Shown one piece after another: positions 1 to 64,000 of a DNA stretch of 64,000 bases. The stretch lies in NCBI GenBank assembly GCA_964599615.1, contig CAZRGF010000005.1, positions 6,829-70,828 on the forward strand. The letters are read 5' to 3'. The DNA comes from Candidatus Woesearchaeota archaeon (GTDB taxonomy: Archaea; Nanobdellota; Nanobdellia; Pacearchaeales; UBA284). Positions within the stretch are counted from its first letter, which is position 1. Each line of letters opens with the position of its first letter. The notes beneath the pieces were generated by a model, which saw only the letters and a program-made list of their open reading frames with translations, ran no database searches and was not told where the DNA came from. Made by a program: the position numbers and the translations under genes.

Positions 1-288
1 TTCACAAATAAGACTAACAATACGTGCAACTATTCTAGCATTTTCTGGATTAGTAGTCACTCTTAATTTTATACCCTTCACTGGATGTATTTGCGGTTGA
101 TGAGTTAAAGGTAAATGTACTTGTTCTTGGCTATAAGGCCCCCTCCAATGAATCCAACCATCTTCTCTGAAGTAGCTTGACTCATCAGAAAAATCATCTA
201 AAAAGTCTCCTCCTCTCTGAACTGTTTTTAATGCCTCTCTTATCTCATCTCTGATTGTTCCTTTTTCTGGAAGTTTAAACTTACTCAT
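1..288 (-). CDS. hypothetical protein (partial; continues beyond window start)
   Basis: Uninterrupted minus-strand frame from ATG (288-286) to nt 1 (MSKFKLPEKGTIRDEIREALKTVQRGGDF...). Missing from the ORF track, probably because it is truncated. No motif recognised. Confidence 0.45.
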   Translation of the reverse strand, partial: MSKFKLPEKGTIRDEIREALKTVQRGGDFLDDFSDESSYFREDGWIHWRGPYSQEQVHLPLTHQPQIHPVKGIKLRVTTNPENARIVARIVSLICE

Positions 289-346
289 TTTATTCTCTTT
301 TGGCACATAAGAAAGTTAATAAATCCAGATATTTAAAATCTTTTAT

Positions 347-492
347 GGGGCTATAATATAACTTGGTTAGTATACGTGCCTAGGGCGAGCCTCTTTTCTT
401 TGGAAAAAGAAAAGACCTTCGAGAGAAAAGAAACTAAAAATTCTCCTAATCTTAGAACGCACGCGATCTGGATTCGAATTCCAGTAGCCCCA
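347..492 (+). tRNA. intron-containing tRNA; anticodon reads AGG (Pro) if spliced at canonical 37/38, so the assignment is uncertain
   Basis: Acceptor GGGGCTA (347-353) pairs with TAGCCCC (485-491), plus A492. D arm ATAT/GTAT with a GG loop. Anticodon stem CGTGC (375-379)/GCACG (459-463). T arm CTGGA-TTCGAAT-TCCAG (468-484). A 72-nt insert (386-457) has bulge-helix-bulge geometry: 4-bp helix CTAG (380-383)/TTAG (452-455) flanked by 3-nt bulges GG|C and AA|C. The intron holds a 10-bp hairpin (392-415). Confidence 0.75.
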
Positions 493-507
493 TACTTTAT
501 AATTAAG

Positions 508-1311
508 ATGGAAGAAAAAATTTCAAGAAATGCTCAAGAAAACTATAAAGACACTACGAATCTTGGTGTTAGAAAGAACTTTAGCGCTAATAATGTAAGA
601 CCATATATTGATCTTAAAAAAGAAGTATTCTACATGTTAAATCTTCCAAATAACAAAAAAATTTTAGATGTTGCTTGTGGTTATGGGGATTTTCTTGTTC
701 TTTTAAAAGAAAGAGGCCATACAGGAGAATTATTTGGCGTGGATTTGTCAGAAAACTTTGTTAAAGAATCTAAAAAATCAAATCAAGATATAAACTTCTC
801 TGTGGCTAATGCGGAAAGTCTGCCTTTTGAAGATGAGACTTTTGATATAGTGCTTTGTAAACATTCTTTATACCATTTTGATGACATTCCAAAAGCAATT
901 AAAGAAATGTCCAGGGTTTTAAAAAAAGAAGGAAAATTGGTTATAACCTTGAATAGTCTAGCAAATGGATCCAGAGAGAAAATAGAAAAGTTTAAGGATT
1001 TGTTAGCAGAAGTCTTGCAGATAAATCATCTTGATAATAACAAGATAATAAATTTAGAAAATTATCACAAATATTTCAATGAATTCAAAATTTTAAAAGA
1101 AGTTAAGTTTTTTGGGTATATCAATCTAAAAGAAATTAAGACGTTAGTAGATTACATGAATACCTTAAAGGAGTTTTTTTATCCAGTCCCTTCTGAAATA
1201 AACTGGAAGGGGGCACTAAATTTAATTGAAAAAGAAGTTCAAAAAGAAATTGATAAAACTGGTTCTTATAAAGAGACTTGGGGTGCCGGTGTTATTTTGA
1301 TGAAGAAGTAA
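508..1311 (+). CDS. class I SAM-dependent methyltransferase
   Basis: Motif I LDVACGYGDF and the typical FDIVLCKHSLYHF and GKLVIT strands. Start moved to ATG 508 because the track start (GTG 376) lies inside the tRNA at 347-492. Confidence 0.85.
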   Translation: MEEKISRNAQENYKDTTNLGVRKNFSANNVRPYIDLKKEVFYMLNLPNNKKILDVACGYGDFLVLLKERGHTGELFGVDLSENFVKESKKSNQDINFSVANAESLPFEDETFDIVLCKHSLYHFDDIPKAIKEMSRVLKKEGKLVITLNSLANGSREKIEKFKDLLAEVLQINHLDNNKIINLENYHKYFNEFKILKEVKFFGYINLKEIKTLVDYMNTLKEFFYPVPSEINWKGALNLIEKEVQKEIDKTGSYKETWGAGVILMKK

Positions 1312-1353
1312 TTCTAGCAACATTTAAAAGTAACAAATATTTTTAAAACCTAT

Positions 1354-1429
1354 AGCGGGGTGGAGCAGCCTGGAGTGCTCGCAAGGCCCATAACCTTGAG
1401 GTCGCGTGGTTCAAATCCCGCCCCCGCTA
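1354..1429 (+). tRNA. tRNA-Met (CAT), initiator-like (A1:U72)
   Basis: Acceptor AGCGGGG/CCCCGCT with an A1:U72 pair. D arm GAGC-agcctggagt-GCTC. Anticodon arm CAAGG-CCCATAA-CCTTG. T arm GCG(T)GG-TTCAAAT-CCCGC. Discriminator A at 1429. Confidence 0.85.
1416..1429. repeat. attL core (TCCCGCCCCCGCTA), the last 14 nt of tRNA-Met
   Basis: Identical 14-mer at 9187-9200. The next 14 nt are also 9/14 similar. Confidence 0.8.
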
Positions 1430-1488
1430 TTCCTACTCTTTTCCCATTCAGACTATATCTTTATAAATGTCATTAAACTAAGGATTAT

Positions 1489-2601
1489 ATGAAGAGAGAT
1501 CCTTATAAAAATCAAGAGAGATGGACTAGTTGGAAAGAGAAACATTTTAAGCATAATCCTAAGGGCATTAGAAAAGAAGATTGGGTGATTCTTGTTAAAT
1601 TCTTAAAGGATATGGAGCTGGGGCTTAACACTCCAAAAGGAATGAAAGGTCAGAGAGATGTTGGAACTCTGTTAAACTTATCTGCTCATAATCAATTGTT
1701 CTTAAAGAATTTTAGCAAACCACTAACAAAAATAACTAAGATTGACTTACACAATCTAGAGAAAGATATAACACAAGGCAAGATCCTCAAAAGAAACAAA
1801 CAAAAATTTGGGGCTTTTGGGAACTATGTTAAAGATTTTAAGGTTTTTTGGCATTGGGGAATAAGAACTAAAGTCTTTAAAGAGGATGTAACTGAAGATA
1901 TTACAAGCAAAACAGATAAGCCCGATTGGGTTTATCTAACAGAAGAACAGATTAAGCAGTTTTTTAACAAATTAGATTTTGAACATAAAGTTTACTGTTT
2001 CTTCTTGCTGGACTCTGGTATGCGAGTCACTGAAGCGAACAGCATCCAGATTAATAATTTTTCTAAAGAGTTTACACAAGTTACTATTCCTGATGAAGTT
2101 TCAAAGACATTTGGCAGAACGATAAACTTAAAGCTTTCAACTCAATTCATAAAAGAATTTGTTAAAGAGAAAGGTCTCAAGGATGATGACTTCTTATTCC
2201 AACAAAAGCCATTTTCAATAAATAAATATCTTCATTATCATGCTAAAAAGATATTCGGAGACAAGGTAAGCCATCCAAAAGCTAAGGGAAATTACAAGGA
2301 TTTTACTATGTATGATATTCGACACAATTCTGCTTGTTACTGGTTTAATAGATACCCTACAGCAAAAGGTTTAATGTACAGACTGGGTTGGAGAAAACCT
2401 GATAAGATAGAGTATTACTCTGGATTTCTAGGCGTTGCAGATGAAATAAAAGATAGTGACATGATAATCGGAGAGGATAAAACTAAGTTATATCAATTAG
2501 AAGAGAAAAACAAGCAATTAGAAAAATCTGTTGCGGAAACAACAAAAGCGATTGATCTTTTAAGAAAACAGTTCAAAAAAATTGAATCGGAGATGAAGTA
2601 G
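1489..2601 (+). CDS. tyrosine recombinase / phage-type integrase
   Basis: Catalytic-domain signatures DSGMRVTEA (Arg box), YDIRHNSACYW (H-x-x-R) and a C-terminal IEYYSG Tyr region. Lies 60 nt downstream of the tRNA target. Confidence 0.85.
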   Translation: MKRDPYKNQERWTSWKEKHFKHNPKGIRKEDWVILVKFLKDMELGLNTPKGMKGQRDVGTLLNLSAHNQLFLKNFSKPLTKITKIDLHNLEKDITQGKILKRNKQKFGAFGNYVKDFKVFWHWGIRTKVFKEDVTEDITSKTDKPDWVYLTEEQIKQFFNKLDFEHKVYCFFLLDSGMRVTEANSIQINNFSKEFTQVTIPDEVSKTFGRTINLKLSTQFIKEFVKEKGLKDDDFLFQQKPFSINKYLHYHAKKIFGDKVSHPKAKGNYKDFTMYDIRHNSACYWFNRYPTAKGLMYRLGWRKPDKIEYYSGFLGVADEIKDSDMIIGEDKTKLYQLEEKNKQLEKSVAETTKAIDLLRKQFKKIESEMK

Positions 2602-2605
2602 GAGA

Positions 2606-3133
2606 TTATTTATCCAGTATTTTTCTCCTTCCTCTTGTTTCTTTTCGGGGTTTGGTTGATTCTTCATACTTCCTTTTTATCTCTTGTTCTTTTTCTTCAA
2701 TTACTCGTTTTATATCCCTTAGTTTAATCTGTTTATCAATTTCACTAAGTTTTTTTATCTCGGGTATTACGGGTACGGACATTACTCTATAAAAACCGAC
2801 CAATGAGAAAATTTTGTGAGGTTGGGATTCTTTATCAATTTCTATAGCGTTGCATTTTAGAAGCATCTTTACAAAATATTTTGCAGTAGTATACTTTAAA
2901 CCCAAATATTTCATTAACCCTTGATATGAAACTTCTTTCACAACTGAAAGAAGAATAAGAATTCTATGGCATTCACTTGGCAATTTAGGTATGAGTTGGA
3001 TTTGTGGGGGTAGTGTTTTATCTGGAATAATACTAACACTTTTCATTAAAAGATATTCTTTCATACTCTGAATAGAAATAACTCTCTCTTGTGATAAATC
3101 GATTAAAGCGAGATACTTCTCTTTTTCATTCAT
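2606..3133 (-). CDS. putative winged-helix DNA-binding protein of the element
   Basis: Segment HRILILLSVVKEVSYQGLMKYLGLKYTTAKYFVKMLLKCNAIEI is wHTH-like, with a basic coiled-coil tail. It is the only minus-strand gene in the element and is divergent from the RHH gene, a switch-like layout. Confidence 0.4.
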   Translation of the reverse strand: MNEKEKYLALIDLSQERVISIQSMKEYLLMKSVSIIPDKTLPPQIQLIPKLPSECHRILILLSVVKEVSYQGLMKYLGLKYTTAKYFVKMLLKCNAIEIDKESQPHKIFSLVGFYRVMSVPVIPEIKKLSEIDKQIKLRDIKRVIEEKEQEIKRKYEESTKPRKETRGRRKILDK

Positions 3134-3272
3134 AATTGTTTAAACAACGAGGACTTATAAGTTTTTGGATTAATAAGTCACTATTTAATAGTAGAGTATT
3201 TTTTCCAAAAGATTTAAATATAACCTAATACTTAAAACTATGCAAAGATATAGTTAACTATAATCTAGCTAG

Positions 3273-3428
3273 ATGAAAATGATAAAACAAACTTCAATAA
3301 TTTTACAAGAAGATCAGAAGAGGCAATTAGATGAGATGGCAAAGAACGAAGATAGAACTAGATCACAATTAATTAGAATCGCAATAAAAAAACTTTTAGA
3401 GGAAAAGAAAAATGAAACAAGAAACTGA
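3273..3428 (+). CDS. ribbon-helix-helix (CopG/Arc-like) protein, 51 aa
   Basis: Not in the track (below 60 aa). MKMIKQTSIILQEDQKRQLDEMAKNEDRTRSQLIRIAIKKLLEEKKNETRN fits the beta-strand plus two-helix RHH pattern. Confidence 0.6.
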   Translation: MKMIKQTSIILQEDQKRQLDEMAKNEDRTRSQLIRIAIKKLLEEKKNETRN

Positions 3429-3603
3429 GATGATTTGGATTTCAAGAGAAAAGAGAGACAGAATTTTAAGATTATGTGAAGAAGCTTTGGAAAAAACCAA
3501 GCAGTATGAGTCAACGGATTCGTTGATTTTTGAGGCGGTGCAGAAGAATGCACCCTATAGAATTGGAAAAGCAGGAGACCAGGAGAATCAAACGAGATTT
3601 TGA
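3412..3603 (+). CDS. hypothetical protein
   Basis: Same strand as its neighbours and overlaps the RHH gene end. No motif recognised. Confidence 0.4.
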   Translation: MKQETEMIWISREKRDRILRLCEEALEKTKQYESTDSLIFEAVQKNAPYRIGKAGDQENQTRF

Positions 3604-3682
3604 TATAGAACCCACAAAAGAACAAGATTTAGAGCGACTTGAAAATCGTCGCTTTATAAAACAACAATTAGGAGAATAAAAA

Positions 3683-3892
3683 ATGAGTGAACAAAGTCAA
3701 AGCAAAAACAAAGACATTTTCGAAAAATTCTTTGGGAAATTTGTAAAAGTCATCTATCGAGATGGATCCCAACTAGCCGTTGCTAAGGGCGTATTAGAAC
3801 AAGCTGATAAGGAGTTTCTTTTTATTCATGGTGATTTTTCCAAAAAGATTATTTCTAAAACACAAATTGAAAAAATGGAGATACAAGAATGA
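3683..3892 (+). CDS. hypothetical small protein (possibly a small beta-barrel)
   Basis: GGAG-like site upstream and an ATGA overlap with the next ORF. KFVKVIYRDGSQLAVAKGVLEQADKEFLFIHG is Sm-like in pattern only. Confidence 0.45.
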   Translation: MSEQSQSKNKDIFEKFFGKFVKVIYRDGSQLAVAKGVLEQADKEFLFIHGDFSKKIISKTQIEKMEIQE

Positions 3893-4014
3893 AATATAAT
3901 TTTCAACGGATTCAAGCAGCTATGAAAGAAATAGAACAAGAAGCAAAACAAAAAGAGCAGAATGAACTCTGGCAACAAGCCACGAAAGAACTAAATCTGG
4001 TGATGTTAAAATGA
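3889..4014 (+). CDS. hypothetical 41-aa protein
   Basis: ATGA overlaps on both sides (3889-3892 and 4011-4014) link 3683-3892 to the MCM gene. Helical, charged sequence. Confidence 0.35.
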   Translation: MKYNFQRIQAAMKEIEQEAKQKEQNELWQQATKELNLVMLK

Positions 4015-6050
4015 CTAAAGAATCAGATGAACCCCTAAGCCCAGAAGAAATACAAAAAAAAGCAGAAGGTACACCCTTTAAAGAGTTTGCAAAACAAAAT
4101 TTTCCCACAGAAGAACAAAGATACAAAAAAATTAAACTTTCTGATCTAAATGCGAGTTTTATAAATCAAAATGTTTCTATTGATTGCCAGATTGTTGGAG
4201 AACAATCTCAAAAAGCACTTTGCATTAAAGGAAATTTCGAATGTCCTTCTTGTGGAAGCAGAATAACTATTGACTATACTTCACAAGAAGATAAACTTTT
4301 GTTTTTATCCGAACTTCCCGAACCTTCAAGATGTAGTTGCGGAAGAAAAGCAGGTTTTAAGTCAATTGAAAAGGAATTTATTAATTTTTCAATTATTCAT
4401 GTTAGAGATTTGTTAGATAGAGAAATTTTAACTGCTGTCAAAAGATATGAGGCAAAAACAGTTTATGTTATACATCAAACATTACCTAACGCAAAAACAA
4501 TTAATCTTAAAGGAAAAGTTTTTCTTGAGCCTAAAACAAAAAATATCTCGGTGGTATGTGATATTATTCAAAAATTAGAAAATCAGATTGAGGATTTTAA
4601 AATAACTGATCAGTTTAAAGAAAATTCAAAAAAATATTTCAAACCAACTAAAGAAGATCCAAAAGATAATCTTTTCAAACAGATTAACCCCGATATTGTA
4701 GGAAAAGCCAGAGAAACTGCGAAACAATCTGTAATGCTTCAACTTCATTCTCCTTGTAAAATTTCCGACATTACAAAAACAAAACTTATTCGTGGTGGTT
4801 TGAATGATATTTTTTATGGTGATACAAAATGTGCAAAATCAGAAATTGCGAAAGACATAACTCAAAAAGGTTCTATGCCTTTAGGAGAATATACTAGTTG
4901 CGAAACTGGTGGGAGAACTGGTTTTCTTTATACAATTGATAACGATAAGGGTTCTTTAATCTGGGGCAGTCTGCCTTTAAATGATATGGGGCTTGTTGTT
5001 TTTGATGGGCTTCAGTCTATGCACTCAGAAGAGCTTGGAGAATTTAGAGAGGCAATTGAGGGGCAAGAGATCATTGTTAGAAGAAGTATTTCTGGAGAGG
5101 CTCTCGCACGAACAAGAATTCTCGGCTCTCTAAATCCAAACAAACCAATGGTTAATTACATTTACAAATGCCAAGCTCTTCAAGATACATATGTCTTTTC
5201 TAAATCACCCGACTTTACAAGATGGGATTTGTTCATCCCATTTAGTCAAAGAGATGTTTCAGGTAAGGAAATAGCTCATAGACAATCAGAAGATAAACCA
5301 ATTCCCAAAGATGTTTTTATGCAGCATGTTTATTGGGCTTGGAGCAGAAAACCAGAGCAGATAATTTATACTGACTCTGCAATAAATAAGATAAAAGAAG
5401 AATCAGAGTATTTTATAGAAAATTATTCTCTTGAAACTTTGCCAATAGTTCATAATGGAGTCAGAGACATTATAACTAGGCTGTCTGTGGCTATGGCTTG
5501 TTTAATGCACTCAACAGATTCAACAAGCGAAAAGGTTATTGTTGAAACCGAGCATGTTGAAAAATCTATCAATTGGTATAAACAAGTCTTAGACATGCTT
5601 GAACTTGCAGAATATAAACAGGATACAGAAGGCAAGTCAGAACTTACAGATAATGAATGTGTTAAAATTTCTTCAGAGTTAGGAGAAATAGAACTAAGAA
5701 TTTTACAAGAGATTAAACACGAACCTAAAAGTTCAACACAGTTAGCAGGTTTGTTTGAACTCTCTGATCGAACAATAAAAGAGCATTATAAACTTTTGAA
5801 AAAACATGAATTAATAGACACCAAAACAAAACAGGGCATTTCTTTATCTGTCAGGGGGGTTAAATTTGTTAGATGGGGTATGTTAAGTATTGGTGAAATA
5901 GGGAAGAAAACCTTCACCACAAAAAACATTGGTGAAGAAAAACTTCCCCAATGCACTAATGAAAAAGGCATAGGTGAAATAAAAAACCTTGAATATGATC
6001 CAGAAGTTGAAATCATAAAAATCAATTCAAAAGAGGAGAAACAAGAATGA
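4011..6050 (+). CDS. MCM-family AAA+ replicative helicase with N-terminal zinc ribbon and C-terminal wHTH
   Basis: CPSCGS...CSCG zinc motif. Walker A YGDTKCAKSE (compare MCM GDPGxxKSQ). Walker B-like LVVFDG. Sensor-1-like RILGSLNP. Arginine-finger region FTRWDLF (compare SRFDL). Confidence 0.8.
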   Translation: MTKESDEPLSPEEIQKKAEGTPFKEFAKQNFPTEEQRYKKIKLSDLNASFINQNVSIDCQIVGEQSQKALCIKGNFECPSCGSRITIDYTSQEDKLLFLSELPEPSRCSCGRKAGFKSIEKEFINFSIIHVRDLLDREILTAVKRYEAKTVYVIHQTLPNAKTINLKGKVFLEPKTKNISVVCDIIQKLENQIEDFKITDQFKENSKKYFKPTKEDPKDNLFKQINPDIVGKARETAKQSVMLQLHSPCKISDITKTKLIRGGLNDIFYGDTKCAKSEIAKDITQKGSMPLGEYTSCETGGRTGFLYTIDNDKGSLIWGSLPLNDMGLVVFDGLQSMHSEELGEFREAIEGQEIIVRRSISGEALARTRILGSLNPNKPMVNYIYKCQALQDTYVFSKSPDFTRWDLFIPFSQRDVSGKEIAHRQSEDKPIPKDVFMQHVYWAWSRKPEQIIYTDSAINKIKEESEYFIENYSLETLPIVHNGVRDIITRLSVAMACLMHSTDSTSEKVIVETEHVEKSINWYKQVLDMLELAEYKQDTEGKSELTDNECVKISSELGEIELRILQEIKHEPKSSTQLAGLFELSDRTIKEHYKLLKKHELIDTKTKQGISLSVRGVKFVRWGMLSIGEIGKKTFTTKNIGEEKLPQCTNEKGIGEIKNLEYDPEVEIIKINSKEEKQE

Positions 6051-6250
6051 GATCAAAAGCAATTCAATCTTCAATCAGATGTAAATATTGTAAAGGAACA
6101 GGCGAGATCCTAGTTTTTTATAGAGATTGTGCTGAATGCGGTAAAACTTTCAAAACTTTCCGTAAACATAAAATATTTTGTTCCAGATTATGCCAAACTA
6201 AACATCAAAATAAAAAAAATGGAAGAAAAAGAAGAGAAGAAACTAAGTGA
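6047..6250 (+). CDS. zinc-ribbon protein
   Basis: CKYCKGTG...CAECGKTF...CSRLC cysteine pairs and a basic tail. ATGA overlap with the MCM gene. Confidence 0.5.
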   Translation: MRSKAIQSSIRCKYCKGTGEILVFYRDCAECGKTFKTFRKHKIFCSRLCQTKHQNKKNGRKRREETK

Positions 6251-6464
6251 AGAAGAATTAAAAGAACGGCTAGAGAAGTTTAAAGATTTTGCAGGAAGCT
6301 ACATCGAGGTTAGTTCTGAAGGTGTGATTGTCCATTCTGTCGGTCAGAACTCACTCAGGAATGTTGAAGAGACTTTAAACAGACTTATGAAAACTCACCG
6401 ATCCTTTATGCTTCGAAAACAAAAACGAAATAAATTTTGTCCTTCGAGTTCGGGAATAGGATAG
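6219..6464 (+). CDS. hypothetical protein (81 aa)
   Basis: Internal ATG of track ORF 6129-6464 (MEEKEEKKLSEEELKERLEKF...). The upstream part of that ORF overlaps the zinc-ribbon gene out of frame. Confidence 0.4.
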   Translation: MEEKEEKKLSEEELKERLEKFKDFAGSYIEVSSEGVIVHSVGQNSLRNVEETLNRLMKTHRSFMLRKQKRNKFCPSSSGIG

Positions 6465-6475
6465 GATAGCTTAAA

Positions 6476-6730
6476 ATGGAAAATCAATCAGAAACAAAGT
6501 TGAAAAAGAATTATCGAATACGAATCTGCCTTTCTCATGATGAACTTGATCGGATAATTCAAAGTGCAAGTCTTTTATCTCTTTCTTTAAGTGCGTATTG
6601 CCGAATGGCTGCTCTTTCAAGAGTTTACTCTGTCAATACTAATGAAAATAATCCAGAAGAATTTGAAAGGGGGGTTAAAAATGGAAACAGAAACAGAAAT
6701 TGTAAAAACCAAAAAGAAAACCAAGACTAA
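6476..6730 (+). CDS. RHH-type DNA-binding protein, MobC / relaxosome-accessory-like
   Basis: KKNYRIRICLSHDELDRIIQSASLLSLSLSAYCRMAALS matches the pattern R-x-V-R-L-T-x2-E-x3-L-x3-A-x4-S-x-S-x-Y-x-R seen in MobC/RHH proteins. Confidence 0.45.
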   Translation: MENQSETKLKKNYRIRICLSHDELDRIIQSASLLSLSLSAYCRMAALSRVYSVNTNENNPEEFERGVKNGNRNRNCKNQKENQD

Positions 6731-6944
6731 AGGAGAGGAATATCTGTTTAAACAATCTAGCATGAGGAAATTGTTCAAAAAACATGACTTACGATTGAGA
6801 CAATCAGCAATTATGGTATTAAATAAAAATTTTGAAGCAGAGACCATTCAAATTATAGAAAAGTCAAAAGAATTAATGAACTTTAGTCAAAGGCAACTAA
6901 TAGGAGTTAAGGAAATTAACTTTATCTTGTCAAAGAAAGAATAA
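6681..6944 (+). CDS. possible histone-fold (HMf-like) DNA-binding protein, 87 aa
   Basis: Internal ATG preceded by GGGGGT. MRKLFKKHDLRLRQSAIMVLNKNFEAETIQIIEKSKELMNFSQRQLIGVKEINFIL aligns by eye with archaeal histone [56 protein letters not shown]. Confidence 0.4.
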   Translation: METETEIVKTKKKTKTKGEEYLFKQSSMRKLFKKHDLRLRQSAIMVLNKNFEAETIQIIEKSKELMNFSQRQLIGVKEINFILSKKE

Positions 6945-6973
6945 ATCAAGAAAACTAGAAAATTGTTTAAATT

Positions 6974-6991
6974 TTAGGGTAAATTAGGGTA
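6974..6991. repeat. two direct TTAGGGTA repeats 10 bp apart (iteron-like)
   Basis: TTAGGGTA at 6974-6981 and 6984-6991, in the 280-nt non-coding gap of the element. Confidence 0.5.
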
Positions 6992-7085
6992 CATTCCCGT
7001 GATTCGGGTGTTTTCCATGCCACTAAGTACTATATTATACTTAATTTTTAGTCTTGAGAAATTATTTTTTTGCTTTAAGTCTCTT

Positions 7086-7109
7086 TTTTTGCTGATTTCT
7101 CAGCAAAAA
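7086..7109. repeat. perfect 10-bp inverted repeat TTTTTGCTGA-tttc-TCAGCAAAAA
   Basis: Read directly from the sequence. Could be a terminator or an origin or recombination-site element. Confidence 0.6.
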
Positions 7110-7224
7110 TTAAATAAATAAAATGCGATTGAATTAATTTTAGAGATGTTTAAATTAATTGATAGAAATGAATTATTAAACAGGGCTTAATCCGTTACAA
7201 TTAAACAGCAAACAATTATCAAAA

Positions 7225-7773
7225 ATGAAATGCGTATTATACCTAAGATGTTCAACAGACGAAATTAAACAAGACATAAACAATCAGAGAGAACCTTTGA
7301 TTAAGTTAGCTCAGGCTTTAGACTTAGAAGTAATAAAAGAATATATCGATTATGCTTCTGGTGGCAATTCTAACAGACCACAATTCCAACAGATGCTTCA
7401 AGATGCAAAGCAGCATAAGTTTGATATTGTTTTAGTCTGGGCTTTAGATAGATTTTCAAGAGAGGGGATCCTTAACACATTAAGCTATCTGAAAACATTA
7501 AAACAAAATAGGGTTGCTCTAAAGTCTTTACAGGAGTCTTGGCTTGATACGAGAGACGAAGGGATAGGAGAACTTCTCATAGCGATCTTTAGCTGGGTTG
7601 CTAATCAGGAAAAGAAAAGAATCTCTGAAAGAATTAAAGCTGGACTTAAAGGAAAACAGAATGTAGGCAAGAGAGGACATGATAAAAAGGTTAGAAGAAA
7701 ATCTGGCTATCTTCTAAGATGGCAGAAGGATAAACAAACACCCCCCATAAAAAACCCTACGAATCAAGTATAA
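7225..7773 (+). CDS. small serine recombinase (resolvase/invertase catalytic domain)
   Basis: YLRCSTDE (catalytic Ser), NRPQFQQML, ALDRFSREG and EKKRISERIKAGL motifs. Short basic C-terminus without an obvious HTH. Confidence 0.85.
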   Translation: MKCVLYLRCSTDEIKQDINNQREPLIKLAQALDLEVIKEYIDYASGGNSNRPQFQQMLQDAKQHKFDIVLVWALDRFSREGILNTLSYLKTLKQNRVALKSLQESWLDTRDEGIGELLIAIFSWVANQEKKRISERIKAGLKGKQNVGKRGHDKKVRRKSGYLLRWQKDKQTPPIKNPTNQV

Positions 7774-7840
7774 ACTTTACTCAGTAAATAAACAGATGTT
7801 TATTTAGTAAGGTTTAAATTCTTAAATAAACTAAAGAGAT

Positions 7841-8359
7841 ATGGGAATAAAAGAATCAATTAAAAACTTCTTTAAAGAATCAGAGCAAGAAGAATCTGAA
7901 ACCAAAAAAAGAAGTGAAGAATTTAAAAAAATAGAAGAATGGAGAAAGGGGGCAGATTTGGTGCATCAGATAATTCTCCCAAAAAATAAAAAAATCTCTG
8001 TAGAAGAGGTTTCAAAAGAATTTATGTCTGAACTTAGCATCACTGGGTTAAAACCGACCAGAAAGAAGGATTGTATACAATATAACTTTGGACAAAAATT
8101 ATCAGGGTTTTCTGGTAAGACAAGTTTTGAAATAAATGAAGATACAATTCTTGTAAGAACAAAAACAAGTTATGCCTTAATTAATGTTGGGACGGTTCTT
8201 TTAGGATTTGCTGGCGGATTGGGTGCTAAAGCAAGTGCTGAAGGGAATTCTAACAATCAACAAAATTTAAATGAAGAAGTAACTAAAATTTTAGAAAATA
8301 TTTCAAAGAGAAATGGCTGGAAGTTGAGTATTAAATATTCCTATGGCAAGACATACTAA
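7841..8359 (+). CDS. hypothetical protein with one hydrophobic Gly-rich segment
   Basis: ORF with upstream AGAGA; ALINVGTVLLGFAGGLGAKA segment. No motif recognised. Confidence 0.45.
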   Translation: MGIKESIKNFFKESEQEESETKKRSEEFKKIEEWRKGADLVHQIILPKNKKISVEEVSKEFMSELSITGLKPTRKKDCIQYNFGQKLSGFSGKTSFEINEDTILVRTKTSYALINVGTVLLGFAGGLGAKASAEGNSNNQQNLNEEVTKILENISKRNGWKLSIKYSYGKTY

Positions 8360-8804
8360 AATGGTAAGAAATCCTTATGCTAATTTAATCAAGAATGAAA
8401 CAAACATTTTTGGTTCTAATAGAAAAGAAAGAAAAGCCGTTGGTTCAGTTAAAAAAAGAGATATTCTTTTGAGGCAGAAAGCAAAGTGCTATAGCTGTAG
8501 AAAGCTTATCTCTGTTGGTGTAAAGCCCCACATTCATCATAGAGATGGAAACCCAAGTAACAATAGCGATAAAAATTTAATAATGCTATGTCCTAATTGC
8601 CATTCTAAAGCCCACGAGTATAAAGAAGTGACTAAAAGAAATATGTGGGGCATAGAATACAAAACTAAAAAGTTAGTGGCAAAACCAATTAGGCAAAGAA
8701 AAAAGAAAAGAAAAGTATCTAAAAAGAAGAATCCGAAAAGAACTCCTCTGGCTTTCGGTTTTATGGATATGTCAAATAATTTTCAACCGCCTAGACTTCA
8801 ATAG
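8343..8804 (+). CDS. HNH endonuclease
   Basis: CYSC...HIHHRDGNPSNNSDKNLIMLCPNCHSKAH, then a lysine-rich tail. Confidence 0.8.
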   Translation: MARHTKMVRNPYANLIKNETNIFGSNRKERKAVGSVKKRDILLRQKAKCYSCRKLISVGVKPHIHHRDGNPSNNSDKNLIMLCPNCHSKAHEYKEVTKRNMWGIEYKTKKLVAKPIRQRKKKRKVSKKKNPKRTPLAFGFMDMSNNFQPPRLQ

Positions 8805-8898
8805 ACATCTCTTACCCATAAAATGGGCAGAATCTCCTATAATCCTTAAATAGTTCTTGAGCCTCTTTCTCTTAATTAAACTTATAGGATTAAAAAAA

Positions 8899-9057
8899 AT
8901 GGCTGAACAAGAACAAATAAAAATTGATTTGAACAATCCAGAAGCAACAAATCACTTTATAGAAAAGGAAATCCTTACTGGAAAAAAAATTCTTCGTAAA
9001 ATCGGCGGTGCTGGAGAAAATATTTACAGCTCGGCAGTTGGCGAACTTAATTTCTGA
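8899..9057 (+). CDS. hypothetical small protein
   Basis: Internal ATG of track ORF 8857-9057 (MAEQEQIKIDLNNPEATNHF...). Confidence 0.35.
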   Translation: MAEQEQIKIDLNNPEATNHFIEKEILTGKKILRKIGGAGENIYSSAVGELNF

Positions 9058-9111
9058 AGAATTTTAACAGTTTATAATTATGCTTTTTGCTACTATGATC
9101 CAATGATGAAG

Positions 9112-9146
9112 GGCGAGGTGTTGCATCCTCGCCTTTTGTTCCTTTT
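9112..9146 (+). terminator. stem-loop plus T-run
   Basis: GGCGAGG (9112-9118) - tgttgcat - CCTCGCC (9127-9133), followed by TTTTGTTCCTTTTT. Confidence 0.55.
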
Positions 9147-9186
9147 TCTAAAAGATAAATAGTCTAAACGGGAAAAGTATACTTGT

Positions 9187-9200
9187 TCCCGCCCCCGCTA
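9187..9200. repeat. attR core (TCCCGCCCCCGCTA)
   Basis: Exact copy of the tRNA-Met 3' end at 1416-1429, with no tRNA body upstream of it. Confidence 0.8.
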
Positions 9201-9281
9201 CTTCTACTTTCTTTAAAGTATTTACTCGAAGGTGATTTTCTTTAGACGTTAAAATTAAAAAGGTCTGAATTTTACGACTAG

Positions 9282-9746
9282 ATGGCAGAAGAAGTAGTTA
9301 AAGTGAGAGATTCTACTCATTCATCATTGATTGCAGGTCTTGTTGGCAGAATTATTAAACTTGCTGAAGAAAGTGGGTTTCATGGTGAAAACGATCCAGA
9401 TTTATCTTTAAACCCGATTCCTGGGAAGAGAATAGTTAATGTATACGAAAGAAACCGACCATATGGTACACAATTAACTCAATTTAATACTATAGTTGGA
9501 AGAGAGGATGGTTCTATTGATGTTTACTGTTCTTTTGTTTGTGCAGCTCAATCAAATTCAGATTTTTTTAAGTGTCCAGCACATCATTTACCAAGATATA
9601 AACAAAGAAGAGCTCTTCTTTATAGATTTCAACATAAGGTTCAACAAATGGTGGATGGTTTAAGCCAATTTTATCCTAGGGTTAGATACATCTCTGTGGA
9701 TAATGAGTTTAAAAAACGAGTTGCTTTATATTCCAGAAATTCTTAA
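9282..9746 (+). CDS. hypothetical protein
   Basis: 154-aa ORF of normal composition. No motif recognised. Confidence 0.5.
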   Translation: MAEEVVKVRDSTHSSLIAGLVGRIIKLAEESGFHGENDPDLSLNPIPGKRIVNVYERNRPYGTQLTQFNTIVGREDGSIDVYCSFVCAAQSNSDFFKCPAHHLPRYKQRRALLYRFQHKVQQMVDGLSQFYPRVRYISVDNEFKKRVALYSRNS

Positions 9747-9772
9747 AAAAATTAAAACTATTTCTTATTTCT

Positions 9773-10414
9773 TCAGAATTCTACATTCAAAACATTCTTT
9801 AATTGTTGCCAGAACTTTTGATCTTCAACCATTAATGTGCCGTCTATACTCCTTAATAGACTTAGATTATTATAAAATTCTATTAAAGGCTTAGTTTGAG
9901 AATCATAAATCTGTAATCTTTGTGATATAACTTCTGGTTTTTCATCTTCTCTTTGAATCAACTCTGAAGAACAATGGTCGCATTTTCCTTCTGTTTTAGG
10001 GGGCATTGTCTTTACATTAAAGATTGCTCCGCAACCCTTACAAGTTCTTCTTGAAGTCATCCTATCGATGATTATTTCATCAGAAATATCCAGATTTAAG
10101 ACATGGTCTATCTCAGTTATGTCTTTTAACATTTCAGCTTGTTTGATAGTTCTTGGAACACCATCCAGAATAAACCCGTTTTTGCAATCCCCTAGTTGCA
10201 ATCTGTTTTTTAGCATGTTCATAGTTATTTCGTCTGGAACTAGTTGTCCTTTTTCCATGATTTCTTTTGCGAGTTTTCCCAGTTCTGTTCCATCTGCCAT
10301 CTCTTTTCTGAATAAATCCCCTGTTGAGATGTGTGGTAGAGATAATGCCTTGGCTATCCTGGATGCTCTTGTTCCTTTTCCAGATCCCGGAGGGCCAGAA
10401 ATAATGAGTTTCAT
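9773..10414 (-). CDS. adk: adenylate kinase (long form with zinc-lid)
   Basis: P-loop GPPGSGKGT, ISTGDLFR, DGVPRT, and lid cysteines CKGCG...CDHC. Confidence 0.92.
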   Translation of the reverse strand: MKLIISGPPGSGKGTRASRIAKALSLPHISTGDLFRKEMADGTELGKLAKEIMEKGQLVPDEITMNMLKNRLQLGDCKNGFILDGVPRTIKQAEMLKDITEIDHVLNLDISDEIIIDRMTSRRTCKGCGAIFNVKTMPPKTEGKCDHCSSELIQREDEKPEVISQRLQIYDSQTKPLIEFYNNLSLLRSIDGTLMVEDQKFWQQLKNVLNVEF

Positions 10415-10511
10415 AATACATAAACAAAAGTAGGTTTTTAAATGTTATGGAGTATTACTATTTAGTGATTACAAAAGGGAAGGTTTAAAAAGATATTTTT
10501 CTTTAAAACAT

Positions 10512-10925
10512 ATGGCAAAAACAAAACCCATGGAGCTAAGAACCCAAGGCTTATGGGTAAAACATGGAGTATTTGATTATTTAGTTGATGCTCTTGAAGA
10601 TTGCGTTCTTAACCCAAATAACTTAACTGATTTTAGTGAAAGAGATAGGCTCAAACTTGAACTTTCAAACATCAACGAGAAATTTGAAACAAGAAACATG
10701 GATGCGATGGTCAATATAGGACACTTAATTCGCGGGCCTTTGGAATCTGAAACTATGCAAAAAAGTTATGTTAGTGGTAAACCGGTTTATCGGGATTCTG
10801 AAACAATTGGAAATTTATGGTATATTCGTAGAATGCTAGGTGAATTGCATAATTGGTTTTTAGACAAGTTCGACTCTTTTGACCAAGATACTACTCTGAG
10901 AAATTATCCCCCAGAATTAGTTTAA
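10512..10925 (+). CDS. hypothetical protein
   Basis: 137-aa ORF between the two adk genes. No motif recognised. Confidence 0.5.
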   Translation: MAKTKPMELRTQGLWVKHGVFDYLVDALEDCVLNPNNLTDFSERDRLKLELSNINEKFETRNMDAMVNIGHLIRGPLESETMQKSYVSGKPVYRDSETIGNLWYIRRMLGELHNWFLDKFDSFDQDTTLRNYPPELV

Positions 10926-11567
10926 TCCACCTAAAGCCCCATCTATTTTATCTAGAATTTCAACTTTAAAATTAGGAGAATTCATGTCTTCATCTGCTTT
11001 AATCTCTTTTAGAAGACCTTTCTTCTTGTAATAATCTTCTAATGGTTTTGTTTTTTCAAAATAAACCTTCAGTCTTTCTTTTATGATTTCGGGGATTTCA
11101 TCTGATCTTTGGTACAATTCGCCGCCACACTGGTCACAGATTCCTGGTTTTTTGGGTTTTTTGTTTACTAAATTGAATATTGCGCCACATTTTCTGCAGA
11201 TTCTCCTGTTTGTCAATCTTTGCATAATGACTTTTTCAGAAGCGTAGAAGTTTACAACTAAATCTATTTTTGTAATCTTTTCAAGAGCTTCTGCTTGACT
11301 TATCGTTCTTGGGAAACCATCTAAAAGAAAGTTCTTGGCATCTTTTTGCTTTAATCTTGTCTTCAGAATTTCCATGGTCAATTCATCTGGGACTAATTCG
11401 CCTTTGTCCATGTACGATTTGGCTTTTTTCCCCAGCTCTGTTCCTTTTTTTACAGCTTCTCTGAATAAATCTCCTGTTGAAATGTGCGCAAGATGGTATT
11501 TTTCTTTAATCATGGAAGCATATGTTCCTTTTCCTACACCTGGACTTCCCAATAAAACAATTTTCAT
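10917..11567 (-). CDS. adk: adenylate kinase paralog (long form with zinc-lid)
   Basis: GSPGVGKGT, ISTGDLFR, DGFPRT, and lid CRKCG...CDQCG. Confidence 0.92.
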   Translation of the reverse strand: MKIVLLGSPGVGKGTYASMIKEKYHLAHISTGDLFREAVKKGTELGKKAKSYMDKGELVPDELTMEILKTRLKQKDAKNFLLDGFPRTISQAEALEKITKIDLVVNFYASEKVIMQRLTNRRICRKCGAIFNLVNKKPKKPGICDQCGGELYQRSDEIPEIIKERLKVYFEKTKPLEDYYKKKGLLKEIKADEDMNSPNFKVEILDKIDGALGGLN

Positions 11568-11739
11568 TCTATATGTTGTTAAGTGGTTAATTGAATTTAC
11601 TTTTTTTCCGTGTTTCAGGAAATTTTTGAAACCTATTTTTAATTATACTTATAGATGTTGGCTATTTCGGTTTTTAAATATTTACTAGGCTTTTTCACCA
11701 TATGATAGAGATGACTCAAACAGGACTATGCTAAGAGGC

Positions 11740-11843
11740 CTATAATGGTAAAAACTACAATGAAAAGCGTTTTAGCCAGTAGTCGGGTATTTGAGATTAT
11801 GCTTAACCCATACACCTAAAGTTGGAGGACAGTGATTCTAAAG
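11740..11843 (+). repeat. intergenic element family R1, copy A (sense on plus strand)
   Basis: Aligns with the reverse complement of 22611-22727 and 23337-23468. Shared blocks: TATAATGGTAAAAACTAC, ATGAAAAGC, GGTATTTGAGATTATGCT and ACACCTAAAGTTGGAGGA..GATTCTAAAG. Confidence 0.7.
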
Positions 11844-11859
11844 TCGGATTGTCACATCT

Positions 11860-11887
11860 GATGACTTCAAATTCATTTGAAGTCATC
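11860..11887. repeat. perfect 12-bp inverted repeat GATGACTTCAAA-ttca-TTTGAAGTCATC
   Basis: Read directly. Lies between R1 copy A and the SIMPL gene. Confidence 0.6.
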
Positions 11888-11944
11888 GCTTGGTTTATAA
11901 ATCTAAGAAATGTATTGTTTTTAGGAGGTTAATTATTCAATAAA

Positions 11945-12763
11945 ATGAAAATGTACAAAAATACAAAATTTTTGGCACACCAAAAATCTGGAGATTTTCA
12001 GTGTTATAGAAACAAACAAGCTTCAAACGATTCCGTTAAGATAACCTGGATAATCGTTGGCACAATAATTGTTTTAGCTATAGCTGCATTAATTGTTTTC
12101 TTGAGCTTAAGGCCAGGAACAACAATAACTACTAATGGGCAGACTACATTGAAAGCAATTCCAGACTTAGTTACTATTTATTTCAATGTTGAAACCAATG
12201 GATCAAATGCTACAGATGCTAAAGACAAAAATGCAGTGATTGTGGATAATGTAATTACCGGATTGATAAAAACTGGAATCAAGAGAGAAAGCATAACTAC
12301 TGAGAACTTCAATATTTATCCCGAATATGACTGGACAGAAGCTGGGCAAGTGTTCAAGGGATACAAAGCAACACATTCAATAAAAGTTCAGCTAGATTCA
12401 AACAAAATGGATAATGCTGGAGAAGTTGTTGATATTGGTGTGAATAATGGCGCTTTGGTTTCATACATCAATTTTGAATTAAGCCAAGCAAAGCAAAATG
12501 AATTGAAAGCTTTGGCTTTAAATCAAGCAACACAAGATGCAAAAATAAAAGCAGAAAGCATTGCTTCTGGTTTAGGAAAGAGAATAGGTAATGTTGTTTC
12601 AGTTAGTGATTCGAGTTTTGACTATTATCCCTGGCCAATTTACAGGAATGATATAATGTATGCTACCGGAATTGCAGAAGCAAAAGAAGCAATCTCAACA
12701 AACATCAACCCAGGACAGCAAGAAGTCAACGCCAGAGTTTCAGTTACTTACAAGATAATTTAA
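11945..12763 (+). CDS. SIMPL-domain (DUF541) protein with N-terminal membrane anchor
   Basis: TM helix WIIVGTIIVLAIAALIVFLSL. The alternating alpha/beta pattern and the FKGYKATHSIKVQL and INFELS...KALALNQATQDAKIKAESIA blocks are typical of SIMPL. AGGAGG lies 10 nt upstream. Confidence 0.75.
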   Translation: MKMYKNTKFLAHQKSGDFQCYRNKQASNDSVKITWIIVGTIIVLAIAALIVFLSLRPGTTITTNGQTTLKAIPDLVTIYFNVETNGSNATDAKDKNAVIVDNVITGLIKTGIKRESITTENFNIYPEYDWTEAGQVFKGYKATHSIKVQLDSNKMDNAGEVVDIGVNNGALVSYINFELSQAKQNELKALALNQATQDAKIKAESIASGLGKRIGNVVSVSDSSFDYYPWPIYRNDIMYATGIAEAKEAISTNINPGQQEVNARVSVTYKII

Positions 12764-12911
12764 AGTTTTTTTATTTTTTTTATTTTAATCTTTAAAAGCG
12801 AAAGCGCGGATTGTAAATAAAAGGTTTGACTGACCACAGTTATCATTAGGTGTTATTAAAAATATGGGATATCAAGTTCATTTAGAACATGCTTAGAAAA
12901 ATAACAGGACC

Positions 12912-13736
12912 ATGGTAAAAGTAAATTATCACCTGCATTCAACTGGCTCAGATGGGAAACTCTCTCCTAAGCAAGTTGTTGAGCAAGCGATTAAAGCAGG
13001 CATAAAACACCTCTGTTTTACTGATCACTATCCTGAACCAAAAGAAATAAGGAATTGGGGGCAGGAAAAGTTTCATTCTGACAAATATTTTGAGGAAATA
13101 AAGAAATTAAAAGAAAAATATAAAGCCAAAATTGATATATCATTAGGGGCTGAATTTGAATTTGTCGAGAATTTTGGAGAATGGTTTGATAAAGAAATTA
13201 AAAGAAGGGATTATGATTATTTAATTGGGTCTGTTCATCTAACTAAAATAAGCAGAGAGTATGGCTCAATAGACTATACCCCCAAAGCCTGGATTGAATA
13301 TTCTGAAAAAGCAGGGAGCATTAGGAAACTTGTTGAGAATTATTATAAAAGAATAAGATTATTAGTTGAATCTGGATTATTTGACGGGATAGGGCATCTT
13401 GATTTAATTAAGATTTTTAATGAAAATTCAAGATTTTTTTCTGAAACTGAATCTTGGTACAAACAAGAGGTTCTGAGAACTTTAGACTTGATTGAAAAGA
13501 AAAAGATGTGTCTAGAAATAAACACTTCTGGTTGGAGAAAACCTTGCAAAGAGCAATACCCCAGTGTATGGATTCTGAAAGAAGTGAAAAAAAGAAACAT
13601 CCCCATTACTATCGGAACAGATGGGCATCAGAAAGTTGACGAATATCTTGATGAAGGTATTGAATTAGCTAAAAAACTTGGTTTTGAATCTGTTTTAATA
13701 TTTCATAAAAGAAAACCAATTGAGGTTAAACTATGA
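12912..13736 (+). CDS. PHP-domain phosphoesterase (HisJ-family histidinol-phosphatase-like)
   Basis: YHLHSTGSDG, CFTDHYP, GSVH and GTDGH metal-ligand motifs. Confidence 0.8.
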   Translation: MVKVNYHLHSTGSDGKLSPKQVVEQAIKAGIKHLCFTDHYPEPKEIRNWGQEKFHSDKYFEEIKKLKEKYKAKIDISLGAEFEFVENFGEWFDKEIKRRDYDYLIGSVHLTKISREYGSIDYTPKAWIEYSEKAGSIRKLVENYYKRIRLLVESGLFDGIGHLDLIKIFNENSRFFSETESWYKQEVLRTLDLIEKKKMCLEINTSGWRKPCKEQYPSVWILKEVKKRNIPITIGTDGHQKVDEYLDEGIELAKKLGFESVLIFHKRKPIEVKL

Positions 13737-13773
13737 CCTTGTTAGGTTTATTAATAAATAAGTTAAATGGGCT

Positions 13774-14442
13774 TTGCATGAACTTGCAAGTTCACAAACT
13801 GGTGCAAAACATTTACACCAAACATATAATAACATGGTAGAAAAATACATTATGGTTAATCTTGAAGATGAAAAATCACAGAAATTAGGGGAAGCTATTT
13901 CTAATCCTAATTGTAAGAAGATCATAACTCTTTTAGCTGAACAAGAGCTAAGTGCTTCAGAAATTTCTCAAAAATTGAAAATCAAGTTAAGTGCTTTGGA
14001 CTATAGTCTGAAAAAATTAGTTGCATCAGGAATAATTGAGAAAAGCAAGCATTTTTGGAGTGTCAAAGGCAAAAGAATCCCGACTTATCAAGTTGTCAAT
14101 AAGGTAATTGTTATACAGCCTAAGAAAATCTCAAATTCAAATGCTTATTCAAAGTTGAAAGGATTTATTCCAGTTCTCTTTGTTATGATTTTATTGACTT
14201 TGATAATTGCTTTTCAAGCGAATCAGAGCTTTATGCGTTCTGTCAATGATATTAGTGTTGAGAAATCATTGCAATCTCCTGCAGCAGCAGGAACAGATAA
14301 TCTGACTGAAGACATCTCAGCGAGCCTTAGTTTAGAAGGTGAAGGTTCGAATCAACAAGTTTTCCAGCCATGGATGTGGTTTGCTTTTGGGGCTTTGCTT
14401 GTCTTGATAATGGTTCTTACTGTGAACTGGAAGAGACTATAA
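13774..14442 (+). CDS. ArsR-type wHTH protein with C-terminal transmembrane segments
   Basis: LGEAISNPNCKKIITLLAEQELSASEISQKLKIKLSALDYSLKKLVASGIIEK plus two hydrophobic helices. The true start may be the internal ATG at 13834 or 13852. Confidence 0.65.
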   Translation: MHELASSQTGAKHLHQTYNNMVEKYIMVNLEDEKSQKLGEAISNPNCKKIITLLAEQELSASEISQKLKIKLSALDYSLKKLVASGIIEKSKHFWSVKGKRIPTYQVVNKVIVIQPKKISNSNAYSKLKGFIPVLFVMILLTLIIAFQANQSFMRSVNDISVEKSLQSPAAAGTDNLTEDISASLSLEGEGSNQQVFQPWMWFAFGALLVLIMVLTVNWKRL

Positions 14443-14443
14443 A

Positions 14444-14974
14444 ATGAAAAAGAAAGATTTATTTAGTATTAAAATAAAAACTAGAAGATTGCATCTTGTT
14501 CCAATCTCATTAAAATATAAAAAAGATATTTTTCGTGAGTTTACAGATAAAGTTACTTTTTTTATGTTTCCTGCAGCACCCAAGAGAATAGAAGAGACTG
14601 AAGAATTTATTTTAAAATCTATTAAAGAAATGAAAAAGGGACAAAATTTACAGGTAGTTATACTTGATGAACATGAAAAATTTATTGGGGGCGGTGGGTT
14701 GCATCATATTGACAAAAAGACTCCAGAAATTGGGATTTGGTTGAAAAAATCCTCGCATGGAAAGGGTTATGGAAAAGACGTTGTTTTTGCACTAAAAAAA
14801 TGGGCAGACAAGAATCTCGACTATAAGTATTTATTATATCCTGTAGACAAAGACAATATTGCAAGCAGAAAAATTCCTGAATCAATGAACGGGGAAATAT
14901 TTAAGAAATATAACCTGAAGAATAAGAACGGAAAAGTGTTACATCTACTTGAATTTAGGATCTTTAAAAATTAA
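14444..14974 (+). CDS. GNAT-family N-acetyltransferase (RimJ/RimL-like)
   Basis: RRLHLVPISLKY start and an acetyl-CoA region HGKGYGKDVVFALKKWA. Confidence 0.7.
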   Translation: MKKKDLFSIKIKTRRLHLVPISLKYKKDIFREFTDKVTFFMFPAAPKRIEETEEFILKSIKEMKKGQNLQVVILDEHEKFIGGGGLHHIDKKTPEIGIWLKKSSHGKGYGKDVVFALKKWADKNLDYKYLLYPVDKDNIASRKIPESMNGEIFKKYNLKNKNGKVLHLLEFRIFKN

Positions 14975-14980
14975 TAATAG

Positions 14981-15652
14981 TTATTTTGCTTTTTTCTTCA
15001 TCTCTTTGACATAAGCATCAGCTTTTTTCAAGAATTTTTCATCTATTTCCCTTTTTCCATGTCTTATAGCAAGAATATCGTGGATAATATGCTTTTTGTT
15101 ATTTTTCAATAATTTTCCCATCTCTTCATAGCTTGTTGTGAATGGTTTTTTCATCATTTGTAATTCTGCTCTTGTAAGCATGGAGATATTTTTTAAGAAA
15201 TATTGTGAATAAAACCCATATTTTTTGATATATCTTTCTAGTTTTTTGATTTCAAATCTTAATTCTTGTTTTGCTAAAAAAGGTTTAAGTTTTATTTTGT
15301 CTAAATCTAAATTGCCGTAGACTAATTTTCCTCTTTTCAGGATTTTCAACAGCATTTGTGGAGTGAAAAGATTAATTTTGAATACAAACGTCTCTTTCTT
15401 TCCTTTTCCCATCAAATTTTTGTAGGAAATAGTTCTTAATGCAGTCCTAAACTTATGTTTCTTTGTTAATGTGTCTATAAATCTATATTCCTCTTTTTCG
15501 TCCAAAGGTTTTTTAACTACAGCAAAAAAATCAAGATCATTGAATTTTTTGTCTGATGTAGCAGAGCCGACTAGGTAAAGTGCAATCAGATTGCCTTTTA
15601 GCTTTTTTCTGATATCGTCTGATGTTTTTTTGATTAACAAGTCTTTTTTCAT
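14981..15652 (-). CDS. nucleotidyltransferase-domain protein (KNTase/MNT-like) with helical C-terminal domain
   Basis: LYLVGSATSDKKFNDLDFFAVV (G-S ... D-x-D). Confidence 0.6.
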   Translation of the reverse strand: MKKDLLIKKTSDDIRKKLKGNLIALYLVGSATSDKKFNDLDFFAVVKKPLDEKEEYRFIDTLTKKHKFRTALRTISYKNLMGKGKKETFVFKINLFTPQMLLKILKRGKLVYGNLDLDKIKLKPFLAKQELRFEIKKLERYIKKYGFYSQYFLKNISMLTRAELQMMKKPFTTSYEEMGKLLKNNKKHIIHDILAIRHGKREIDEKFLKKADAYVKEMKKKAK

Positions 15653-15686
15653 TTTTAAGAAAGGCAGTTAAGGTTTAAAAATTATA

Positions 15687-16322
15687 ATGTTTTTCTGTTC
15701 TATGGACCAAAAAAGAAAAAAAGCAATTCAACAATTAAAAAAACTGAAAAAGTTGGTTGAACATCGCGATGATGTGAGGCTTGCTGCTGATTGGCCTGAA
15801 AAATGGAAAGTCTTGATTTCTACAATCCTTTCTTCACAAACAAAAGATGAAACAACTATTGCAATTTCTAATACGCTTTATAGGAAATATCCCACATTAA
15901 AACACCTTGCTGGGGCATCGTTAAGGGATATTAAGAAGATAATTCGACCAGTTAATTATTATAAAACCAAGGCAAAGCACATTTTATTAACATCCAAGGT
16001 ATTGGTTAATACTTATGGATGCAAGATTCCTTCTGACAGAGAAAAACTTCTAGAACTTCCAGGAGTAGGAAGAAAAGTTGCTAATGTCTATTTAGCTGTT
16101 CAAGGATATCAGACAATTGGTGTTGATACACATATTACTTTTTTAGCTCAAGAACTTGGATGGACAAAGAATAAAAATCCGCATAAGATTGAGAAAGACC
16201 TTGAAGAATTGTTTCCTAAAAAGTATCGAGGTTCAATTAATTACATTCTCGTGAGATTTGGAAGAATTTTCAATACGAAGAAGAAACAGGTGGGGAAGTT
16301 AACGGAAGAGGGGGTAATCTAG
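15687..16322 (+). CDS. HhH-GPD base-excision DNA glycosylase (endonuclease III-like, no obvious Fe-S Cys cluster)
   Basis: ILSSQTKDE, LLELPGVGRKVANVYL and VDTH motifs. The C-terminus lacks the four Cys of Nth. Confidence 0.8.
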   Translation: MFFCSMDQKRKKAIQQLKKLKKLVEHRDDVRLAADWPEKWKVLISTILSSQTKDETTIAISNTLYRKYPTLKHLAGASLRDIKKIIRPVNYYKTKAKHILLTSKVLVNTYGCKIPSDREKLLELPGVGRKVANVYLAVQGYQTIGVDTHITFLAQELGWTKNKNPHKIEKDLEELFPKKYRGSINYILVRFGRIFNTKKKQVGKLTEEGVI

Positions 16323-16395
16323 GGTTTTATTTTTTTACTAAAAAGTACCATAAAATGGTAAAGTTTATAAAGCCATATCTACTAAATACCATATA

Positions 16396-16884
16396 ATGGT
16401 ACAAATAAATACCTTATTAAAAGAAGGCAAGATAAGCAGAATTGGCGAGTTTGAAATAGGCAGGTACATAAATTTCTTTGAAAATTCTTATCAAGATAAT
16501 CTAGAGCATTGCAAAAAGAATATTGGGGAGTTTCCAAGATGGAGCATAATCTCTGGTTACTACGCTATGCATGATATAACTAAATTACTATTTGTCAAAA
16601 AATTTAGAATAAAAGTTGATTTTGAAGTTCATGCAACAACCATAAAACTTTTGCAAGAGCTTATAAAAAACAAAGAATTGTTCAATCTTATTGAAATAGG
16701 ATATAAGGAATTTTTATCTTTAGCAAATGATTTAACTGAAGCAAAAAAAGACAGGACAAAAGTTCAGTATTATACTGGGACCAAATTTTTGAAAGGGGAG
16801 TATGGAAAAAGAGCAAACCAGTTTTACAGCAAAATAGTCTTGGTGTATATAGAAAAAATAAAAAGACTTTTGGCAGAAAAATGA
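16396..16884 (+). CDS. HEPN-domain protein
   Basis: WSIISGYYAMHDITKLLFVKKF helix typical of HEPN. Putative R-x4-H site reads DRTKVQYY (His replaced). ATGA overlap with the MNT gene. Confidence 0.55.
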   Translation: MVQINTLLKEGKISRIGEFEIGRYINFFENSYQDNLEHCKKNIGEFPRWSIISGYYAMHDITKLLFVKKFRIKVDFEVHATTIKLLQELIKNKELFNLIEIGYKEFLSLANDLTEAKKDRTKVQYYTGTKFLKGEYGKRANQFYSKIVLVYIEKIKRLLAEK

Positions 16885-17438
16885 TTGAGTTATTTGATTT
16901 AAATGTCTTGAAGATATTGACTGTTTTTTCAGTATCTCCTGGTTCCAGATTTACTCGGAAGGCGATAAAAGAAAAGACAAATATGCCCAATGTAGTTTTG
17001 GATAAACATCTTGCAAAACTGCTCAATCTTAAAATTTTGGCCAAGGTGAGAAACTTTCTAATTCTAAATTTCAAAAACAATGAGATAAAACCAATTATAA
17101 ACGCAGTCTCCGAACAATATACTTACTTCAGACAACTCCCCCTAAAAGATTATTTTTTAGTTTTAAATATAAAAGATGAATTGCTTAAAACAAAAAATCT
17201 TTTAAACGTTTATCTTTTCGGCAGTTATGCCAAGCTTATTTTTAAGGAAAATTCAGATATGGATCTAGCGATTATCTCCAAAGAAATAAATAAGAAGGAT
17301 GTTGAAAAAATTATAAGAAAAGTGGAAAAAAGATACAAGAAGAATATAGAAGTTCATTACTTCTCAGATAATTTTTATAACAATAAACGGGACCCTCTTG
17401 TGAAAGAAATTCTGCAGCACGGCATCATGATGATTTGA
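16881..17438 (+). CDS. wHTH plus minimal nucleotidyltransferase (MNT) protein
   Basis: VYLFGSYAKLIFKENSDMDLAIIS (G-S ... D-x-D), with an N-terminal wHTH-like segment. Confidence 0.65.
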   Translation: MIELFDLNVLKILTVFSVSPGSRFTRKAIKEKTNMPNVVLDKHLAKLLNLKILAKVRNFLILNFKNNEIKPIINAVSEQYTYFRQLPLKDYFLVLNIKDELLKTKNLLNVYLFGSYAKLIFKENSDMDLAIISKEINKKDVEKIIRKVEKRYKKNIEVHYFSDNFYNNKRDPLVKEILQHGIMMI

Positions 17439-17487
17439 GTAAGGTTGAGAAATTGAGAGAGGAGCGGATAATTTAAGGTTTATCTCT

Positions 17488-17904
17488 TCACCTAGAGCCT
17501 GTAAAGAGATATAATTTGGGATTTCCTAATGAACCAAGCCTGTAGGGGTCTAAAAACTCCAGCAAGTTATGTTTCATTGTTTCAAGATCTGTTTGCAATT
17601 CTTCTAAATTAATCACCGAATTATGCGGTTGTTCGCACCAAGAAATATCATATCCTATAAATTGGCCTTTAAGTTGTAGTTCTTTTTCTCCTACCTTGAA
17701 TGTTGGGTCATTTATCTTGGACACCATAAAATTAAAATCCTCTCTTTTTTGGGTTTTAACAATCTTAGATATTATTGATTCTATTAGTTCAGTAAGCACT
17801 TCTTTTTCATTTTCTCTCAATGAAATCCGATGAGAAACATCCTCGGATAATTCATACCCATAGGCAAGGGATGCATAACCTTTGATGTCTTCTAAATCAG
17901 TCAT
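17488..17904 (-). CDS. ORFan operon protein D (138 aa)
   Basis: Last gene of a four-gene coupled operon. No motif recognised. Confidence 0.55.
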   Translation of the reverse strand: MTDLEDIKGYASLAYGYELSEDVSHRISLRENEKEVLTELIESIISKIVKTQKREDFNFMVSKINDPTFKVGEKELQLKGQFIGYDISWCEQPHNSVINLEELQTDLETMKHNLLEFLDPYRLGSLGNPKLYLFTGSR

Positions 17905-18005
17905 CTTTCTTGTTCCTCCATCTTTATTTTGAAAAGCTTCTCATCTTGTTCAAATTTTTCTTCAATTTCTTTATCTTCAACATGATTTTTGGTTTGTTTT
18001 TTCAT
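17901..18005 (-). CDS. ORFan operon protein C (34 aa, acidic)
   Basis: Not in the track. MKKQTKNHVEDKEIEEKFEQDEKLFKIKMEEQER exactly bridges genes B and D by ATGA overlaps at both ends. Confidence 0.4.
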   Translation of the reverse strand: MKKQTKNHVEDKEIEEKFEQDEKLFKIKMEEQER

Positions 18006-19048
18006 TTTCTTTCCACCATTTTAGCAACTGTACCAAAAACCTCGGTGAGAATATCTGGCTTGAATTGTCCCCCCAGTTTATAGAATTCCGAAAGTCTTTT
18101 CAATTTACCAGGTAAACAATAATCTTCTGAAATACCATAAATATTTTCTCTTCGTAAATATCCCATGGGGCACACTCCTGCGAAAAAAAGTGCTTGAATG
18201 TCATCTTTTTTTGGGTCAAATCCCGCAATATCAATTAATTTTTCTCTTACTACTTTGCCCAATTCTGGTAACTTTCCTTCTCTTTCTAACTTTCTTATAA
18301 TTGCTTTTGAATTAAGATATTGCTTAAGTCGCTTATCTTTCTTTACTTCTTCAAAAAGTACCCATTCAGGAAAATTTCCAGAAAGATAACTACCTTGAAG
18401 GTCTTTCGCTCTTTGTCTTGGAAGATCATAAACTGGCTCCCTATCTTTGTCTAAGACTATTTCATTAAGAGGTACTTGTATGTCGCATGAAAATTGTACT
18501 CTGAAATCTTTAGGTTTTAAAAATTCTCTAAAGAGTTTCTTAACACGTCTTTGAGTGATGTACCCGAACAAACGCATTTTTTTCCCAGTGTGACTGTCTA
18601 TTCCAACACTACCAGTAATTCTTTCTCCTACTCTTTTTTCCATTTTTTCTTGGAAAATATTCTGGGGGTATATCCAATCATATTTTAATGACAATGAACC
18701 TCCTTTATCCCATCTTTTAGCATTATAAATATCGTTACAATCGGGGTCATGAGGTCTCAATAAAGAAAAATATGAAACTAGTTGCCTAAGTTGTCTGCCT
18801 TTAATTGTTATCCTTCTTCTTTTTGTTCCTAGTTTTAAGTCTAGTGAAATAGAATCTAGATGATATCTTGCGTTAATTTCATAAACTAAATTTTCAGGAT
18901 TAACTGGATGATAACCACTGCGATAACGCTCTTGAAACACAGTCCATTCAGTTAATCCTCTTCCATATTCGACATTGAGTGTGGCATTCGCCTTTGCACT
19001 TTTAATTTGCCAGACGTCTGTTTTTTGTTCTAAGGTTGTTTTTGTCAT
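18002..19048 (-). CDS. ORFan operon protein B (~348 aa)
   Basis: Start moved to the ATG preceded by GGGAGGAAAG, which gives an ATGA overlap with gene A. No motif recognised. Confidence 0.6.
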   Translation of the reverse strand: MTKTTLEQKTDVWQIKSAKANATLNVEYGRGLTEWTVFQERYRSGYHPVNPENLVYEINARYHLDSISLDLKLGTKRRRITIKGRQLRQLVSYFSLLRPHDPDCNDIYNAKRWDKGGSLSLKYDWIYPQNIFQEKMEKRVGERITGSVGIDSHTGKKMRLFGYITQRRVKKLFREFLKPKDFRVQFSCDIQVPLNEIVLDKDREPVYDLPRQRAKDLQGSYLSGNFPEWVLFEEVKKDKRLKQYLNSKAIIRKLEREGKLPELGKVVREKLIDIAGFDPKKDDIQALFFAGVCPMGYLRRENIYGISEDYCLPGKLKRLSEFYKLGGQFKPDILTEVFGTVAKMVERK

Positions 19049-20070
19049 TTTCTTTCCTCCCGGAGATAGAAAGCAATCTGAGTCCAAAGTCGATCATTTG
19101 GATGCCCATCTAGTCTACCATAAACTTTATTGCTTCCCCAATTAGATTTTGAAATATGTGCTCTTTCGGCTATAGTCGCAACTTCCCTAAATCCTGGAAC
19201 AATTTGTCTAACAATGCAATCTTTAAGTGTAGCCCTAAACATTCGATCCTTTTTCTTCTGTGATCTATGGTCCTTTTCTTTTTTATCTGGACTTAAAGGT
19301 AATTCAATATCTTCTCTAGTGTAGTAAGGACAACTTTGAAGTTTATCGTGTTTTTCGAATTGTTTGGAATGTATCACAATATTTTTTTCACGAGCAATAC
19401 TACAATAAGAATATACATATGCATTATAATATGCTAAGGGATTTCCTACAAAATCCCTAAAGCATTCGGTTTGAGCTCCTCTCAAAAGAATTTCTATTCT
19501 TGATGCATTCTCTGGAGTTTTGTCCCTCTTTATTTTTAGGGCAATTGTTGGAGCACCCCAACTTTCTAAAGAATCTCTATAGTCATAATATGTACCTTCA
19601 AAAACCCGATAAAATTCTTCTTCTCTAGATTTTACATCCTCTTTATCTATACCTCTGACTATAACAAAGGTGTATTCCTTTTTCGGGTCTGTGAAAAATC
19701 TGGCTGCACTATTTGAGGTTTTGAGTTTTATATGACTTGTGCCTTTTTTGTTAAAATCATTAACTTTTATTGGAAAAGGCGAATATTCTAAGAAGTACTC
19801 TAGTTCGGGCTGTTTGCGAGGCAAAGTAACAAACTCTCCTTTGCTTGGATTATAAACCGAATTACTTGGTGTTGATGAAAATCCCACTGAAGTTTCTTCA
19901 AGAGTTGAAACACAAGAATGGGCGTTTCCAGTAAAGTCTTGAACAACATTGCAGAGTCCCTTAAATATTCTTTTTGCATCCCCACAATTACTTGCTTTGT
20001 ACAATATGAAAGATTTTTTGGAATCCTTTGTTTTGTTAAGATCTTCTAAAAAGTTAATATCTTGTGTCAT
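19045..20070 (-). CDS. ORFan operon protein A (341 aa)
   Basis: First gene of the operon, of normal amino-acid composition. No motif recognised. Confidence 0.6.
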   Translation of the reverse strand: MTQDINFLEDLNKTKDSKKSFILYKASNCGDAKRIFKGLCNVVQDFTGNAHSCVSTLEETSVGFSSTPSNSVYNPSKGEFVTLPRKQPELEYFLEYSPFPIKVNDFNKKGTSHIKLKTSNSAARFFTDPKKEYTFVIVRGIDKEDVKSREEEFYRVFEGTYYDYRDSLESWGAPTIALKIKRDKTPENASRIEILLRGAQTECFRDFVGNPLAYYNAYVYSYCSIAREKNIVIHSKQFEKHDKLQSCPYYTREDIELPLSPDKKEKDHRSQKKKDRMFRATLKDCIVRQIVPGFREVATIAERAHISKSNWGSNKVYGRLDGHPNDRLWTQIAFYLREERK

Positions 20071-20085
20071 TTTGGTTTGTGTTTA

Positions 20086-20114
20086 ATTTACTATTATTTA
20101 CTATTTGATAGTAA
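20086..20114. promoter_or_regulatory. operator-like repeats in divergent promoter region
   Basis: Direct repeat ATTTACTATT x2 (20086-20105) overlapping the palindrome TTACTAT-ttg-ATAGTAA (20098-20114), between operon A-D and the Lrp-like gene. Confidence 0.4.
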
Positions 20115-20202
20115 CACATAGAAAAAGGGGTTAATATAATTTTCTTTAGAAACTCTTGTCAAAATGAAAAGATTTAAATAATATAATTGATTATGACAAA
20201 AT

Positions 20203-21201
20203 ATGGTGAATGAAGTCAAGAAAAATAAAACTGAAGGAATAAAGCTCGACGGAAAAGATTGGAAGATATTGAATCAATTAGACTTGAATTCAAGGCAATC
20301 AGATTCTGAGATTGGCAAAAAGACGAGAATTTCGAAGCAAGTTGTCAATTACAGGATAAAGAAATTAGAGGAAGATGGAGTTATACTTGGATTTTTTCCA
20401 CACATAAATGTTCCGAAACTTGGTTATCTGACGCACAAAATATATTTAAGATTCAGGTCATTGAATAAGCAAAATGAAGAGGAAATCCTTAATTATCTGA
20501 AAAAACAAGAAAAAATAGTCTGGGTTATACTATGTTCTGGCAGATGGGACTTGATTTTCGGTGTTGCTTCTGAAAGCATTTCTGAATTTGACAAAGTTCT
20601 TGATGGTTTTATGAACTTGTATAGTGAATTTGTTGCTGAAAGAGGGATTTCTGTTTTTAACAAAGCAACGATACACCACAGAAAATGGCTTATTGATGAT
20701 AAAAATGAGGTTTCTTGGAAACTTGGAGGCAAAAAAGAAGAGATTGATGAAATAGATAGAAAAATACTTGTTGAACTTGAAAAAAATGCTCGAGTTTCTG
20801 TTATTGACATGGCTGAAAAAGCAAGAATTTCTTCAACACTTGTTATCCAAAGAATAAAAAAATTAAGAGAAAAAGATGTTATTGGTGCATTTAGATTAAG
20901 TTTGAACAGGGAAAAACTTGGAATTCATTATTGCAAAGCTTTTATTTATTATCAAAATAAAACCACTGAAAAAGAAGAAAAGCTTTTGAAATATGTTTAT
21001 TCCCTAAATGAAATACTCGGCGTTTCAAAATCAATAGGTTCATGGGATCTTGAATTAGAGTTTGAAGTCAAGAGTTATGATGATTTCCATAAAATCATGA
21101 AGGAATTAAAGAATAAGTTTGATATTATCTCCAGTTTTGATACGGGTTATATTGAAAAAGAACTTGGAGAGAGTTTTATGCCTAAAATTCATATGGGGTA
21201 A
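20203..21201 (+). CDS. tandem (duplicated) Lrp/AsnC-family transcriptional regulator
   Basis: Two HTH_AsnC-like segments (DWKILNQLDLNSRQSDSEIGKKTRISKQVVNYRIKKLEEDGVI and DRKILVELEKNARVSVIDMAEKARISSTLVIQRIKKLREKDVI), each followed by a RAM-like domain. Confidence 0.8.
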   Translation: MVNEVKKNKTEGIKLDGKDWKILNQLDLNSRQSDSEIGKKTRISKQVVNYRIKKLEEDGVILGFFPHINVPKLGYLTHKIYLRFRSLNKQNEEEILNYLKKQEKIVWVILCSGRWDLIFGVASESISEFDKVLDGFMNLYSEFVAERGISVFNKATIHHRKWLIDDKNEVSWKLGGKKEEIDEIDRKILVELEKNARVSVIDMAEKARISSTLVIQRIKKLREKDVIGAFRLSLNREKLGIHYCKAFIYYQNKTTEKEEKLLKYVYSLNEILGVSKSIGSWDLELEFEVKSYDDFHKIMKELKNKFDIISSFDTGYIEKELGESFMPKIHMG

Positions 21202-21219
21202 GACATAATCTCTTCTGGC

Positions 21220-21654
21220 TTATTTACAAGTATACTTCCCATCTACTTCTTTCCAGGATTCTTCAATATCTCGATACCTATTTGTCCTAATTGTTGGTTC
21301 CCTCTTGTGTCTTTCATCATCGATTCTCAACCATCTACAATTATCCATGAATGACCTTCCTTCTGTCCTTTGTTGATTTTGAATTATCCCCCTAGTTAAA
21401 AGAGAACCCGTGTAATAACCCAACATACCAATCACTACGCCAGCTATATAGTCATACCAATCAAGAGGGGATTGATTACTAAGTGATATTATCCCCCCCA
21501 TTGCTGCACCAAAAAGAACACCAGTAGTTGTTCCAACATTATTAGATATTCTCCTTTCTTGTTCACTCTCTCTTACTTCCCGTTCATTTTTTACTTCAAG
21601 AGGAGAGCAGTGTTCATAAATTTGACTGACTAAATTAGTGCACTTTGTTTTCAT
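21220..21654 (-). CDS. hypothetical membrane protein (glycine-zipper)
   Basis: GVLFGAAMGGIISL and IAGVVIGMLGYYTGSLL hydrophobic segments. Confidence 0.5.
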   Translation of the reverse strand: MKTKCTNLVSQIYEHCSPLEVKNEREVRESEQERRISNNVGTTTGVLFGAAMGGIISLSNQSPLDWYDYIAGVVIGMLGYYTGSLLTRGIIQNQQRTEGRSFMDNCRWLRIDDERHKREPTIRTNRYRDIEESWKEVDGKYTCK

Positions 21655-21750
21655 AATTTTTATTAGTCTCTTTTCTTTAAAAGTATTGTTGTGATAAATA
21701 TTAAATGTAAAGTCTACAGCAGTAATAAATTAAGAGTCAAGTGAGGGTGA

Positions 21751-21835
21751 GGAATCGCCATACTTCAACTTTAACAAAGCGCAAGCATAATCTCAACTAC
21801 TAGGATACTGCACTTCGCTTTTCATATTATTGATG
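21751..21835 (-). repeat. R1 element, diverged copy D
   Basis: The sense strand (minus) reads ATGAAAAGCGAAGTGCAGTA..GAGATTATGCT..TTAAAGTTGAAGTATGGCGATTCC. Confidence 0.55.
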
Positions 21836-21934
21836 ACTCGCACTTGGGGGGCGATAAAGCTCATTTGTTTTCAAAAAAGAAAAAACTTTAACTTAGAGAT
21901 CAAACGAAGTGCGAAGAATTAGTCTTTTCATTTA

Positions 21935-22603
21935 TTAATTAGTTCCAAGAATTTCGATTACCTTGCCGATTTTTTCTTTTAAAGAGAAAAGTTGTGGGGG
22001 CCTATTGGAGACATTCTTCTTTATTTCTTCTTCGTTTAAGATGCCCAAAGAGAGGATTTTCTTCCTGAAATTTCTTTTGTCAAATTTTTTGTTGAAAACG
22101 ATTTCGTAAATAGCCTGAAGTTCTGATAATGTAAATTTCTTGTCTAGAAGAGAAAAAGCAACTGTTGTATACTCAAATTTCCATTTTAATCTTTTTAGGG
22201 CATAGTCCATTATTTTTTTATGGTCGAAAGCAAGTTCAGGTAGCTTAGATACTAAAAACCATCTTGCTTCTGAGACATCTGTGGTTGCTTTGAGATTTAT
22301 TTTGTCTGAATTTGCTAAAGCAAAATAAGCAATTGTTATCACCCTTCCTCTTGGGTCTCTTCCAACATTCCCAAAACTGTATAATTGTTCCAGATAAACT
22401 TCTTTAACATTAGTTTCTTCTTTTAGTTCTCTTTCAGCAGCTTGTTCAAGAGATTCATTAAGATGTACAAAACCGCCAGGAATAGCCCATTTTCCTTTGA
22501 AAGGTTCTATCCCCCTTTTTACTAGAAGAACTTTCAAATCATTGTCTTTTATTGTAAAAATGACTATGTCAACTGTTACAGAAGGTTTTGGATAATCTTT
22601 CAT
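21935..22603 (-). CDS. nrtR: NrtR-type regulator (Nudix domain plus C-terminal wHTH)
   Basis: Nudix box GGFVHLNESLEQAAERELKEETN, followed by YALKRLKWKFEYTTVAFSLLDKKFTLSELQAIYEIVFNKKFDKRNFRKKI, which is characteristic of NrtR. Confidence 0.85.
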   Translation of the reverse strand: MKDYPKPSVTVDIVIFTIKDNDLKVLLVKRGIEPFKGKWAIPGGFVHLNESLEQAAERELKEETNVKEVYLEQLYSFGNVGRDPRGRVITIAYFALANSDKINLKATTDVSEARWFLVSKLPELAFDHKKIMDYALKRLKWKFEYTTVAFSLLDKKFTLSELQAIYEIVFNKKFDKRNFRKKILSLGILNEEEIKKNVSNRPPQLFSLKEKIGKVIEILGTN

Positions 22604-22610
22604 TATCTAT

Positions 22611-22727
22611 ATGGCGATTAAGCTTCAGAATCGCCATCCTCCAACTTTAAGTGTGTTGAGCATGAGCGTAATTCTAAATACCTAGCTACTGCGCTAATGC
22701 TTTTCATCGTAGTTTTTATCATTATAG
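22611..22727 (-). repeat. R1 element copy B (5' leader of nrtR)
   Basis: See the R1 finding. The 3' hairpin is ATGGCGATT (22611-22619)/AATCGCCAT (22629-22637). Confidence 0.7.
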
Positions 22728-22761
22728 ATGCCTTGGCCTTTGGACCGAGATGATTCATTAT

Positions 22762-22788
22762 ATTGTGTATAACTTACACTATTTAAAT
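22762..22788 (-). promoter_or_regulatory. TATA box (TTTAAATA on sense strand) overlapping a 21-bp palindrome; candidate NrtR operator
   Basis: ATTGTGTA-taact-TACACTAT (22762-22782) has a GT-N7-AC core and is nearly identical to 43038-43058. Lies about 160-180 nt upstream of the nrtR ATG. Confidence 0.6.
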
Positions 22789-22790
22789 TT

Positions 22791-23327
22791 TTATTTTTCT
22801 TTAGAATTATGTCTCCTTAAAAATTCATACATCAATAATTGAGTTGTTTTTGCTCCATGAATCTGATTCTTCATAGCCATTTGGAATGCTTTGTAAAATG
22901 GAATCTTGATAACTTTTATTTTTTCAAATTCCCCTAATTTTTGACTTACATATTCTCCTTTTCCACGAGCTGAAAAAAGATAGACTTTTTCACTATCATG
23001 CCCTTCAGAAGAATAAAGATATCCATGACTTTCAACCTGTTCTTTTTTTATCCTTATTCCACATTCCTCTTCTAATCCTTCTACAATCACTTCTAATGGA
23101 CTTAATCCTGGTTTGTCAAGGGTTTCTGCTGCCAATGATAGTACTTCTTTGCCAATAGCTGGTCTGAATTGCTTCACAAAGTAAACCATGTCTTTTTCAT
23201 CAATATAAAGTATAATTGCTGCATTTTTTGAGACAATAACATCATAATCTTTTCCGCCATATGGTCTTTTGACTAATTTAATATGACCTTGGTAAACTAG
23301 TCTGTCTTTTCCTTTTTGGGTTTTCAT
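22791..23327 (-). CDS. Nudix hydrolase, ADP-ribose pyrophosphatase-like
   Basis: NudF-like layout with Nudix box region AAETLDKPGLSPLEVIVEGLEEECG. Confidence 0.7.
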   Translation of the reverse strand: MKTQKGKDRLVYQGHIKLVKRPYGGKDYDVIVSKNAAIILYIDEKDMVYFVKQFRPAIGKEVLSLAAETLDKPGLSPLEVIVEGLEEECGIRIKKEQVESHGYLYSSEGHDSEKVYLFSARGKGEYVSQKLGEFEKIKVIKIPFYKAFQMAMKNQIHGAKTTQLLMYEFLRRHNSKEK

Positions 23328-23336
23328 TATTTACAC

Positions 23337-23468
23337 GGCAACCTGTCTTCAGAATCGCCATCCTCCAACTTTAGTGTATAAGGAAGTCTCCTTATGAACC
23401 TCAACAATGAGCATAATACTAAATACCTTGCTACTGCGCTGTCGCTTTTAGAGTTACAGACATTATGG
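23337..23468 (-). repeat. R1 element copy C (5' leader of the Nudix gene)
   Basis: Same blocks as copy B, plus an inserted perfect hairpin ATAAGGA-agtc-TCCTTAT (23378-23395). Confidence 0.7.
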
Positions 23469-23478
23469 GTTTTCATTT

Positions 23479-24993
23479 TTATTTTTCTCCCACTAAAATC
23501 AGGTGAGTTGCAGGGAATTCTATTGGAACAAGCTTTTTATTTTTCATCTCAAAAAAAGCCACTTTTCCTAAAAATCTATTCTTTTTTATCCAAGGATTTA
23601 AAATTTCTTTTGAGCCCCTTATTATTTTAAAGCCAGTTTTCTTTAATATCTTGGAGTATTCTTTGAAAGTCATAATTCCATAGACCTCATTTGCTTCTAC
23701 ATCCCAATTTTCTACATAATCTTTTTTATTAATAAATTCGTAAGCATCTTGGACAGACAGCTTATAATATTTCTTTTTGTCAATCATCTTGATTTCATAT
23801 TTAATGCCTGTTTTTTTCTTAAAAACTTTGGAGAATTTCAAAAATCGTGCTTCTGTTGACAGTTTTTTAATTTTAGCAGGATGGATTTTACCATCACTAT
23901 TATTTAGCCAAAGATAAATAGTCTTTTTTTCAGGTTTAACCCCATCACGGATTATTATCCTGCCTGTTTTTTTTAATTCTTCATAAGAATTTTTTATTGT
24001 TTGTTTTACAAACTTTAGATTATAATTATTATAAGAGTAAGCTTCATGGAGAATTGATGAAAAAATCTTTGTAGAGATTGAATTTGAAGTGAAGTTTTTC
24101 TTTGAGATGTCTTTTTTATAGAGGTATACATTCGGATGCGGATAGTTTTGGTTTAAACAATGACTTAGAAATTCTCTTGATAGGTCTAATCCGATTATTT
24201 CGGAATTTTTGAATTTTTCAGATAAGTAGTAAAGCAAGGTGCCTGTTCCGCAACCACAATCAATTATTTTTCCAGATTTTATAAATGAAGAGAGTTCTTT
24301 CCATTTCATGGGCATGCTAGAGTCCATCAGATTACCATACGTCCTGAAATCTCTTGTTTCAGATAATTCTCCTTCTGATGTTGTTAGAAGATCATGGTTT
24401 ATCTCGAGAATAATATCCCCTAGCCCATATTTTTTATATGTTTCTATTGAAGCGTCTGAAGTATATCTTTTCCATTTTGCATCAGGGCGGTCCCAATTTT
24501 TTTTAGCAGATAACAGCATATTTATGATTTCAAATGGTCTGAAAGTTTTGTAAGTCCCATTTTTTCTTATCTCTGCTAGAATAACATTATATTTTTTCTT
24601 CTTGAACAATTTTATCACAGAAGGAGTTGAACTGAATAAGACGGTATTTTCCGGGTTTATAAATAATTTCCCCCTGCTTTGATATATTATCTGTTTTTCA
24701 ATATAGTCCACCCATTTATTGTCCCCGGGGATATCGGGGATAGGGACGATCTTGTAATTAATGCCTATTTTTTCTAGAAATGGGACGAGTGCTTCCACCC
24801 TTTTTTCTATGGACAATGGGTTTCTCTTTGTGTTTTCATGATTTGAAGAAGTTACTGCTACAATCAAAGTATCAAAAGGTTTTTTTATGGTTATTCCAAT
24901 TTTTTTGGGGGAAATTCCTTTTAACGAAGAAAGAGCTTTCTGTTGAAATTTTGTTGTTAGGTGCATTCTGCCAAGAAATAATATCTGTGTCAT
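23479..24993 (-). CDS. fusion of an archaeal NadM-like (NMN adenylyltransferase fold, degenerate HxGH) domain and a class I SAM methyltransferase
   Basis: N-terminus LFLGRMHLTTKFQ (compare GRFQPFHKGH), NPLSIEKRV and VPIPDIPGDNKWVDYIE match NadM blocks. C-terminus has IIDCGCGTGTLLYYL motif I. Confidence 0.65.
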   Translation of the reverse strand: MTQILFLGRMHLTTKFQQKALSSLKGISPKKIGITIKKPFDTLIVAVTSSNHENTKRNPLSIEKRVEALVPFLEKIGINYKIVPIPDIPGDNKWVDYIEKQIIYQSRGKLFINPENTVLFSSTPSVIKLFKKKKYNVILAEIRKNGTYKTFRPFEIINMLLSAKKNWDRPDAKWKRYTSDASIETYKKYGLGDIILEINHDLLTTSEGELSETRDFRTYGNLMDSSMPMKWKELSSFIKSGKIIDCGCGTGTLLYYLSEKFKNSEIIGLDLSREFLSHCLNQNYPHPNVYLYKKDISKKNFTSNSISTKIFSSILHEAYSYNNYNLKFVKQTIKNSYEELKKTGRIIIRDGVKPEKKTIYLWLNNSDGKIHPAKIKKLSTEARFLKFSKVFKKKTGIKYEIKMIDKKKYYKLSVQDAYEFINKKDYVENWDVEANEVYGIMTFKEYSKILKKTGFKIIRGSKEILNPWIKKNRFLGKVAFFEMKNKKLVPIEFPATHLILVGEK

Positions 24994-25559
24994 GTGTATA
25001 ACCCATTTTTATTTATGTATGTTTCTACTTGTTTTGGAACAAAATTAGATATGCTTTGATGTTTTCTAGCTCTGGCTCTTATTTCTGTTGAAGAAATATT
25101 ATCTGGATTTTCTTGAATAAAATGAACTACTTTCATTCCAGGAAAAGGGGTATATCTGTAACCTTTTCTTTCAAATATAATAAAACTAGATTCTTGTAAA
25201 AGTTCTTTATACTTGTGCCATTTATCAATTTCTTGGAGGATATCTGTCCCAATGACCAAATAAAACTCGTTATTGGGAAATTGTTTCTTTAATTTTTTGA
25301 GAGTTTCAAAAGAATAGCTTTTTTCTTTTGATTTTAATTCTATATTGCATAATTTGACATGGTCTAATCCTTGTATTGCGAGTTCGATCATTTTTTTTCT
25401 ATGTTCTGCGTTTGAGAGTTCTCCTTTAAATACGTGATTCCCGCAGGGCATTACCCAGACTTCATCTGAAATCTTTTTTTCAAAAAGATATTTTATTATC
25501 TTTATATGCGCATTCTGTATTGGGTCAAAACTTCCGCCTAATAAACTGATTTTTGTCAT
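24990..25559 (-). CDS. nadD: nicotinate(amide)-nucleotide adenylyltransferase
   Basis: GGSFDPIQNAH (GxFxPxHxxH region) and ISSTEIR motif. Confidence 0.85.
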   Translation of the reverse strand: MTKISLLGGSFDPIQNAHIKIIKYLFEKKISDEVWVMPCGNHVFKGELSNAEHRKKMIELAIQGLDHVKLCNIELKSKEKSYSFETLKKLKKQFPNNEFYLVIGTDILQEIDKWHKYKELLQESSFIIFERKGYRYTPFPGMKVVHFIQENPDNISSTEIRARARKHQSISNFVPKQVETYINKNGLYT

Positions 25560-25560
25560 T

Positions 25561-26478
25561 TTATTCTTTTTTCGTAAGTTGGATTATATTTAATTTCTGC
25601 CAGTATTCATAACCTTGGTGATAGTTTTTTTTCAAACCTTGGCTTCTGAGATAACTTACCCAAGATTTTGAATTCAGTATATTGTTGACTTTAAGCGGAA
25701 CTTCCATTGTCTCGAGGACTTCCATATCCATCTGGGGTTTTCTTTTAAAAATTTCATTGTAGCATAGACTCGAGACATTTATCACAAGAACCCCATTATC
25801 TGTAAGATATTTTTGACCCTCATGGATAAGATAATCCAAAAGTCCTGTTCCTTCATAAGCGTTATCTCTTATGCTTCTTGGCCTTGGGACATATGGTGGA
25901 TTGCAGATAATCAGATCAAATTTCTGATTTGCTATTTTTTTAAGGCCATCTCCTACTGAAAAAGATGCTCTTGAATCCTGAATATTTCCCTTAGCGCACT
26001 CGATTGCCAAATTATTTATATCATTAACAAGAATAGATTTAATCTCTGCCTTTGCTAGGACATATTTACTTAGAAATCCCGAACCACATCCTATCTCAAC
26101 TACCCTGCCAAATTTTCTTCTTTGTTTGAATAGTTTCCTTAAAGCTTTGGCATATACCATTGTGTCAATTGAAGGGCACCAAACTTTGGAATGTTTGCTA
26201 TCCCAAAAAACACTTACTCTATCGTAAGCAACAATTCTTGGTTTTTCATTAAATAAAGAAAATAGGGTATCTCTTAAAGTTGGAGCTAATTTTCCAATTC
26301 GATAATTATCGGTCATTAGAACTGGATTTTTAAAAGTATAAACATGGGCTTTTTTTTCAGGAGGATATTCATAAACTCTTTTTCCTTTTGACCTGTCTTT
26401 GCCCATTATGCTTGCAAGTTCATGGCCATTTGCCCAAATCTCCTCCTTTCTCAAGTCTGAGCTTACTTTGATTATCAT
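25561..26478 (-). CDS. NPPY-motif SAM methyltransferase (HemK/PrmC-like N5-glutamine or N6-adenine type)
   Basis: VVEIGCGSGFLS motif I and DLIICNPPYVP motif IV. Confidence 0.7.
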   Translation of the reverse strand: MIIKVSSDLRKEEIWANGHELASIMGKDRSKGKRVYEYPPEKKAHVYTFKNPVLMTDNYRIGKLAPTLRDTLFSLFNEKPRIVAYDRVSVFWDSKHSKVWCPSIDTMVYAKALRKLFKQRRKFGRVVEIGCGSGFLSKYVLAKAEIKSILVNDINNLAIECAKGNIQDSRASFSVGDGLKKIANQKFDLIICNPPYVPRPRSIRDNAYEGTGLLDYLIHEGQKYLTDNGVLVINVSSLCYNEIFKRKPQMDMEVLETMEVPLKVNNILNSKSWVSYLRSQGLKKNYHQGYEYWQKLNIIQLTKKE

Positions 26479-26479
26479 T

Positions 26480-27373
26480 TTAAAATTTTACAACTCTTAG
26501 TGGATTTTTGCTTAATCTGATTATAACTTTATGGCCTTTGTTCAAATCAAATAAGAATGGGCCTTCACTTCCATCTATTGAAACTATCATATTATAATCA
26601 TCTGATTTTATTGTTATTTTCTTCGCAAAACCTTGATTTAATTTGTAATGTTTTCCCATATTTTTAGGTTCCCTATTAATAAATTGCAATTCTTTTTCAT
26701 GATTTTTAAATGATTTTGAACCTTTGATATTCATGAGCCAGGCTTTCGCGCCATCTTTTGAGGAAATAACAATTCCGCTGCTTTGTTGGTATTCGGACTG
26801 GTTGTCTGTTTTTATGTAATACCTCGCCATTTGTGTGCTTTTAGGTTTTCCAACAAAAATATCATTGACTGCTAAAAATCTGCAAGTTTCTTCATTGTAG
26901 ACCATTGCTTCTGGCCTGGAAAATTTTTGGATTTTGTACTTGTTTTGCAAGAATTTTTTAAACAACTTTTTGAAGTTTTTTGAATTTGCACACATAAAAA
27001 ATCCTTTGCTTCTTTTTAGGTCTGAATTTACTCCAAAAATCAATCTTGAATCATAGATGTAGTCTGATGCTTCAATAAAAGTTCCATCTCCACCAACAGG
27101 CATGATTAAATCAATATTTTTGAAATCTGATGGTTTTAACTTAGATTTTGTTGCAATTTTGTATTTTATCTTGTTCTTTGCTAAAGTTCTTTTAACGATT
27201 TCAAGTGTATTGTAATGGGTATTGTGCTCTCTTAACAACTCTTTTGCATTCAATCTTTTTTCTTTTAGAATTTTTTTTAATTTTTCTGGATTCTTGGTTT
27301 TATATTCTTTCTTATAATAATCAAGTGCAACTTGCTTTGTTATAATCAGTACTTTTTTAATTTTTTTGTTCAT
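26480..27373 (-). CDS. nadK: NAD kinase
   Basis: MPVGGDGTFIEAS and NDIFVG motifs. Confidence 0.85.
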   Translation of the reverse strand: MNKKIKKVLIITKQVALDYYKKEYKTKNPEKLKKILKEKRLNAKELLREHNTHYNTLEIVKRTLAKNKIKYKIATKSKLKPSDFKNIDLIMPVGGDGTFIEASDYIYDSRLIFGVNSDLKRSKGFFMCANSKNFKKLFKKFLQNKYKIQKFSRPEAMVYNEETCRFLAVNDIFVGKPKSTQMARYYIKTDNQSEYQQSSGIVISSKDGAKAWLMNIKGSKSFKNHEKELQFINREPKNMGKHYKLNQGFAKKITIKSDDYNMIVSIDGSEGPFLFDLNKGHKVIIRLSKNPLRVVKF

Positions 27374-27406
27374 TTTTAATTCTGTGCCTTGCTTTTGGTA
27401 TATAAT

Positions 27407-29101
27407 CTATTTTAATTTTAAGATATAGGGCTTTTTGTCTTTTTGGATTATTGTCAGGCCATGATATTTTTTGTCATCTGTTTTAGGGAAATCCTCTCTG
27501 AAATGACAAGCTCTTGATTCTTTTCTTTCTAATGCGCTTTCGAGGATTATATTCGCAACATCAGCAATATTCCTTATTTCTAGAAAGTCTTTATTTATGA
27601 GATAATCCCAATAAAACTGATTTATATTGCCTTTTAGAGCTGAAAGCACTTGTTTTGCTGTTTCAAGTCTTTCTTGATTTCTGGAGATTCCACACAAAGA
27701 AGTCATTGTTCTTCTTACTGTCTCCCAATAATACTCTTGAGTTGTTTTGTCTCTTGCTTCTTTTGCTTTTCCTGTTTTCCATAATGGGATTTGCATTCTT
27801 GTTTTTTCTTGATCTCTTTTTGAGGTAAAATGTTTTGCAGCTGTTCTTCCGAATAAGATACATTCTGGAGCAGAATTAGATGCTAGTCTTGTTGCTCCAT
27901 GAAAACCAGTGTAAGATGCTTCCCCCATGACATAACAGTTATTTATTTTAGTCTCACTGTTTTTATCTACTAAAACACCGCCATTTGAATAATGTACAGC
28001 GTATATCACTGGAACAGGTTCTTTTGATATGTCAATGCCTTTGTTTAGACAAAATTCGTAAGCATTCTTAAAACCAGTTATTAATTTTTGTTTAGGAATC
28101 TTTGTACAATCAAGCCATAAATTCTTTAATCCAAGTCTTCTTATCTCAAGATCTTCTGCTCTTGTTACTATATCCCGAGTTGCTTTTGACCCTCTTGGGT
28201 CGTATTTCAGAACAAAATCATCAATTGAGTCTTTAGCTGTCTTTAGGATAGCTCCTTCTCCTCTCAGAGCTTCGGTTAATAAAAATCTTCTTTCTGATTC
28301 TTGAGAAGCGCTTGGGTCAAAAAAGACAGTTGGGTGAAATTGTACAAATTCCATGTTTGCTAAAGGCAACCCCATTCTGTAACACATTGCAAAACCATCT
28401 CCTGTTGAGATGTCTGAATTTGATGTATACGTAAAGACTTTTCCTAAACCCCCTGTTGCAATAAATGTTGCTTTACTTGAAACTGTTTTTACAATATTTT
28501 GATTTATGTCATAAACATAAAGTCCCAAACAAATATCTTTTTCTTTTTTTGTTTTTTTTAATTTATTCCTGGTTACTAAATCAATTGCCATATGATTCTC
28601 ATGAACCTTTATGTTTGGATGATTTTTTACTAAATTAGTAAGACTAGACATAATCATCTCGCCAGTTTTGTCACTTGCATGAAAAACCCTTCTGGTGGTA
28701 TGGCCTCCTTCTTTGTGAAGGTCATATTCATAGAATTCTGGACCTTTCGGATTACTAGGGGATTTGTCAAATTCTACGCCTTGTTTGACAAGCCACCCTA
28801 TAACCTCATTAAAGAAACTTTCAACACAGAATTTGACTGTTGCAGGGTTGTTAAGATATTTTCCTGCTGCAATTGTCTCTTGTACGTGTTTTTCATAAGA
28901 ATCTCCTTCAAGGATTTTGCCGTCTTTTAGAGGAACTGCGGCTAATCCCCCTGCAGTCAAGTAACTATTGCTGTCTTTCAATAATTTTGCCTTAACAAAT
29001 AAATCCACTTTTTTGCCAGAATTGGCAAGCTCTAATGCAGCTGAACAACCAGCAAATCCGCCACCAATAACTGCACAATCTGTTTTTATTAACCCATCCA
29101 T
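27407..29101 (-). CDS. nadB: L-aspartate oxidase
   Basis: FAD dinucleotide fold DCAVIGGGFAGCSAALELA, VQFHPT and LYVMGEASYTGFHGATRLASNS blocks. Confidence 0.9.
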   Translation of the reverse strand: MDGLIKTDCAVIGGGFAGCSAALELANSGKKVDLFVKAKLLKDSNSYLTAGGLAAVPLKDGKILEGDSYEKHVQETIAAGKYLNNPATVKFCVESFFNEVIGWLVKQGVEFDKSPSNPKGPEFYEYDLHKEGGHTTRRVFHASDKTGEMIMSSLTNLVKNHPNIKVHENHMAIDLVTRNKLKKTKKEKDICLGLYVYDINQNIVKTVSSKATFIATGGLGKVFTYTSNSDISTGDGFAMCYRMGLPLANMEFVQFHPTVFFDPSASQESERRFLLTEALRGEGAILKTAKDSIDDFVLKYDPRGSKATRDIVTRAEDLEIRRLGLKNLWLDCTKIPKQKLITGFKNAYEFCLNKGIDISKEPVPVIYAVHYSNGGVLVDKNSETKINNCYVMGEASYTGFHGATRLASNSAPECILFGRTAAKHFTSKRDQEKTRMQIPLWKTGKAKEARDKTTQEYYWETVRRTMTSLCGISRNQERLETAKQVLSALKGNINQFYWDYLINKDFLEIRNIADVANIILESALERKESRACHFREDFPKTDDKKYHGLTIIQKDKKPYILKLK

Positions 29102-29124
29102 TTTTAACTCTGTTTTATTTAATT

Positions 29125-31086
29125 TTAATTATTCTTTGGTTTATATTCTTTCATCAATAATACCTTTTTCTTTAATTCTAAATATTTTTTTGATTGCGTA
29201 TAAGGCAAGATACTTTCTCTTACATCATATCCATAGGCTGATTTACTTGTAATGATTATTGGAGGTGACTGGACTCTTTTGAAGACACTTACTTGTATTG
29301 ATCTGTCAAACCATTCTAAGTCTTTCACAAACTCAGCAGGATTGTCTATGTTCCATCTTTTAATCAGTTCTAGATTGATTCTTAATTTTTGTTCAATTTC
29401 TCCATCCAAATACCATTGCATTATCTTTTCTGCACTTTTTTTCTGATAATCGGTAAATGCTTCAAGCAAAGCATCATGGTATAAGAATTTCATTGGGTCA
29501 ACTTGGTTGTCTTTCAATTCTGCACTTGGTTGAATTTGTTCTTCCCGAAATTGCCATAATTCATTTGGAATAAGCAATTTTGAGATAATCTGTTTTTTGA
29601 ATATTTTTTCATTCAAGAATACTGCTAATTCAACAACTTCTGCTTTTGTTAGGTCTGCTATTGGCGCTATTGCTCCACCAACATCCCCATATAAGGTAGT
29701 ATAACCAAGGGCTGTTTCTAATTTGTTGCCGTTGTTTGTGAATAGACCATCATATTTAGCTGCTAAATTGGATAATATTGAAGTTGCCCTAATCTTAGCT
29801 TGAATATTCTCTATATTGCTAATTGTCAGTTGCTTCTTATCCCCATAGACATCTGCTCCATTCAACAGTTTTTGGTTTAAGACAGACATATCTTCTATGG
29901 GGATTACAACATATTTTATCCCTAATTTGTCTGCAACTTCTTTTGCAACACCCTTTGTTTTTTGGCTGTTGTATTTTGAGGGCATATTTACTCCAATAAC
30001 TTTTTCTTTTCCAACTGCCTTTACTAATAAACAAGCTACAACACTTGAGTCAATTCCTCCTGACAAGCCAATCATATAGCTGGGTTGTTCTGTCCAGTTA
30101 AGTAAATCTTTTTGTGACCTGATTCCTTGGATTATTGATTCATATTTTTGTTCAATTTTTGATTTTTCAATTCTTTTAGTTGGATTTTTATTAAAATCTC
30201 CTTGTTCAACAATGATTAGTTCTTGTTCATGGGGTTTTTGGCTTAAAATTATTGGCAATCCTTCTAGGTTATAGACTGTTGAGCCACCATCAAAAGTGAT
30301 TATATCTTTCCCATTGTTCTGGACTCCAACACAGTTGATATAAAAGAAAGGTTTGAATTCTTTGCAATCTTCTTTTATAAATAAAACTCTTCTGTCTCTA
30401 GCACTGTTCTTGCCATAGGTCCATGGAGATGAGGATAAGTTGCAGATTAAGTCTGAACCATTGTCAATCAGTATTTTTGTTAGGTTTAGTGGCTTTAATT
30501 TTCTTCTATAATCTTCGCACCATAGATCTTCACAAAGTTCAAATCCTATGTTCGTTTTTTTTCCTTTAATGTCTAATATAAAAGGTTGTACAAGTTCTTC
30601 AATTTCAACATCATAATCAAGTGCAATGTCCTTTAAAGAGAAAAAATATCTTTCATCATCAAAAATCCTGTAATTGGGAAGCAGATTTTTTGGTTGTATG
30701 CCCTCTGGAATTATTTTAGTCTCTTTAGCTTTTAAACATGGTTTTTCATTCTGAAAAACATAGATAGCATTGTATTTTCTTACTCTCCCATCTTTGTTAG
30801 GATGCCAGTTTTTATTACTTGCTTCTTTATCCACGTATACATTCCCATATGCTATTGCTATGCCTTTTGACGCTTTTTTTAGGAGTTCATTAAATGACAT
30901 TAAATTAAGACAATAATCTTCATCAAGCCATTTATCCCCAAGAAAATAACCTCCTACACACATCTCTGGGAAAACAATAAGGTCAACTTTTTTTTCTTTT
31001 GCTGATTTAATCTCTTCTAGCATATTTGCTACATTTTTTTCAGGCATGCCTGGAATTACATTCATCTGGGCTAGTGCTATTTTCAT
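29125..31086 (-). CDS. nadE: glutamine-dependent NAD+ synthetase (CN-hydrolase plus NAD synthase domains)
   Basis: KIALAQMN...VFPEM nitrilase-like N-terminus. PP-loop GLSGGIDSSV. Confidence 0.9.
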   Translation of the reverse strand: MKIALAQMNVIPGMPEKNVANMLEEIKSAKEKKVDLIVFPEMCVGGYFLGDKWLDEDYCLNLMSFNELLKKASKGIAIAYGNVYVDKEASNKNWHPNKDGRVRKYNAIYVFQNEKPCLKAKETKIIPEGIQPKNLLPNYRIFDDERYFFSLKDIALDYDVEIEELVQPFILDIKGKKTNIGFELCEDLWCEDYRRKLKPLNLTKILIDNGSDLICNLSSSPWTYGKNSARDRRVLFIKEDCKEFKPFFYINCVGVQNNGKDIITFDGGSTVYNLEGLPIILSQKPHEQELIIVEQGDFNKNPTKRIEKSKIEQKYESIIQGIRSQKDLLNWTEQPSYMIGLSGGIDSSVVACLLVKAVGKEKVIGVNMPSKYNSQKTKGVAKEVADKLGIKYVVIPIEDMSVLNQKLLNGADVYGDKKQLTISNIENIQAKIRATSILSNLAAKYDGLFTNNGNKLETALGYTTLYGDVGGAIAPIADLTKAEVVELAVFLNEKIFKKQIISKLLIPNELWQFREEQIQPSAELKDNQVDPMKFLYHDALLEAFTDYQKKSAEKIMQWYLDGEIEQKLRINLELIKRWNIDNPAEFVKDLEWFDRSIQVSVFKRVQSPPIIITSKSAYGYDVRESILPYTQSKKYLELKKKVLLMKEYKPKNN

Positions 31087-32117
31087 TTTTTTAATTCGTA
31101 GATTCTTACGGCTGCTTTAGTTATTTTATCAAGGTTTTGTATATTTAAAAGATTTTTCGGAAAAATCATGCCGTTTTTTGAACCACATAAAGCACCATAA
31201 ATTGCTCCGGTGGTGTCACAATCTCCTCCGTAATTCACTGTTTCGATTAATCCTTGCAGTGGATTTTCCCAATATTTTTGAAACATAAACAAAGCAAAAG
31301 GATATGATTCATAAACTCTGCCTGAATTACCTAATTCTTGAAACGCTTGTTTCTCTGATGCATCCCGATTATTGTTAATCCATTCTAGTTTTGAAGTTAA
31401 ACTAGGTAATTTAATTTCTTGTGTTGATTTGTCAAGAGTTTCATTTGTCTGGCTTACTTTTTCAAGAGAATCTAGAAAATTTTCTTTTGTTGGATTTCGG
31501 AGAAGAGTGTAGATACAATGTGATTGGACAGCTCCACTTGCTATTGATCTGTGGTCTAAGTGAGTTATTCTAGAAATTAGGTTTGAAAATTGAATTCCTT
31601 TTTCATATGAGTTTGTTGCATCCATATACAATCCAAGAGGAGACATCTTCATTGCAGGAGCATTTCCTGGGCCCCCAATAATTCCAGACTCTAGTGGGCT
31701 TTTTCCAGTTCTTAAATTATTGAAAGCTAGTCTTGTTGTTGTTCCAAATCCCCCTTTTACATGCCCATCTGGTTGAATGCATAGTTCATATGCTTCTAAT
31801 TGTTTTTTTGCAATATCCTTCAAATCCAGAGATTTTTTTTCTGCGATTGATTCTGCAAGAGCTAGAGTCAAGATTGTGTCATCAGTGTATTCTCCTCTTT
31901 TCAGGTCTCTGGTCAGATATCTTAATCTGCCAAATTCATCTTTTCTTATGAATTCTCCTTTAGAATCTTTTAGCAAGACAGGATAAATCAAATCAGTTAT
32001 TCTGCCTACATATTTCTGAATCTGTTCTCTTTTCCAAGATTCTACAGGCATGCCTAGAGAATCTCCCACAGCACAACCAACTAAAGTCGCGATATATTTT
32101 TCTTTTAAGTTAGTCAT
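31083..32117 (-). CDS. ADP-ribosylglycohydrolase family protein
   Basis: GCAVGDSLGMPVE and GGDCDTTGAIYGAL signature blocks. Confidence 0.85.
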   Translation of the reverse strand: MTNLKEKYIATLVGCAVGDSLGMPVESWKREQIQKYVGRITDLIYPVLLKDSKGEFIRKDEFGRLRYLTRDLKRGEYTDDTILTLALAESIAEKKSLDLKDIAKKQLEAYELCIQPDGHVKGGFGTTTRLAFNNLRTGKSPLESGIIGGPGNAPAMKMSPLGLYMDATNSYEKGIQFSNLISRITHLDHRSIASGAVQSHCIYTLLRNPTKENFLDSLEKVSQTNETLDKSTQEIKLPSLTSKLEWINNNRDASEKQAFQELGNSGRVYESYPFALFMFQKYWENPLQGLIETVNYGGDCDTTGAIYGALCGSKNGMIFPKNLLNIQNLDKITKAAVRIYELKK

Positions 32118-32938
32118 TTTACAACATCTAAGCTTATGTCCAATGCTTTTGCTGAATGGGTAATAAAGCCAGTAGAAGCATAATCTGCACCTGTTCTGGA
32201 GATGTCTTTTATTCTGTCCAGTTTTACACCACCAGAAATCTCGGTCTTTGCTCTTTTATTAATAAATTTGACTGCTTTCTTTATTTCTTCAATTGACATA
32301 TTATCTAGTAAAATAATCTCTGCTCTTGCTTCTAAAGCTTCTTCAATCTCTTTCATACTTGTTGTTTCAACTTCAATTGTTTTTGATTTTCTTGAGTTTC
32401 TTGCTCTTCTTATTGCTTCTCCAACGCTGCCAGCAATCTGGATATGATTATCTTTAATCAAAATAGCGTCATATAAACCAAATCTATGGTTTGTTCCTCC
32501 CCCGATCTTGACAGCATATTTTTCTAGAATCCTTAAATTTGGGATTGTTTTTCTAGTGTCTAAAATTTTTACATTTCCAGAAAGTTTGACAAATCCATTT
32601 GTTATTGTTGCTATTCCAGACATCCTCTGCAATAGGTTCAAGGCAACCCTTTCTCCTGACAAAATTGCTCTTGCTTTTCCTCTTATTCTCGCTATTATCT
32701 GGCCTTTTTTTACTTTAGAACCATCTTCAACAAGTTTTTCGAAGTAAATTTGCTTGTCAAGTTTTCTGAAAACTTCTCTGGCAACATCTAAGCCAGCGAT
32801 GATTCCATTTTCTTTCACTAAAAGAACTGCTTTTGTCATCAAATCTTTTGGAACAATTGAATTTGTTGTTATATCCTCTTTTCCAATATCTTCTTTCAGA
32901 GCATTTTCAATTATCTTGTTTATTTGTCTGTTTATCAT
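32114..32938 (-). CDS. nadC: quinolinate phosphoribosyltransferase (nicotinate-nucleotide pyrophosphorylase)
   Basis: LDTRKTIPNLRILEKYAVKIGGGTNHRFGLYDAILIKDNH. Confidence 0.92.
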   Translation of the reverse strand: MINRQINKIIENALKEDIGKEDITTNSIVPKDLMTKAVLLVKENGIIAGLDVAREVFRKLDKQIYFEKLVEDGSKVKKGQIIARIRGKARAILSGERVALNLLQRMSGIATITNGFVKLSGNVKILDTRKTIPNLRILEKYAVKIGGGTNHRFGLYDAILIKDNHIQIAGSVGEAIRRARNSRKSKTIEVETTSMKEIEEALEARAEIILLDNMSIEEIKKAVKFINKRAKTEISGGVKLDRIKDISRTGADYASTGFITHSAKALDISLDVVK

Positions 32939-32942
32939 TTTA

Positions 32943-33572
32943 TTATTGTAGTGCTTCCTTTAATTTTTTGATTAATTTAACTGCTTCTTCTACATCAATA
33001 AATTCAGTTTTGTGCAAAACCATTTTAGGGTTTAAGGTTAAAAACAAACTTATCAATCTTGATTGTTGTTCATATTTTTTATCTTTTTTATTTAAAGTTG
33101 GTGAACTCAAATAATCTAGGTCTACATTATTTACTATTTTCTTTGTTACCCCATCACCTGAAAATGCACTTTTGTCTTCTTCAAGTATATCTGCAATTCC
33201 GCTCATTATCCATCTACCAGTATACTGGCCAATTGCCCCTTCAAAATGTGGGACTTCTGAAAAGTAAGCATTCTCATCTATTAAGACTTCTAACATGCCA
33301 AATTCAAAATTTTTTAGATTTTCCCCTATTTCTGGGACAATTTTTCTAGCTTTATCAAAAAAACAGTAAACATTTAAGATTTCTTCTAAATAATCTCCGT
33401 CTCTTGGGTTTGACCAATAAAATCCCTTATTTTTGCTAATCAAATCTAATAAATAATTCTTACATGCTTCAGGGCTAGTTAATGTGGTAAGTGCTTTGTC
33501 CATAGAATAATAATAAGTTATTCTTTCTTTCTTTTGCCCCTCTATTTTCTCAATTAATTCCTGATTGCTCAT
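32943..33572 (-). CDS. hypothetical protein wedged between nadA and nadC
   Basis: 209-aa ORF with a 4-nt overlap with nadA. No motif recognised. Confidence 0.55.
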   Translation of the reverse strand: MSNQELIEKIEGQKKERITYYYSMDKALTTLTSPEACKNYLLDLISKNKGFYWSNPRDGDYLEEILNVYCFFDKARKIVPEIGENLKNFEFGMLEVLIDENAYFSEVPHFEGAIGQYTGRWIMSGIADILEEDKSAFSGDGVTKKIVNNVDLDYLSSPTLNKKDKKYEQQSRLISLFLTLNPKMVLHKTEFIDVEEAVKLIKKLKEALQ

Positions 33573-34483
33573 TTTGAAACCTCTAGCATCTTTTGGATTG
33601 CTTTAATTGATTTTTTTGAAATGTCTTCTGGAACTCGAACTTCATGTTCTTCTGGATTTTTCAAAGCATCCAGGACTTTTGGGAGAGTTGTTTTTTTCAT
33701 ATTTGGGCATACAGCTAAAGGAGAAACATGATAGAATTTCTTTTTTGGATTCTGTTTTTGCATCTGATAAACTATGCCCAACTCTGTTGCTATTATAAAT
33801 TCCTTGCAAGAATTTTCTTTCACTATTTTTATCATCTGTCCTGTGCTCAGAACAAAGTCAGATGCTGCTTTTACAGGGATTGAACATTCTGGATGGCATA
33901 GGGCAAGGGCTTTTGGATGTTGTTTCTTAAGCTCTTTTATATGGGTGTCTAGAATTCTAGCGTGTGTAGAGCAATAGCCTTGGCAAAATATAAATTTTTT
34001 ATTGCTTTTTCTTGCAACCCACTCACCAAGATACTTGTCTGGAACAAAGATTATTTCTTCACAATCTAAGGAATCAATAACTTTCTGGGCATTTGAGGAG
34101 GTGCAGCAAATATCTGATTCAGATTTTATTGCAGCTGTTGTGTTGACATAACAAACAACTTTTGCGTTGGGATGCTCTTTTTTTAATTCTCTTAATATTT
34201 TAAGGTCAATCATGTCAGCCATTGGACAGCCAGCTGTCAAGTCAGGCATAACAACTGTTTTTTCAGGATTTAGGATTTTAGCTGTTTCTGCCATGAAATG
34301 AACCCCGCAAAAGACAATCATCTTTGCTTTTGTTTTTGCAGCTTCTTGTGCTAGTTGTAGAGAATCTCCGGTAAAATCTGCAATATCCTGGACTTCAGGA
34401 AGTTGGTAATTGTGGACTAAGATAACTGCATTTTTTTCTTTTTTCAGTTTTATTATCTTGTCTATTATTTTTTGATTTTCCAT
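33569..34483 (-). CDS. nadA: quinolinate synthase
   Basis: VILVHNYQLPEVQDIADFTGDSLQLA, CGVHFMAET and conserved Cys positions. Confidence 0.92.
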   Translation of the reverse strand: MENQKIIDKIIKLKKEKNAVILVHNYQLPEVQDIADFTGDSLQLAQEAAKTKAKMIVFCGVHFMAETAKILNPEKTVVMPDLTAGCPMADMIDLKILRELKKEHPNAKVVCYVNTTAAIKSESDICCTSSNAQKVIDSLDCEEIIFVPDKYLGEWVARKSNKKFIFCQGYCSTHARILDTHIKELKKQHPKALALCHPECSIPVKAASDFVLSTGQMIKIVKENSCKEFIIATELGIVYQMQKQNPKKKFYHVSPLAVCPNMKKTTLPKVLDALKNPEEHEVRVPEDISKKSIKAIQKMLEVSK

Positions 34484-34485
34484 TT

Positions 34486-35514
34486 TTATCCTAAAACTTC
34501 AGGTTTTTGACATTTTAATATTTTCTCAACTTCCCCTACAGCTTGTTTAAATCTTGAATCCCAATCATCGCCAGTTATAACTGAATATTTTCTTCCTCTA
34601 GCTTCTAATTCAACAATACACCTTTCTAAAGAAAGTTGCCTTTTGTCTCCGCCATATCTTTGTTTGTCTGAAGTAAAAGGAACATTCTCATTTAAAACAA
34701 GATAGCGGTCATATGTTTCTTTCTTAGATTCTTGTTTTATCCATTCAGGACATTTGCCAAATAAAATGTTCCCCCAAATTTCAGTTGTAAGCAGATCTGT
34801 GTCGCAGAATAATACCTTATTTGCCTGTTTGGCAAGTGCTTCTTCAGAAGCTATCTGCCCACGAGCAATAAGTGAGAGATCTTTATAATCCACTGTGCCT
34901 TTTCTTTTCCCTTCTTTTAGATCTAACAGACTTCGAGCATATTCTTTTACATGTACTGTATCAAAGTGTTTTGCTAAATTTTCTGCTAGCATGGACTTTC
35001 CAGTTGATTCAGGGCCAAAGATACAGACTCTTTTGACAAAATATGGCTTAACTGGAACAGGGATATACTGCCAGTTTTTTATAGGGTCTTGTCTGATCTC
35101 TGTGCCCGAGATTGGAACAAGCTCTCTTGTGTGGCTGACGGGGATATATTTCATTCCGAAAAGTGTAGCTAATGGAATTCCGTAAGATTCGCAGGCAAAT
35201 AAATACTGCGCTGGTTTGTCTGAAAGATAACCAGAAATAGCTGATTTCCATTTTCTCCAGAATTCTAGATCATCCTTTGGTTCAGAAGGGAAATCGTCAT
35301 GATACATGTGTTGTACATTAACTCCTGGGAATAATTCTTTCATCCATTTATATCTTAGATGCCCCGGAATAGGTTCGGATTTTAGAGAACAAACCAGCAC
35401 ATGAAGTTCATCTACATAATTTCTTGCAAAATCAACAAGATATTGATGTCCTAAATGAGGGGGCATAAATTTACCGATAATCAAACCACTTGTTTTTCTT
35501 GAATTGATTGTCAT
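34486..35514 (-). CDS. nadR: NadR-type bifunctional NMN adenylyltransferase / ribosylnicotinamide kinase (no HTH)
   Basis: GKFMPPHLGHQYL (HxGH) and Walker A FGPESTGKSMLA. Confidence 0.85.
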   Translation of the reverse strand: MTINSRKTSGLIIGKFMPPHLGHQYLVDFARNYVDELHVLVCSLKSEPIPGHLRYKWMKELFPGVNVQHMYHDDFPSEPKDDLEFWRKWKSAISGYLSDKPAQYLFACESYGIPLATLFGMKYIPVSHTRELVPISGTEIRQDPIKNWQYIPVPVKPYFVKRVCIFGPESTGKSMLAENLAKHFDTVHVKEYARSLLDLKEGKRKGTVDYKDLSLIARGQIASEEALAKQANKVLFCDTDLLTTEIWGNILFGKCPEWIKQESKKETYDRYLVLNENVPFTSDKQRYGGDKRQLSLERCIVELEARGRKYSVITGDDWDSRFKQAVGEVEKILKCQKPEVLG

Positions 35515-36245
35515 TTTCTAAACCTCGCTGGTTCAGTTTTTTCTATTTTTCTCCAATTATAATATCCATAAAAAGCGTTTGTCAAAAATGCAACCCACAT
35601 GATTAAAATGCTCACATCATTTCCTGTATTTACTAGGACATAAACCCACATGCTAATTGAAACAATGTCCCCAATTATCCAGATAATCCACTGCTCTTTC
35701 GCCCTTCTGACTGTAAGAATCATGCCTGTTATTGAAAGAACTGTCGATGATGCGTCTACAAAAGGCAATTGTCCGCCCCAGCTCTTTAAAATAAGACCAT
35801 AAACAATGATTGCTATTGCTGAAAGTAAAAACCAGAAGATAACTTCTTTTGTATTGATTTTTTTAATAAGTGCTGTATCAATCTTTTTCTGGTCTCTATT
35901 TTTATACCAATAATATATCCCTGCGACACACATTGGTAAGAAGTATACCAGATTCAAGATAACTTCTCCATAATATCTGTTCTGGAAAGCAATGTAAGCG
36001 TATAACACTACTTGTATAATGCCAAAATAATAATTGCTAATCCTTACTTTAGAAGTCAAAATTACACAGATAATTCCTGTTACAGATGCGATTAATCCAA
36101 TGACTGTATCATGCATTACAAAAAACAGATAAAAATCTAAAATAATAAAGGAAATCAACCAAATTGTCTGAAAAACTGTCCAGTCTTTGAAGTAATCTAT
36201 AATAAATTTCTTGAAATTCTTCTTTGTTTTATGGTTTAATTTCAT
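35511..36245 (-). CDS. pnuC: nicotinamide riboside transporter PnuC
   Basis: Seven hydrophobic helices. SNYYFGIIQVVLYAYIAFQNRYYGE and WIIWIIGD blocks are typical of PnuC. Overlaps nadR by 4 nt. Confidence 0.8.
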   Translation of the reverse strand: MKLNHKTKKNFKKFIIDYFKDWTVFQTIWLISFIILDFYLFFVMHDTVIGLIASVTGIICVILTSKVRISNYYFGIIQVVLYAYIAFQNRYYGEVILNLVYFLPMCVAGIYYWYKNRDQKKIDTALIKKINTKEVIFWFLLSAIAIIVYGLILKSWGGQLPFVDASSTVLSITGMILTVRRAKEQWIIWIIGDIVSISMWVYVLVNTGNDVSILIMWVAFLTNAFYGYYNWRKIEKTEPARFRK

Positions 36246-36261
36246 TTTATCTACGGTCTAT

Positions 36262-37062
36262 TTAATTTTTTGGGGTTAGGATTACATTCAGGGGTTTGTC
36301 TGAAATCCTTATTTCTGCTTGGTCTTTTTTATTGAAGTCATAGACTTTGTCATCCAAAACAATCACTCCCCCATAATCCCTCATAGATTCAAACTCTATT
36401 CTTTCTCCCATTCCTATCTCTCCTTTTAGTATTGTTGACTTAAACACTCTTTTGCCAAAATAAGGTTCTCGGACTATTAACTTTAGTCTTTTTTCACTGT
36501 AGTCAAAAGGTTCTCCTCCAGCAGATTTAAACCATGCAGTTGAACCAGAGCCTGTTGAAATAATAACTCCTGAACTTCTTTGTTCTTCTTCTCTATCCCT
36601 TAATTTTATTTTATATCTCGCAGCAAGAAATTGCATGGCTGCACCTATAAAAATACTATTTAATACATAGATTCTTATCAATTCTTTATTTTTTACAACT
36701 TCTGCCCTTTCTCTTTGAATTGTTCTGAAATTGCCTTCTAGAATATGTTCCAGATTATTTAGGGTATTAGGATCAATACTAGTCAATGCTCCTTCACTTG
36801 TGTCTGGGTCTGAATTAACCCCCAAAATAAGCTGATTTTCTACAAGATTTGAAGCTCTTGTGAAAGTCCCATCTCCCCCAATACTTATAACCAAACCATA
36901 TTCCCCAAAATTAGTATTATCCATCTCATCTATGCTGATTGATGAATAATTTATTCCAGCCAATCTCTTTTCTACTTCTTTTACAGTTTTTAAATGACTT
37001 AAAGTTTTTTTGTCTCCTTTAACAATCAATATTTTTTGGGGTTTCATTTTTTGTGTTACCAT
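36262..37062 (-). CDS. nadK: NAD kinase (second copy)
   Basis: ISIGGDGTFTRAS motif and similar length. Confidence 0.85.
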   Translation of the reverse strand: MVTQKMKPQKILIVKGDKKTLSHLKTVKEVEKRLAGINYSSISIDEMDNTNFGEYGLVISIGGDGTFTRASNLVENQLILGVNSDPDTSEGALTSIDPNTLNNLEHILEGNFRTIQRERAEVVKNKELIRIYVLNSIFIGAAMQFLAARYKIKLRDREEEQRSSGVIISTGSGSTAWFKSAGGEPFDYSEKRLKLIVREPYFGKRVFKSTILKGEIGMGERIEFESMRDYGGVIVLDDKVYDFNKKDQAEIRISDKPLNVILTPKN

Positions 37063-37145
37063 TATATTATAATAACTACTTTTAAATCTTTTCTTTTATT
37101 CAGTTCATTGAAAAATTTTGTTTAATTATATAACAAATAAATGTT

Positions 37146-38093
37146 TTATCTTGCATTTTGTTTCTCCCTTAATAAAAAGTAGGGGGTGAGGCATAACCTG
37201 TAAAAGTCTTCTCTTTTAAATTTCTCTAAGCTTTCTGCTTTATCGGAATAAGCTAGCAAAATGGCATCACTAGGTTTTAAATTCAGATTTTCTCTTTTAT
37301 TTATTTCAGCGATTATCTCTTTTTGAAGGGGTTTATACTTATTATAGAGATATTGTGGTTTGATTGTGTCTAGGATGTTATCAGCGATTATCAAGGAGAG
37401 TATATTTTTGAACCAGATATTTGCTTCAAGTGTCTTTATTTTCTCTCTTGAGAATACAAATCCAATTCTATAATAATACAATCCAAAAGGTTTGCTCATT
37501 GAAAAAATAACTGCAAGGATATTCTTATTTTTAAGATCAAATAAGTTGTTTTTTGTCAAACCAATATAAGTGCCATCAAATACAACTTTATGGATTTTGC
37601 AAATCTCATTAATAACATAATTTGGGATTATATTTCCGTCTCTTGCAGATGGATTTGAAATGAAGAAGATTCCTGGTTCAAGTTTTGAAAAATCTTGATT
37701 TTTCTCGACTGCTACAATTTTTAGGCCTATTCTTGAACCATATTCCCTGTACCCTTCATATTCTCCTTTCAAGACATAAATAATGGCTCGGGGATTCTCA
37801 GTTTTTATTTTTACAAGAATATGGAAAATCCCCTCACTTGCTCCAGAAGTATAATACCTATTTTCAAAATCTTTTAAGTCAGGGGTTTGAGATTTATGAT
37901 ATTCTATAAACTTATTAATTACAGGGGTATGAAAATTATCTAAACCTGGTTCAATTGACTGCAAAAATATCTCATGGGGGAATTTCTTTGTTATTTTGTC
38001 AATTATTTCTCTGATTTCAGGAAAATAATAACAATAGACTGTTCTAGTTGCTTTTAGTGAAAATTTTTGGTTTTTATTTGTAGAGTTTATCAT
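37146..38093 (-). CDS. PLP-dependent aminotransferase class I/II-fold protein (short)
   Basis: FSMSKPFGLYYYRIGFVF matches the SxSK-x3-G-x3-R-x-G Schiff-base lysine block. Start moved to an ATG forming an ATGA overlap with the radical SAM gene. Confidence 0.55.
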   Translation of the reverse strand: MINSTNKNQKFSLKATRTVYCYYFPEIREIIDKITKKFPHEIFLQSIEPGLDNFHTPVINKFIEYHKSQTPDLKDFENRYYTSGASEGIFHILVKIKTENPRAIIYVLKGEYEGYREYGSRIGLKIVAVEKNQDFSKLEPGIFFISNPSARDGNIIPNYVINEICKIHKVVFDGTYIGLTKNNLFDLKNKNILAVIFSMSKPFGLYYYRIGFVFSREKIKTLEANIWFKNILSLIIADNILDTIKPQYLYNKYKPLQKEIIAEINKRENLNLKPSDAILLAYSDKAESLEKFKREDFYRLCLTPYFLLREKQNAR

Positions 38094-38968
38094 ATTAAGG
38101 TGGCACCTCCAAATTGCCAATCAAATCTTAGGTGTCCATCTGGGAAAAATATTATTTGTCTTAGATTATCAGACTTTGGCATTATACTCAAAGCATCTGT
38201 AAGTGAGACATTTTGCCCATTTAAGTCATAAACAACAGAACCGTTTTCTAGAGTCATTAATTTATGCGCATTTTTTTCAAGAAAATTTGTAATTTTATCT
38301 ATTTCTTTCTTCTTTATTATATGCTTCTTTGTCCAATTAAGAATATCCGAGTTTTCTGCTTCATAAGGATAAGCTAATTTCCTTAAGCTTAATTGCTCAA
38401 CCTTTAAATTCTTTGCATAGTTTATCATCTCTTTTACTTCGTTAACATTATCAATATAACCCCGTATCATCGTGCAACTTAACCTTACTGAAAACCCCAA
38501 CTCATGCAGTTTTTTTATTACATTTTCTAAGTTTATGTAATTTGAATTTTGAACTATCAACTCTTTATTTTTTTTGTGGCTATAATGGGTGATAGAAATT
38601 GAGATTATAGTTAAGCCCAAGGCATACCATTTTTTAAGGTAATGGAGATATTGTGATTCTTCAAGTAATAAAGCATTTGTCTGAAGTTCTATAACTGGAA
38701 ATTCAAAAGTAGCTAAATTCTCTAAAAACTGAGTTATTTGTTCTGGGTAAAGGGTTGGTTCTCCTTTTCCAGTTATTATCACACTGGTTACCTTATTTGT
38801 CTGGGCTAATACACATGATTTTCTGAAATTTCTCCAATTTATTTTATTGAGCTGAGAACACATTCCTTCTTTTGGAGTCATTTTTGATATACAATAAGGG
38901 CAACTAGCATTACAGTTTGTTGTTCCCGCTATTATGCTAAATGATTGGATTTTCATTTTTAATTTCAT
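38090..38968 (-). CDS. radical SAM enzyme (small, no obvious SPASM or B12 domain)
   Basis: CNASCPYC (CxxxCxxC), GKGEPTLYP and IELQTNALLL blocks. Confidence 0.8.
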   Translation of the reverse strand: MKLKMKIQSFSIIAGTTNCNASCPYCISKMTPKEGMCSQLNKINWRNFRKSCVLAQTNKVTSVIITGKGEPTLYPEQITQFLENLATFEFPVIELQTNALLLEESQYLHYLKKWYALGLTIISISITHYSHKKNKELIVQNSNYINLENVIKKLHELGFSVRLSCTMIRGYIDNVNEVKEMINYAKNLKVEQLSLRKLAYPYEAENSDILNWTKKHIIKKKEIDKITNFLEKNAHKLMTLENGSVVYDLNGQNVSLTDALSIMPKSDNLRQIIFFPDGHLRFDWQFGGATLI

Positions 38969-39396
38969 CTCCTTGGTCTGATTTTTCTTCTGTAATCATT
39001 GATAATTTGATTATGGTCAAAAGCAAGTTGGGGAAAGTTAAGCATAGGATGATTATCATACAAAGGAAAATATCTAGCTTCAATAGCATCGTCTCCTGCT
39101 TTTTTGTGACCAGAGTATTTTGTAGCAATGTAAACATGTGAGATTACATGGCCTCTTGGGTCTCTATCTGGGTTAGAATATACTCCAAACAACTTTAATT
39201 CTTGGATATCAATATCTGTTTCTTCTTTTGTTTCCCTTATACATGTCTGTTCAATTGTTTCTTCCCCATACTCGAGATAGCCCCCTGGCAAAGCCCACAT
39301 ATCTTTGAATGGTTCGTGTTTTCTTTTAACTAAAAGAATGCTTCCTTTTCTTTCAATTATAATATCTGCTGTGCATCCTGGATTTTTGTATTTCAT
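38965..39396 (-). CDS. Nudix hydrolase
   Basis: Nudix box GGYLEYGEETIEQTCIRETKEETD. Confidence 0.85.
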   Translation of the reverse strand: MKYKNPGCTADIIIERKGSILLVKRKHEPFKDMWALPGGYLEYGEETIEQTCIRETKEETDIDIQELKLFGVYSNPDRDPRGHVISHVYIATKYSGHKKAGDDAIEARYFPLYDNHPMLNFPQLAFDHNQIINDYRRKIRPRR

Positions 39397-39821
39397 TTTT
39401 TATCCTTTGTTTGTTTTTTGGGAATTAAACAGACTCCTAACCTATAGTGTTTTAGATCTTCTTCTAAAGAAAGTTGAATGTCCTTCCATTTAGTAGTACT
39501 AATCCAACCTAGCCTACCATCGTTTGATGAGTCTCTTGCAACTATCAAGTTTTCAAGTGATATTGGAGAAACATCAATTGCTTCATGTTCTTTGAGTTCT
39601 TTTCCTAGAGACTTATACCTATTCTTAATTGTTCTTGTTACTAAATATTGAGATTTAGTTAAAGCTTCATCTTGTGAACTTGCAAGGACATAAAATCTTT
39701 CGTTAACTGGAATTGTTCCGGGCATTCTAGCATCATTATCATAATATTGTGATTTGTAATGAATTTGAAAAAGCATTAATCCATTTGCAGGCAAAGTTTC
39801 ATAAGGTGTTTTTTTAACCAT
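39393..39821 (-). CDS. hypothetical protein
   Basis: 142-aa ORF with a 4-nt overlap with the Nudix gene. No motif recognised. Confidence 0.5.
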   Translation of the reverse strand: MVKKTPYETLPANGLMLFQIHYKSQYYDNDARMPGTIPVNERFYVLASSQDEALTKSQYLVTRTIKNRYKSLGKELKEHEAIDVSPISLENLIVARDSSNDGRLGWISTTKWKDIQLSLEEDLKHYRLGVCLIPKKQTKDKK

Positions 39822-39830
39822 TTTAGTTTT

Positions 39831-40280
39831 TTAAGTACAAGATTTAATTTGTTGAGCTAAATTATTTAATGAGTATACTAATTTGATTTCAGGCTTGGCT
39901 AATTGCATTTGTATTTCAATATCTGCTCTTCTTTTGTATTTTGGATCAACTCCGACAAATATGAACTTATTTTGCATGCTTTGTTTTCCTAGTTCAAACA
40001 ATGTAATCGGGCATAGGGCCTCTTTAGGAAACCAGAATGAAATTGCAGTTGCTTTTTTGAAATGTTCATATTCCCAAGTTGTTTGGGCCCGAGTTAGTTC
40101 ATTTTTATCACCATCAGGAAAATGTTTTCTTCTTGGATTAAGCAAAGTTATTTTTTCATAATACAGTAATTTGACTAATGTAGATTGCCAATCCCTGCAT
40201 CCTGTTATGCCTCCTGCGAAGAATAGGCTTTTTTCATTTTTTCCTGGTTTGTAGATTTCAGGGCACTCAATGTATTTCAT
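39831..40280 (-). CDS. nucleoside 2-deoxyribosyltransferase-like protein
   Basis: SLFFAGGITGCRDWQ ... LLNPRR ... WEYEH ... FWFPKEALCPITLFELG matches the Nuc_deoxyri_tr2-type pattern. Confidence 0.6.
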   Translation of the reverse strand: MKYIECPEIYKPGKNEKSLFFAGGITGCRDWQSTLVKLLYYEKITLLNPRRKHFPDGDKNELTRAQTTWEYEHFKKATAISFWFPKEALCPITLFELGKQSMQNKFIFVGVDPKYKRRADIEIQMQLAKPEIKLVYSLNNLAQQIKSCT

Positions 40281-40281
40281 T

Positions 40282-41034
40282 TTATAGTCTCCCTTCTAAA
40301 ACATCTTTAGTTGTAATTAATTGGGTTCCGGCATTTACCATCTCTTCTATAGCTTTTTTTCCGAAATCTGGATCAATCTTTCCTGAAAAATCAATATCAA
40401 CTTCTTCTATGGCATCTGTAACAAGATAAGCTACGAAATCGGGATTTATCTCCCTGCCATATTTTAATTGTGCAAGAACAGCTGCTCTGTCACAGTAATC
40501 GGTTCCAAATCCAACATTTATTGTTTTTTTCAATCCTGCTCTGACAGCTAATTGGAAAGCTGTTTTAAAATTGGGATTTGTTGCAATATCATAGCTTTGT
40601 TTTTCAAATATTATTTGCATTCCTGATTTGAGAAAACCTACAAGTTCTTGTTCAGTATATATCCTTATTCCTGATCTTGGTCCGTCTTTTCTTCTAATAT
40701 AGATATCTTTTTGTGGCTCTAATTCTTTTATCCTTAGCTGACCCCAGGTCCCATTCATACCATGGTCTTCAAAAGAACCACCTTCATTCCTTATTAATTC
40801 AGCATCTTCATAAAAATGCCTGTCAACTGAACCCAAAATACCCCATTTTTTTTCTTCAGCTTTTTTATGTATTAAGATTATTTTAGGAAGAACTGCTTCT
40901 GCCCCATATGCCCTCATATTCCAGGGTTTATTTGCATGAACAAACAAAGCTCCTGTCCTAAGAGAAAAATCATGTTCAACATCTGTCTCATAAACTGCGA
41001 TTTCTGGGAAAACAAAATTCGGACAGGAATTCAT
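40282..41034 (-). CDS. isochorismatase / nicotinamidase-like cysteine hydrolase
   Basis: ETDVEHDF (Asp), EKQSYD (Lys) and GFGTDYCDRAAV (Cys) catalytic-triad blocks. Larger than typical PncA. Confidence 0.6.
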   Translation of the reverse strand: MNSCPNFVFPEIAVYETDVEHDFSLRTGALFVHANKPWNMRAYGAEAVLPKIILIHKKAEEKKWGILGSVDRHFYEDAELIRNEGGSFEDHGMNGTWGQLRIKELEPQKDIYIRRKDGPRSGIRIYTEQELVGFLKSGMQIIFEKQSYDIATNPNFKTAFQLAVRAGLKKTINVGFGTDYCDRAAVLAQLKYGREINPDFVAYLVTDAIEEVDIDFSGKIDPDFGKKAIEEMVNAGTQLITTKDVLEGRL

Positions 41035-41786
41035 CTTATTTCACCTTCTAAGACATTTTTTGTCTTGACTAATTTAGCACCTGCTTTTACCATCTTTTCA
41101 AGGGCTGATTTGGTTGTTTCAGGAGAAATTCCCATTATAGCATCTTCAACAACATAGCATTGTATTCTTCTTGCTTGCATGCCAATAACCGCTGCCCTTA
41201 TGCTTTCTATTCCTACGCCGTAAACAACTGCTTCTTTGACTCCAGCTTGTTCAAGTATTTTTTCAGCTAGTGGATTAGTAAAAACATTGTAGGATTGTTT
41301 TTCAATGTAAAGACCACCATGGTGGTATAATATTGGAAATGCGTGGGGTGTTCCGGCATTTGCAAGAGATGGTATTTTGTAGAACATTTCTTGAATACTT
41401 TTTACGTTGTTGTGAATTATCTCTTGTTCCCCTATTCTGTTGATTTTGCCTTCAAGATGATGGGGGATGTATGTGTGTCTATCTTCAGATCCGGTTTTAT
41501 CCCACCACCATATCCCAGTTTCATGAATTTTTAGCTGTCCTATTGTCATGTTCATACAGTAATCTGGAAAAGGACCGCCCCATCTTTTCAACTCAAGTTC
41601 TCGAGTTTTATATTCTTCTGTTCCAAAGAGCTTGTCAACACTTCCTAAAATTGGAATTATGTTTTTTTCAGCATATTCTGTTAATTTTCTAAGATTTGGT
41701 TTTATCAGTTCTGCATTTGGGACATAAAGTGCTCCATCTTTGTTCATGAAGTCATTTTGAGTGTCAACATCATAAAATATTCTCAT
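41031..41786 (-). CDS. isochorismatase-like paralog lacking the nucleophilic Cys
   Basis: DVDTQNDF and EKQSYNVF are conserved. The position of the catalytic Cys reads GVGIESIRAAV, compared with GFGTDYCDRAAV in the neighbour. Confidence 0.55.
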   Translation of the reverse strand: MRIFYDVDTQNDFMNKDGALYVPNAELIKPNLRKLTEYAEKNIIPILGSVDKLFGTEEYKTRELELKRWGGPFPDYCMNMTIGQLKIHETGIWWWDKTGSEDRHTYIPHHLEGKINRIGEQEIIHNNVKSIQEMFYKIPSLANAGTPHAFPILYHHGGLYIEKQSYNVFTNPLAEKILEQAGVKEAVVYGVGIESIRAAVIGMQARRIQCYVVEDAIMGISPETTKSALEKMVKAGAKLVKTKNVLEGEIR

Positions 41787-42976
41787 CTTTTCCCTCCTAA
41801 TCTTAGAACCAGGTTTTGATTTGGTCTGTAAAATCTTCCTGTTTTTGAAATTGGGACAAAGTGTTCTGGGTCTTCTCCAACATCAACAATATCCATTTTT
41901 GTTGCGCGTGAATGGAAAAGTTGTCCAACTCCTAAGCCATCATAAAGTCTTTTTTTGAAATAATGTTCTGCTTCTGTAAATGCTTTAACCTTGGCAGGAT
42001 TTGCAAAACCACTTGATAGCATGATACTAACATAAGCTAAGTTTTCTTCGTCTAGTCTTTTTCGCATTGCAAGTGTTCCTGAAATTGTCACGCCATGGCC
42101 TGCGTAATATAACTTGCTTCTTGGGCTAAGTTTTAAAAAATCAGTGTCATAAAGGATTGCATCTTCATCATTTATTGCCCCCTGGCCAATATTCTCCCCG
42201 CAGGTGTCTATTCTTGTTCCATAGAGTTTTGTTCTTCCTTGCTTTTCTAAATCTCTTGCAGTTGTTATTGTGTCATCTATTTCTTTATTTCTGTAATCAC
42301 AAAGAATTATTCTTGGAACATCAGTTTCTATATGCCTGTCAAATGCCAGCATTGTTTCTGGAACAGCTCTTTCATAGCCATATTTCCAAGCCATGATATT
42401 TTCTAAAACATGGGGTGTTGTTCCACTGCCTTTTTTTCCAATACACGCTGCACCAATATCTGTTGAAGCTCCGGTCATGCCTCCCTTAAGAACTGCTCTT
42501 GAAATTGCTTCATCTTCATCCCATCTCCAGTGTCTTGCGCCAAAGTAGGTGCATGGTCTGTTATTTGCTGCTTTAACAACTGCCGTAGATCTTCTTGTTA
42601 CTTCTTCGAGATCTACTCCTTGTTGGTCATTTGCTTTAGTTGTTTCAGCTGCTACAACTCCCAAGTACATTGTTTCTAAATCGATGATATCTTGTATTGG
42701 AGATTCAATAATCATGTATGTGTCTTTTGGTTGATATTCTGCACCTTCTGGCAGAGCAAAAACTTTTCCGCCATGTTCTACTAGTGGGCTGTATTTTTCG
42801 AGAATAGCTAATGCTTCATCAATGCCATAGATTCTTCCTGGCCCTTTTCTTATGAAAACCTGGGCACGAACCCAGGGATTTAGTTTTTCTCCCTCAAGAA
42901 CTGTTTTTGTCCTTAAGAAATATTTATCTATGTAGCGGGTTGGGTCTGAAGGTAAATTGAATTTTTCTGCGTACAT
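41783..42976 (-). CDS. pncB: nicotinate phosphoribosyltransferase
   Basis: Length and blocks YFLRTKTVL, GTRIDTCGE and GVGQL are typical of archaeal-type NAPRTase. Confidence 0.8.
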   Translation of the reverse strand: MYAEKFNLPSDPTRYIDKYFLRTKTVLEGEKLNPWVRAQVFIRKGPGRIYGIDEALAILEKYSPLVEHGGKVFALPEGAEYQPKDTYMIIESPIQDIIDLETMYLGVVAAETTKANDQQGVDLEEVTRRSTAVVKAANNRPCTYFGARHWRWDEDEAISRAVLKGGMTGASTDIGAACIGKKGSGTTPHVLENIMAWKYGYERAVPETMLAFDRHIETDVPRIILCDYRNKEIDDTITTARDLEKQGRTKLYGTRIDTCGENIGQGAINDEDAILYDTDFLKLSPRSKLYYAGHGVTISGTLAMRKRLDEENLAYVSIMLSSGFANPAKVKAFTEAEHYFKKRLYDGLGVGQLFHSRATKMDIVDVGEDPEHFVPISKTGRFYRPNQNLVLRLGGKR

Positions 42977-43037
42977 TTTATTGGTTTTTTTGGTTTGATT
43001 TATTATGTTATTTTGTTAGTGTTTATCTTACTCTAAC

Positions 43038-43064
43038 ATAGTGTAGAATATACACTATTTAAAC
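43038..43064 (-). promoter_or_regulatory. TATA box (TTTAAATA on sense strand) overlapping a perfect 21-bp palindrome; candidate NrtR operator of the NAD array
   Basis: ATAGTGTA-gaata-TACACTAT (43038-43058) has a GT-N7-AC core. Lies 62-82 nt upstream of the pncB ATG (42976). Confidence 0.6.
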
Positions 43065-43148
43065 CTTTCTGTGCTGCAGGATATAGGTTAAAAATTTTAA
43101 AAATAGGCTAAAAACAGTGATTTTTAAGAATTATTGGGGGTAAATCAC

Positions 43149-43616
43149 TTAAAACAGATTATTTGGTTTATTTTCTCTAAATTTAAGAAGGAGTTTTATT
43201 GCTAGATCTTCATCTGGAATTAATTTGAGAGAAAAGCATTTTTCAGGTTCTAGCCACTGGAATTCTTTGTGCTCTCTTTTGTCTATCTGGACTTCGGGTT
43301 TTTCATCGAATTTTGTATAAAAGAGATTATAAATAAAATCCTGGCCAGGACTCCTTATGTGAACTCTTTTTATAAACCAGATATCCTCTTTTTTTAGATT
43401 AATTCCAGTTTCTTCTTTTACTTCACGAATTAATGCTTGTTCTGCATTTTCTTCTTTGTCTAGTTTTCCTGCAGGATGACCCCATACACTGCCATAATGT
43501 TTGTAATCTTGGCTTAATAACATCAAGACTTTTCCATCATGTTCAATAAAACAACCTGCTGCTTCAAGTTCTGGTTTGAAATCTTCGGGAATTTCCTCTT
43601 TTTTTTCGAAAATCAT
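43149..43616 (-). CDS. Nudix hydrolase
   Basis: Nudix box GKLDKEENAEQALIREVKEETG. Confidence 0.85.
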   Translation of the reverse strand: MIFEKKEEIPEDFKPELEAAGCFIEHDGKVLMLLSQDYKHYGSVWGHPAGKLDKEENAEQALIREVKEETGINLKKEDIWFIKRVHIRSPGQDFIYNLFYTKFDEKPEVQIDKREHKEFQWLEPEKCFSLKLIPDEDLAIKLLLKFRENKPNNLF

Positions 43617-43645
43617 ATTTTTTTAGATTTTAGAAGTTTAAATTA

Positions 43646-43987
43646 TTAACGGGATTTATAATTAATATAAGCGGTTCTACATTTAGGACAATAAATTAAA
43701 TCATGAATCAAGTAATTTAGTTCATGTTCATTTTTTTGATTTTCTGAGACAGCTATTTTTTGTTCATTTGGAAGGTCGAGAAAACTTACTAAACCAGTTT
43801 TACATGATTTGCATTTTGATCTAATGTTTTTTGGAGGTTTTGTTTTGCTTTCAACTAATTGTATTCTGCTATTTTGCCTTCCATCAAAATAACAATTCTG
43901 GCATCTTTCTCCGCCTAACTCAATATAACAGATATATTCTCTATATTTTTTTCTTTTTAGACCTACATTTAATAGGTGGACTTTCAT
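43646..43987 (-). CDS. zinc-ribbon protein with several CxxC pairs
   Basis: CQNC, CKSC and CPKC pairs. Confidence 0.5.
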   Translation of the reverse strand: MKVHLLNVGLKRKKYREYICYIELGGERCQNCYFDGRQNSRIQLVESKTKPPKNIRSKCKSCKTGLVSFLDLPNEQKIAVSENQKNEHELNYLIHDLIYCPKCRTAYINYKSR

Positions 43988-44047
43988 AAAACTACAGAAT
44001 TCTTCCAGTTTATAATAATTTATAGGGTGTAGTATTCAGTAACTTTT

Positions 44048-44072
44048 AGCAACATAAACAACAGAATCAAAA
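44048..44072. repeat. displaced copy of the last 25 nt of proS
   Basis: AGTAACTTTTAGCAACATAAACAAC is identical to 44181-44205. The copy keeps an in-frame stop (TGA, against TAA in the gene). Confidence 0.75.
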
Positions 44073-44178
44073 GAGGTAAGTTTAAAGACGATTTAAGCCA
44101 TTAAGTCAATACATACCATGTGCCAAGATGCTCATTCTATTACATTTACAAATCAAGCGTAGCGCGAAGTCCTAAATT

Positions 44179-45636
44179 TTAGTAACTTTTAGCAACATAA
44201 ACAACTTCAGTCGCTTTTTTTTCGCAAAATAAACATTTTCCTTTAGGAACTTCATCAATTGTGCAGATTATTTTTGCCCCTTCTGTTTTCGTTTTTATCC
44301 AATCTTCACATTCAACATTGCTGCACCATTCTGTTTTTGAAAGTTTTTTGTTTTTAATTGCTTCAATTAGTTCAGGCATAGTTTTTACAGAAACGGTATT
44401 TGCTTTAAGATTATTTTCTGCTTTTTTATACAAGCTAGAATGAATATCATCTAGGATCTTTGGGATTTCTTTTTCTAATTGAACTGTTTTTATTGCTTTT
44501 TTCTCAAAATTATCCCTTCTGCAGTAAATTACTTGTTTTTCTTTGAGATCTTTTGGACCTAATTCGAGCCTTAAAGGAATTCCCTTTAATTCAAGGTCAT
44601 TAAATTTGAATCCAGGGCTAGCTTCTCTTGAATCAATTTCAATTCTTATCTCTTGTTTTTCTAAACTTGATTTTATTTTTTCAGCTTCTTTTAAAACCTC
44701 TTTTTTTTCATCTTCTGTTTTAAAGATAGGAACAATCATGACCTGAATATCTGAAACCCTGGGGGATAGAACAAGACCTTTATTATCTGAATGCATCATT
44801 ATTGAAATCCCAATTGTTCTTAATGAAATTCCCCAAGAATTTTGCCAAGGATATTTGTCTTTTTCATCTTTATCTTTAAATTGAATATTAAATGCTTTTG
44901 CAAAATTTTGTCCTAAATTATGGGCTGTTCCTGCTTGGGCGCATCTCCCAGAGGGCAAGAAAGCTTCTATTGTCAATGTTCTGTCTGCCCCTGCAAATTT
45001 TTCTTTATTTGTTTTTATCCCCTTGATTACAGGGACAGCATACATCTCTTTGTAGACGTCTGAATAGAAATCTTGAATTTTTTCAGCTTCTTTTTCAGCT
45101 TCTTCTTTTGTTGCGAATACTGTATGCCCTTCTTGCCATAAAAATTCTCTTAATCTTATTAAAGGAACAGGATTCTTGAATTCCCATCTTACAACATTAC
45201 ACCACTGATTTATTCTTAAAGGCAAGTCTCTCCAAGAACGAATCCATTTAGCATAGGAAGGATACATTATGCTTTCTGAAGTTGGACGTATAGCTAGTTT
45301 TTCAGGTAATTTTGTGTCCCCTGTTTGGGTTACCCAAGCAACTTCTGGGGAAAAACCTTCAACATGCTCTTTTTCTTTTAATAGAAAAGATTCGGGGATT
45401 AATAAAGGGAAATAAGCATTTTTTACACCGTCTTTTTTAATTTTCTCATCAAAATATTTTTGAACTTGTTCCCAGATAAAATAACATTTGGGTCTGAGAA
45501 CATAACAACCTGAAATTGCGGTGTATTCTATTAATTCAGCTTTTTGGATTAATTGCGTAAACCAATCCGAGATTTCATCTTTTTCAGCTGTTATTCCTAA
45601 TTCATTCTTTTCTTTTGAATTTGCCATGAATTTCAA
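44179..45636 (-). CDS. proS: prolyl-tRNA synthetase (archaeal/eukaryal type)
   Basis: Class II motifs, RLREFLWQEGHT, GTAHNLGQNFAKAF, and a C-terminal Zn-like domain ending in Y. Confidence 0.92.
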   Translation of the reverse strand: MKFMANSKEKNELGITAEKDEISDWFTQLIQKAELIEYTAISGCYVLRPKCYFIWEQVQKYFDEKIKKDGVKNAYFPLLIPESFLLKEKEHVEGFSPEVAWVTQTGDTKLPEKLAIRPTSESIMYPSYAKWIRSWRDLPLRINQWCNVVRWEFKNPVPLIRLREFLWQEGHTVFATKEEAEKEAEKIQDFYSDVYKEMYAVPVIKGIKTNKEKFAGADRTLTIEAFLPSGRCAQAGTAHNLGQNFAKAFNIQFKDKDEKDKYPWQNSWGISLRTIGISIMMHSDNKGLVLSPRVSDIQVMIVPIFKTEDEKKEVLKEAEKIKSSLEKQEIRIEIDSREASPGFKFNDLELKGIPLRLELGPKDLKEKQVIYCRRDNFEKKAIKTVQLEKEIPKILDDIHSSLYKKAENNLKANTVSVKTMPELIEAIKNKKLSKTEWCSNVECEDWIKTKTEGAKIICTIDEVPKGKCLFCEKKATEVVYVAKSY

Positions 45637-45719
45637 GGAGAAGGAGATTTTTAAATTATATGTTTTAATGTTGTTCTTTAGAATATGAATGCTTAAAAAA
45701 TCTTCACGTTATTATAAAG

Positions 45720-46226
45720 ATGCCAGTTTTGATGCCAGATTTTTTGATTAAGCCTGTAGCGGGTGTTGATTTGAAGAGATTTGGCCAATTTTTAAGAACA
45801 CAAAATTTAGGGTATTTAGGCTATGAACAATGGGTAGACCAGAGATGTCTGCCCGAACTAGATGCTGGTTATAAAACTGCGTATAGTGTTTCCAGTAATG
45901 GGGTGATTGTTGGGGGAATAGTTTTTCAAAAACATAAATGTTTAATTGGGACCTTGGAAATTAAAAACTTGAGAGTTGGCACAGAATTTAGAAGAAGGGA
46001 TTTAGCCCATTTTCTAGTTAAACAAGCTGAAGTTTATGCGAAAGAGGAAAAATACAGCCAGATGATAGCGGATTTCAGGGCTGATAAAACCTATAGTCAA
46101 ACATTGTCTAATTTCTTGAAATTTTGTGGTTTTGAAGTTCTTTTTCAAGCTGAACTCTATCCCGGAGGAATTGATTACATTGTTGGAAAGAAATTAAAAC
46201 CAAAATCAGATATTTTGTATAGTTAA
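45720..46226 (+). CDS. GNAT-like acetyltransferase
   Basis: IKNLRVGTEFRRRDLAHFLVKQAEVYA resembles GNAT motif A. Confidence 0.5.
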   Translation: MPVLMPDFLIKPVAGVDLKRFGQFLRTQNLGYLGYEQWVDQRCLPELDAGYKTAYSVSSNGVIVGGIVFQKHKCLIGTLEIKNLRVGTEFRRRDLAHFLVKQAEVYAKEEKYSQMIADFRADKTYSQTLSNFLKFCGFEVLFQAELYPGGIDYIVGKKLKPKSDILYS

Positions 46227-46244
46227 TCAAGTTTTGTTTAAGAA

Positions 46245-46378
46245 ACTTGACTTCGCCAAATGCGAGGTGGGTGGTAGTAGAATGCCGGATTTTGCCTGAT
46301 TTTTCAAGAACTCTCAAAAAAACAATGATTAGATAATCAAACTAAAATAATTTACACTTATCTCTGGCGAAGTCAAGT
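46245..46378. mobile_element. MITE-like element (134 bp) with 13-bp terminal inverted repeats
   Basis: ACTTGACTTCGCC (46245-46257) and GGCGAAGTCAAGT (46366-46378). Both ends recur, inverted, at 62360-62657. Confidence 0.6.
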
Positions 46379-46480
46379 AGGAAAAATTTGCGTGGCATCT
46401 TTAAGTTAATAATCACATAGCCTCGGTTTTTAGAAAATTGTTTTGAAAATAATATTAAGACTTACAATTATCGGCTATCA

Positions 46481-46585
46481 GGGCTCAAGCGTGAAATAAA
46501 CTCTTCTTCTCTTTGCTCCCTTGTTATCTGCTCTCAAGAAAACTATTATCTTGGCTTTCTTTAAGTGTGAAGTTGACATTTAAAA
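46481..46585 (-). repeat. diverged tandem duplicate of the alaX 3' end
   Basis: 51 nt are identical (46497-46547 = 46642-46692). Flanking similarity still encodes ...RRRVYFTLE with synonymous changes and its own stop. Confidence 0.7.
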
Positions 46586-46625
46586 TAAAACTTAAAATTA
46601 TAATTAGTAACTGCGCTAACGCTTT

Positions 46626-47360
46626 TCACTCTAACGTAAAGTAAACTCTTCTTCTCTTTGCTCCCTTGTTATCTGCTCTCAAGAAAACTATTTTTCCAAC
46701 TTCTTTAGTTGATTTGACATGTGTTCCGCCGTCAGCTTGTTTGTCAAAAGATTCTATTTCAATTATCCTTATTTCTTTTAAGTTAGGGGGCAAGCCTTTA
46801 GCTAACTTACATAGGCTTTTGTCATTGGCTAACTGGTCTGAAGAAACATAATAAGATTTTGTAGGCAAGTTCCAGGAAACAATCTCATTTGCAGATTTAA
46901 TATATTCTTTGAAAGCTTCTTGGTCAAAAATCTCTAAATCAAAATCAACCCTGCTTTTGTCTACATCAAGTTGATTTCCTGTAATCATTGCTTGGGTCTG
47001 CGTGTGTATTATGGGTGAGAGAATATGCGCTGCTGTGTGCATCCTCATTAATTTGTATCTCCTGTCCCAATCTAACTGACATTTTACTTTATCCCCCTTT
47101 TTCAAACCTTCTTTATCAATTTCATGAGAAATTTTTCCTTCAAATTTTCCAGTATAAATTACATTAAATTCTGCATTGTCAGAAATTCTGATTATCTTTC
47201 CCGTATCATAGGGTTGGCCTCCGCCATTTGGATAAAAAGCGGTTTCATTGAGAACAACAGATTTGTTCGCTTTTTCTCCTTCTCCTGAAACTTCGAGAAC
47301 TTGAGCTTCCCATTCTTTGAGATAAGAATCTTCTAGGTAAAGGGCTTTTGTTTGTTCCAT
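46626..47360 (-). CDS. alaX: AlaX-type alanyl-tRNA editing protein
   Basis: MHTAAHIL (HxxxH) and ADGGTHV zinc-site motifs. Length is of AlaX-M type. Confidence 0.85.
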   Translation of the reverse strand: MEQTKALYLEDSYLKEWEAQVLEVSGEGEKANKSVVLNETAFYPNGGGQPYDTGKIIRISDNAEFNVIYTGKFEGKISHEIDKEGLKKGDKVKCQLDWDRRYKLMRMHTAAHILSPIIHTQTQAMITGNQLDVDKSRVDFDLEIFDQEAFKEYIKSANEIVSWNLPTKSYYVSSDQLANDKSLCKLAKGLPPNLKEIRIIEIESFDKQADGGTHVKSTKEVGKIVFLRADNKGAKRRRVYFTLE

Positions 47361-47513
47361 GTCTATAAGTGTTGTTATCTAATATGGTTTAGTTTATAAT
47401 GTGATTATTGAGTTCAATGACTTTATTGTCTGTATCTTAGTTACTAACTGATTAGCTTATTTTTAATTAGTGTTCTGCACTTCGTTTTTCGCAAACTCGT
47501 TAAGTTTGTTGTC

Positions 47514-47900
47514 TTAAGGATTATATTTTTTTAAATAACCCTCTGCTATGCCTGAAATTCCTTTGTCCTTTTTTGCAATTTCGAGAGCTTGTTTTACTTC
47601 ATCTGAATGGTATTTGCGGTCATGAGCTGCTAATGCACAAGCTGCTCTGAATTTAGCGTAGGGATTAGAGTCATCTTTCATAACATAATATAATCTTTCT
47701 TTCATTCCTGAAGTTAGGGCCTTAGTCTTTTCAAGAATACTCGCTGCCAAATCTCTGACATTATCTTTGAGGTGTTTTAACCCTTTTTTATATGCCCATT
47801 CAACATAAGTTTTTTTATTGCATATTTGAGGGATAGTTCTATCTACTAATCTCCAATCTTCATTTTTAGCTGCGCTGATTAAATCATCTAGTTTTGACAT
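47514..47900 (-). CDS. HEAT-repeat-like protein
   Basis: Repeated helical hairpins (DNVRDLAASILEK and NPYAKFRAACALAAHD). Confidence 0.5.
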   Translation of the reverse strand: MSKLDDLISAAKNEDWRLVDRTIPQICNKKTYVEWAYKKGLKHLKDNVRDLAASILEKTKALTSGMKERLYYVMKDDSNPYAKFRAACALAAHDRKYHSDEVKQALEIAKKDKGISGIAEGYLKKYNP

Positions 47901-47982
47901 GATATTTGTATGTGTATAACTTATTTTTATATTTTGTGTTCAAGTCTTTATTGTCCAATCTTAGTTACAGAATTTATGGTTT

Positions 47983-48714
47983 TTATACTTTTTTCCACAA
48001 TAAATCAAAGTATCCCCTGTAAGAATCTGCAATCTCCTTGTTTTTTATTAAAAAAGAGATGGGATATTCAAGAGAAACTAGAACAATGGCGACATAATCG
48101 CCAAAAATCCAAATTGTCTGGGGGTTTTGCATTTCTTTAGGAAGGAATTTATGTTCAACATATTTCATTTTCTTATGTTCTTCAAATCTTTTTTTCCCTT
48201 CTTCTGTGTTCGCTACAAGAACTTTGTAAGAAATTTTTAGTTTTTCTCGCTTTTTTGTCCAAGATTCCATAAAATAAGGTAAGACTAATGGGCCCTTTCC
48301 TGTACTTCCAATAGCAAACCATTCTTTCTTTTCTTTTAAGATTAGTTCCATGATTGTTTTCAAGCCTTCTTTTCCCTCATAAACTTCTGCTTTATACTCT
48401 GGCTTGATTCTTTCAAATTTTTCCTTCAAATCAGGCATCAAATCTCTGATTTCATTTTCTCTTTCTTTTAAAATATCTAGAATTTTTTCGGGGCTTGAAG
48501 CTTGAAAGTATTTTTTACCTGTTTTTATAGTATAACTCACAAGGCCTTTCTCAATTAATCTATTCAAGGCGTCGTAAACAGGCCTTCTATGTAATCCTGT
48601 TTTTTTTGCTAAATCGCTTGCTAAGCAAGAACCCAAGTTAAGCAAATTCAAGTATGTTTTAGTTTCATTTAAAGTGAAACCCAGTTTTTCTAGTGTTTCT
48701 TGTATTGTTGGCAT
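47983..48714 (-). CDS. TrmB-family transcriptional regulator
   Basis: LGFTLNETKTYLNLLNLGSCLASDLAKKTGLHRRPVYDALNRLIEKGLV. Start moved to the internal ATG (MPTIQETLEKLG). Confidence 0.8.
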   Translation of the reverse strand: MPTIQETLEKLGFTLNETKTYLNLLNLGSCLASDLAKKTGLHRRPVYDALNRLIEKGLVSYTIKTGKKYFQASSPEKILDILKERENEIRDLMPDLKEKFERIKPEYKAEVYEGKEGLKTIMELILKEKKEWFAIGSTGKGPLVLPYFMESWTKKREKLKISYKVLVANTEEGKKRFEEHKKMKYVEHKFLPKEMQNPQTIWIFGDYVAIVLVSLEYPISFLIKNKEIADSYRGYFDLLWKKV

Positions 48715-48775
48715 GTTAAGGGAGATGTTGTTTATTTTTGGTTTATTGATAAGTATTACATAATGCACTTATAAC

Positions 48776-48791
48776 TGGTTGTGAACAACCA
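48776..48791. promoter_or_regulatory. palindrome TGGTTGTG-AACAACCA in the trmB / radical-SAM operon divergent region
   Basis: 7 of 8 arm positions are complementary. Possible TrmB operator. Confidence 0.3.
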
Positions 48792-48970
48792 AATTTTGCT
48801 GTTCTGCGCTTCGCTTTCCATAAAATACAGGTTTAAGGCCCGTTACAAGGACAACTTTGTTATTCCGTTTAAGTTCCTTAGGGTTTTTATATTTTGTGTT
48901 GTGTGGTGCTAATTGGAACCGCAATGATTTAATAACTCTGTTTTTCTGTAGTTACTATTAAGGAGATAAA

Positions 48971-49399
48971 ATGCTATTCACATTTGCAAATTCGATTGAT
49001 TATGATACATCATCTACCCCTCACCCAATATCTGTGTCTAGTCATGTAATCTATAGAATAAAGGGAGATAAGCAAAGAGCTAAAGAAATTTACGATGAGA
49101 TTTATGACAAATTCATAAAACCTCTTAGACCAATACGAGATAAAATGCAGTATAGTCATGACTTCATCGAAGATAGGGAATACACCTGGTCTGATGATCC
49201 ACATGGCCATTTTCCAATTAAATGGAATTATGTTCAACAAGTGGGTGATGAAACTTATGTGGCATACTCTCTTTTTAGACGCGAACTTCCTATGTTGGAT
49301 AGAATAATTTTTTGTGAGAAACTTGAACAAGTTTATGAAATTAAACTTGGCAGATTTTGCCGAGAAATTGGTGATAAGAGAAAAGTGGAGGAAAAATAA
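48971..49399 (+). CDS. hypothetical protein with N-terminal FxFAxxxDYDxxxTPH motif
   Basis: AAGGAG lies 6 nt upstream. Sequence begins MLFTFANSIDYDTSSTPHP... Confidence 0.6.
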   Translation: MLFTFANSIDYDTSSTPHPISVSSHVIYRIKGDKQRAKEIYDEIYDKFIKPLRPIRDKMQYSHDFIEDREYTWSDDPHGHFPIKWNYVQQVGDETYVAYSLFRRELPMLDRIIFCEKLEQVYEIKLGRFCREIGDKRKVEEK

Positions 49400-49400
49400 A

Positions 49401-49919
49401 ATGTCCTGGTTTGTATTTGCTGACCCCCCAGATTATGACGATGATACCCCCCATATGGGATATACTCGGAATTACACTCCTGAAGAAATTGCTAAACAAA
49501 AAAAGGAGTTAGAAGAGTCAGAAAAGGAAACAGAAGCAGGCGAAAGATTGATTAGTCTGATTATGATCTTGGGATTCATAGAATGTCTTGGGCTTACTTG
49601 CCTTATATCCAAATGTAGTAATGCACACACTACTCAAAAACATAACATAAGCTATCCTGTAAAAAGTGTGGAATGGGTTAGAGAGAGTCATGATGGAACA
49701 CATCTTGAAGCACAATACTTCGAAAACGGAATTGAAAGAACACTGTATTGGGGTGGTCATCCCGATAAAATTTCACGAATGGATACTTTATCCTCAATTT
49801 CTGAACCTGAAGTAAGTCTAGATTCTACTTGCACCTATAAAACAGACCCCTCTGAAAAAATAAGGCATTTTACTCTTAGACTTCCACAGGGTTATGTTAT
49901 AAGGAGGGTGGAAAGATAA
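49401..49919 (+). CDS. hypothetical single-pass membrane protein with the same N-terminal motif
   Basis: Internal ATG preceded by GTGGAGG. MSWFVFADPPDYDDDTPHMG..., with TM segment LISLIMILGFIECLGLTCLI. Confidence 0.6.
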   Translation: MSWFVFADPPDYDDDTPHMGYTRNYTPEEIAKQKKELEESEKETEAGERLISLIMILGFIECLGLTCLISKCSNAHTTQKHNISYPVKSVEWVRESHDGTHLEAQYFENGIERTLYWGGHPDKISRMDTLSSISEPEVSLDSTCTYKTDPSEKIRHFTLRLPQGYVIRRVER

Positions 49920-49920
49920 A

Positions 49921-50043
49921 ATGACGATCCAAATAACAAATGACAAGGAAACTGAATCAGAAAAAGTGGAGAAACCACTTGAAGATAATGGGAAGTTGTT
50001 TAAGATAAATTTTGAGAAGGAAAATGAATATAACTTTAGTTGA
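49921..50043 (+). CDS. hypothetical 40-aa acidic peptide
   Basis: Not in the track. AAGGAGGG upstream. MTIQITNDKETESEKVEKPLEDNGKLFKINFEKENEYNFS overlaps the radical SAM start. Confidence 0.35.
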   Translation: MTIQITNDKETESEKVEKPLEDNGKLFKINFEKENEYNFS

Positions 50044-51463
50044 AACAAATAACCCTAACTGGGAATTTGGGGTTTATACTAGAAATAGGGGTTTAGACCC
50101 AATTTCTATTGGTTATATTGGGGCTGCTGCAAAGCAAGATGGACATAGAATAACCCTGATTCAACAAAGAGAAGAAGATTTAGAACAACTTACTGAGGAA
50201 ATTTTAGCAACAAAGCCGGATATTGTTGGATATAGTTGTATGACTTTTACTTCTGATTTTGCATTGACATTAGCAAGAAAAGTTAAGTCTAGAAAAAAGG
50301 TTGTTAATGTTGGTGGCGGTTATCATTTTTCTGCAATTGCTGAGCCAGATGTCAAAACACAATTAAAAGATTCTTGTTTAGATTATGTGGTTCTAGGTGA
50401 GGGGGAAGAATCATTTAGAGAACTAGTTAGTTGTTTAGAGAGTAAAGAAGATCCAAGAAATGTGAATGGAATTGCAATTAATGAAGGGGGCGAATTTGTT
50501 TTAACTGGACCAAGAAAAAGACTAACTATCTTAGATCAATTGCCTTGGCCAATTAGAATAAGAAAATATCTTGAAGGCACATTTATCAAGGGGGTCTGTG
50601 CTCCAACTAGCGAACAAGTTTGTGCTGCGCAAGTTTCATATTCAAGGGGGTGTGTTAATTCTTGTTCTTATTGTGCCTCTCCAACATTGTGGGGGAATAC
50701 AATTTCTACTCGTTCTGCTCAAGATACATTAAATGAAATTGAATATCTAATCAAAGAATTTGGGACAAATTCTCTTTTTTTTACTGATTTGACTTTTAAT
50801 CGTAGCAGAGAAAAAGTATTTGAGTTATGCACAGAATTCAAAAAAAGAGATTTAAATGTTGGGTGGTATGCAATGTGCAGACCAACTCCTGATGAAGAAT
50901 TATTCAAAGACATGAAATCTGCAGGATGTAACAAATTAGCTATAGGGATAGAAGCTTTAAGAGATACTACACTTAGGGATTATCATAGAAGACAGACAAC
51001 GCAGCAAACACTAGAAACTTTGAGAATTTTAGATAATCTAGGAATAAGTTCTAGGGGATATCTTATTATTGGTTGGCCTGAAGAGGATTGTGTTGGTTTA
51101 AATGATTTTATAGATAAAAACTCAAAAGTCTTAGTCCAATACGCTGAAGCAGGATTGGACATGTTAAGACTAAGTTTTTTAACCCCATTTCCAGCTTCTA
51201 CATTTTATAATACTTGTAAGGAAAATGATTTATTTTTAACAAAAGATTTTTCAAGATTTACTAGTAGTGAGCCAATTTTAAAATCAAAACTTAATCCAGC
51301 AGAATTACTTGAAGCAAGGCAAAGGTTATTCCAGGCATTTTTTGAATCTGAAGAATATTCTGCTAGTATAAGAAGTAAATTTGAAAGATTTCCTCAATTT
51401 AGAAAGCCTTTCACAGAATATTTCGCAGAATTAAAAGAAGTAGGGATAAATGTTAAGGTTTAG
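50024..51463 (+). CDS. B12-binding-domain radical SAM enzyme (class B)
   Basis: N-terminal Rossmann-like B12 domain (ISIGYIGAAAKQDGHRITLI, DIVGYSCMT). SRGCVNSCSYC is a CxxxCxxC cluster. The alternative start 50012 is possible. Confidence 0.85.
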   Translation: MNITLVETNNPNWEFGVYTRNRGLDPISIGYIGAAAKQDGHRITLIQQREEDLEQLTEEILATKPDIVGYSCMTFTSDFALTLARKVKSRKKVVNVGGGYHFSAIAEPDVKTQLKDSCLDYVVLGEGEESFRELVSCLESKEDPRNVNGIAINEGGEFVLTGPRKRLTILDQLPWPIRIRKYLEGTFIKGVCAPTSEQVCAAQVSYSRGCVNSCSYCASPTLWGNTISTRSAQDTLNEIEYLIKEFGTNSLFFTDLTFNRSREKVFELCTEFKKRDLNVGWYAMCRPTPDEELFKDMKSAGCNKLAIGIEALRDTTLRDYHRRQTTQQTLETLRILDNLGISSRGYLIIGWPEEDCVGLNDFIDKNSKVLVQYAEAGLDMLRLSFLTPFPASTFYNTCKENDLFLTKDFSRFTSSEPILKSKLNPAELLEARQRLFQAFFESEEYSASIRSKFERFPQFRKPFTEYFAELKEVGINVKV

Positions 51464-51474
51464 GGGAGAATAAA

Positions 51475-51729
51475 ATGACTTTCAAAGATTTTTATGAAAA
51501 AAAGATCATAGCAGGCGTTTTCGCATTTGCTTCTATGCAATCTTTAGTGGGATATTATCTTATGTATACTTATCGAGGTACACCCCTTGACTTGAGTGGG
51601 CAGATATTGTGGGGTACAGGATTTGCGGTTTCTTCTGGATTAGGTCTTCAGATGTGTAAAGTAGTTATGGATCAACAGAGTGAGATATCCGATTTAGTAA
51701 AGAAACTTTACAAAAAAGAGGAGGACTGA
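51475..51729 (+). CDS. small two-TM membrane protein
   Basis: GGGGAG upstream and two hydrophobic segments. Confidence 0.5.
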   Translation: MTFKDFYEKKIIAGVFAFASMQSLVGYYLMYTYRGTPLDLSGQILWGTGFAVSSGLGLQMCKVVMDQQSEISDLVKKLYKKEED

Positions 51730-51744
51730 AGGAGATTATTGAAG

Positions 51745-52257
51745 ATGACCATCAATGAAAAAATAAATCAACTTTTAAAAGAAAGATTTGATCAAATTCG
51801 ACAGAAGCAGATGAAATATGAAGAAGAAATAAAGGCTAGGGCAATGCAAAGTAGAGAAAGAAGGGAGTATTTAATTAAAGAAGCTCAAAAATGTATAGAG
51901 ATACTGGAAAAAGTAGCAAAAAGGAGTGAGATAGTAAATTACTCAAAAGAATTTGGGCCAGTTAAACTTGTTAGATTATGTAATAATCATTGGTTTTTTG
52001 CAGAGTTTGGAGAAATATTCAACTGTTCTGATTATGACGCTAGTTTTAGAGAAGGTTCACGTTACATGCTCTCAAAGAATAATGATCGTCAGGCTTCTTG
52101 GGGTTATGGCGGGATTACAGAAGATGATTTAAAGAGATTAGCTTCATTAGATGAAGAAACTGCACTTCTAGCGGTTTATTATAATTTGGGAGAAGTTGGT
52201 GGTCTGAAAACAGAACTTTCACTTGAACAAAAAAGGAAAATCAAACCATACCTATAG
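51745..52257 (+). CDS. hypothetical protein (coiled-coil N-terminus; contains CSDYDASF)
   Basis: ATG lies 10 nt after AAGGAG; the track start 51739 is TTG. Confidence 0.55.
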   Translation: MTINEKINQLLKERFDQIRQKQMKYEEEIKARAMQSRERREYLIKEAQKCIEILEKVAKRSEIVNYSKEFGPVKLVRLCNNHWFFAEFGEIFNCSDYDASFREGSRYMLSKNNDRQASWGYGGITEDDLKRLASLDEETALLAVYYNLGEVGGLKTELSLEQKRKIKPYL

Positions 52258-52346
52258 ATGTATAAAGAGAGTTAAATGTTTTCAAGAAAACATTTAAGTA
52301 GTATTTTTCATATAACTTTTTACTAAAAACGAGGCAAGTTTGAATC

Positions 52347-53720
52347 ATGAGATACAATATCTTAATTGGTGGACAAGCAGGGCAGGGTCCAAATCATTTG
52401 ACTAAAATACTAGCAGAAGCTTTGATTGCTAAGGGATATTTTGTTTTTTATTCAAGAGATTATCAATCACTTATTAGGGGAGGGCATAATTTTAATGTCT
52501 TGACTTTTTCAGATGAAATAATTTATAGCAATGACTCAAAAATTGATGTTATTGTTGCTTTAGATGATAAAACAATTGAGTTTCATAAAAAAGATTTAAA
52601 ATCAAATGGAAAGACGATAAAAACAGACTCTAGTGACCAAGAAATTGGAAACAAGATTTTAAATTTGTTCAATTTAGTTCAAAAGAAGAATGGTTTTTCT
52701 TTAATGAATGGTTCGCAGGGCATATCTGAAGGTGCTGTGAAAGCAGGATTAGACATTTATTATGCTTATCCTATGACTCCTGCTACTCCGTTGCTTGTTG
52801 AATTAGCTCAACAAGGGGAAAAAAATAATATTTTGGTTTTTCAACCAGAAAATGAGATAGCTGTTGCAATTGCTGGAATCGGCAGTGCATTGACTGGTGC
52901 GAAGGTAATGGTTGGGACATCGGGCGGTGGTTTTGATTTGATGACAGAAGCATTGAGCATGACAGGAGAAGCTGAAATTCCCCTAGTGTTTTATTTAGCA
53001 CAAAGAGCAGGGGCAGGAACTGGAATACCCACTTATACTGGACAAAGTGATTTGATGATGGCATTGCATTCAGGGCATGGGGAATTCCAAAGGCTAGTGA
53101 TTGCACCAGGAGATCCGATTGAATGTCAAGAAATCGCTAGCCAATCTTTTTATTTTTCGCAAAAATATAAAGTTCCTTGCATAATCTTGACTGATAAACA
53201 TTTATCTGAAGCTACTTATCCTATTTTAAACAATAATAGGGCAGTAATCACAAAATCATCAAAATCAACTTCTTTAAAAAAATACAGCAGTTACGAAGTT
53301 AATAATGAAGGAATAGCTACAGATGATACTGAAATAATCAAGAAAAATTATGAAAGAAGATTGAAAAAAGCAGAAGAAATAAAAAAAGAAGCCAGCAAAT
53401 TTTCAATGTTCAAGATTTTTGGAAATAAAAATTCTAAAAATGTTGTTTTGAGTTATGGGAGTACAAAAGGAGCTGTTCTAGATGCAATCAAGGACATTGA
53501 TTGCAAGTTCATCCAAATTTTATATCTCGAACCTTTCCCAGATATAAGCAAAGAATTACAAGGAAAGAATGTAATCTTAGTTGAAAATTCAGCTACTGGC
53601 ATGTTAGCAGATGTTTTAATGCAGAATTTAGGAATCAAAGTTGATAAAAAAATATTAAGATGTGATGGAAGACCTTTCTTGGCTGATGAACTAAATAAGG
53701 GGATAAAGGGGTTAATATGA
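52347..53720 (+). CDS. 2-oxoacid:ferredoxin oxidoreductase, fused gamma-alpha subunit
   Basis: Gamma-type N-terminus IGGQAGQGPNHLTKILA...RGGHNF, then alpha blocks YPMTPATP and GTSGGGF. Confidence 0.85.
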   Translation: MRYNILIGGQAGQGPNHLTKILAEALIAKGYFVFYSRDYQSLIRGGHNFNVLTFSDEIIYSNDSKIDVIVALDDKTIEFHKKDLKSNGKTIKTDSSDQEIGNKILNLFNLVQKKNGFSLMNGSQGISEGAVKAGLDIYYAYPMTPATPLLVELAQQGEKNNILVFQPENEIAVAIAGIGSALTGAKVMVGTSGGGFDLMTEALSMTGEAEIPLVFYLAQRAGAGTGIPTYTGQSDLMMALHSGHGEFQRLVIAPGDPIECQEIASQSFYFSQKYKVPCIILTDKHLSEATYPILNNNRAVITKSSKSTSLKKYSSYEVNNEGIATDDTEIIKKNYERRLKKAEEIKKEASKFSMFKIFGNKNSKNVVLSYGSTKGAVLDAIKDIDCKFIQILYLEPFPDISKELQGKNVILVENSATGMLADVLMQNLGIKVDKKILRCDGRPFLADELNKGIKGLI

Positions 53721-54148
53721 AAATAAGAAAAGCAACAAAAAAAGATTTGAAAGAGATTGCTGAAATTTTTAGAATAGAAACAGCTAAAAAACCTTACTTT
53801 CAAGACTGGACTAAAAAAACAGCTTTTGATAAAATAAGTAATTCACTAAAAGAAGAAGAGATGTATGTTATTATGGTTGACAATAAGCTTGTTGGGTTTG
53901 TAACTTTAAAACCAGATAATAAAAATAAAGAAGTTTATGTTGATGAATTGTGGTTAAAACTAGATTATCAGGGAAAAGGATTAGGAAAAGCGCTTATAAA
54001 TTTTATTGAAAAAGAAGCCAGAAAAGAAGGGATGAAAAAGATTATATTAATGGCAAATCAAAAAGCAGGAGCAGTTAAGTTTTATGAAAAATTAAATTAT
54101 AAAGAGAAACATAGATTTGTTTATTTTGTTAAGGAGTTAAAAAAATGA
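53717..54148 (+). CDS. GNAT-family acetyltransferase
   Basis: DELWLKLDYQGKGLGKALINFIEKEA (motif A). 4-nt overlaps with both OFOR genes. Confidence 0.8.
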   Translation: MKIRKATKKDLKEIAEIFRIETAKKPYFQDWTKKTAFDKISNSLKEEEMYVIMVDNKLVGFVTLKPDNKNKEVYVDELWLKLDYQGKGLGKALINFIEKEARKEGMKKIILMANQKAGAVKFYEKLNYKEKHRFVYFVKELKK

Positions 54149-54972
54149 GCACAAAAATAGATACAGGAACAATTCCCACATGGTGTCCGGGATGCTTTAA
54201 TTTCCAAATCATGGCTGGAGTAAAGAACTTTTTGAACAAACAGAAAAACTTGAAAGACTGGGCGATGGTTACAGGAATTGGATGTCATGCTAAAATATAT
54301 GACGCAATAAAATTACCTGGCTTAAATTCTTTGCATGGAAGAGTTATTCCCACTTGTCTTGGTTTGAAGGTTGGGAATCCGAACTTGAATGTAATGGGGT
54401 TTTCAGGAGATGGTGATGCTTATTCCGAAGGCATTGAACATTTAATTCATAGTGCAAGATATAATGCTAATTTTAAGTACATAGTGCATAATAATCAAGT
54501 TTTTGCTTTGACTATTGGAGAACCTACTGCTGTAACCGAAAGTGGATTCAAAGACAAGACAACTCCTTTGGGTGTTCGAGTCAAGACACTGAATCCTATA
54601 AAACTGATGCTTGCTTCTGGAGCAACTTTTGTTGCAAGGGTTTTTGCTGATGTTTCTCAAGTTGAGCAAGTCTTGAATGAAGCCTTGAAACATAAAGGAT
54701 TTGCTTTTATTGAAATCTTGCAGCCTTGCTTGATTTTCCATCAAGATCAAGGATATAAAGAAAGAACTTACAATCTGCAGGAAAATAAACATGACAAGAC
54801 AGACTTGAAAAAAGCAATGGAAAAAGCAGATGAATTTGATTATAATTCTAAAACAAGCAAAATTCCATTAGGAATCTTTTATCAAAAACAAGAAGAAACT
54901 TTTGAAGAAAAGTTTCCCCAGCTTGTGAAGTTGATGAAAACAAAAAAGAGCTGGAAGGATATTAAGAGATAA
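54145..54972 (+). CDS. 2-oxoacid:ferredoxin oxidoreductase beta (TPP-binding) subunit
   Basis: WCPGCFNF and GDGDAYSEG motifs. Confidence 0.88.
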   Translation: MSTKIDTGTIPTWCPGCFNFQIMAGVKNFLNKQKNLKDWAMVTGIGCHAKIYDAIKLPGLNSLHGRVIPTCLGLKVGNPNLNVMGFSGDGDAYSEGIEHLIHSARYNANFKYIVHNNQVFALTIGEPTAVTESGFKDKTTPLGVRVKTLNPIKLMLASGATFVARVFADVSQVEQVLNEALKHKGFAFIEILQPCLIFHQDQGYKERTYNLQENKHDKTDLKKAMEKADEFDYNSKTSKIPLGIFYQKQEETFEEKFPQLVKLMKTKKSWKDIKR

Positions 54973-55938
54973 TTATTCTGGGAAAAAAGATTGTTTGAAC
55001 ACTTTTTCAAAAGTCATTATTTCGTAGTTTTTTATCAAGTTGGGGAATTCTTCTCTTGTTTTATCAAGGAATTTGAATAGATTAAGGTCTTTTTCAAATA
55101 AACATTCAAATTCAAAATCATAGCTTCCAAAAGATTTTGTCGTATAGATAACTTGCTTGTTTGCTTCAAGAAAATCTTCTAGTTCTTGTGTTATTTGGGA
55201 ATTATTCTGATTAAGTGTCAAAAAAACTTTGTAATATGTGAGTTTAAATTTTTCAAAATTTAAAATCGGTCTGTAGGCTCTGATAATCTGTTTTTTCTCA
55301 AGTTTTTTTATCCTGTAAATCAATAATCTCGGTGAAATCTTAACTTTTCTGGATAAATCAACTATGCTTGACCTTGCATTTAGCGACAGATTTGATAAAA
55401 TTTGTTCATCAATCCGGTCAATTTCTTCTTTTTTGTCTTTTATCTCTAGATTTATTTTTGAAATTTTCTGGTTTAGCATAAATTTAGCGCCAAAATCTGA
55501 AATTTTTAGTGCAATGGAAGAATATCTTGATTCTATAATGGGATTAAATCTGTTTAGGAACTTTCCCACAAATTCCTCGAATTCTAAAATTGATCTGCAC
55601 CACAAACCAATTGCAATATCCCATTTTCCTCGTGTTTTTATTACCCAAGCGACATTCTTTTTGCTTACCAGATAAGAAATTATTTCTTGTTCTTTCTTAA
55701 TTCCAATATCTTTCAGTTTTAACGTAAGTCTATAGAAGTTGTATCCAATCAAATTTGTGTCTATAACACAGTAAAATCCTTCAATTAATTTTTCTTTTAA
55801 AAAATTGTCTATCCTGTAACCTATCGCTTGTTTTGACAAGCTGACATTCTTTGCAATCTGAGAATTTGATTGTCTTGAATTCTTAATCAATTCTGCTAGA
55901 ATCCTCTTATCTTTTTGGTTTAATCTAAGCTCTTCCAT
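54973..55938 (-). CDS. tandem Lrp/AsnC-family regulator (paralog of 20203-21201)
   Basis: DKRILAELIKNSRQSNSQIAKNVSLSKQAIGYRI and DEQILSNLSLNARSSIVDLSRKVKISPRLLIYRIKKLEKKQII. Confidence 0.8.
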   Translation of the reverse strand: MEELRLNQKDKRILAELIKNSRQSNSQIAKNVSLSKQAIGYRIDNFLKEKLIEGFYCVIDTNLIGYNFYRLTLKLKDIGIKKEQEIISYLVSKKNVAWVIKTRGKWDIAIGLWCRSILEFEEFVGKFLNRFNPIIESRYSSIALKISDFGAKFMLNQKISKINLEIKDKKEEIDRIDEQILSNLSLNARSSIVDLSRKVKISPRLLIYRIKKLEKKQIIRAYRPILNFEKFKLTYYKVFLTLNQNNSQITQELEDFLEANKQVIYTTKSFGSYDFEFECLFEKDLNLFKFLDKTREEFPNLIKNYEIMTFEKVFKQSFFPE

Positions 55939-56048
55939 AAGAACATAATTACATTTTTGTTTATAAATATTTCCTTTTGTTCCACTTTTCTGAAGAAAGT
56001 TTTTAATAATTATTTTTCATTGAGATTGATAACTTAGGAGTAATTAAA

Positions 56049-56393
56049 ATGACTAAAGAAAAAATTTGTTCAACATCTTGGGCAACACTTGGCTTAGATA
56101 TTAATTTTGAAGCAAAAGATGCCGTTGAGGCAATTGATTTAGTCAAGAGAGTTAATTTTCTTATCGATAATAGTGATGTCTGGTATCAAGGAGAAAAACC
56201 CAGAGCACATATCCATCATGCTAGGGCATCCCAAGAAACAGCTACTGTCATCGATTTTTATGGTCTTGTTGAGATTGGTGAAGATGATAGACCTCTTGCA
56301 TCATCAATTCAACTTTCTTCTTCTGAGAGAAATCGTATTGTGTTCTCTATTGAAGATCAAAAATATTATCTTAATTATGGAGAAATAAGATGA
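56049..56393 (+). CDS. hypothetical protein
   Basis: AGGAG upstream. First of four coupled small ORFs. No motif recognised. Confidence 0.5.
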   Translation: MTKEKICSTSWATLGLDINFEAKDAVEAIDLVKRVNFLIDNSDVWYQGEKPRAHIHHARASQETATVIDFYGLVEIGEDDRPLASSIQLSSSERNRIVFSIEDQKYYLNYGEIR

Positions 56394-56779
56394 AAAGATT
56401 AAGAAAAAAACAAATAGCTCGTAAGATTTTTATAAAAAAACAAATTTTAGAAGAAGCACTTAATCGAGTTAGTGTGAATAGGTTCCAATTTCCTGAAATC
56501 TTGAAACAAATGTGGCGTTCTTTGAACTATGGTCTTCTTGTTCATGATGGGCTTCATAAAGAGGATAGAACAAATTATGAATTAGAATTTGAAAAATATC
56601 TACATGACTGTTGTTACATCAGATTGAAAGGGTTATATAGATTATCATTTGATTCTGGAAAAGACTTTTCTGAAGAAGAAGTGCCTTATGCTGCACAACA
56701 TCTGTTAAGAGAATGGTTTGAGCCTAGAATTAAATATACTTATTTCGCAATTTATCCCCCAATAGAGGTTTTCTTATGA
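56390..56779 (+). CDS. hypothetical protein
   Basis: ATGA overlap with the previous ORF. No motif recognised. Confidence 0.5.
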   Translation: MKRLRKKQIARKIFIKKQILEEALNRVSVNRFQFPEILKQMWRSLNYGLLVHDGLHKEDRTNYELEFEKYLHDCCYIRLKGLYRLSFDSGKDFSEEEVPYAAQHLLREWFEPRIKYTYFAIYPPIEVFL

Positions 56780-57108
56780 TAAAATTAGAATTATTTGAAT
56801 ATCAGGTGAGAAATTCAGAAGAAGCAAAAGTGTTGGAGGAGAGAATGCGAGTGTTTTTAGAAAATTGTTCAATTACAAACGAAAGCGGAATTCCAGTTTC
56901 CCATAGGGGTGTTAGAGTTAGATTTGAAGATTATAATTGGACTAGAAATGAGATGGGAATCGCTGAAGTTTGGGTTTATATTGGTAGTGGTTCTAGCATT
57001 CGTCTAAAAGAAGGTAAAAAAGCAACATTTATTTTTGCGGATCAACAAGCAACTCATTTATCTGTAGAGAATAAAGACTATGGGCTCTTTTATCGTTTAA
57101 ATCCTTAA
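56776..57108 (+). CDS. hypothetical protein
   Basis: ATGA overlap with the previous ORF. No motif recognised. Confidence 0.5.
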   Translation: MIKLELFEYQVRNSEEAKVLEERMRVFLENCSITNESGIPVSHRGVRVRFEDYNWTRNEMGIAEVWVYIGSGSSIRLKEGKKATFIFADQQATHLSVENKDYGLFYRLNP

Positions 57109-57109
57109 A

Positions 57110-57238
57110 ATGAAGAAAATAATACCCCGTACGGATGAATCAGATTGGGTCCATATAAGTGTGAAAGATATACAAGAGAAACTGGAGAAAGGAGAACTGT
57201 TATTCAAGATATCCAGAGACAAATTTCAGGAAACTTGA
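57110..57238 (+). CDS. hypothetical 42-aa protein
   Basis: Not in the track. Starts 1 nt after the previous stop. MKKIIPRTDESDWVHISVKDIQEKLEKGELLFKISRDKFQET. Confidence 0.3.
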   Translation: MKKIIPRTDESDWVHISVKDIQEKLEKGELLFKISRDKFQET

Positions 57239-57279
57239 AAGATAAAAATAAAATAAAAAAGTAAAGGCTTATAGAAAAA

Positions 57280-57453
57280 TTATTTCTTGTCGCAGCACTT
57301 GGAGCTCATTATGAGCATCTTTATACCAAAAATCAAGACTAATATTGCTATAACCCAGTTGAACCACATGCCTGTAAAGACAGTTGGAACAATCAAGGCT
57401 AATACCAATAATAGACCGATTATTGTAACAATCAATCCACCTAGTATTTTCAT
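57280..57453 (-). CDS. small (57 aa) two-TM membrane protein
   Basis: Not in the track. AAGGAGG lies 7 nt upstream. MKILGGLIVTIIGLLLVLALIVPTVFTGMWFNWVIAILVLIFGIKMLIMSSKCCDKK. Confidence 0.6.
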   Translation of the reverse strand: MKILGGLIVTIIGLLLVLALIVPTVFTGMWFNWVIAILVLIFGIKMLIMSSKCCDKK

Positions 57454-57513
57454 TTTTGCCTCCTTATTGTTTATTAGTCTGTAGGGATATTTAAGCTTAT
57501 TCTTTAAAATTAC

Positions 57514-57837
57514 TTATATGTGACTGAACCTAGCTTTTACTTGTAAGCCCTTTGTTGTTGTAATAGATAGTTCATAAGGTTTATCTCCTTTTCTTAAAAC
57601 AGCTAAAACCGTGCCATCAATAGAAGTAATTGCTCTCGCATTTCCAACTTCTAAGTCTATTCCCGCTTCTGACCGAGTTACAGTAGAATGTGAATCATCT
57701 GGGGAGCATTGAAAGTAATAAACCTCTCTTCTTTTTGGTTTATTATCTGATAAAGAACCGGGGCGATCTATTGGGCCCAATTTTGTTACTTCCTTCCAAT
57801 TTTTTCCGTCGTATATCTCAAAAAGTAAAGGTGCCAT
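57514..57837 (-). CDS. hypothetical protein
   Basis: 107-aa ORF downstream of 57847-58278. No motif recognised. Confidence 0.5.
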   Translation of the reverse strand: MAPLLFEIYDGKNWKEVTKLGPIDRPGSLSDNKPKRREVYYFQCSPDDSHSTVTRSEAGIDLEVGNARAITSIDGTVLAVLRKGDKPYELSITTTKGLQVKARFSHI

Positions 57838-57846
57838 TTTATCTTG

Positions 57847-58278
57847 CTAGTGAAATTGAGCCCATCTTTCCTTCAATTTATGATAATCAAGCCAATCTGC
57901 ATCACCTGAGTTTTTATATTCTTGTTTTACAGCTTCTAAGAACTCAGGGGGTAAAATGTGGGGGAGTATATTGTTATAGACAAATAGTCTATGGATGTCA
58001 TCAAGACATCTATCAAATTCTTGCTCGCTTTTACTTCTTTTCGACCTTGGGGCATTATATCTTCTTCCCGCTTTTTCTTCAGCAACTTTATACCTATTCC
58101 TGAACTCAGAAGGGCTGATTGTTGCATCAAGTTTCTCTATTTCTTCTGCAAGAAATCCTGCTAATCCCACAACTCTCTGTTCCATTGTTTCTTCTTCTTC
58201 ACCTTTGCAATAATGGGGCAAGCTTCTTAATTTTGCTGCAGCTAATTCTGTTTGTAATCTTGGTTTATCTGGATTCAT
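57847..58278 (-). CDS. hypothetical protein
   Basis: 143-aa ORF. No motif recognised. Confidence 0.5.
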   Translation of the reverse strand: MNPDKPRLQTELAAAKLRSLPHYCKGEEEETMEQRVVGLAGFLAEEIEKLDATISPSEFRNRYKVAEEKAGRRYNAPRSKRSKSEQEFDRCLDDIHRLFVYNNILPHILPPEFLEAVKQEYKNSGDADWLDYHKLKERWAQFH

Positions 58279-58346
58279 TTTATTCTTTCAGAATTAGGTC
58301 TGAGGCCTATCACCTCTAGGTTAGAATAAACTTGTCCTTTTTAATC

Positions 58347-58826
58347 CTATCGATGCAATTTGCTATTCTGTGATATCAAACACTCTTTAAATTCCCAGAA
58401 ATTTAATTTTCCTTTGCATTTAATTGGTTTTATTCTTTCAACATCTTTTAGAATAAAACCATAATTCCCAAATTCTTTTGTCGCTAAATGAAGGTCTTTG
58501 TCTTGCTTGAATTCTTTATCATCTTTATAGTGTTTTACATTAACTAACGTAGCTTTTCCAACAATAAAACCCAGGGGAAGTTCAGAAACCTCAAAATTGA
58601 ATTTTTTATTATAAGTTGATAGTTGAGGTTTTGTCCTTTTCCGGGTTTTGTCCTTTGCCGAGTTTTGATAGAAACCAAATCTTTTCATTGCAGCCATGTC
58701 GGGAATCTTTGAAGCATGAAGCAAGAATTCCCCCCTAAAATTCGTATTCCATTTCCTAATCTCAATCTTCTTTTTTCCTTGAAGAACAAGTTCTGCCCAC
58801 GGCTGCTTTAATGACAAGGCTTTCAT
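58347..58826 (-). CDS. ASCH-domain (PUA-like) protein
   Basis: MKALSLKQPWAELVLQGKKKIEIRKW start typical of ASCH. Confidence 0.75.
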   Translation of the reverse strand: MKALSLKQPWAELVLQGKKKIEIRKWNTNFRGEFLLHASKIPDMAAMKRFGFYQNSAKDKTRKRTKPQLSTYNKKFNFEVSELPLGFIVGKATLVNVKHYKDDKEFKQDKDLHLATKEFGNYGFILKDVERIKPIKCKGKLNFWEFKECLISQNSKLHR

Positions 58827-58829
58827 CTT

Positions 58830-59495
58830 TTATGTTTTCCAGAATTGCAAAATAAGTCTTTTCCTGTCACCGAATTTTGAAACCCCTACCTTATATCTAT
58901 TTATTTTGCATATTTTCATCAGATTCTTTAAAGATTTTGGTGTGTGCCTGTATTCAGTAGCTGATTCTATTCCATTAAACCAAGTTATTGAGATATTTCC
59001 CTTGAATACATATTTATCTCCTAATCCTTGTTTTTTTATATCTTTTTTGTTTAGATGACAGGGCAAGTCCATAAACGCAAAACCCCTTTTTTTTAAAACC
59101 CGATACATCTCTTTTATTGTTTTTATTTGATCTGATTTTTTTACTAATTCATTAAAAGCAGACCATAAACATAAAATAACATCAAAATTCTCGTTTTTAT
59201 AAGGGAGTTTTTGCATATTCCCAATTTTGAAATTTATGTTCAATCCTTGTTTTTTTGCTTCTTTTTTTGCTTCATTTAAAAGAGTTGGAACTAAATCTAA
59301 GCCTTCAACATCATAACCTTTTTTTGCCAAAGGGATAGTAACTCTGCCATAACCGCAAGCAAGATCCAGAATCTTCTGTTTCCTATTAAGTAAGTTTAAG
59401 AGATCTTTGAATTCCGTCTTGTCTCTCTTAGAACTTTTTAAATCTGCTAATCCTTTTGCTTTTAACTCATTATAGAATTGTGTTGGTGTTCTCAT
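58830..59495 (-). CDS. class I SAM-dependent methyltransferase
   Basis: ILDLACGYGRVTIPLAKKGYDVEGLDL. Confidence 0.85.
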   Translation of the reverse strand: MRTPTQFYNELKAKGLADLKSSKRDKTEFKDLLNLLNRKQKILDLACGYGRVTIPLAKKGYDVEGLDLVPTLLNEAKKEAKKQGLNINFKIGNMQKLPYKNENFDVILCLWSAFNELVKKSDQIKTIKEMYRVLKKRGFAFMDLPCHLNKKDIKKQGLGDKYVFKGNISITWFNGIESATEYRHTPKSLKNLMKICKINRYKVGVSKFGDRKRLILQFWKT

Positions 59496-59496
59496 C

Positions 59497-60408
59497 TTAC
59501 TTATTCAACTTCTGGTAGATGTCTTCGATGTCTTTTTGCCTGACAATAGGGACAAATGAATATCCTGGCTCGCGTTTTATCAGAACTACCCTATTCTTTT
59601 GTTTCTGCCAAAGTTCTAAGCCGCCATAATCTACTTTCTCATTTGAAGGAAATAATAGAAGACCATTTTCTTTTAATGTCTTATTCGCAAGATATTTGAC
59701 TAGTCCTATCTTATCAATGCTTAGACCCCCTGTGTAGTATATTCTGTCATATTTCTTCTGCCAGATTTCTTGATATGGCTTAAGAGCGTCTCCTGTAAAT
59801 ACCTGGACATGGACTTCTTTCTTGATTTTTTTTTGTTCAAGCCCAATAACTAGCTTTTTTAAATTTATTCTCGCATTATGCGCCAAGTCAGGGAAAATCT
59901 CAATTGTGGTCACATTTCCTGGAGAGACTAGCCAAGCTGTTAAAGAAGCATGGTAGCCTGTGTTAGTTCCAATTTCAAGGACATTCTGTCCGGGGTTTAG
60001 GTCTAGGAGCCTTAATATTCTAGCTATGGTTGTTGGTTGAGAAATTGTCTGCCCATGGGCGATATGAATCGGCATATCTTCATAAGGATTATGCTTTACA
60101 AAATTTTTCCTGTCAATCATCCTGAAAGCATCTACTATTCTAGGGGTTATTCCAGGATTATTAAACTTGATTGATTTTATCATAAATTCAAGTTCTTTGT
60201 TTTCAGATAGATTAGAAGGTTTTTTACTTTGTTTTAAATCATGAAGATATTTTCTTGAAGATTCTTGGTTGAATAAAGGGATTAGTTTAGGCTTTATGTG
60301 GCTGTGCTTTTTCGTTTGTTTGCGGGAATGATGGTTAGATTTATGTTTGGCCTTCAGGGGAGGTTTAACTTTAGATTTCTTTCTCTTACTACCTCTTTTT
60401 ATCTTCAT
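59497..60408 (-). CDS. pcm: protein-L-isoaspartate O-methyltransferase with basic N-terminal extension
   Basis: GQTISQPTTIARILRLLDLNPGQNVLEIGTNTGYHASL. Confidence 0.85.
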   Translation of the reverse strand: MKIKRGSKRKKSKVKPPLKAKHKSNHHSRKQTKKHSHIKPKLIPLFNQESSRKYLHDLKQSKKPSNLSENKELEFMIKSIKFNNPGITPRIVDAFRMIDRKNFVKHNPYEDMPIHIAHGQTISQPTTIARILRLLDLNPGQNVLEIGTNTGYHASLTAWLVSPGNVTTIEIFPDLAHNARINLKKLVIGLEQKKIKKEVHVQVFTGDALKPYQEIWQKKYDRIYYTGGLSIDKIGLVKYLANKTLKENGLLLFPSNEKVDYGGLELWQKQKNRVVLIKREPGYSFVPIVRQKDIEDIYQKLNK

Positions 60409-60507
60409 TTTCTAAATATACATACAGAATGGATTAATAAAGTTTATCTTTTATGATGTTACCTTTAATCACAACAATCTTTATAATGTAGAATTATCAG
60501 AAAGATT

Positions 60508-60885
60508 ATGAACAAATTAATTTCAATCTTGATAGGAACTTTTCTTGGTCTTGGATTAATCGGGTGTGTCAGTACTACAGCTTCTAGCGAGAGAGTAGGC
60601 GATTTTGATGAAGATGGAAAATCGGATAGGGCGTTTATAAGCGGAGTTAATTCTGGAACTACAATAAGCATCGAATATGGGTTTGGCACCAAAAAAGAAG
60701 TCGCAAATATCCCCTGGAGAGATGAGGTATATTCTGTAGAGGTTGGAGATTGGAATAAAGATGGTCATCTAGATATTGCTGCAATCTGCTATTCACGAGG
60801 AAGAGAAAGGGGAATGTTCAATGAAAGGAGAATTTTCTATAATCAAGGACCTAATGGGGAAAATACTATTTTCTTGAATAAATAA
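60508..60885 (+). CDS. FG-GAP/VCBS-repeat lipoprotein
   Basis: Signal peptide with lipobox-like LIGC. DFDEDGKSD and GDWNKDGHLD calcium-binding repeats. Confidence 0.7.
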   Translation: MNKLISILIGTFLGLGLIGCVSTTASSERVGDFDEDGKSDRAFISGVNSGTTISIEYGFGTKKEVANIPWRDEVYSVEVGDWNKDGHLDIAAICYSRGRERGMFNERRIFYNQGPNGENTIFLNK

Positions 60886-60933
60886 TTATCTTCTAGAAAT
60901 CTTTTTCTCTATTCTTGCAAGACGAGAAAAATT

Positions 60934-62214
60934 TTAAAATATTTTTCTAAAATTTTTTCCTATACATTTCACCTTAAGTTCTTCTTCAATTTCCATCAGC
61001 CGATTGTATTTTTCAACTCGTTCTCCTCTTGATGGTCCAACTTTGACAAAACTAGAATTTACTGCAACAGCCAAATCTATCATTGATGTGTCATTTGTTT
61101 CGCCCCCGCCCCTATGGCTTACAATTGTTATTAAATTATTTTTTCTTGCTAACATGCAACAATCTACTGTTTCAGTGAGTGTTCCAGCTTGATTTAATTT
61201 TATCAGTATTGCATTTATTGCTTTTAGGTCAATTGCCTTTTGTAATCTTGATATATTTGTTACAGTTAAGTCGTCTCCTATAATTGCTACTTTCTTCCCA
61301 AGTTTTTCTGTTAATTTTGGCCAATTTTCCCAGTCATCTTCATGCAAAACATCCTCAATACTTATTATGGGGTATTCATTTATCAGTCCCGAAAAATATT
61401 CAATCATCTCTTCTGAAGTTAGGATTTTATTATCTTTTTTTAAATTATACTTCCCATTTTCAACAATTTCAGAAGAAGCAGGATCAAGGCTTATGAAAAC
61501 ATCTTTTTTGTAATTTGCTCTTTTTATTGCTTCTTCGATAAGACCCAAAGGATCTTTATTTTTTAGATTATTTGGAGCAAAAGCGCCTTCATTTCCAACA
61601 TTTGTATCATACCCTTTTTCTTTTAACAATTTTTTTAGATTTAGATAAACTTCTATTCCTATTCTGATGTTTTCTCTCACACTTTTCTTTCCAATTGGGG
61701 AAATGGAGTATTCCTGAAAATCTGTTGAATTATCTGCATGTTTGCCTCCTTCAATAACTACCATCATGGGGTTGGGTAGAACATACTTCTTAATTGGCAG
61801 TTGGAATACTTCCCTAATGTGCTGATACAAGGGAATTTTTTTTTCATTTGCAGAAGCTCTTGCGACAGCCAAACTTACACCTAGAATTGCATTTGCTCCT
61901 AGTCTGCTTTTATTTTCTGTTCCATCTAAAGCAATCAGGGCCTCATCAATTTTTCTTTGATTAAATGCATCCATAGAGACTAATTTTTTAGAAATTATTT
62001 TATTGACATTATTAACTGCTTTTAGCATCCCATTTCCCAAAAATCTTTTTTTGTCATTATCCAGAAGAACAAAGGCTTCATGAACTCCAGCAGATGCTCC
62101 ATAGGGAACAGATGCTGTTCCAGTTGTTCCAGATTCAAGTTCACATTTAACTTCAATGGAGGGGGTTGATCCAGAACTTAATATCTCTCGTGCTTTTATG
62201 GATTTTATGTTCAC
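60934..62214 (-). CDS. eno: enolase
   Basis: SVPYGASAGVHEA, IGDDL, SHRGGGETNDT. GTG start with AGAGGT upstream. Confidence 0.93.
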   Translation of the reverse strand: MNIKSIKAREILSSGSTPSIEVKCELESGTTGTASVPYGASAGVHEAFVLLDNDKKRFLGNGMLKAVNNVNKIISKKLVSMDAFNQRKIDEALIALDGTENKSRLGANAILGVSLAVARASANEKKIPLYQHIREVFQLPIKKYVLPNPMMVVIEGGKHADNSTDFQEYSISPIGKKSVRENIRIGIEVYLNLKKLLKEKGYDTNVGNEGAFAPNNLKNKDPLGLIEEAIKRANYKKDVFISLDPASSEIVENGKYNLKKDNKILTSEEMIEYFSGLINEYPIISIEDVLHEDDWENWPKLTEKLGKKVAIIGDDLTVTNISRLQKAIDLKAINAILIKLNQAGTLTETVDCCMLARKNNLITIVSHRGGGETNDTSMIDLAVAVNSSFVKVGPSRGERVEKYNRLMEIEEELKVKCIGKNFRKIF

Positions 62215-62359
62215 TGTTTTTAACCTCTTTTTTTATGTCTATAATAGTTTATTAAGTTGTATTGATCATCTGTTTTCAAAACCCCATCGTCTAAATCTTA
62301 ATTAGTATTATATTATTTATATCTTTAAGAACAATGTGTTTTAAAAAGGTTGCTTTTAT

Positions 62360-62657
62360 CTTGACTTCGCCAGAGATAAGTGTAAATATAACATATTTAG
62401 ATTTTATTTTTGTTTTCGAAGAATTTATGAAAAAGATTGGGAGATTGGAAGCATTTTGACTTCGCCATCAATATGTTTAATAGCAGTATCCCAAGTCAGA
62501 TTTTGTCTTCCAGAGATTTTTTAGATTATCATTATAAAAAGACTTTCTAAAAACTATTGTTAATCTCAGACATTGAACATACAGAAGGAGAATTTGGCGA
62601 AGTTGAGATTGGAAACATAATCCATTGCAGCATAACTCGCATTTGGCAAAGTTAAGT
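62360..62657. mobile_element. MITE-like element (298 bp), same family as 46245-46378 but inverted and longer
   Basis: 62360-62387 is identical to the reverse complement of 46350-46377. 62636-62657 matches the reverse complement of 46245-46266 at 20 of 22 positions. Internal extra TTGACTTCGCC (62456-62466) and GGCGAAGTTGAG (62596-62607). Confidence 0.6.
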
Positions 62658-62680
62658 TATAAATTAGTTATGCTGGGTTT

Positions 62681-64000
62681 CTAATCACGTCTGTCTCTGA
62701 GAATATAATAATGGGGCATACCACCTTTCATGAATTTTTCTTGGATTTCTTTTGCAGGCATTTGGAGAACTGCGCCAATATTTGGCAGAACACTGGATAA
62801 ATTTTGCTGTGCAAAATAATATCCTTTTCTCATATCTTCATTGTCTACAAAACAAGTGTAAGTGTCCTCTGATTTGAATCTTTTTTCTATAAGGATAGCT
62901 CCAAGTCCATAGCTATCTGAAAATTCTTTTCTTTTTTTTCTGAACCATTGTTGCAACAAGCACGGGTCTTTTTTTTGTTTATACCAATCTTCAGGAGTAA
63001 TTGTGCTTTTCTCTGTTGAAAGCCAGGTCTTGAATTGTTCAGAATTTGCTGAAAGCTCATTAAACCAATCTTCTGTATTTACCCATCTTCCCTTGCCTTC
63101 GCCTCTTTTTGATTCTTCTTCTTCAAATTTTTCTCCAAACCATTTTTTAATTAATGATGAAGTTTTGTACAAGGTATATTCAGAAGCAAGGTCATGGGTG
63201 TAGTCTGGAGAGCCTACTACTTGCCATGCATAAGTTTTTAATGGATTCTCAGTATCAGAACTGAAGTATCCATTTCTTCCTGAAAGAAAAGCAATTGCAG
63301 CTAATTCAGGATTAGTTCTATTAGCTATATCCTTTCCATGCATGAAGTTTTGTTGTTCTTGTTCTCTAAAATCATTCACATTAAATTTTGTTAAAAATTT
63401 CTCAAAAACACTTAATCTCAAATCTTTTTTTCCTTTTTTAAGTTCTCCTACAAGCTCTTTTTTTTCATCTTCACTTAGTTGCATATGTTCTTCAAAAGAA
63501 GTTTTAGTTTCTGGCGCATAAGACTTCATCAAAATTCTTCCTATCCATCCAAAAAAAGCAGAAACATCTTGAGAATCACCTTTCACCAAAGTTTTCCTTA
63601 CTAGGCGCATCATATCATCTCCCAGGTATTCATAACTTCTTTCTGGTTCATTCTCAAATCTTATATACGCCGTGCCTCTTCCTCCGGGTTCATAACCGAT
63701 TCGGTTCACTAAAGAACTTCTTCTTGAAGAATAGACTTCATATGCTATGTCAGCAAGTTTTGCTACAGAAGGAACAATACCCTTTAGGCTTTTTTCTTGA
63801 GATAATCTTGAAAAGAACACTTTTGTCAGTCTTCCTCCTACGGGCACATCGGGAAAACTGCCGGCAAATGCAGAATTCTTAAATTGTTGGATCATGTTGT
63901 GTATAAAATTTCTATCTCGTCCTGATTTGATAGCAAATTCTGTCATCTCTGCGTCAAACTGTTCATTTTCTTCTAATTCTTCTGGAAATTCATCTAATGA
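62681..64000 (-). CDS. hypothetical protein (frame stays open to the window end; 5' end may lie outside)
   Basis: The track gives 62681-63946. The frame upstream of that ATG has no stop up to nt 64000. No motif recognised. Confidence 0.55.
   Translation of the reverse strand, partial: SLDEFPEELEENEQFDAEMTEFAIKSGRDRNFIHNMIQQFKNSAFAGSFPDVPVGGRLTKVFFSRLSQEKSLKGIVPSVAKLADIAYEVYSSRRSSLVNRIGYEPGGRGTAYIRFENEPERSYEYLGDDMMRLVRKTLVKGDSQDVSAFFGWIGRILMKSYAPETKTSFEEHMQLSEDEKKELVGELKKGKKDLRLSVFEKFLTKFNVNDFREQEQQNFMHGKDIANRTNPELAAIAFLSGRNGYFSSDTENPLKTYAWQVVGSPDYTHDLASEYTLYKTSSLIKKWFGEKFEEEESKRGEGKGRWVNTEDWFNELSANSEQFKTWLSTEKSTITPEDWYKQKKDPCLLQQWFRKKRKEFSDSYGLGAILIEKRFKSEDTYTCFVDNEDMRKGYYFAQQNLSSVLPNIGAVLQMPAKEIQEKFMKGGMPHYYILRDRRD

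Follow-up and report, generated by a model that had tools for sequence, protein, structure and literature searches.

A conserved tandem-Lrp regulator facing a lineage-variable operon of orphan genes in a Woesearchaeota archaeon

The locus lies within the window (the whole stretch of 64,000 nucleotides that was analysed) and comprises four minus-strand genes, A to D, and a regulator gene that points away from them. The four genes are joined by ATGA overlaps at 19045–19048 (A/B), 18002–18005 (B/C) and 17901–17904 (C/D). SD-like sites precede B and D, and both lie inside the preceding gene. The elements of the operon, in the order of transcription, are:

19045–20070, minus strand: gene A, first in the operon; 341 aa, pI 9.1 (basic), soluble, without an SD site
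19056–19061, minus strand: SD-like GGGAGG for B, within the end of A, 7 nt to the ATG
18002–19048, minus strand: gene B; 348 aa from ATG, pI 9.6 (basic)
17901–18005, minus strand: gene C; 34 aa, acidic, pI 5.3
17914–17919, minus strand: SD-like GGAGGA for D, within C, 9 nt to the ATG
17488–17904, minus strand: gene D; 138 aa, acidic, pI 4.9

A to D are real genes. The codon log-likelihood of the annotated frames is −3.80 to −3.84, compared with −3.79 (sd 0.07) as the mean of the genome, while the other five frames of the same loci give −4.1 to −4.6; in its frame-specific coding signal each of the four ORFs lies less than 1 sd from that mean. GC and GC3 are native to the genome, and no transmembrane segments were found in A–D. 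The locus is present at 100% identity in all seven public contigs that carry it; datasets that contain it are SRR8437217, SRR8437247, JGI 3300028298 and ENA ERZ272489xx. The four-gene coupled operon with a GGGAGG site for B inside the end of A, as proposed in an earlier note made from the sequence alone, is thereby borne out in its ORFs, its three ATGA overlaps, its native coding signature and the site itself. For gene B an upstream TTG would give an alternative product of 361 aa. Short repeats occur at the gene junctions. A 9-nt direct repeat, AAAATGACA, flanks A with copies at 20065–20073 and 19043–19051, and a 12-mer, GAAAGAAAATGA, is repeated at the A/B and B/C junctions. Both are frequent start-codon context in the host genome. 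The 12-mer has 6 copies genome-wide and its 11-mer is common (30 copies compared with ~4 expected), so a role of the 12-mer as a recombination site is unproven.

The operon faces its regulator across a short intergenic region in which candidate promoter and operator elements can be placed for both directions:

20071–20202, unstranded: bidirectional control region, 132 bp between A and the regulator gene
20088–20114, unstranded: candidate operator O2, with TTACTAT at 20088–20094, TTACTAT at 20098–20104 and inverted ATAGTAA at 20108–20114
20132–20139, minus strand: TATA-like TTATATTA of the operon, with candidate O2 between this box and the ATG of A
20156–20199, unstranded: candidate operator O1, an inverted repeat TTGTCAAAATGAA / TTGATTATGACAA around the regulator TATA-like box
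20172–20180: TATA-like box ATTTAAATA of the regulator, 22 nt before the regulator ATG
20203–21201, plus strand: tandem Lrp/AsnC regulator of 332 aa with two HTH + RAM units, transcribed away from the operon

The regulator matches Pfam HTH_24 (E 3.7e-24) and HTH_AsnC-type (E 2.2e-20) in two stretches each and AsnC_trans_reg (E 3e-8) also in two stretches, in agreement with its first description as a tandem-Lrp protein. These profile matches assign it to the Lrp/AsnC (FFRP) family, with two complete units in one chain. Orthologs are found in five other MAGs at 53–77% identity; those at loci L050–L053, in four MAGs, show 53–67%. A metagenome scan with the regulator gave two short contigs only, both ending before the payload, and in genome G003 the upstream half of the regulator locus was not found in the assembly. 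The closest comparison is provided by locus L011 of a related uncultured archaeon, where the control region is identical at 116 of 132 positions (88%). The adjacent regulator gene is less conserved than this at its silent sites: identity to that of L011 is 60% over third codon positions and 52% over fourfold sites, with dN 0.12, dS ~1.5 and dN/dS ~0.08. By this comparison, both the control region and the regulator are under strong purifying selection.

The operator-like repeats previously reported at 20086–20114 are present as the two TTACTAT copies and the inverted ATAGTAA of candidate O2. The direct half-sites have a 10-nt spacing. The second of them and the inverted copy make up a palindrome, and the first is a third half-site one helical turn away; the whole lies over the core promoter of the operon. 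The palindrome TTACTAT-N3-ATAGTAA has a single exact copy in the 1.32-Mb genome (0.07 expected), which, together with the facing orientation of the operon, agrees with the suggestion of a dedicated regulator. Candidate O1 is a TTGTCA...TGACAA pair around the regulator's TATA box. The layout of the control region is conserved in six orthologous loci, L050–L053 included, and TTTTGACAA beside the regulator TATA box is kept in 6/6 of them; O2 is identical in L011 and degenerate in L050–L053. Rfam models found nothing over 14–23 kb of the window. Local Lrp/AsnC (feast/famine) regulators divergent from their targets include E. coli AsnC with asnA and archaeal LysM, Ss-LrpB and LrpA. The present locus shares with them the HTH + RAM composition, the divergent layout, a short common control region, palindromic AT-rich candidate sites over the promoters and probable autoregulation. 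It differs in that a single 332-aa chain contains two fused Lrp units and in that the predicted target is a set of lineage-variable orphan genes rather than amino-acid or central metabolism.

Gene B has a single remote homolog, the 356-aa protein P0004 encoded at L011, detected with E 3e-7 in an exhaustive HMMER search of 1.84 billion proteins. Pairwise BLASTP aligns the two end to end, with 26% identity over residues 3–343 (E 4e-17). P0004 aligns at its N-terminus from Met1 onwards, in support of a start of B at the ATG at 19048. A word-indexed search of 5.8 billion proteins returned only B itself, and neither B nor its profile gave a match in six-frame searches of 60 relatives and ~400 genomes of the order. 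The B profile found nothing among PDB sequences (E > 0.3). AlphaFold2 with the one homolog reached a pLDDT of 47.8, and the best Foldseek match to the PDB (E 0.18, TM <0.2) is meaningless. At L011 the B homolog faces a tandem-Lrp regulator 81% identical to the present one across the conserved control region, and the ORF directly after it is a member of the same family as C. The island around it contains a restriction-modification system, a UPF0175/PIN-like pair, Fic, a VirB4/TraC-like ATPase and TrbC/T4SS-pilin-like genes; NAD genes were not found nearby. The linkage of regulator, promoter, B and C is kept across saturated synonymous divergence, and this comparison identifies the four as an inherited regulated module rather than a chance juxtaposition.

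Gene C belongs, as a shortened and divergent member, to a genus-specific family of ~50-aa mini-proteins with the core W[IV]H[LI]...E[IV]..K[LI]EKGEKLFK[VI]. In tblastn it shows 54–67% identity over 24 aa to the C2, C10 and C27 copies of G000 and to the L011 ORF, and the family profile matches it with E 9e-13. The family is protein-coding, and its pN/pS of ~0.2 indicates purifying selection. AlphaFold2 with 14 sequences gives a single helix at pLDDT 66.7, too little for a fold search, and Pfam has no match at E ≤ 10 for seven family members. Two assignments of the family were rejected. As a SpoVT/AbrB (MazE-type) protein it fails because PF04014 finds five other places in the genome and no mini-ORF, hhalign against those five places gives a probability of 0.4%, and the model is one helix. 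As a RiPP precursor, expected to have a conserved leader, a variable core and a maturase such as a radical SAM enzyme consistently beside it, it fails because conservation lies in the C-terminal two thirds, and a neighbouring radical-SAM gene is seen for some copies only (C10, C16, L088 and L089); others follow orphan, membrane or Fic-linked genes. A further idea, that C copies the translated repeat R1 of the window, was dropped because the two sequences are unrelated.

Genes A and D have no relatives at the sensitivity used. For both, the word-indexed search of 5.8 billion proteins returned the query only, PDB sequences gave nothing (E > 0.3), and the six-frame searches (60 relatives, ~400 genomes of the order) produced noise of 14–19 bits, with matches in differing regions and some with stops. 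Homology of A to the first payload gene of L051 (E 0.006–0.06, hhalign probability 2.4%) was not accepted. The earlier view of the whole set as ORFans therefore stands for A and D and gives way for B, with its one remote homolog, and for C, with its small-protein family. The position of A is precise: it fills exactly the space from the conserved control region to the ancestral B start, and DNA homology to L011 ends at the ATG of A. A was either inserted here or deleted in the relative, at the 5′ end of the operon and exactly at the start-codon context. D stands in the slot held by a Fic gene at L011.

The same slot varies in other genomes as well. The regulator orthologs of L050–L053 face differing orphan genes, and by BLAST, phmmer or hhalign their payloads resemble neither one another nor A, B and D. 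L051 and L052 have in common the regulator, the control region, the opening 8 nt of the payload gene and a helicase gene; the intervening DNA, 1549 and 612 nt long, is unrelated. The only Pfam domains among payload proteins of these slots are MazG and Fic. In a wider set of 35 tandem-Lrp loci of DPANN MAGs, the common architecture is a tandem-Lrp gene separated by ~100–170 nt of AT-rich sequence from a divergent, translationally coupled operon without known domains. A divergent ORF is present in 34 of the 35, and the first payload protein carries any Pfam domain in only ~7 of those 34. No gene order of the operon is conserved beyond B–C. The diversity of payloads could also reflect fast drift of dispensable genes, and not necessarily functional exchange. 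As in integron cassettes, a conserved promoter module is followed by exchangeable promoterless ORFs, and homology between relatives breaks within a few nt of the first start codon. Unlike integrons, the locus has no integrase gene, no attI/attC-like sites and no cassette array; an integron-like cassette system was rejected because there is neither an integrase nor imperfect inverted-repeat sites at gene ends.

The surroundings of the operon are accessory. A ~27-kb block (window ~16.4–43.1 kb) is absent at the syntenic site of the same-genus genome G001, where neither the operon and its regulator nor NrtR and the array of NAD genes are present. In three further congeners the sequence beyond EndoIII is different, and none of the five congeners has NrtR. 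The nucleotidyltransferase gene pair at 16396–17438 is convergent with the operon and is not part of it. A HEPN–MNT type VII toxin–antitoxin system is defined by an MNT nucleotidyltransferase and a HEPN RNase with an Rx4-6H motif. Of the HEPN/MNT pair proposed here, the MNT-type gene is well founded (Polbeta E 6e-11; PADLOC candidate models PDC-M05A, E 5.5e-13, and PDC-S09), with a score against the MntA model (E 2e-8) of 34 bits compared with a cut-off of 60. Its 162-aa partner matches no HEPN model in Pfam, PADLOC or NCBIfam, and the HEPN half of that proposal has no profile support. The second nucleotidyltransferase suggested at 14981–15652 has a weak match (E 0.002), below the cut-off. Of the accessory or defence-type island in the earlier note, the accessory part is upheld by the absence of the block in G001, and PADLOC links A–D to no known defence or toxin system. 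The note itself had called a defence or toxin role speculation, and such a role is still no more than that.

How the operon came to stand here, and what it does, can be read in several ways. A–D, whole and in segments, gave nothing above noise in Pfam, PHROGs, PADLOC or NCBIfam. We regard it as unlikely that they remain from the cargo of an integrated plasmid, virus or conjugative element, with functions in replication, partition or DNA binding for example, and lie beside the regulator by chance. The basic character of A and B, the location in a ~27-kb block missing from congeners and the company of the sole B homolog (Fic, TrbC/T4SS-pilin-like, VirB4/TraC-like, restriction-modification and UPF0175/PIN-like genes) would suit such an origin. 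However, the operon is not flanked by any integrase, att repeat or replication gene, its codon usage and GC are those of the host genome, and the regulator–promoter–B–C linkage has outlasted saturation of synonymous sites. There is also no PHROG match at E < 0.02 and no relative of A or B among IMG/VR viral contigs, and the virus-derived role once considered for the operon finds no support. Quite improbable in our assessment is an undescribed anti-virus/anti-plasmid defence or toxin–antitoxin-like module, in which acidic C and D would neutralise basic A and B under silencing by the Lrp-type regulator. A–D match none of the PADLOC-DB v2 defence families at E ≤ 1, effector-type domains (nuclease, ATPase, NTase or other) were not detected in them, and gene order is not kept beyond B–C, although the charges of the two pairs are complementary, an MNT-type nucleotidyltransferase gene pair is adjacent and Fic and MazG occupy equivalent slots. 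The rapid turnover of payloads behind a conserved regulator also recalls the WYL-domain BrxR-type regulators, which co-localise with diverse bacterial phage-defence systems (PMC9122601). Like BrxR/CapW-type regulators, the present one is a conserved protein with numerous unrelated payloads that change fast, frequently within accessory islands; in contrast, it has the Lrp/AsnC fold, belongs to archaeal DPANN and accompanies payloads that are not recognised defence systems.

The shared genome-specific block could also tie the operon to its NAD-metabolism neighbours, as regulators or enzymes of a salvage step, for example; operon, regulator, NrtR and NAD array lie in it together, and NrtR has the same restricted distribution. 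We find such an adjunct role very unlikely, as the regulator–B–C module of L011 has no NAD genes nearby, the operon possesses its own regulator and a genome-unique candidate operator, and no enzyme-like domain is detectable. Finally, A and D have no homologs and no confident fold was obtained, as would be expected of chance frames or decaying genes. That A–D are non-functional is nevertheless hardly credible in view of the coding signal of all four ORFs, the three exact ATGA junctions with well-placed SD sites, the full-length alignment of B to its homolog at 26% identity and the low pN/pS of the C family.

A conserved double-Lrp switch with lineage-variable downstream genes points instead to a lineage-specific accessory module, and not to a recognisable defence, toxin or virus system. 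The operon is probably an accessory operon of Woesearchaeota (DPANN) plugged into a conserved 'socket' of tandem-Lrp regulator and control region, with a ligand-gated and replaceable payload. The regulator would bind candidates O1 and O2 and keep both promoters shut or gated, and a small ligand on its RAM domains would change its state and open them. A leaderless or short-leader mRNA may start at A, and ribosomes would pass from A to B, C and D by termination–reinitiation at the ATGA overlaps, aided at B and D by the SD sites. Such transfer across the overlaps would yield the four products together in fixed proportion. They probably form one complex of two basic ~40-kDa proteins (A and B) and two small acidic ones (C and D). 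The most likely class of function, suggested only by context, is a non-housekeeping role, expressed conditionally, in genetic conflict or in the biology of mobile elements. In a bolder version, to which we give little credence, tandem-Lrp sockets of Woesearchaeota and other DPANN would serve rapidly exchanged conflict genes, and A–D would be a new ligand-gated system of defence or toxin type in which two acidic partners check two basic ones and the C family is a shared adaptor.

DPANN archaea have tiny genomes, yet a sizeable fraction of their genes lacks a known function. The present locus shows that some of these orphan genes are not scattered noise and sit in a strongly conserved regulatory socket, with a payload replaced between lineages. 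The module can be dissected here: B–C is inherited, the event at A lies at the start codon, D sits in the Fic position, and C can be assigned to a family of mini-proteins. That family of 50-aa proteins, found genus-wide and subject to purifying selection, makes a small, tractable target, and the regulator with its unique candidate operator offers a handle testable in vitro. The socket itself can be used as a search key for fast-evolving accessory genes in metagenomes. If the payloads are conflict systems, the arrangement in these archaea would have its bacterial counterpart in regulator-linked defence islands.

Genome G000 (1.32 Mb in 51 contigs, 89% complete, 33% GC), in which the window is C5:6829-70828, carries the four genes on the minus strand, facing a divergent tandem Lrp/AsnC regulator across a 132-bp control region.

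20203-21201, plus strand: regulator gene
20071-20202: control region
20108-20114: candidate operator half-site ATAGTAA, inverted
20098-20104: candidate operator half-site TTACTAT
20088-20094: candidate operator half-site TTACTAT
19045-20070, minus strand: A, ORF of 341 aa
18002-19048, minus strand: B, ORF of 348 aa
17901-18005, minus strand: C, ORF of 34 aa
17488-17904, minus strand: D, ORF of 138 aa

A-D are linked by ATGA overlaps, and the overlap coordinates are exactly those of the earlier note. GGGAGG stands 7 nt 5′ of the ATG of B and GGAGGA 9 nt 5′ of that of D. No Shine-Dalgarno site precedes the start of A, as expected of the first gene of a leaderless or short-leader archaeal mRNA. 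In the annotated frame, the codon log-likelihood of all four genes lies within 1 sd of 516 long reference ORFs of G000; it is far poorer in the remaining five frames, and GC and GC3 are native to the genome. The genes look real and not like shadows, in agreement with the earlier note. The pI is basic for A (9.1) and B (9.6) and acidic for C (5.3) and D (4.9); none of the four has a hydrophobic segment. The translational coupling and complementary charges suggest that the four products form one complex.

L011 (also L101), a contig of a related uncultured archaeon, shares the regulator and control region. Its regulator is 81% identical to this one, with dN 0.12, dS about 1.5 (saturated) and dN/dS about 0.08. 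The DNA alignment spans the regulator gene and the entire intergenic region and ends at position 20070, where the ATG of A begins. Identity across the control region is 88%, whereas the adjacent gene reaches 60% at its third codon positions and 52% at its fourfold sites, so the control region as a whole is under selection. The exact palindrome formed by its half-sites occurs once in the genome versus 0.07 expected, and an inverted repeat, TTGTCAAAATGAA/TTGATTATGACAA, flanks the TATA-like box of the regulator. Both elements are recognizable in orthologous loci, and the candidate operator motif may be used at further promoters in the genus. The identical palindrome TTACTAT-TTA-ATAGTAA is present in a congener (L103, G002:C46, 88-116), 10 nt 5′ of a gene for a membrane-anchored protein of ~190 aa, upstream of FEN-1. 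On the other side of the regulator and outside the conserved module, a convergent 144-aa ORF (21220-21654, minus strand) encodes a small membrane protein with two glycine-rich hydrophobic segments; the libraries hold no relatives of it.

Regulator orthologs in four other MAGs (53-67% identity) face different genes.

L050: 296 aa, MazG and 215 aa
L051: 321 and 201 aa
L052: 60 and 154 aa
L053: 193, 155, 74 and 258 aa

BLAST, phmmer and hhalign detect no similarity of these payloads to A, B, D or one another, and MazG is the only one with a Pfam domain. L051 and L052 match each other in the regulator (84%) and the control region, over the opening 8 nt of the payload gene, and in a helicase gene (88%); between these shared parts the DNA is unrelated, 1549 versus 612 nt. 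A divergent ORF is found at 34 of 35 tandem-Lrp loci, and only ~7 of 34 first payload proteins have a Pfam domain (a raw count, not normalised to genomic background). Tandem-Lrp paralogs in G000 are arranged as follows.

C2:100634-104420: faces two radical-SAM genes and a thymidylate-kinase-like gene
C13:26652-28437: faces two overlapping orphan genes (130 and 119 aa)
C16:15703-18470: faces a C-like mini-ORF, a radical-SAM-like gene and a 198-aa orphan

Searches with A-D, whole and in pieces, gave nothing above noise in Pfam, PHROGs, PADLOC and NCBIfam. PDB sequence searches gave no match, and Rfam no RNA family. A word-indexed search of 5.8 billion proteins returned only self-matches. Seven contigs, all from one sample series, carry the locus at 100% identity, so the copies offer no variation for a selection test. 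The AlphaFold2 model of B is of low confidence (pLDDT 47.8) and uninformative, without a Foldseek match. Exhaustive HMMER searching gave a single homolog of B, P0004 on L011 (356 aa, E 3e-7), from a different organism of the same sample series and not in G000; in a pairwise alignment, which runs from the first Met, the two share 26% identity across residues 3-343 (E 4e-17). The small ORF immediately 3′ of P0004 is a homolog of C (54% over 24 aa). No relative was found for A or D, for which the earlier description of the set as ORFans stands; for B and C it does not. In L011 the B homolog begins at the position where A begins here, and AAAGAAAATGACAAAA 5′ of B is common to both loci, so A was either inserted here or deleted in L011. 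A fits exactly between the regulator-promoter unit and the old B start, with AAAATGACA at each end. D takes the position of Fic in L011.

C is a member of a family of ORFs of ~50 aa; their consensus is MKTLTI..NET...EGIFLVNPTWIHLDEKEIQEKLEKGEKLFKVKVEE and their core pattern EGIFLVNPTWIHLDE.EI..KLEKGEKLFKVKVEE, and C itself is without the N-terminal third. G000 has six copies and each of five same-genus genomes has 1-6; the other 55 relatives, outside the genus, gave a single marginal match (E 4.6e-4). Variable columns at codon positions 1/2/3 number 20/11/37, and pS is 0.47-0.78 versus pN 0.08-0.17; the family is protein-coding and under purifying selection. Copies lie directly 3′ of unrelated genes, with one 5′, and these neighbors often form the payload of a regulator of tandem-Lrp or TrmB type. 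The following copies are at ends of unrelated operons, as are those at L086-L096.

G000 C10:2076-2228
G000 C27:5945-6097
G000 C2:42434-42583, minus strand
G000 C16:16815-16985
window 57110-57235: 42 aa, last gene of the second tandem-Lrp/orphan operon (56049-57235)

The match between the C10 and C27 copies (98% identity) runs only from AAAATG to TAA, and the DNA on either side is unrelated; this pattern suggests gene conversion restricted to the ORF. The family has no match in Pfam or PDB, and its AlphaFold2 model is one helix; a suspected AbrB/MazE-like resemblance was tested and rejected. At G000 C2:36292-44308, a probable integrated element, the 8 kb after a tyrosine-integrase gene contain Fic, a mini-ORF copy, an orphan gene of 313 aa and a TrmB-like regulator in divergent orientation; the order regulator, orphan, mini-ORF, Fic is the same as in L011.

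The surroundings differ among congeners. EndoIII (15687-16322) is kept in four. In G001 it is followed by ~1.7 kb, a GNAT gene and then directly the genes of window 43.2-45.5 kb, while G002, G003 and G005 have a different block beyond it; NrtR is missing from each of the five congeners. Nothing at the syntenic site of G001 corresponds to the ~27 kb of window 16400-43100, in which lie the MNT pair, the A-D operon with its regulator, NrtR and all of the NAD gene array. These gene orders and the NrtR absence place operon, regulator and NAD island in an accessory block without counterpart at the syntenic sites examined. G000 also exceeds its relatives (0.5-1.0 Mb) in size.

P0004 faces its tandem-Lrp regulator as B does, followed by a short ORF, Fic, TrbC/T4SS-pilin-like genes and a VirB4/TraC-like ATPase (1059 aa), with a UPF0175/PIN-like pair and a methyltransferase/ResIII helicase-endonuclease system farther along. 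This region (L011:5800-10300, L101:12435-16900) has the look of a conjugation-like or DNA-transfer island, here in a genome of DPANN type. Part of it has weak matches at G000 C11:1646-1900 and C2:37904-38146. A 38-nt sequence (~95% identical), adjoining the C-terminus of an IS200/IS605-like transposase ORF, recurs at the start of L011 (85-122) and at G000 contig ends (C5:13-50, C43:13-50, C23:17-54, C47:2873-2910, C17:36780-36817, C7:54520-54557); it probably marks an insertion-sequence end at which the assembly breaks.

The earlier note took the island as typical of accessory or defence regions; PADLOC matched no family to A-D, and they match none of the known defence, toxin-antitoxin or viral families tested. 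Only the context hints at a role in conflict or mobile-element biology: equivalent slots hold Fic and MazG, an island surrounds the homolog, and the block is accessory. BrxR-type regulators (PMC9122601) offer an analogy; the parallel is not one of membership. In the best-supported reading, A-D would be a ligand-gated accessory operon plugged into a conserved regulator-promoter socket whose payload is lineage-specific.

Follow-up and report, generated by a model that had tools for sequence, protein, structure and literature searches.

To our knowledge, the synthesis and salvage of NAD are regarded as fully mapped, with no radical SAM enzyme forming part of either. Pairs made of a radical SAM dehydratase and a PLP aminotransferase, in which a radical step on a sugar is followed by a PLP step, are found in nucleoside and deoxysugar pathways, DesII/DesI and BlsE/BlsH being examples; such systems belong to gene clusters for secondary metabolites. 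For phages, we know of only three NAD+ rebuilding pathways described so far. These are NARP1 (Adps and Namat), NARP2 (Nampt and Nmnat) and NARP3 (PnuC and NadR) (PMC13464706). The closest described regulatory system is the NrtR regulon (Rodionov et al. 2008, PMC2330246), characterised by a regulator with Nudix and winged-helix domains and by a palindromic operator with a GT-N7-AC core, which lies before NAD genes and nrtR itself and is derepressed by ADP-ribose. Here we describe a radical SAM enzyme (rSAM) and a PLP enzyme that share this genomic setting and suggest that NAD metabolism includes an enzymatic step not yet described. No paper describing such a pair in NAD metabolism was found in the literature.

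The window, that is the whole stretch of 64,000 nucleotides analysed, contains a 21 kb minus-strand array of about 23 genes (21935-42976), the majority of them NAD-related, with NrtR-type operators at both ends, upstream of NAPRT, which opens the array, and upstream of the distal NrtR gene (Table 1). The five ORFs singled out in the preliminary description all exist on the minus strand, and Pfam matches agree with the domains it guessed for the NDT-like, Nudix, rSAM and PLP genes. Its account of the flanks was also accurate, NAPRT and two isochorismatase-like genes lying upstream and NadK, PnuC and NadR downstream, as was its chaining of the last four genes by 4-nt overlaps, an ATGA being present at each of the three junctions (ORFan/Nudix, Nudix/rSAM and rSAM/PLP). 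For the PLP gene a mechanical ORF list has an alternative TTG start at 38120; the start in public gene calls is the ATG at 38093, giving the 315-residue protein and hence the 4-nt overlap with the rSAM gene. The two isochorismatase-like proteins both fall below the NCBIfam equivalog cut-off for PncA, and alignment shows that Iso2 keeps the Asp-Lys-Cys triad and DxH metal site while Iso1 is without the Cys and His.

Table 1. Features of the NAD gene array, in window positions.
Feature	Position	Strand	Evidence
NAPRT, archaeal-type nicotinate phosphoribosyltransferase, first gene of the array	41783..42976	-	NCBIfam PRK08662, 3.3e-38
Isochorismatase-family paralogue (Iso1)	41031..41786	-	Alignment: without catalytic Cys and DxH motif
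Isochorismatase-family protein (Iso2)	40282..41034	-	Pfam, NCBIfam; nicotinamidase-type residues D, DxH, K, C intact
NDT-like, nucleoside 2-deoxyribosyltransferase-like	39831..40280	-	PF15891 Nuc_deoxyri_tr2, E=4.4e-16
ORFan, small protein, 142 aa	39393..39821	-	No Pfam family
Nudix hydrolase, intact Nudix box	38965..39396	-	Pfam NUDIX, E=2e-21
Radical SAM (rSAM) enzyme, 292 aa	38090..38968	-	Pfam Radical_SAM, E=1.9e-12
Fold-type I PLP enzyme, HisC/CobD-like, 315 aa	37146..38093	-	Pfam Aminotran_1_2, E=3.4e-8
NAD kinase (NadK), next gene past the PLP gene	36262..37062	-	NCBIfam
NrtR regulator, Nudix and NrtR winged helix	21935..22603	-	Pfam PF00293 and PF21906; tblastn
Two tandem NrtR-type operators before NAPRT	43017..43057	.	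Palindrome; GT-N7-AC core

The proposal that the five genes form one module did not survive comparison with other loci. Their identical order was found solely on three contigs, all bearing the identical protein, so the order as a whole is not a conserved unit; instead there is an rSAM and PLP pair, an NDT-like and Nudix pair, and a sporadic ORFan. Elsewhere the usual order is NAPRT–nicotinamidase–rSAM–PLP, and in the window the NDT-like, ORFan and Nudix genes are three extra genes inserted between the putative nicotinamidase and rSAM. The NDT-like and Nudix genes are a separate recurring pair, adjacent or fused in NAD arrays: the former was found in 7 loci, with a further 5 NDT::Nudix-like fusions, the fused form occurring in some CPR bacteria, and in locus L170 the two genes adjoin with no rSAM present. 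The NDT-like protein scores 59.6 bits against PF15891 (gathering cut-off 30), has the acidic residue of the xxFExG segment in LFELGK, and matches an uncharacterised protein of known structure (PDB code 4mcj, 1e-5). The preliminary description counted none of the five activities as part of canonical NAD synthesis, which is wrong for the Nudix gene. Its Nudix box, GGYLEYGEETIEQTCIRETKEETD, has the catalytic RE..EE residues as read from the sequence, its best NCBIfam matches are the Nudix (ADP-ribose pyrophosphatase) half of NadM and NrtR, and its PDB matches include NadM (2qjt and 2qjo), making it a predicted hydrolase of the ADP-ribose pyrophosphatase type, closest to the NadM domain and NrtR effector domains. 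Searches of Pfam, NCBIfam, PHROGs and PADLOC all left the ORFan unmatched, but it has 17 relatives and is not strictly an orphan; the two relatives inspected stand alone in unrelated CPR contexts, and the gene is a sporadic insert rather than a conserved member of the array.

With the rSAM gene as its founding member, a large family emerges that is associated with NAD genes and has not been characterised. Membership of the radical SAM superfamily is clear from a PF04055 score above cut-off and from matching motifs and fold. The protein has 962 relatives. At E<1e-30 the family comprises 277 clusters at 50% identity, from DPANN archaea, CPR bacteria, other bacteria and 75 viral contigs, and genomes of the most reduced kind often carry it. 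A single [4Fe-4S] motif is present, CNASCPYC (C19-x3-C23-x2-C26), whose three cysteines are invariant in the family, as is the segment T66-G-K-G-E70-P. A Foldseek search with the structure model (pLDDT 89.4) gave as best matches MoaA (GTP 3',8-cyclase; TM 0.71) and CTP-bound viperins (NTP 3'-deoxy-3',4'-didehydro synthases; TM 0.65-0.69), BlsE being a distant match with a TM of about 0.5. MoaA is also the top sequence-profile match and shares the N-terminal CxxxCxxC, GxGEP and xTN motifs; moreover, R162 of rSAM, 99% conserved among 138 cellular and viral family members, aligns with the phosphate-binding Lys163 of MoaA. However, the same 138 members have no conserved cysteine beyond the three of the cluster, which implies that the second, C-terminal Fe-S cluster of MoaA is missing; the C-terminus is instead a distinct beta domain carrying the motif IFFPDGHLRYDWQ, and no molybdopterin genes lie nearby. 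The absent cluster cysteines and an NCBIfam score of 59.3 bits against a cut-off of 284 led us to reject assignment as MoaA. Viperins resemble rSAM in size and in having a single cluster, but the setting of the family is a predicted NAD regulon, not a defence island, and the PLP enzyme is a frequent partner; assignment as a viperin was likewise rejected, given the NAD gene context and scores of 31 bits against the NCBIfam cut-off of 180 and 33 bits with the PADLOC pVip/viperin models.

The Schiff-base lysine of the PLP protein is K201 in SMSKPFG, and N147, D173, Y176, S198, S200, K201 and R209 are invariant and align with the PLP motifs of HisC, so that the lysine of SxSK, the aspartate of DxxY that binds the pyridine nitrogen, the asparagine of the NPxNPxG-type loop and the PLP-phosphate-binding arginine of the HisC/CobD branch of fold-type I enzymes are all in place. 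HisC (histidinol-phosphate aminotransferase) and CobD (L-threonine-O-3-phosphate decarboxylase) were its best sequence matches and, on a model with pLDDT 90.0, the closest structures found by Foldseek. Scores against the HisC/CobD equivalogs were nevertheless 37.8 (cut-off 276) and 32.3 (cut-off 290), the family has an N-terminal motif of its own, VYxYYFPExR, and no his or cob genes occur in 84 rSAM neighbourhoods; the protein was therefore rejected as HisC or CobD proper.

Together, rSAM and the PLP enzyme make up a conserved unit, with translational coupling of the two genes in the window and gene fusion in another locus. They adjoin in 39 of the 84 cellular loci, the PLP gene being immediately downstream in 35 and upstream in 4, and one natural fusion protein, P0238, aligns with the entire PLP protein of the window at 38% identity. 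About half of cellular rSAM loci are without the partner, and its presence tracks rSAM subclades (58 of 67 nearest neighbours agree in having or lacking it), so that two subclades may do different things. In locus L177 an IMPase-family phosphatase (CysQ/HisN-like) sits immediately upstream of the pair, a single case which could equally be an NADP phosphatase.

The link to NAD genes is broad. Among 52 well-flanked cellular loci, each with 5 kb or more to either side, one or more NAD genes lie within 7 kb of rSAM in 36 and none in 16; the counts for individual genes are PncA 24, NAPRT 22, NadE 24, NMNAT 28, NadK 24 and NrtR 23. NadK lies no more than 7 kb away in 33 of all 84 loci. The association is seen in DPANN, Saccharibacteria, Parcubacteria, Obscuribacter and Planctomycetota. 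It extends to viruses, where PncA and/or NAPRT, sometimes with NadE or NMNAT, accompany rSAM in 16 of 75 loci, as in L119 and in L107 (NAPRT-NadE-rSAM-PncA); the other 59 have no NAD gene nearby. In none of the 75 was the PLP partner found, nor NadA or NadB with rSAM. As with NARP1-3, these are NAD supply genes borne by phages, but those three pathways have no nicotinamidase/NAPRT set, nor does any radical SAM enzyme belong to them (PMC13464706).

Regulatory sites point the same way. The operator is a 19 bp palindrome, TAGTGTA-N5-TACACTA, whose core matches the published GT-N7-AC motif of NrtR (PMC2330246). Before NAPRT a perfect copy (43039-43057) and one with 2 mismatches (43017-43035) sit just downstream of the TTTAAATA box, and the window's nrtR has a predicted operator of its own with 1 mismatch (22763-22781). 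Cellular loci totalling 1.65 Mb contain 75 sites when a single mismatch is allowed, against an expected 0.66 from shuffled sequence. The next gene downstream was NAPRT 19 times and rSAM 15 times, and in Collier- and Woesebacteria perfect operators lie 11-13 nt before the rSAM ATG of stand-alone rSAM–PLP operons. Judged by these sites, the unit belongs to a predicted NrtR regulon that responds to ADP-ribose and is present in both DPANN archaea and CPR bacteria. The regulons described earlier differ in that here one operator is used across both groups and in that an rSAM–PLP operon is included, the word 'radical' having no occurrence in that account (PMC2330246). With operator and neighbourhood shared with NAD genes in archaea and bacteria alike, the tie to NAD metabolism proposed in the preliminary description holds for rSAM and the PLP enzyme, and is much firmer than sequence alone could show.

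What the pair might do was considered by analogy of fold and with the known logic of viperin, MoaA, DesII and BlsE in mind. The kinship with MoaA and viperin, the single cluster and the arginine at the phosphate-binding lysine of MoaA lead us to infer that rSAM would carry out a radical reaction on phosphorylated ribose or a pyridine nucleotide, with transamination as the second step. The hydrogen would be abstracted from a ribose within a phosphorylated compound related to NAD (NAD(H), NMN/NaMN or ADP-ribose). This would yield a deoxy-keto sugar phosphate and might also free the pyridine base. HisC acts on substrates of the type R-CH2-CO-CH2-O-P, and the HisC/CobD-like enzyme would then transaminate a 2-oxo-alkyl phosphate. 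The net role may be accessory salvage or recycling, induced during NAD breakdown and feeding the nicotinamidase to NAPRT branch. The NDT-like and Nudix proteins may provide a separate hydrolytic route, as N-glycosidase and pyrophosphatase acting on NAD, NMN or ADP-ribose, and the ORFan would take part in neither. Since cleavage of the N-glycosidic bond of NAD or NMN requires no radical enzyme, a feeder role would need a recalcitrant substrate. The proteins are small and look soluble, and there are few candidate substrates to consider. As a whole, an rSAM–PLP regulon unit with this salvage or recycling chemistry is the best explanation we can offer, although we hold it only tentatively and at somewhat less than even chances.

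Elsewhere in cofactor synthesis, radical SAM enzymes stand in for steps that need oxygen, and rSAM, with the PLP enzyme where present, could be an O2-independent source of NAD precursors, for example iminoaspartate, quinolinate or nicotinate/nicotinamide, that backs up or replaces NadB or NadA. Several loci fit, with rSAM inside de novo operons (nadA-nadC-rSAM-nadB in L023, nadC-rSAM-nadB in L021, nadC-nadA-nadB-PLP-rSAM in L087); moreover, at least eight (L034, L047, L049, L055, L058, L059, L064 and L080) have NadA near rSAM and neither NadB nor NadC within 10 kb, L006 and L014 have NadB with NadA absent nearby, and fold-type I PLP enzymes commonly bind aspartate. Yet the window holds NadA, NadB and NadC besides the pair, salvage-only loci are numerous (for example NAPRT-PncA-NadE-Nudix-NMNAT-rSAM in L004), phage rSAM occurs alone or with PncA/NAPRT, as noted above, and the PLP enzyme is of the HisC/CobD-like, phospho-substrate type, not aspartate-aminotransferase-like; we consider a biosynthetic role unlikely. 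A second idea reverses the flow: starting from NAD or from a nucleotide of pyridine or adenine, rSAM would make a modified nucleotide (for example deoxy-didehydro, or amino-deoxy with the PLP enzyme) serving as a specialised cofactor, signal or inhibitor of NAD-cleaving enzymes, and co-regulation with NAD supply would follow because the reaction drains NAD. This is the closest to the nucleotide remodelling of the preliminary description, which the MoaA/viperin-like fold and HisC/CobD-like partner still allow. Nucleoside natural products offer an established precedent for a radical SAM enzyme and an aminotransferase working together on nucleoside sugars, L177 and L050 have in common a larger cluster in which a HemN-like radical SAM gene and another small one accompany rSAM and the PLP gene, the distribution is accessory and patchy, and rSAM alone in many phages is as expected of a counter-defence gene. 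Against this stand the ADP-ribose-derepressed operator beside nicotinamidase and NAPRT, which fits supply better than consumption, the abundance of the family in the most reduced genomes and the weakness of the PADLOC viperin matches, and we regard consumption too as improbable.

Weak matches to the peptide-modifying SuiB, SkfB and YydG and to the PFL-activating enzyme raise the thought that rSAM matures a protein or peptide, or activates some other protein such as an NAD enzyme. This we find very unlikely: SPASM/twitch cysteines are absent, the loci examined have no conserved small ORF or glycyl-radical enzyme near rSAM, the best structural matches act on nucleotides, and phages carry rSAM alone. 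Least credible of all is a chance insertion without functional link to NAD genes. It would suit a five-gene order unique to the window's lineage, and the preliminary description had named absence from syntenic NAD arrays as grounds for it; rSAM and the PLP gene are indeed present in only two of six closely related DPANN arrays, which marks the pair as accessory. But archaea, more than one bacterial phylum and phages all show the association, and unlinked rSAM–PLP operons bear the NAD-gene operator, whose sites far exceed the expected number (75 against 0.66), which already contradicts chance.

Returning to salvage, a bolder form of the preferred reading is possible but rather doubtful: that the family performs a novel radical reaction on a pyridine nucleotide or ADP-ribose, as a true fifth enzyme of nicotinamidase/NAPRT (Preiss–Handler) salvage in DPANN, CPR and huge phages, with the HisC-like enzyme processing the sugar-phosphate product. 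NAD metabolism would thereby gain its first radical SAM enzyme. In phages it would then amount to a fourth kind of NAD+-rebuilding counter-defence. The smallest cellular genomes retain few dispensable genes, and an rSAM family under the operator of an NAD regulator in such genomes would mean that these symbionts have either a missing reaction of vitamin B3 acquisition or recycling or a new NAD-derived molecule. The presence of rSAM beside nicotinamidase, NAPRT and NadE in huge phages bears on the contest over NAD+ depletion, and the operator, common to archaea and CPR bacteria, offers a clear example of a regulon that reaches across two domains.

Gene calling recovered all five ORFs of the putative module on the minus strand, where the preliminary description had placed them, and Pfam upheld four of its five domain guesses: PF15891 for the nucleoside 2-deoxyribosyltransferase-like (NDT-like) protein (4.4e-16), NUDIX (2e-21), Radical_SAM (1.9e-12; this gene is hereafter rSAM) and Aminotran_1_2 for the HisC/CobD-like PLP protein (3.4e-8). 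The 142-aa ORFan had no Pfam match. The translational coupling proposed is seen as ATGA overlaps at the ORFan/Nudix, Nudix/rSAM and rSAM/PLP junctions, the PLP gene starting at the ATG at 38093 in agreement with public gene calls (315 aa). The five genes lie within an array of about 23 minus-strand genes running from 42976 to 21935, in an AT-rich window (G+C about 32%) whose proteins have their closest relatives in metagenome bins of Pacearchaeota, Woesearchaeota and Nanoarchaeota, marking it as DNA of a DPANN archaeon.

Features of the window and of other loci. Locations without a prefix are positions in the window; L numbers denote cellular or viral loci carrying rSAM or related genes.
Feature	Location	Strand	Remarks
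Array, order 1		minus	NAPRT, two isochorismatase-like genes, NDT-like, ORFan, Nudix, rSAM, PLP
Array, order 2		minus	NadK, PnuC, NadR, NadA, 209-aa gene without family match, NadC
Array, order 3		minus	ADP-ribosylglycohydrolase, glutamine-dependent NadE, NadB, second NadK-like gene
Array, order 4		minus	methyltransferase, NMNAT, second methyltransferase-domain protein, 178-aa gene without family match, NrtR regulator
NDT-like	39831-40280	minus	
ORFan	39393-39821	minus	
Nudix	38965-39396	minus	
rSAM	38090-38968	minus	
PLP	37146-38093	minus	
Perfect palindrome TAGTGTAGAATATACACTA	43039-43057		upstream of NAPRT
Operator copy, 2 mismatches	43017-43035		upstream of NAPRT
Operator copy, 1 mismatch	22763-22781		precedes nrtR, itself at 21935-22603 on the minus strand
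Isochorismatase-like, upstream	41031-41786	minus	
Isochorismatase-like, downstream	40282-41034	minus	
SAM-dependent methyltransferase-domain genes	25561-26478, 23479-24993	minus	amid NadK-like gene, NMNAT and NrtR
209-aa gene	32943-33572	minus	ends overlap nadA and nadC; no match in any library searched
178-aa gene	22791-23327	minus	adjoins nrtR; no match in any library searched
Two NAD-kinase-like genes	26480-27373, 36262-37062	minus	Pfam match of second copy weak (9.7e-5)
CPR NDT fusions	L049:10954-12126, L059:6738-7922, L086:12107-13279, L057:2060-3340, L068:1182-2348		about 390 aa
Collierbacteria rSAM–PLP operon with MttB-family gene	L012:7016-8473, L013:7528-8985		MttB-family gene divergent
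Extended rSAM cluster	L177:3289-7934, L050:8448-12551		DPANN and Anaerolineales, respectively
Distant viral PLP homologue	L182:4962-6137		27% identity; 173-kb viral contig
Viral nicotinamidase, NAPRT and NadE with rSAM	L107:5110-9492, L119:8001-12304, L148:5852-10705, L165:6192-10929		L119 also with NMNAT

The tandem isochorismatase-like paralogues of the array are unlike. The downstream copy keeps both the catalytic Cys and the DxH metal motif, whereas the upstream copy is without the nicotinamidase catalytic Cys (TDYC replaced by IE-S) and without the metal motif (DKLF) and, judged from these residues, may be a pseudo-enzyme or the holder of another activity. A HemK-like (NPPY) methyltransferase cluster was found again in five rSAM loci; we know of no role for the methyltransferases in NAD metabolism.

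The observations of the preliminary description thus stand, but its interpretation does so only in part, since the five genes do not behave as one unit: their exact order was seen on three contigs only, all with the identical protein. The ORFan has 17 relatives, and the two inspected on long contigs, at least one of them from a CPR (Paceibacterota) bin, each stand alone among unrelated neighbours, which rules out the ORFan as a module member; nor does it resemble the 156-aa gene that precedes rSAM in the DPANN locus L006. Of 84 loci, 7 contain the NDT-like gene. Saccharibacteria and Parcubacteria have a version in which an N-terminal NDT-like domain is fused to a C-terminal domain with a partly degenerate Nudix-like box, the fusion genes sitting in NAD loci and adjoining rSAM, nicotinamidase or NAPRT; the Nudix identity of this C-terminal half is weak (one of five matches a custom NrtR/Nudix HMM, Pfam being negative). 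In L170, a close DPANN NAD array without rSAM, the NDT-like gene adjoins a Nudix gene. The window Nudix has its nearest counterparts in NrtR-type domains and in the half of NadM that acts as ADP-ribose pyrophosphatase, and is thus a gene to be expected among NAD genes. The object of interest is not a five-gene module but a widespread, uncharacterised rSAM unit, with or without PLP, of the predicted NrtR NAD regulon in DPANN archaea and CPR bacteria, rSAM being present also in huge phages.

The decisive evidence for the link to NAD is the operator, a 19-bp NrtR-type palindrome (TAGTGTA-N5-TACACTA). Both copies before NAPRT (43017-43057) directly follow a TTTAAATA box, and in stand-alone CPR rSAM–PLP loci a perfect site is separated by 11-13 nt from the rSAM start codon downstream and overlaps the -10 region that follows a TTGACA box. 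With at most one mismatch, the operator occurs 75 times in the 1.65 Mb of all cellular loci gathered, compared to 0.66 in shuffles. Sites are followed immediately by NAPRT in 19 cases and by rSAM in 15, the other assigned downstream genes being PncA, NadE, NadK, ARH, NadA, NMNAT, PnuC, NadB, PLP and NrtR. The operator core, GT-N7-AC, is the conserved core described for NrtR operators, from which NrtR is freed by ADP-ribose, in a paper making no mention of a radical SAM gene (PMC2330246). Since the operator with this core is held in common, the rSAM–PLP operon is a predicted member of an NrtR-type NAD regulon, even where unlinked from NAD genes. The identical 19-bp site is present in the DPANN archaeon and in CPR bacteria (L012, L051, L054, L069, L071, L074 and other loci), placed after the TATA-like box in the former and over the -10 region after TTGACA-N17 in the latter, so that NAD regulon and operator appear to be common to two domains.

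Well-flanked loci, with 5 kb or more of sequence to either side, number 52, and 36 of them carry one or more NAD genes no farther than 7 kb from rSAM: NMNAT in 28, PncA-like, NadE and NadK in 24 each, NrtR in 23 and NAPRT in 22. These counts cover loci, not whole genomes, and a gene missing at a locus may lie elsewhere in the genome; they include near-duplicates (e.g. L004/L005/L020, L008/L009 and L012/L052) and, as with all neighbourhoods considered, are based on ORFs called by a simple script, labels from HMMs built on our own clusters and taxon labels of metagenome bins as deposited. A NAPRT–nicotinamidase–rSAM–PLP core recurs in DPANN (L017, L026, L066, L014 and L006), rSAM lies within de novo operons at L023 (nadA–nadC–rSAM–nadB) and L087 (nadC–nadA–nadB–PLP–rSAM), and in Obscuribacter it is the last gene of a nadR–NMNAT–nadK operon. 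Complete pathways co-occur with rSAM in the window and in the viral locus L119, so that rSAM was rejected as a general substitute for NMNAT, NadA or NadB. Of the well-flanked loci, 16 have no NAD gene nearby; 12 of these retain the PLP partner, and in Collierbacteria, for instance, the pair is alone in the rpoC–rpsL–fusA region. The Collierbacteria insert, between fusA and rpsG of the rpoBC–rpsL–rpsG–fusA–tuf region, also holds an MttB-family (trimethylamine methyltransferase-like) gene, rejected as a partner by its lack of recurrence elsewhere.

Relatives of rSAM number 962 at E<1e-5, and the family comprises 277 clusters at 50% identity (E<1e-30). When one genome per GTDB species was scanned, 166 places proved to encode a relative, distributed over DPANN, CPR, Obscuribacter, Planctomycetota, Acidobacteriota and Chloroflexota. 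For the PLP protein 603 relatives were counted; its gene adjoins rSAM in 39 of 84 loci (35 immediately downstream, four upstream), and the two are naturally fused in the protein P0238 (666 aa), the C-terminal part of which shares 38% identity with the full-length window PLP protein. PLP status tracks rSAM similarity, the nearest neighbour being of the same status in 58 of 67 cases (33.5 expected), and PLP-linked and PLP-less rSAM subclades therefore exist. A known curated family was ruled out for both proteins, their matches in NCBIfam, Pfam, PHROGs and PADLOC being sub-threshold or at superfamily level only. PDB and BFVD contained no member of either family, yielding generic rSAM and HisC/CobD matches only, and full-text literature searches found no paper in which NrtR, NAD salvage or Preiss–Handler genes are connected with a radical SAM enzyme. 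SbzP, a PLP enzyme using SAM and NAD, was weighed as an analogue and was absent from the PDB matches. Two loci, L177 and L050, have in common an extended cluster of a HemN-like (STM4012-like) rSAM, a small MoaA-like rSAM, the family rSAM and a PLP gene, their HemN-like proteins matching at E about 1e-125; an extra IMPase/CysQ/HisN-like phosphatase is confined to L177 of the two, and two operator copies lie upstream of the cluster in L050.

The rSAM model (pLDDT 89.4) has MoaA as its nearest structure (TM 0.71), CTP-bound viperins giving TM values of 0.65-0.69; membership of either group was rejected, since rSAM scores far under both curated cut-offs and has no second cluster. Positions conserved in 85% or more of 138 family members, cellular and viral together, include C19, C23, P24, C26, S28, M30, T66, E70, Q96, T97, S125, R162, Q192, R196, I273, G278 and W284. 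Among these, R162 is aligned with K163 of MoaA, which touches the GTP phosphates, a match that is the sole residue-level clue and hints that the rSAM substrate may be phosphorylated. C52 and C165, considered as hydrogen-donor cysteines of the epimerase or methyl-synthase type, are kept in the DPANN clade, not family-wide. The PLP model (pLDDT 90.0) is nearest to HisC and L-threonine-O-3-phosphate decarboxylase, both of which act on phosphate esters. The PLP-anchoring residues are all conserved in the family, and scores far under the cut-offs rule out an equivalog of either enzyme.

Homologues of rSAM lie on 75 viral contigs (20-55% identity), several of them 300-460 kb long, and in the 735-kb uncultured phage LR756501. 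Cultured phages gave no match to the window rSAM protein, and a phage-type query matched only LR756501 and LR756503, unannotated 735-kb uncultured phage records. Nicotinamidase and/or NAPRT is within 6 kb of rSAM in 16 of the 75 viral loci, sometimes with NadE or NMNAT, as in the orders NAPRT–NadE–rSAM–PncA (L107) and rSAM–126 aa–NAPRT–NadE–NMNAT–PncA (L119). None of the 75 has a PLP partner; the one distant viral PLP homologue found has no adjacent rSAM and is next to a gene resembling ribonucleotide reductase. IMG/VR contigs may hold some cellular DNA, yet the operator is in none of the viral loci (1.14 Mb). The viral combination of a Preiss–Handler-type set and a radical SAM gene differs from the three phage pathways described for rebuilding NAD+, namely Adps+Namat, Nampt+Nmnat and PnuC+NadR (PMC13464706).

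As the best-supported reading we infer that rSAM would abstract hydrogen from the ribose within a phosphorylated molecule related to NAD and that the HisC-like enzyme would then transaminate the resulting 2-oxo-alkyl phosphate. Rival explanations make rSAM a means of forming an NAD precursor without oxygen, the maker of a modified NAD-derived nucleotide, as the preliminary description had it, or a protein maturase; a fourth, association with NAD by chance, alone among the rivals is clearly excluded. For hydrogen abstraction followed by transamination, a role in salvage or recycling that would feed nicotinamidase and then NAPRT is weakly favoured, because nicotinamidase is the commonest identified upstream neighbour of rSAM, half of the lineages do without the PLP partner, the rSAM gene of phages stands by itself or accompanies PncA and NAPRT, and the regulatory logic suggests supply, not consumption. 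The salvage reading is weak because cleavage of NAD and NMN is already within the reach of hydrolytic enzymes. Induction of the step would go along with that of NAD supply, in response to ADP-ribose as a sign that NAD is being broken down.

Follow-up and report, generated by a model that had tools for sequence, protein, structure and literature searches.

Among archaeal radical SAM enzymes endowed with a B12-binding domain, the methyl-coenzyme M reductase methylases of the TIGR04014 family (glutamine C-methyltransferase) act on a folded protein and constitute the nearest precedent for the idea that the product of a neighboring gene may be the client of such an enzyme. AprD4, in spite of its B12-like domain, is a dehydratase that transfers no methyl group. 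As for regulation, TrmB represses sugar operons in Thermococcales at sites whose layout is similar to that described below. The locus analyzed here lies in a stretch of 64,000 nucleotides, referred to as the window, from a Candidatus Woesearchaeota archaeon (GCA_964599615.1, CAZRGF010000005.1:6829-70828). It can be explained, with moderate confidence, as a locally repressed class B radical SAM cassette located in a genomic island and accompanied by five species-specific ORFans (Table 1).

Table 1. Features of the locus, in window coordinates.
Feature	Position	Strand	Remarks
128-aa ORFan	47514-47900	-	left-most island gene; sub-threshold HEAT_2 match (Pfam, E 0.04)
TrmBL2-like regulator	47983-48714	-	243 aa from ATG 48714; divergent from the operon
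TATA-like box TTTTTATAT	48884-48892	-	position conserved in 6 aligned loci; putative regulator promoter
Imperfect 20-bp palindrome GTGGTGCTAATTGGAACCGC	48903-48922	.	candidate operator of the TrmB-like regulator
TATA-like box ATTTAATAA	48927-48935	+	ATTTA(T/A)TAA kept in 6 aligned loci; putative operon promoter
Leader box GTAGTTACTATTAAG	48948-48962	+	immediately ahead of the operon's first gene; same in L016, recognizable in L014 and L030
P1	48971-49399	+	142 aa; soluble ORFan; tag at residues 3-18 (nt 48977-49024)
P2	49401-49919	+	172 aa from ATG; ORFan; hydrophobic helix at about 62-82; tag at residues 4-18 (nt 49410-49454)
Acidic 40-aa ORF	49921-50043	+	20-nt overlap with the enzyme start
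Class B (B12-binding domain) radical SAM enzyme	50024-51463	+	479 aa; C210-x3-C214-x2-C217
2-TM ORF	51475-51729	+	84-aa ORFan; two hydrophobic segments
P5	51745-52257	+	170 aa (172 aa from TTG 51739); ORFan; N-terminal half charged, helical
Perfect 10-bp hairpin AAATGTTTTC aa GAAAACATTT, then T-run	52274-52309	+	read directly from the sequence; inside an inverted repeat; probable end of the transcription unit

The unit extending from P1 to P5 is composed of six tightly packed ORFs on the same strand, separated by 1-15 nt or overlapping, and a GGAG-type SD-like site precedes every start at 4-14 nt. An earlier note, made from the sequence alone, had described this arrangement, and its account of the anatomy proved mostly accurate: the divergent upstream gene belongs to the TrmB family (TrmB HTH domain PF01978, 53.2 bits for a cut-off of 25.6), the six ORFs and their SD-like sites are present, the acidic 40-aa ORF overlaps the enzyme start, and P1, P2 with its single hydrophobic helix, the two-TM ORF and P5 were all recovered with the lengths and positions given. 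In-frame codon-usage scores of P1, P2, the 2-TM ORF and P5 range from 0.21 to 0.27 per codon, the TrmB gene scoring 0.22; the 40-aa ORF displays the lowest score of the operon (0.135) and was also called by gene finders on three metagenome contigs. P2 is annotated by the NCBI as a protein of 190 aa, in which the motif discussed below would no longer be N-terminal, and the 172-aa form is favored because GGAGG precedes the ATG at 49401.

The genomic setting was established by comparison with a genome of the same genus (G001), where about 100 bp, without any gene, separate alaX (77% identity) from the oxidoreductase gene (82%). The segment 47514-52257 of the window is therefore an accessory island of about 4.8 kb, located between the alaX and 2-oxoacid:ferredoxin oxidoreductase genes. 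The syntenic locus L016 displays the order alaX-TrmB-172aa-rSAM-oxidoreductase, and the 172-aa protein found there at the place of P1 and P2 is a different, secreted one. The 128-aa ORFan is absent from both L016 and G001. A large array of NAD genes is also found in the window, 5-25 kb from the operon.

P1 and P2 had been reported to share the N-terminal pattern F-x-F-A-x3-DYD-x3-TPH. The sharing stands, but the common spacing does not: P1 follows this pattern, P2 reads F-x-F-A-x3-DYD-x2-TPH, and the exact regular expression finds P1 alone. When a gap of one residue is allowed, the N-termini of P1 and P2 align with 9 identities over 16 columns and a score of 44; among 40,000 pairs of N-termini drawn at random from this genome, only 9 reach this score (about 2 in 10,000). 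Among 1344 N-termini the best partner of P2 is P1, the runner-up scoring 31, and when the 1.32 Mb genome is translated in all six frames, loosened versions of the motif match nothing but P1 and P2. The shared tag of 16 residues is real and non-random. Outside of it the two proteins differ, as had been stated, BLASTP showing nothing else in common. For five of the nine conserved residues, P1 and P2 use codons that are synonymous but not identical, and the motif has therefore been kept at the protein level rather than copied recently as DNA; these synonymous differences argue for selection on the tag. Judging from the tag itself, its most likely origin would be an old tandem duplication, the remainder of which has diverged past recognition. 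The segment FNCSDYDASF of P5, which the earlier note had pointed out, is not a third copy of the motif: DYD is present in 56 of the 1344 long ORFs of the genome, so that an extra occurrence among the other ORFs is unremarkable, and that of P5 is judged to be due to chance.

No homolog of P1 or P2 could be found among 5.8 billion proteins or 200 genomes from the same order, nor any of P1 by exhaustive phmmer comparison with 1.84 billion representatives. P5 was without homolog in the collections searched, with just weak coiled-coil matches (E of at least 0.002) in the 200 genomes of the order, and the 40-aa and 2-TM ORFs each form a one-member cluster. Comparison of the ORFans with Pfam, NCBIfam, PHROGs and PADLOC revealed no domain, the 2-TM ORF having none in Pfam, PHROG and PADLOC. 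The single-sequence AF2 model of P1 is unusable (pLDDT 50.8) and that of P2 (pLDDT 56.4) displays a single long helix at residues 27-73. The operon was also retrieved, with 100% DNA identity, from three metagenome contigs originating from other samples; its four copies are thus identical in DNA and the ORFans are confined to one species-level population. This restricted distribution, the lack of domain matches and the low AF2 confidence would suit mis-called genes, or young ones having little function if any, next to an enzyme working alone as in most cassettes, the tag being a relic without present role, either of a tandem duplication or of a fragment captured from the HIGH region of a class-I aminoacyl-tRNA synthetase. 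Residues 4-38 of P2 can indeed be aligned without gaps to 'FYFLDGPPYANDVPHVGH...' of an isoleucyl-tRNA-synthetase-like gene, with 43% identity in G029 and 32% in G039. Capture of such a piece is nevertheless improbable: with about 200 genomes compared, a per-genome E of 8.8e-4 is probably due to chance, the resemblance is not seen with the Pfam profile, and it is missing in the IleRS of the organism's own genome, which has FLDGPITANNPMGVHH. Such a dismissal of the ORFans is, more generally, improbable, as chance would hardly produce ORFs of 142 and 172 codons at 33% G+C, the genes tile exactly, each has its SD-like site and the codon usage of its neighbors, and the synonymous differences within the tag argue for selection.

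The class B assignment of the enzyme was confirmed by HMM comparison, with the B12-binding domain (PF02310, residues 25-135) at 58.4 bits for a cut-off of 32.1 and the Radical_SAM domain (PF04055) at 71.9 bits for a cut-off of 29.5. The motif CVNSCSYC is present, and its cysteines C210, C214 and C217 are invariant across 32 homologs. These are the sole Pfam domains of the enzyme, no RRE or SPASM being detected, while nothing was found in the neighbors; the cassette includes no peptidase or exporter. Compared to solved structures, the profile of the enzyme family matches AprD4 best (6fd2, E 2.4e-34), followed by TsrM (6wte, 7e-23), TokK (7kdx, 9e-23), OxsB (5ul2, 1e-19) and CysS (9n1b, 1e-17). 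All NCBIfam equivalogs remain far under their cut-offs, so that the enzyme falls in no clade of known function. This holds for TIGR04072 (lipid; 129.8 bits for a cut-off of 360), BchE (129/481), HpnJ (101.7/578), HpnR (101/650), PhpK (103/600) and BzaD (90.8/450), as well as for the RiPP radical SAM models TIGR03975 (95/281.85) and ApyD (90.8/750). For a lipid- or cofactor-modifying enzyme, which the earlier note had kept as an alternative, none of the models compared fits. The reaction is most likely a cobalamin-type radical one, methylation being the default of class B, although AprD4, the closest solved relative, does not employ cobalamin to transfer methyl groups. The 16 homologs compared are 32-52% identical to the enzyme, and with an orthologue as query an E of 1e-80 was reached in 2 of 401 genomes of the class. 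In the tree the enzymes of the window and of L016 group together as sisters (support 94/92), at a distance of 1.26 substitutions per site; the distance between their regulators is 0.28, and the enzyme has thus diverged about 4.5 times faster. This fast divergence, along with the insertion of different genes in each lineage, would also fit an enzyme tracking a lineage-specific protein partner.

A TrmB-family gene lies divergently beside 13 of the 17 enzymes formed by that of the window and its 16 homologs. The pairs are those of the window, L014, L015, L016, L029, L030, L031, L032, L069 and L071 and three separate ones in G021; of the four enzymes devoid of a regulator of their own, one is the second tandem copy in L030 and the others are located beside ABC-transporter genes in L070 and L072. 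Identity to the window ranges across loci from 41 to 78% for the regulators and from 38 to 52% for the enzymes. In six other loci the enzyme directly follows the regulator with no gene between them. The third gene is variable: it is nadA in L014, L029 and L030, where its start overlaps the stop codon of the enzyme and its product passes the NadA equivalog cut-offs, a CitE/HpcH-like lyase in L069, a lipase-like protein in L071, and in G021 a cyclodipeptide-synthase-like protein (34.1 for a cut-off of 45) or an NMT1-type binding protein, some cassettes having none at all. As the co-encoded third gene differs, the substrate of the enzyme probably differs between cassettes as well.

These associations bear on the possibility that the enzyme acts on a small molecule (cofactor, lipid or metabolite), P2 and the 2-TM ORF aiding its delivery or export, with pyridine/NAD chemistry through nadA as a more specific version. 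The nadA-bearing loci fall in two clades of the tree, the genome of L029 has nadA while nadB, nadC and aspartate dehydrogenase were not found in it, the NAD array lies near the operon of the window, and the top family-level matches of the enzyme (TIGR04072, BchE, PhpK and HpnJ) are small-molecule enzymes. All of these matches are nevertheless far under the equivalog cut-offs, G021 has three cassettes and none of nadA, nadB, nadC or aspartate dehydrogenase, and the promoter of this operon lacks the NrtR-type palindrome found in the NAD array. The third genes are moreover too diverse for a single pathway and there is nothing to connect transport with P2 or the 2-TM ORF, which makes this possibility doubtful.

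The regulator could be placed more precisely by means of a profile built from 13 orthologues, which aligns over its full length with TrmBL2 (5box, E 7.7e-4) and, for the HTH, with TrmB (3qph, E 7e-10). The NCBIfam TrmB/TrmBL1 models cover residues 2-114 only, at 34-42 bits for cut-offs of 600-650, and Pfam and NCBIfam detect the HTH only, with no C-terminal sugar-binding effector domain. A palindrome located between A/T-rich boxes is found in all 13 divergent intergenic regions. All 6 aligned loci of the window's clade share the core GTGGTG-N-ACC without change, and the half-sites covary with the clade of the regulator, the other forms being TGTCGT-N8-ACGACA, GCTGTAAAT-A-ATTTACAGC or TCTCCAATATTGGAGA. 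The candidate operator has no second copy in the window, and a looser pattern gave no further copy at any intergenic promoter of the genome. In L029 and L016 the TATA-like box on the regulator side lies about 22-24 nt from the regulator ATG. Conservation of the leader box in L016, L014 and L030 places P1 directly behind the ancestral promoter and leader. The regulator would bind the palindrome between the two TATA-like boxes and thereby block both promoters, until released by a ligand which may plausibly be the substrate or the product of the enzyme.

The central proposal of the earlier note was a protein or RiPP-like modification at the DYD segment. In its full form, the enzyme would recognize the tag of P1 and P2 and modify a residue in or near it, for instance by C-methylation, the cassettes acting as maturases of the protein encoded next door. 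The class of the enzyme, the operon and the non-random motif were upheld: the tag is statistically significant, is found in no other protein of the genome and is maintained at the protein level, and the enzyme is directly preceded by P1 and P2, with which it forms one SD-coupled unit following a leader that the regulator would control. Since the split from L016, which has a different inserted protein, the enzyme has outpaced its regulator; across the family it remains constant while the adjacent gene changes; and archaeal class B enzymes acting on whole proteins do exist, TIGR04014 being a weak match at 66 bits. Conservation of the motif in homologous clusters, the search that the note had set, was however contradicted. 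Neither the tag nor relatives of P1 and P2 occur beside any of the 16 homologs, and a six-frame scan of 14 loci around the other enzymes, 247,000 residues in all, yielded no tag-like string. Six loci have no gene between regulator and enzyme and some have no third gene. RiPP hallmarks are lacking as well, with no RRE, SPASM, peptidase or exporter and with RiPP models far under cut-off; proteins of 142 and 172 aa with a motif at the extreme N-terminus do not resemble leader-core precursors, and P2 has a membrane helix. The proposal is weakly supported overall and we regard it as unlikely. A species-specific protein substrate of some kind is possible, because the enzyme lies outside the clades of known function, its neighbors vary and its divergence is unusually fast. 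The broader generalization, in which all TrmB-coupled B12 radical SAM cassettes would be dedicated maturases whose client is the product of the adjacent gene, here P1 and P2 through the DYD/TPH tag, is quite unlikely; if true, whole proteins would be modified by a B12-type radical SAM enzyme in an archaeon with a small genome, in a context other than methanogenesis.

The explanation retained, that of a repressed cassette with species-specific additions, starts from a conserved core of two genes, the TrmBL2-like regulator and the divergent B12-domain radical SAM enzyme. Five ORFans would have been recruited into this unit in the present species only: P1, P2 and the 40-aa ORF upstream of the enzyme, after the ancestral leader, and the 2-TM ORF and P5 downstream of it. 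Since the other members of the family examined work without such proteins, the tag is most likely an interaction or targeting element common to species-specific accessory proteins and not the ancestral substrate of the enzyme.

Compared to described systems, the enzyme resembles TsrM, TokK, CysS, OxsB and AprD4 by its N-terminal B12-binding Rossmann-type domain and CxxxCxxC radical SAM core; it differs from them in belonging to a rare orthogroup, which reaches no equivalog cut-off and is defined by its TrmB-like regulator partner. The RiPP C-methyltransferases (TIGR03975 rSAM_ocin_1, ApyD and PoyC-type) likewise place a B12-type enzyme after short or medium ORFs sharing a motif, but the present locus has no RRE, leader-core layout, protease or exporter, and its putative substrates do not accompany the enzyme in the homologous loci. 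The TIGR04014 methylases share the archaeal B12-domain radical SAM architecture; the enzyme scores 66 bits against them for a cut-off of 360, and nothing at this locus links it to methyl-coenzyme M reductase. GrsA/GrsB ring synthases and the Gmm methylase are also archaeal B12-binding radical SAM proteins, in contrast to which the cassette includes no lipid biosynthesis gene and the lipid model TIGR04072 remains at 129.8 for 360; a few Gmm homologs have been reported in DPANN archaea (PMC11214058). The regulator, finally, shares with TrmB and TrmBL2 the TrmB HTH, the full-length TrmBL2 alignment and a palindrome between promoter elements, and departs from them in that each regulator paralogue serves its own radical SAM gene with its own half-site sequence.

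The best-supported reading of the operon is that of a locally repressed mobile cassette, made of a TrmBL2-like regulator and a divergent B12-domain radical SAM (rSAM) enzyme, which would have captured five ORFans in one species; two of these, P1 and P2, would have kept a common N-terminal tag. The source assembly measures 1.32 Mb (89% complete, about 32-33% G+C); genomes of its relatives range from 0.3 to 1 Mb, which suggests a DPANN-type archaeon. The forward strand between 48971 and 52257 is tiled by six ORFs, each preceded by a GGAG-type site and either overlapping or separated by 1-15 nt. A perfect 10-bp hairpin followed by a T-run is located 3' of P5, and the in-frame codon usage of the ORFans is similar to that of the adjoining TrmB gene. 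A defence-system or phage origin was considered and dropped, as PADLOC and PHROG searches returned generic weak matches only.

Features of the rSAM operon and of its control region, in window coordinates
Feature	Position	Strand	Description
Island	47514-52257		~4.8 kb, between the alaX and 2-oxoacid:ferredoxin oxidoreductase genes
Regulator	47983-48714	-	TrmBL2-like
Palindrome	48903-48922		candidate operator; single copy within the window
Leader box	48948-48962		identical in sister locus L016; directly 5' of P1
P1	48971-49399	+	142 aa; first ORF of the operon
P2	49401-49919	+	172 aa counted from ATG 49401
Acidic ORF		+	40 aa
rSAM enzyme	50024-51463	+	479 aa
2-TM ORF		+	84 aa; two hydrophobic segments
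P5	51745-52257	+	170 aa

About 40 homologues of the enzyme were retrieved (32-52% identity), 16 of which, distributed over 13 loci, were examined together with that of the window. A TrmB-family gene is divergent from 13 of these 17 enzymes, and the partner regulators display 41-78% identity to the window's, a gene with a TrmB-type HTH (Pfam) whose profile gives full-length alignments with TrmBL2 structures. The four enzymes devoid of their own regulator are the second copy of a tandem (locus L030) and three located beside ABC-transporter genes (L070, L072). A palindrome flanked by two A/T-rich TATA-like boxes is found in all 13 divergent intergenic regions. The sequence GTGGTG-N-ACC is invariant within the clade of the window, and the palindromes of other clades differ from it; the candidate operator therefore covaries with the regulator. 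A looser operator pattern gave no further copy at any intergenic promoter of the genome. The leader box lies immediately 5' of P1, which puts P1, P2 and the 40-aa ORF after the ancestral leader and before the enzyme; from this position, the three should be co-transcribed under control of the regulator. The slot between leader and enzyme captures genes repeatedly.

The TATA-like box of the regulator is separated from its ATG by ~145-165 bp (48715-48880), a stretch that contains GC-rich mini-hairpins at 48776-48791 and 48827-48843 and has no counterpart in L016 and L029. In these two loci, the regulator seems to be leaderless, and the stretch may thus represent a small repeat element that was inserted in the window's lineage. 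In a metagenome locus otherwise identical to the window (L037, JGI 3300028298), a 31-bp deletion at 48476-48506 breaks the regulator gene into ORFs of 76 and 151 aa, so part of the population may run the operon unrepressed.

In a genome of the same genus (G001, locus L091), ~100 bp separate alaX from its divergent neighbour, the oxidoreductase gamma-alpha gene; judged from this arrangement, L091 is the unoccupied counterpart of the ~4.8 kb island. The syntenic sister locus L016 displays the order alaX-TrmB-172aa-rSAM-oxidoreductase. Taken together, both arrangements indicate that the island was inserted relative to G001 and that the ORFans were added later. The window and L016 lineages each gained different inserted genes. 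In L016 (368-928), a single 186-aa ORF joins the N-terminal ~48 residues of AlaX to a KaiC/RecA-like ATPase domain (PF06745); this gene may be chimeric or rearranged. In trees, the enzyme of the window is sister to that of L016 (support 94/92). The path between these two enzymes measures 1.26, against 0.28 for the two regulators; the enzyme has therefore evolved ~4.5 times faster than the regulator in these lineages. Another genome, G021, harbors three separate regulator-rSAM pairs (L073, L074 and L075, on one 0.7 Mb contig), each with its own palindrome. Given the island of the window and these three copies, the cassette is mobile at the evolutionary scale.

The ORFans themselves are confined to one species population. 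P1 and P2 retrieved only themselves among 5.8 billion proteins, and 200 genomes of the order contained no convincing match to either; an exhaustive phmmer search of P1 against 1.84 billion representatives gave repeat artefacts only, and the searches performed with P5 likewise revealed no credible relatives. The operon is present, with 100% identical DNA, on three metagenome contigs from other samples (ERZ27248961, JGI 3300028298 and SRR8437217). The earlier note had proposed that the enzyme modifies P1 and P2 through their shared motif, as a RiPP-like or other protein modification, and had named a lack of the motif in homologous clusters as refuting this idea; such a lack is what was observed. 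No P1/P2-like protein was found in the 13 loci holding the 16 homologues, and the tag is absent from 247,000 six-frame residues surrounding them. In a more distant cassette, whose enzyme is 35% identical to that of the window, two ORFs of 155 and 214 aa (L071, 3848-5004) are located between regulator and enzyme and are unrelated to P1 and P2. Since partner genes vary between loci and the enzyme evolves fast, modification via the tag keeps some probability; with neither conservation of the tag nor any RiPP hallmark, it is nevertheless considered unlikely.

The likeness of the two N-termini is real. The pattern F-x-F-A-x3-DYD-x3-TPH read by the earlier note is exact in P1 and has to be corrected in P2, where two residues instead of three separate DYD from TPH. 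With one gap allowed, the N-termini share 9 identities over 16 columns, a score equaled or exceeded by only 9 of 40,000 random N-terminus pairs from the same genome, and P1 is the best match to P2 among the 1344 N-termini of the genome. Different synonymous codons are used at 5 of the 9 common residues, and the likeness is thus maintained at the protein level. Beyond the tag, no similarity between P1 and P2 is detectable. Relaxed patterns gave no other site in the six frames of the genome. P5, whose DYD had been noted as well, was rejected as a third carrier since this tripeptide occurs in 56 of the 1344 long ORFs and is not significant. An aminoacyl-tRNA-synthetase origin of the tag was also discarded: residues 4-38 of P2 (49410-49514) align without gaps (43% identity, 35 residues) to the HIGH-motif region of an isoleucyl-tRNA-synthetase-like protein (FYFLDGPPYANDVPHVGH...) in two genomes of the order (L022, L023; E 8.8e-4 per genome), a single marginal alignment supported by neither the Pfam profile nor the genome's own IleRS and probably due to chance. 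AF2 single-sequence models (pLDDT 50.8 for P1 and 56.4 for P2) were too poor for fold searches. The tag represents a rare example of a short motif visibly under selection between otherwise unrelated ORFans. As it is restricted to one species population, its wider significance is limited, short of proof that it is a target of the enzyme.

The third genes of the cassettes are diverse. In three loci (L014, L029, L030), nadA is located 3' of the rSAM gene, overlaps its stop codon and passes the NadA equivalog cut-offs. Elsewhere a CitE-like lyase, a lipase-like protein, a secreted 172-aa protein, an AbrB-like 47-aa ORF or no third gene is found. In G021, a cyclodipeptide-synthase-like gene (TIGR04539, 34 bits for a cut-off of 45) lies 3' of one pair and an NMT1/THI5-type binding lipoprotein gene 5' of another. 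The nadA link is real in part of the enzyme family and is not general. The genome holding L029 (G708) has nadA adjoining the enzyme, and nadB, nadC and aspartate dehydrogenase were not found in it; G021, with three cassettes, yielded none of these four genes. A lone quinolinate synthase coupled to a B12 rSAM enzyme may point to a two-enzyme step not described so far. No paper joining TrmB, nadA and B12 radical SAM enzymes was found in the literature. The window's own nadA, nadB and nadC form a separate array (~27-35 kb), whose NrtR-type palindrome is absent upstream of the rSAM operon; control by that operator was rejected on this ground.

Orthologs of the enzyme are rare, as E 1e-80 is reached in only 2 of the 401 genomes of the class. 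B12 radical SAM matches at E 1e-60 occur in 159 of 401 genomes of the phylum, often several per genome. All hits of a phylum-wide profile search were distant paralogues with 21-31% identity; neither TrmB nor nadA genes adjoin them, and they are not informative on the orthogroup. Paralogues with a B12 domain are physically clustered in many of these genomes (e.g. G460:C15, G344:C4, G035:C7), and a genome of ~1 Mb can contain as many as 36 first-look candidates. Class-B rSAM enzymes are thus hugely expanded in small-genome archaea and almost none has a known substrate. Within this expansion, a rare sub-family can now be defined by a testable signature, namely a dedicated TrmBL2-like regulator together with a palindromic operator that varies with this regulator, and the ligand of the regulator should point to the substrate of the enzyme, which offers an experimental handle. 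The class assigned by the earlier note holds for the window's enzyme (Pfam B12-binding 58.4 bits, Radical_SAM 71.9 bits, motif CVNSCSYC). All NCBIfam equivalogs (lipid, bacteriochlorophyll, hopanoid, phosphonate, RiPP and MCR-modifying) score far below their cut-offs, and the closest solved structures are those of AprD4, TsrM, TokK, OxsB and CysS.
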